Below are positions 1 to 11,406 of a stretch of DNA of 11,406 bases, one piece after another. The translations under genes and the position numbers were made by a program. The first letter of the stretch is position 1; each line of letters begins with the position of its first letter. Source of the DNA: Cyanobacteriota bacterium (GTDB lineage Bacteria; Cyanobacteriota; Cyanobacteriia; Cyanobacteriales; Nostocaceae); assembly GCA_046045965.1 (NCBI GenBank), contig JBJOKS010000064.1:1-11406 (forward strand), read 5' to 3'. The notes under the pieces are model-generated. The model had not been told where the DNA came from and made no database searches. It was given only the letters and a program-made list of their open reading frames with translations.

Positions 1-99
1 CACCCTTGTTGTGAGCTGGCTTTTTGATAGAATGCCATAGGCATTTATGACACTGTATCTAAATTATCTGTAGATCCAAAAATCCAACAAACAGAACTG

Positions 100-1110
100 G
101 TGAAAATCATGTATAATTACAAGCCACCTTTGAATAAAATCATGCGGGTGGGTTTAGTTGGTACTGGGTATGCGGCAAAACTCCGGGCTGAGGCATTGCG
201 CCAAGATTCACGCACACATTTAGTAGCCATCGCTGGACATACTCCTGAAAAGACCGCAGCTTTTGCTCAAGAATATCAAACGGAGGTGATGAATTCTTGG
301 CAACAGTTAGTAGAAAGGGAAGATTTAGATTTAGTTGTCATCTCCACGATTAATCAAGATCATGGTAAAATAACTCATGGGTCCCTGACTAACGACAAAC
401 ACGTAATTGTTGAGTATCCCCTGTCTGTGGATGTCAAGGAAGCAGAAAAACTGATCGCTTTAGCCAAAGCAAAAAATAAACTCCTGCACGTTGAACATAT
501 TGAACTGTTAGGCGGCTGGCATCAAGCTTTAAAACAAAATTTAGCCCAACTGGGTGACTTGTTTTATGTCCGCTACAGTACCGTTAAACCCGAACATCCC
601 GCCCCCCGCAAGTGGACTTATCACCATGAGCGTTTCGGCTTTCCCTTAGTTGGTGCGCTATCCCGCTTACATCGCCTGACTGATGTGTTTGGTGAAGTTT
701 TCACTGTCAATTGTCATCAGCGATATTGGGAAACAGAGACAAATTATTATCAAGGCTGTCTGTGTATGGCGCAATTATGCTTTACCAGTGGTTTGTTAGC
801 TCAAGTTATTTATGGTAAAGGTGAAACTCTGTGGCAGTCAGAACGGAAGTTGGAAATTAACGGCGAAAATGGGGGTTTAATTCTGGATGGTGACACAGGC
901 ATTTTAGTACAGGCAGAGGAAACAAAGTTGATTGATTTGGGTACTCGTCGGGGATTATTTGCTAAAGATACAACAATGGTGTTAGATCATTTTTTTGATG
1001 GCACTCCCTTGTATGTCACCCCGGAAGCCAGCTTGTATACCTTGAAGGTCGCAGATGCAGCACGCAGGGCAGCAGAAACAGGTATAACTATATTTTTAAC
1101 AAAAGAGTAG
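100..1110 (+). CDS. bvdR: Biliverdin reductase (Gfo/Idh/MocA-family oxidoreductase)
   Basis: Rossmann motif VGLVGTG; KHVIVEYP where generic Gfo/Idh/MocA enzymes have EKP; LLHVEHIELLGG and WTYHHERFGFPLVGALSR blocks that I recognise from cyanobacterial BvdR. The true start may be the ATG at 109 or 142 rather than the GTG at 100. Confidence 0.88.
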   Translation: MKIMYNYKPPLNKIMRVGLVGTGYAAKLRAEALRQDSRTHLVAIAGHTPEKTAAFAQEYQTEVMNSWQQLVEREDLDLVVISTINQDHGKITHGSLTNDKHVIVEYPLSVDVKEAEKLIALAKAKNKLLHVEHIELLGGWHQALKQNLAQLGDLFYVRYSTVKPEHPAPRKWTYHHERFGFPLVGALSRLHRLTDVFGEVFTVNCHQRYWETETNYYQGCLCMAQLCFTSGLLAQVIYGKGETLWQSERKLEINGENGGLILDGDTGILVQAEETKLIDLGTRRGLFAKDTTMVLDHFFDGTPLYVTPEASLYTLKVADAARRAAETGITIFLTKE

Positions 1111-1112
1111 TA

Positions 1113-1877
1113 ATGAAAACCGAAACAATAGTTATTTTATCCCAGCGAGAAATAGAAAAAATGCGAGTTGCTGGACGTTTAGCAGCTAAGTTGTTACAAC
1201 ATCTAGAACCTTTGGTAAAACCAGGTGTGAGTACCCAGCAACTCAATGATGAAGCGGAACGATGGACAAAAGCGCACGGAGCCAAAAGCGCACCTCTAGG
1301 CTATAAAGGTTATCCTAAGTCAATTTGTACCAGTGTGAATGAGGTAATATGTCATGGTATACCCAATCCTAGACAAATTCTCAAACAAGGCGACATTATA
1401 AATATTGATGTGACACCCATTGTTGATGGTTATCACGGTGATACATCCAAGACATTTATCGTTGGTGATGCTCAACCCAAAACCCAAAAATTGGTAGAAG
1501 TGACAGAAAAATGTCTGTACTTAGGTATTGCTGAGGTAAAACCAGGAGCGAAAATTGGCGATATTGGCGCTGCTATTCAAGAGTATGCCGAGTCTCAGGG
1601 TTTTTCAGTGGTGCGGGAGTTTGTGGGGCATGGCATTAGTAATATTTTTCACACTGCACCAGATATTCCCCACTATGGGACTAGGGGGAAAGGTAAGCGG
1701 TTAAGACCGGGTATGGTATTTACTATAGAGCCAATGATTAATGAGGGAACTCATGAAGCAGAGATGTTGAGTGATGGTTGGACTGCGGTAACGAGCGATC
1801 GCAAACTTTCCGCCCAGTTTGAGCATACCATTGCTGTAACCGAAGATGGAGTTGAGATTCTCACTTTACCTGAATAG
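1113..1877 (+). CDS. map: Type I methionine aminopeptidase
   Basis: SICTSVNEVICHGIP, NIDVT, GYHGDTS, GHGI, FTIEPMIN and SAQFEHT metal-ligand motifs. Separated from the bvdR stop by 2 nt, so probably co-transcribed. Confidence 0.97.
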   Translation: MKTETIVILSQREIEKMRVAGRLAAKLLQHLEPLVKPGVSTQQLNDEAERWTKAHGAKSAPLGYKGYPKSICTSVNEVICHGIPNPRQILKQGDIINIDVTPIVDGYHGDTSKTFIVGDAQPKTQKLVEVTEKCLYLGIAEVKPGAKIGDIGAAIQEYAESQGFSVVREFVGHGISNIFHTAPDIPHYGTRGKGKRLRPGMVFTIEPMINEGTHEAEMLSDGWTAVTSDRKLSAQFEHTIAVTEDGVEILTLPE

Positions 1878-1884
1878 TGAAAAA

Positions 1885-2079
1885 CTAATCTGAAATTACA
1901 TCTCCAACGCTAAAAGTTTTCCCGGTTACTGTTACTGTGTCAGTTTCTATTAATTTCCGTCCCCGTCGGGTTTCAACTGTACCATTGACTTTAACATTAC
2001 CATCAATAATCATCAGTTTGGCTTGGCCTCCAGTTGAAGCTATACCTAACAACTTTAAAAACTGGTCGAGTTTAATCAT
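1885..2079 (-). CDS. Small S4-domain RNA-binding protein (YaaA/YbcJ-like)
   Basis: IKLDQFLK...TGGQAK...VKVNG..ETRRGRKL is the S4_2 family signature; 64 aa. Confidence 0.93.
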   Translation of the reverse strand: MIKLDQFLKLLGIASTGGQAKLMIIDGNVKVNGTVETRRGRKLIETDTVTVTGKTFSVGDVISD

Positions 2080-2121
2080 TTTATATCATGTTAGTTTGAA
2101 TAGTTATCATATCTGTTTGGC

Positions 2122-2154
2122 TGGTAATTGCTAATTGGTAATTGCTAATTGGTA
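2122..2154. repeat. STRR-like heptamer tandem repeat (G[G/C]TAATT) x about 4.5
   Basis: GGTAATT GCTAATT GGTAATT GCTAATT GGTA at 2123-2154, intergenic. Heptamer tandem repeats are typical of filamentous heterocystous cyanobacteria. Confidence 0.85.
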
Positions 2155-2242
2155 GACAAAAATCATTTAGCAGCAGCCAGCCATAAGCTTATTATAAGGA
2201 ATTAGGCAAATATGATACCAGCAATGTTCTCAAAGTTTTTGA

Positions 2243-3193
2243 TCAGTGAGAAATGTGTAAAACTGCTTTACCAGGAAAGCGTCTATCAATCAATTGTTGC
2301 GCTACATCAGCAACTTCTGTCCAAGGAGCTTCTATATCAATATGAGGACGCAACTGACCAGATTCTACCAGATCAACTAACCATTTTAAACCCACAGATG
2401 CCGATTCTTGTTTGAGTTCGTGGAAGACAATCAGACCGTATATACTCGCACCACCAAGGGCATAAAGATTACCTGCATTGAATGTTACTTCTCGTCCTGC
2501 GGTAGTTCCAAACACCACAGCCTTACCATCAGTACCTAAGAAACCCAAAGCTTTACCTAGAACATCACCACCCACAGAGTCTACTATTAAATGATATGGT
2601 CCGTATTGTTGAGCAGGGGATATATCTTCACCGATAACAATGTGATGCGCTCCTGCTGCTTGGACCACATCTTGATATTTAGAACTACGTAAATGTGCTG
2701 TAACCTTTGCACCACTTAACCGTGCTAGTTGGATGGCAAAGTTACCAACGCCACCGGATGCACCTGTTATTAATACTGAGCGGTTAAGGAGAAAACCACC
2801 TTTTTTCAGGATATGATAGGCAGTTAAACCAGCTACGGGGAGAGTGGCAGCTTGAGCAAAAGATACAAAGTGCGGTAGTTCTGCTAGAGCGTTTGTAGGT
2901 ACGGATACCAGTTCTCCCCAAGCACCGGAGGGCAGAAAACCGACAACCCGCGTTCCTTGTGCCGGTCCAGAACCGTCTGCGGCGGGAGTTTCTACAGTAC
3001 CAGCTAAGTCCCAACCAGGCCGCCAACCAGCTTGGGCTGTAGAAGCGCGTCTGAGTTCGCCGCGATTGAGAGAAATTGCTGCAACTCTGATTATTGCTTC
3101 ATTTGCGGCTGGTGTGGGTGCTGTAACTTCCTTTAATGCTAAACGTCCTGGTACATTAGGATCAACTACGACTGCGCGAATTTTGTTGTTCAT
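2243..3193 (-). CDS. MDR-superfamily (zinc-binding dehydrogenase / quinone oxidoreductase-like) NAD(P)H oxidoreductase
   Basis: GroES-like N-terminus (IRVAAISLNRGE, PGWDLAGTV), AATLPVAGLTAY, VLITGASGGVG nucleotide-binding motif, C-terminal GKAVL. The protein has no cysteines, so it is probably of the zinc-independent QOR type. Confidence 0.9.
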   Translation of the reverse strand: MNNKIRAVVVDPNVPGRLALKEVTAPTPAANEAIIRVAAISLNRGELRRASTAQAGWRPGWDLAGTVETPAADGSGPAQGTRVVGFLPSGAWGELVSVPTNALAELPHFVSFAQAATLPVAGLTAYHILKKGGFLLNRSVLITGASGGVGNFAIQLARLSGAKVTAHLRSSKYQDVVQAAGAHHIVIGEDISPAQQYGPYHLIVDSVGGDVLGKALGFLGTDGKAVVFGTTAGREVTFNAGNLYALGGASIYGLIVFHELKQESASVGLKWLVDLVESGQLRPHIDIEAPWTEVADVAQQLIDRRFPGKAVLHISH

Positions 3194-3306
3194 ATTTCAG
3201 ATGTCCTGGTTTAAGTTGAAAATTTGTTTTCCTTTGGTTTATACTACAATGACTCTAGCAGAATCAATTTATGATTATAAGCAAATTAAGTAGGTGATAT
3301 AAACTA

Positions 3307-4644
3307 ATGCACATTCAAAAAGTGATAATTAAAAATTTTCGATGCTTTAATAATTTGGAAGTTAATTTAGATCCTGATATTAATATTTTTGTTGGCAATA
3401 ATGGCTCTGGTAAAAGTGCTTTGTTAGATGCTTTGGCTGCGGCAATGTATCCTTATGTGGCTGAGATTCAAAGAATTGTAGATAATGAACAAGAAGTATC
3501 TCCTGTTGTACAAAAAGATTTACCAGTTAAGCAAGATGATACTGAACAAAGGAATCATCCAGAATTCACTGTATTAACTACTGATTTACCAGATTGGAGG
3601 TTTGTTTATAAAAATCCTCCTAAAAATAATAATAGTTCTTTGAAAAAACCGAAAAAACAAACACGAGAAGCATTACAACAAGGAACTCAAAATCTTAATT
3701 TTGATTTATTAAATAAATTTGATCCATTTGATCCATTCCAGCGTCAAAAAACATCTGAAATTCCTGTTATAGCTTATTATCAAGGGAATCGTAACTTAAA
3801 TAATATTCCCGATATTGAAAATATTTCTGATCAATCATTCGATAGATTTGATTCATTTAAAAATGCTTTTCATGCAACAGCTAATTTTACGGATGTAGCT
3901 ACATGGTTTTTTGTACGTGAGTATGAAGAATTAAGACAAGGAAAAAATCGCCGAGATATTAATTTTGAACTTCCCGATTTAAAGCAAATACGCAAAGCTA
4001 TTTCTACTATTATCTCTCCCAATGCTCGCGTTTATTTTTCCGGAGCGACATCAGCAAAATTAATGGTTGAATGGGAAATGGAAACAGGAGAAAAACGAGA
4101 ACTTTTCCTAAGTCAACTAAGTGCGGGTTATCGCAATATGTTAGCCTTAGTGATGGACTTTGCACGGCGTTTAGCACAAGCAAACCCAGACATGGAAAAC
4201 CCGTTAGCAGCAGAAGCAATTTTGATGATTGATGAGTTAGATTTGCATTTACATCCAACTTGGCAACAAAGAATTATTCCTGATTTAAAAAAGGTATTTC
4301 CTAATACTCAAATTATTGCCACTACTCACAGTCCTGAAGTTGTGACAACCGTGAAACAAAATCAGGTGTGGATATTAGAAGATTATCAAATAAAACCATG
4401 TCCTGAACCTACCAAGGGGAGGAAAAGTTCAGATATTGTGAGAAATGTTTTAGGGTTGAGTGAATTAAGACCAGATACAGAAGAATCAAAAACATTAACA
4501 AAGTTGTTTGAAGCCATTGATAATGGTCAATTAGAAGAAGCAAAACGCCTCAAAAAAGAATTACAAGATTGGGAATCTTTTGATCCAGATATGACTAGAG
4601 CAGATATGCAAATCCGTCGATTAGAACGGAGGAATGCAGTGTGA
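3307..4644 (+). CDS. ABC/AAA_21-type ATPase, PtuA-like (Septu / retron type I-A effector ATPase)
   Basis: N-terminal IKNFRCF, Walker A GNNGSGKS, signature LSAGY, Walker B/D-loop ILMIDELDLHLHPTWQ, H-loop IATTHSP. SD-like AGGTG at 3292-3296. Its stop overlaps the HNH gene start. Confidence 0.88.
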   Translation: MHIQKVIIKNFRCFNNLEVNLDPDINIFVGNNGSGKSALLDALAAAMYPYVAEIQRIVDNEQEVSPVVQKDLPVKQDDTEQRNHPEFTVLTTDLPDWRFVYKNPPKNNNSSLKKPKKQTREALQQGTQNLNFDLLNKFDPFDPFQRQKTSEIPVIAYYQGNRNLNNIPDIENISDQSFDRFDSFKNAFHATANFTDVATWFFVREYEELRQGKNRRDINFELPDLKQIRKAISTIISPNARVYFSGATSAKLMVEWEMETGEKRELFLSQLSAGYRNMLALVMDFARRLAQANPDMENPLAAEAILMIDELDLHLHPTWQQRIIPDLKKVFPNTQIIATTHSPEVVTTVKQNQVWILEDYQIKPCPEPTKGRKSSDIVRNVLGLSELRPDTEESKTLTKLFEAIDNGQLEEAKRLKKELQDWESFDPDMTRADMQIRRLERRNAV

Positions 4645-5378
4645 AAAATGTGCGTAAATCCCCAGAACCAGAGGAACTTAAAAATTACAAGAAGCGATAT
4701 TCTTCTCAATTTAAACGATATGCGGATTTAAAAAAGAATAGAGCTTTTGAGAAAGTTCGTGATACTTTAATTTCTGATCAAAAAGGACTGTGTGCTTATT
4801 GTGAAATGGAAATACATGAAAAAAATCGTTCTGTTGATCACTTTATTCCTCGTAAACAATCAACAAAAGAAAATAATCATGATTTAGATTGGCAAAATAT
4901 GTTAGGTATTTGTTGTCCTCCAGGTGGAGTAGAAGATGAGCATGAGAAAAATTCAAAATTACTCAAGTATTCCCTTTGTTGTGGACAGAAGAAAGGTGGT
5001 GTTAATGATAGTAAATTATTAAATCCTCTGAATTTACCCATACCAAGGTTATTCAAATTCAGTAGTGAAGATGGTGAAATCAGACCTGATGAAATTGCTT
5101 GTTTAAAGTCTGGTATTCCTGTTGAAAATGTCGAGTTTACTATTGAGCAGCTTGGGTTAAATGTTCCCAGATTGAAAGAGCAAAGATGGGTAGTAATTGA
5201 TGAGATAAATAAAGAACTTGATGATGAGACTATTGATATCAATGATTTAGAAGAAAAATTAGCAGCAGAACATTTTGGTGATGGTACAAAAAACTGGCCT
5301 CCATTTTTTACAACTATGCGCTGGGTTTTGGGTGTAGGTGCAGAAAAACACCTAAACAATATTTCCTATTCTGGTTGA
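4641..5378 (+). CDS. HNH endonuclease, PtuB-like (TIGR02646 / retron-system putative HNH type)
   Basis: DQKGLCAYCE (CxxC), SVDHFIPR, LDWQNMLGIC, CGQKKG, LLNP and TIEQLGLNVPRL motifs. GTGA start/stop overlap with the ATPase gene indicates translational coupling. Confidence 0.88.
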   Translation: MKNVRKSPEPEELKNYKKRYSSQFKRYADLKKNRAFEKVRDTLISDQKGLCAYCEMEIHEKNRSVDHFIPRKQSTKENNHDLDWQNMLGICCPPGGVEDEHEKNSKLLKYSLCCGQKKGGVNDSKLLNPLNLPIPRLFKFSSEDGEIRPDEIACLKSGIPVENVEFTIEQLGLNVPRLKEQRWVVIDEINKELDDETIDINDLEEKLAAEHFGDGTKNWPPFFTTMRWVLGVGAEKHLNNISYSG

Positions 5379-5465
5379 TGCACATAAATAGACAATCTCG
5401 CTAACATTAATGACTCTATATATGATATTAAATAAACAATTGACAAAACTGATCAAAAAAATCCT

Positions 5466-5858
5466 ATGACTAACCTGATCGAATACGAAGACGCTAACGA
5501 AGAAGTACGTGCAGTATATGACGATATCCGCGCTACACGCCAAACTGAATATATCAATAATTTTTGGAAAGCTTTAGCTAGTCATCCTCCGACTCTGCGA
5601 CGCACTTGGGAAAGTCTCAAGGAAATAATGGCGGGTCCTGGGGAAATCGATCCATTAACGCGAGAATTAATTTACATTGCTGTGAGTGTGACAAATAACT
5701 GTGAATATTGCATTGCTTCCCATAGTACAGCAGCCAAAAATAAGGGTATGAATAATCAAATGTTTGGGGAATTGATGGCTATTGTTGGGGCTGCAAATAT
5801 GACAAATAGGTTTGCTAATGGTTATCAAATTCCTGTGGATGAAATATTTAAGCAGTAG
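5466..5858 (+). CDS. Carboxymuconolactone decarboxylase / AhpD-like alkylhydroperoxidase family protein
   Basis: RELIYIAVSVTNNCEYCIASH contains the ExxxxxxSxxNxCxxCxxxH AhpD core. Confidence 0.92.
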   Translation: MTNLIEYEDANEEVRAVYDDIRATRQTEYINNFWKALASHPPTLRRTWESLKEIMAGPGEIDPLTRELIYIAVSVTNNCEYCIASHSTAAKNKGMNNQMFGELMAIVGAANMTNRFANGYQIPVDEIFKQ

Positions 5859-5886
5859 TTCAGTCAGTGAACATAATTAAACCTAT

Positions 5887-7239
5887 TCATCGTCCCAATT
5901 TATTAGGAATACCTTCACAACCACCGGGAATGGTAGCTCTGGTTTTTTCCCCACACCAAGCGCAGCAGTATTGACGGGTTGATTCTGACATTCTTGCTAC
6001 ATTGGTAAAATCAGCGTTTTCCACAACTGCGCCAGTGTGTTCTCCGGTTTGGTAGTCAGGTGGTACGGTGCGACTGCGGGGTGAGGCTTTTTCTAAGGAA
6101 CCGTAAAATAAACGTACTCCGTTTAAATCGGCATTGCTGAGATTAGCATCATATAAGATGGTGCGGGAAAGGTTGGCTTTGACTAAATCACAACCACTGA
6201 GATTAGCACGCACGAGATTGGCTTCACTTAAATCAGTCCAACGTAAATCTGTGTTAGAGAGGTCTGCACCTGCTAACATTACGCCTAAGTCGATGACGCG
6301 CACGCCTTCTAATCGGTCTTCTGCGTAACCACCTATACCGTCGAGAATGGCTCTACCTAAACGGCGATCGCGTTTTAATGGTGTCAATAGTTTGGAACGG
6401 GAAAGAAAGCGGAGAATTTTGGCTTTTCCACTGCCATCAACACTACTAAAAATAGCAGCAGTTCGTCCTTCTGCGATCGCTCTTTCTTGTGGCCAGTCTT
6501 CTAATAATCCTTCTTCATCTAATACTAAATCAGAAACACCTTGAAAATAAGAATCTATGGTTTGTTGCTGAGTAATAATATTTTGCTGGACTGTGAGTAG
6601 GTTTTGTTGAATGGTTAAATCTTTAGAAATCACATATTGTCGCCAAGCCACATAAACGGCGATGATAGCTATCAAAATTTGCCCTAAAGCACCAAACCAT
6701 TCAGCTAAAGTTCCCGAAGCTTCCCAGTTAACTTTTTTTCCCCAACGCAGAAGTCCATCACCCACACCAGTAAATCTGAAAAAGCCAATAATGCCTACTA
6801 TTAACCCAATAAAAGCTAATAAAAATGTTCTATCTTGGGGCGAAAACCATTCTTTGATGGCATTTTGTAACCAGGGGAAAAGCATGGCTATAGATAAACC
6901 CAAAGATGCTATGGTTCCCAAAATACCCAGGAAAGAGTTATTAATGAAAATAGCAATAAAAGTCAGAGCGATCGCTAATAATGTAAAAATTAAGGCTCTA
7001 GGTTTAACTGATAACTGATTGTTAGAATGTTCTTTAAAGCTAGATGTAGCTCGTTTGAGGGCATTTGTATGTTGGGGAGATTGTAAAGCAGAAATTGCTG
7101 CTAAAGCTTGTTTTGCTGCTAAACCTTCTGCTGTGAGTACATGATCACTTGCACCAGCATCAAAATCATCTGGTTGTAAATCGTGATCTAGGTTTGGTTC
7201 TGGACTTGGTGAATGAGAGGAATGAGATTCAATCGTCAT
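5887..7239 (-). CDS. Membrane protein with C-terminal pentapeptide repeats (conserved cyanobacterial family)
   Basis: About four hydrophobic segments, then A(D/N)LXX repeats (ADLSN TDLRW TDLSE ANLVR ANLSG CDLVK ANLSR TILYD ANLSN ADLNG). The ATG at 7239 (MTIESH) is preferred over the ORF-track start at 7338. Confidence 0.88.
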   Translation of the reverse strand: MTIESHSSHSPSPEPNLDHDLQPDDFDAGASDHVLTAEGLAAKQALAAISALQSPQHTNALKRATSSFKEHSNNQLSVKPRALIFTLLAIALTFIAIFINNSFLGILGTIASLGLSIAMLFPWLQNAIKEWFSPQDRTFLLAFIGLIVGIIGFFRFTGVGDGLLRWGKKVNWEASGTLAEWFGALGQILIAIIAVYVAWRQYVISKDLTIQQNLLTVQQNIITQQQTIDSYFQGVSDLVLDEEGLLEDWPQERAIAEGRTAAIFSSVDGSGKAKILRFLSRSKLLTPLKRDRRLGRAILDGIGGYAEDRLEGVRVIDLGVMLAGADLSNTDLRWTDLSEANLVRANLSGCDLVKANLSRTILYDANLSNADLNGVRLFYGSLEKASPRSRTVPPDYQTGEHTGAVVENADFTNVARMSESTRQYCCAWCGEKTRATIPGGCEGIPNKLGR

Positions 7240-7352
7240 GTTTTCTATTTTCTCATACTTATATAAGTTTAGAATTGAAATTTTAGATTTTTGAAACTTC
7301 AAAATACAAAATCTAGGATAACCTTTTACCTGTGTCACCTGCTATATTAACA

Positions 7353-7396
7353 AGTCAGGAGTAAGTTGCACTTCTGCTGACTTTTAACTCCTGACT
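7353..7396 (-). terminator. Inverted-repeat hairpin downstream of por (possible terminator or 3' stabilising stem-loop)
   Basis: AGTCAGGAGT (7353-7362) and ACTCCTGACT (7387-7396) form perfect 10-bp arms with a 24-nt loop, about 46 nt past the por stop. No strong U-tract. Confidence 0.4.
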
Positions 7397-7442
7397 ATTC
7401 CATCGTAAATTTATTTTTTATGGAAACGGAAACAAGAATTTT

Positions 7443-8423
<981 letters not shown>

Positions 8424-8708
8424 TTAATTGTAGTTGAGTTTCTATATGATCTCACACCATGTTCACCCATGATCAAGGCTATAACCGACCAGACCCAAAC
8501 AGGGAAATCTTCACCGGGAATAGGTAATAATTCTTCCCCAGCTACATCAGATGAATATGTATGCAGCAAACTTTCTGTCAATTGGGCATTTTAAATTAGG
8601 TATTAGCGATCAGCCAGAAATTACTGATTATTCTCAATTTCACATCAGGTTGAGAATGCAGTGACAGTCAGGCTCACAGATGACCTAGAAGCATATTGTG
8701 TAAATTAA

Positions 8709-8738
8709 TTGTCTAATTATACCTGAACATGATATAAT
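8709..8738 (+). promoter_or_regulatory. Putative sigma70-type promoter for the TPR gene
   Basis: TTGTCT (8709-8714) - 18 nt - TATAAT (8733-8738), with extended -10 TG at 8730-8731. Confidence 0.5.
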
Positions 8739-8883
8739 CTCTTTGATTTAATCAAAAATTATCAAAATCTTCATTTTATCCTCAATAAAATTAAAGATAA
8801 TTGATAATAGTTTCGTTGAGTTGGATACTATTTTAAATAATCCAAAGGTTTTAATATCATATTGTGAGTTGTGTAGGTGCAAC

Positions 8884-9630
8884 ATGGTTGTTTGGCGATG
8901 CTTTATTGCCTGTGGATTTATCGGTTTTATGACAGTTGGCTGTGGTGATTTAGGAATATTATCATCAACAGAATATACTAAGAAGGTTGTGCAGGAAAAT
9001 AATGTTGCTCAACTGATAGCAGAAGTACAAGATAGCCAGAAAGCAGAAAACCTATTAAATCAAGGTAACAGTTTTTTAGATACCAATCGCTACAAAGAGG
9101 CTTTGGCTTTATATAATCAAGCGGTGGCGATTAAAAAAGACAGTGTAGAAACATGGGTAAACCGGGGAAATGCTTTATTAGCTTTGCATCGTTTTGAGGA
9201 AGCTTTGGCATCTTACGATAAAGCGATCGCAATTCGCCCCAATAAAAATGAAGCTTGGTATAATCGAGGAAATGCTTTATCAGCTTTACGTCGTTACGAG
9301 GAAGCAGTAAAATCCTACGATGAAGCGATCACTATTGATTCAGAAAAATATGAAGCCTGGATAAATAGAGGAATTGCGCTGACCAAATTGCGACGGTACA
9401 AAGAAGCTTTGGCATCTTACAACCAAGCAATTACAATTCAGCCTAATTCCCATCAGGCCTATTACAACAAAGCTTGTAATTATGCCTTGCAAAACCATCT
9501 AGAACCAGCAATTGAGAACCTGGAAAAAGCAATACAAATTCTTCCTGACAAATACAAGACATTAGCTCAAACTGACACAGATTTTGATAAAATAAGGCAG
9601 GCAAAGCAATTTAATAAATTATTACAATAG
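8884..9630 (+). CDS. Tetratricopeptide-repeat protein, probable lipoprotein
   Basis: About five 34-aa TPRs (W.NRG.AL..L.RYEEA..SY..AI). The ATG at 8884 follows an SD-like AGGTG and gives MVVWRCFIACGFIGFMTVG-C, a signal peptide with a lipobox-like end. The TTG start at 8821 is less likely. Confidence 0.88.
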   Translation: MVVWRCFIACGFIGFMTVGCGDLGILSSTEYTKKVVQENNVAQLIAEVQDSQKAENLLNQGNSFLDTNRYKEALALYNQAVAIKKDSVETWVNRGNALLALHRFEEALASYDKAIAIRPNKNEAWYNRGNALSALRRYEEAVKSYDEAITIDSEKYEAWINRGIALTKLRRYKEALASYNQAITIQPNSHQAYYNKACNYALQNHLEPAIENLEKAIQILPDKYKTLAQTDTDFDKIRQAKQFNKLLQ

Positions 9631-9715
9631 ACATGATTTATCACCAATTATATCTACATAGAGCAAACCTGTGTTATCAGGGTAGAAAAACTTTAATTGC
9701 TTCTATCTAGGAAAT

Positions 9716-10579
9716 ATGAAAAAACTCCTAATTACAGGTGCAAGTGGTTTTTTAGGTTGGCATCTTTGCCAAATAGCAAAGCAAAAATGGGAAGTCTACG
9801 GTACTTATGCTACCCATTTTCTAGAAATACCAGATGTGAAAATCTTGAAAGTTGATTTAACAGATTTTCAGAACTTAAAAAGCTTATTTAATGATATCAA
9901 ACCGGATGCAGTAATTCACACCGCCGCACAATCTCAACCGAATTACTGTCAACTGCATCCCCAGTTATCTTATACTATTAATGTTACCGCTTCTTGTAAC
10001 ATTGCAGGACTTTGTGCAGATAATTCTTTACCCTTAGCTTTTACATCTACCGACTTAGTTTTTGATGGTTTAAAATCACCATATAAAGAAACAGATGAGG
10101 TTTCACCTGTGAATATTTACGGTGAACAAAAAGCGCAAGCAGAAGCAGGTATATTAGAATTATATCCCCAAGCTGCCATTTGTAGAATGCCGTTAATGTT
10201 TGGGAACGAAACACCGACAGCTAAAAGCTTTATTCAGGGATTTATACAAACATTGAAAGACGGAAAAGAACTGAGTTTATTTAGAGATGAATTTCGCACC
10301 CCAGTTAGTGCAAACACAGCCGCAAAAGGTTTATTATTAGCATTAGAGAAAGTTAACGGAATAATTCATTTAGGTGGAAAAGAGAGAATTTCCCGTTATG
10401 ATTTTGGTAAAATTTTAGTGGAAGTAATGCAACTTCCCAGTGATAAATTAAAATCATGTTTGCAAGATGATGTAAAAATGGCAGCACCAAGGCCAAAAGA
10501 TGTTTCTTTAGATAGTGAAAAAGCTTTTAGTTTAGGATATCAACCATTGTCGGTGAGGGAAGAATTAGAGAGTTTGTAA
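9716..10579 (+). CDS. RmlD-like (dTDP-4-dehydrorhamnose reductase family) extended SDR oxidoreductase
   Basis: LLITGASGFLG, PDAVIHTAA, TSTDLVFDG, PVNIYGEQK (YxxxK), DEFRTP and APRP. It is not in an rml cluster, so the substrate is uncertain. Confidence 0.88.
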   Translation: MKKLLITGASGFLGWHLCQIAKQKWEVYGTYATHFLEIPDVKILKVDLTDFQNLKSLFNDIKPDAVIHTAAQSQPNYCQLHPQLSYTINVTASCNIAGLCADNSLPLAFTSTDLVFDGLKSPYKETDEVSPVNIYGEQKAQAEAGILELYPQAAICRMPLMFGNETPTAKSFIQGFIQTLKDGKELSLFRDEFRTPVSANTAAKGLLLALEKVNGIIHLGGKERISRYDFGKILVEVMQLPSDKLKSCLQDDVKMAAPRPKDVSLDSEKAFSLGYQPLSVREELESL

Positions 10580-10582
10580 ATA

Positions 10583-10732
10583 GGGAATTTTTGAGGATTT
10601 TGTCTGAATCAGGATATCCAGGATTAGAGGATTTACAGGATGTTGTTGTTTATTTTAAGTGGGGATTTTGAGGATTTTTTTGTCTGAATCAGGATAACCA
10701 GGATTAAAGGATTTTCAGGATGTTGTTGTTTT
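10583..10732 (+). repeat. Left arm: two tandem ~80-bp units with 42-bp core TTGTCTGAATCAGGATAWCCAGGATTARAGGATTTWCAGGAT
   Basis: Cores at 10600-10641 and 10680-10721 (period 80). The flanks are also duplicated: TTTTGAGGATTT before and GTTGTTGTTT after each core. Confidence 0.95.
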
Positions 10733-10804
10733 ATTGTCTATGAGAAGTACAGATTTTAAGATGTTAGATAATCAATTATCTATTAAATTATCTACTTTAA
10801 TTTT

Positions 10805-10834
10805 TTGACTTTTAGAGTAACTTTATGGTATAAT
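10805..10834 (+). promoter_or_regulatory. Near-consensus sigma70 promoter between the repeat arms, pointing at the GxxExxY gene
   Basis: TTGACT (10805-10810) - 18 nt - TATAAT (10829-10834), with extended -10 TG at 10826-10827. Confidence 0.65.
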
Positions 10835-10854
10835 CTTCAAATATTAACAAACAA

Positions 10855-11042
10855 TTTATCAATCACAATCCTGAAAATCCTAAAATCCTGGACATCCTGA
10901 TTCAGACAATGAAAATTTCAGCATCCCACTAATAACCTACAAATTACAATCCTGAAAATCCTAAAATCCTGGACATCCTGATTCAGACAATGACAATTTC
11001 AACATCCCACCAATAACTTATCAATTACAATCCTGTACATCC
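10855..11042 (-). repeat. Right arm: two plus a partial third tandem 81-bp units carrying the same 42-bp core in inverted orientation
   Basis: ATCCTGAAAATCCTAAAATCCTGGACATCCTGATTCAGACAA, identical at 10868-10909 and 10949-10990. Its reverse complement TTGTCTGAATCAGGATGTCCAGGATTTTAGGATTTTCAGGAT matches the left cores. A partial copy, ATCCTGTACATCC, is at 11030-11042. Confidence 0.95.
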
Positions 11043-11406
11043 ATGAACACACCCAATAATAAAAAATTAGATGAAATCACATATATAATAAATGGGTGTG
11101 CAATGAAAATACACCGAACTTTGGGAAATGGGTTTCAGGAGGTTATTTATCAAAGATGTATGGAAATTGAATTACAAAAATCAGGTTTAGGTTTTGGAAG
11201 AGAGGTAGAACAAGTAATTTATTATGAAGGTATTGAAGTAGGAACACGAAGAGCAGATTTTATAGTTGAAAATCAGGTTGTGGTGGAGTTGAAAGCGATA
11301 ATTAATTTAGAAGATGTCCATTTAGCGCAAGCGAAAAATTATTTGGTTGCTTATAATTTTCCTGTGGGGTTGTTGATTAATTTTGGTGGGTTGAAGTTGG
11401 AATATA
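11043..11406 (+). CDS. GxxExxY protein (PDDEXK_3 / PD-(D/E)XK nuclease superfamily), 3' end truncated by the window
   Basis: Manual translation from ATG 11043: MNTPNNKKLDEITYIINGCAMKIHRTLGNGFQEVIYQRCMEIELQKSGLGFGREVEQVIYYEGIEVGTRRADFIVENQVVVELKAIINLEDVHLAQAKNYLVAYNFPVGLLINFGGLKLEY. It contains GFQEVIY (GxxExxY), RADFIV...VELKA (D...ExK), QxxNY and GLLINFG. The frame is open to the window end; the ORF track does not list it. Confidence 0.93.
   Translation, partial: MNTPNNKKLDEITYIINGCAMKIHRTLGNGFQEVIYQRCMEIELQKSGLGFGREVEQVIYYEGIEVGTRRADFIVENQVVVELKAIINLEDVHLAQAKNYLVAYNFPVGLLINFGGLKLEY

Follow-up and report, generated by a model that had tools for sequence, protein, structure and literature searches.

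The closest described parallels to the locus reported here are Ssn/SRM and RAYT/REPIN. In the former, the gene of a small single-domain GIY-YIG nuclease is flanked by its own repeat (NTS/SRM), which occurs in hundreds of copies; such protein-repeat pairs are found across phyla, cleavage has been shown, and the system has been interpreted as a domesticated element with a role in recombination (Chenal et al., 2025; PMC11893778). For the latter, comparison is made here with passages from Bertels and Rainey (PMC3116915) and from a later preprint (bioRxiv 10.1101/2021.07.10.451892). The GxxExxY protein family is listed in one table row as of 'unknown' function (PMC3424549), and passages from some of the publications naming GxxExxY or its accessions give neither a function nor a repeat. 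Searches of a literature made up mainly of open-access main texts returned no description of a pairing between GxxExxY proteins and the arms described below; the repeat itself may have been described before. Short mobile extragenic repeats without an assigned partner gene were reportedly found in Nostocales by Elhai et al. in 2008.

The window analysed here is the entire contig C64 (11,406 nt) of a 5.29-Mb genome, at the right end of which a gene of the GxxExxY/PDDEXK_3 nuclease family (11043..11406, plus strand) is preceded by copies of a 42-nt arm. An arm is termed R on the strand where an array of ATCCT words leads into a conserved tip, and L on the opposite strand. The sequence-only reading had seen four full copies and one partial copy in two opposed tandem arrays, and all five were confirmed: copies 1 (10600..10641) and 2 (10680..10721) lie on the minus strand in L orientation as an 80-nt tandem unit, copies 3 (10868..10909) and 4 (10949..10990) on the plus strand in R orientation as an 81-nt tandem unit, and a 13-nt partial arm (11030..11042, plus strand) opens a third unit. 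The tip of copy 1 points toward an rmlD-like gene (9716..10579, plus strand), 21 nt past its stop; this is simply the upstream neighbour here, and other genomes have other neighbours. At the other end the repeats run directly into the ORF, as had been claimed, with the partial arm abutting the ATG at 11043 and the last full arm ending 52 nt before it. The opposed arm sets (copies 1-2 versus 3-4) are 90% complementary, and the predicted folding of the arm region has a z of -13 against 100 shuffles. Between the sets lies a 146-nt spacer (10722..10867) that aligns to 15 of 19 other spacers with scores of 95-169 (shuffled maximum 36), and in relatives homologous spacers are present on both sides of the gene. 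It contains a predicted sigma-70-like promoter (10805..10834, plus strand; 11/12 matches, 18-nt spacing, extended -10) directed at the gene, and similar hexamers are also visible in the spacers of relatives. Neither this predicted promoter nor the cassette array discussed below figured in the sequence-only reading.

The window holds 121 of the 131 codons of the gene, which runs past the contig end; contig C69 overlaps by 127 nt and supplies the stop 10 codons further. Directly after that stop, where a search for more copies had been suggested, C69 carries two further arms, giving the order L L spacer R R r gene L L. In the contigs of DNA run X1 the gene has a depth of 82-86, that of a single copy, with its neighbours at about 80-140 and the arms at 60-100 times the depth of the gene; joints listed in the sequencing contigs are explained by other repeat copies. 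The gene has no cover in two RNA contig sets. Just past the downstream arms, at about 300-400 of C69, is an inverted pair of REP-like sequences, which we take to be of the GTAG type. Elsewhere in the window, a Septu-type defence pair consisting of a PtuA ATPase and a PtuB HNH nuclease (3307-5378, plus strand) lies without an adjoining arm, and 102-nt repeats at 9148-9453 are ordinary TPR coding repeats.

The gene and the 42-nt arm form a matched pair that is specific to one clade of the protein. Orthologues without flanking repeats would, according to the sequence-only reading, have counted against it, as would a repeat no commoner beside GxxExxY genes than in random intergenic regions; neither outcome was seen. 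Using an arm matrix trained on copies outside C64 and C69, a threshold above every shuffled locus, and a search within 300 nt of the gene, an arm was found at 84 of 88 loci with at least 65% protein identity and at none of 42 more distant loci. By identity band, arms were present for 15/15 rows at 85% or more (two rows being one locus, and the window's own two rows excluded), 69/73 at 65-85%, 0/13 at 50-65%, and 0/29 below 50%. Distant GxxExxY genes are instead flanked by periodic arms of their own. Two paralogues in this genome (C81:6653-7018 and C19:57916-58269, both on the minus strand) each lie between their own inverted periodic arms, and these two arm types occur 31 and 50 times in the genome; the three paralogues thus have three different arms. 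The C19 paralogue carries two internal stops. Enrichment of repeats near GxxExxY genes was also evident in a motif-free test, from which rows with short or N-containing flanks were dropped: inverted repeats were found at 79 of 119 gene flanks and at 0 of 109 control windows further out, with counts of 12/12, 41/68, 8/13, and 18/26 from the highest to the lowest identity band.

A link between arm type and protein phylogeny was likewise seen in a quick tree of 118 proteins, for which motif labels were defined by the analyst from the flanks and the sample was weighted to close relatives. There a single clade with support 98 has the window's arm motif, in 75 of its 79 rows (the other four are unlabelled), and includes members from Cyanobacteriota, Bacteroidota, Pseudomonadota, Thermodesulfobacteriota, Ignavibacteriota, and Verrucomicrobiota; its two closest sister clades have related motifs (supports 96 and 91), and at least seven arm types change gradually along the tree. 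Over 73 loci, the best arm is 0.83 identical to the Nostocales consensus (best match in shuffled flanks, 0.545), although the four-fold sites of the gene are saturated over the same loci, at an identity of 0.25; the arm has therefore been kept by selection. In three Bacteroidota genomes, every exact tip match (2, 2, and 5) is located at the gene itself.

The ORF matches TIGR04256 at 125.7 bits (cut-off 35) and PF13366 at 125.4 bits (cut-off 22), and profile searches matched only PDDEXK_3/GxxExxY, with no HUH, DDE, or GIY-YIG domain. The two motifs on which the original family assignment relied are intact (G30/E33/Y36 and D72/E82/K84), and 11 columns are invariant across 111 sequences, including E33, D72, E82, K84, Q96, and Y100. 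A QxxxY motif is a mark of RecB/Cas4-type nucleases. From family knowledge, given that E33, D72, E82, K84, and this QxxxY are invariant, we infer that the protein is an active nuclease. Its closest named relatives are from Nostocales (best 99%). A predicted model, that of a 99% identical full-length homologue, has a pLDDT of 93.5, and its top Foldseek match is the Cas4 protein SSO0001 (E 5e-5, TM 0.53-0.56), followed by the lambda and RecE exonucleases; PADLOC gave a weak Cas4b match. The predicted fold is a Cas4/lambda-exonuclease-like PD-(D/E)XK fold. A wide structure search matched many PD-(D/E)XK domains, and since its best VIA Z was only 8.0, near background for the fold, the fold does not fix the activity. 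Solved structures sought by protein sequence included none that was related, and a single-sequence fold prediction (pLDDT 41) was discarded. The gene is under purifying selection: simple estimates for nine pairs gave a dN/dS of 0.01-0.24. Homologues of greater length are rare, and in these the domain is fused to one of many unrelated neighbours. A GxxExxY gene was found in none of 50,697 phages and in 7 of 72,556 plasmids, every one below 60% identity.

By analogy with Ssn and RAYT, we lean, if only somewhat, toward a partnership of nuclease and repeat, in which an active protein would read the word array and cut near the tip while host recombination copies arms and swaps cassettes. The small Cas4-like nuclease would recognise its own arm, perhaps as single-stranded DNA or an extruded hairpin, and nick the DNA beside it. 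Host repair or recombination would then copy arms to new gene ends, so that the repeat spreads, and cassettes lying between arms would be exchanged by host recombination. It counts against such a partnership that the gain and loss of cassettes between direct repeats can be explained by plain host recombination, and that the genes facing arm tips genome-wide show no excess of small genes (34/104 versus 31%). The same holds for several results given below: repeats persist where the gene is absent, the correlation of gene and repeat is weak in Pontibacter, two carriers have few copies, and neither target-site duplications (48 of 49 units) nor clean arm-only empty sites were seen.

How closely repeat number follows the gene varies among genomes. 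In the 131 genomes of the taxonomic family, all 11 with a gene of at least 90% identity (in one case with an early stop) show 91-629 exact matches to the tip; among the other 120, nine have 20 or more tip matches (23-133), and the gene was not found in these nine. Two others of the 120, Nostocales genomes whose gene is 75-78% identical, contain only 1 and 12 copies. Repeat-rich genomes have a median of 142 copies in carriers versus 75 (kin that are not independent), and in genera with both gene states carriers are higher in 4/4. Across the order, 0 of 143 genomes outside the family have more than one tip match. In Pontibacter, the motif is present in 45 of 46 genomes and the gene in 17, with copy medians of 17 with the gene versus 10 (P = 0.026, again among kin that are not independent); this is a weak correlation. 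Because copies persist in gene-less genomes and low-copy carriers exist, the repeats outlast the gene, and carrying the gene is no guarantee of their expansion.

In Nostocales the gene is single-copy, and at 88% identity or more it lies near the 3' end of gcvP in 15 of the 15 genomes in which that side is visible; the neighbour on its upstream side differs between genomes. Differences among the 1.5-kb flanks had pointed to independent hops of the gene, an idea rejected because gcvP was downstream in 15/15 once longer stretches were compared. At five loci the gene is flanked on either side by direct copies of an L-spacer-R unit that carries a predicted promoter, and between units lie small two-gene modules encoding PIN, VapB, FitA, HigB, TumE, and HNH proteins (5 of 18 proteins had no match), with cassettes on both strands. 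These toxin-antitoxin cassettes change in content and order in the array at the arms. Of 17 small-ORF families, each seen at least twice over 18 loci, six are found on either side of the gene, depending on the genome. At gcvP in ten gene-less genomes there were three whole units, three partial units or single arms, two sites with nothing, and two contigs that were too short. In contig C52 (1263-3900; L145), with no GxxExxY gene nearby, three PIN-type two-gene modules are separated by arm-spacer-arm units, of which three homologous ones are present. Comparison with 800 kb of the sister genome G130, in which only 9/33 and 11/125 clusters could be matched, showed HicA-type cassettes between direct arm copies where the other genome has a single arm and no cassette (2 of 20 matched clusters). 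None of these 20 orthologous comparisons gave a clean arm-only empty site. No integrase was seen in ORF maps of the mapped loci, which were read by eye.

This arrangement bears on whether the gene is a mere passenger, captured once per arm type and carried along with the arms, which would serve another, unlinked enzyme or host recombination. In Nostocales, direct units do enclose the gene just as they enclose the cassettes, these arms also accompany other cassettes, and the repeats persist without the gene, yet independent captures would not be expected to produce the gradual shift of at least seven arm types along the protein tree, the confinement of all exact tip matches to the gene in three Bacteroidota genomes, or the conservation of arms despite saturated silent sites. 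We consider this explanation rather unlikely.

In most Bacteroidota the gene instead lies between inverted arms at a stop/start junction, where the tips often overlap the final codons of the upstream gene or contribute the A of the next start codon. At 49 of 73 loci (65-85% identity), the arm farthest upstream is an L and the one farthest downstream an R. Such a layout would suit a minimal autonomous transposon, with the nuclease as transposase, the arms as terminal inverted repeats, and gene-less doublets as MITE-like derivatives moving whole. The single orientation of doublets, the singleton fusions to many neighbours, which suggest insertion at gene ends, and a junction with filled and empty sites agree with this. 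At that junction, between nfi and clpB in 25 Pontibacter genomes, seven sites have the gene behind an L arm, one has an arm only, two have a RAYT-like gene, and 15 have none of these. However, a target-site duplication was found in only 1 of 49 units; the other 48 were at or below the cross-locus maximum, and old insertions may have lost theirs. The spacers of 35 doublets are mostly unrelated to one another and the gene is single-copy and fixed in 15/15 Nostocales, neither of which fits elements moving whole, and no strand-transfer chemistry is known for a 131-residue PD-(D/E)XK domain. A transposon of this kind is unlikely. The sole unit with a flanking direct repeat is L096:1400-1960, where the repeated stretch comprises about 45 nt of the end of the upstream gene. 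The RAYT-like gene (L213:752-1366, minus strand; L214), at 59.7 bits under a cut-off of 80, has flanking palindromes and occupies the nfi 3' junction otherwise used by GxxExxY units. Many Bacteroidota units (L045, L051, L052, L054, L073, L099, L104, and others) are apparently at junctions of restriction-modification operons, as judged by eye, where the upstream gene reads into the arm.

The repeat is not local to the window, as a count of its copies established: 175 arms were found in this genome at 10 or fewer mismatches, while five shuffled 42-mers gave 0, and a weight matrix found 202. Each arm consists of four ATCCT words spaced 9, 8, and 9 nt apart and ends in the conserved tip; words and tip are 91-100% conserved, and the letters between words are variable. 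Where opposite arms neighbour each other within 450 nt, L precedes R in 35 of 35 cases, with the reverse order in none. Single arms make up 65 of 109 clusters, and conservation is not higher in clustered than in single arms (P = 0.12). By a crude gene caller, only 6 of 202 arms lie inside genes. Arms in C25, C28, and C40 of this genome and in L036, L038, L041, L242, and L254 contain an extra element of ~24 nt, inserted close to the tip and at a single position; its core occurs 23 times in this genome, and it may belong to the small dispersed repeats reportedly described by Elhai et al.

A different role for the arms, as transcribed hairpins bound or processed by the protein or as operator arrays for autoregulation, draws on the stable predicted hairpin, on the predicted promoter inside the unit, and on tips that point toward the nearer gene in 141 of 183 cases (50 of 66 for single arms), mostly toward its stop. 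The arms, however, are found on either strand relative to their neighbours, Rfam yielded no RNA family in the arm region (the sole, spurious match scored 24 bits against a cut-off of 195), and paired arms lack covariation (0.49 versus 0.53 expected). They even avoid identity at columns 24-26, where the two arms of a doublet share the triplet in 1 of 33 cases versus 6.5 expected (P about 0.004); in G130, with eight doublets, this mismatch is not significant. Selection against long perfect stems was rejected as its cause, as the longest stem is no shorter than chance (P = 0.36). Paired arms that do not covary are easier to reconcile with DNA sites read by a protein than with an RNA stem, and a role as RNA or regulatory sites is quite improbable; the suggestion that the repeats act as an RNA partner of the nuclease found no support, with neither an Rfam family nor covariation seen. 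That a common cyanobacterial repeat lies by chance beside a mobile nuclease gene is barely credible: for all its abundance here, the arm also accompanies members of the clade in phyla other than Cyanobacteriota, and it is absent from other clades.

If the nuclease-repeat partnership holds, it would be the third enzyme fold, after those of RAYT and Ssn, to be paired with a dispersed bacterial repeat, and it would make available very small nucleases that are sequence-specific and differ naturally in specificity. It would also explain a repeat that ranks among the most abundant in Aphanizomenonaceae genomes, with up to 629 exact matches, as well as a hot spot for the gain, loss, and reordering of toxin-antitoxin cassettes. 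A widespread protein family thereby gains a defined candidate substrate, so its activity is directly testable with swapped protein-arm pairs. More speculatively, and in our view less probably than not, GxxExxY proteins might form a large family of minimal nucleases with site specificity, in which every clade has a periodic arm of its own; the member in bloom-forming Nostocales might run an integrase-free cassette system, in which promoter-carrying arm-spacer-arm units serve as exchange sites that collect and reorder toxin-antitoxin modules and the nuclease gene is itself a cassette.

Integron cassette arrays and CALINs hold toxin-antitoxin cassettes between imperfect palindromes with conserved ends. 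The array at gcvP resembles them in that its cassettes lie between direct copies of a palindromic site and vary in order and content between genomes, but it differs in having no integrase in the ORF maps of mapped loci, cassettes on both strands, a predicted promoter in each unit, and arms that also occur singly genome-wide. The arms share with the small dispersed repeats reportedly found by Elhai et al. that they are short, extragenic, and found in Nostocales. As in Cas4, lambda exonuclease, and RecB, the protein has a PD-(D/E)XK core with E...D...ExK and QxxxY, although it differs in lacking an iron-sulphur cluster region, in being 131 residues long, and in having no CRISPR genes adjacent here. 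The unit differs from insertion sequences and MITEs with terminal inverted repeats in having neither a DDE nor a HUH transposase and a target-site duplication in only 1 of 49 units.

The sequence-only reading had proposed a RAYT/REPIN analogue, and this stands in part. As in RAYT systems, to the extent that the cited passages describe them, the gene in Nostocales is a single copy at a fixed locus (beside gcvP in 15/15) amid many gene-less repeats, which is not so across phyla, and it is nearly absent from plasmids and phages; as with REPINs, there are extragenic inverted doublets with variable spacers and tandem clusters. The analogy fails for the arm itself, which is an array of spaced words, and for the single arms, which outnumber doublets (65 of 109 clusters) and are equally conserved (P = 0.12). 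The protein, moreover, is no HUH/tyrosine transposase, and unlike RAYT its clade crosses six phyla at 68% identity or more. With Ssn/SRM, on the published passages, the locus shares a small nuclease gene flanked by a matching genome-wide repeat, in pairs found across phyla. It differs in having a Cas4-like PD-(D/E)XK domain without a GIY-YIG (cd10448) domain, and in an arm that is a periodic word array pairing only with a second arm, where SRMs are short hairpins; Ssn cleavage has been demonstrated, whereas cleavage by GxxExxY at its arm is predicted. The best reading is that the partnership would work most like Ssn/SRM and RAYT/REPIN, but on a different enzyme fold.
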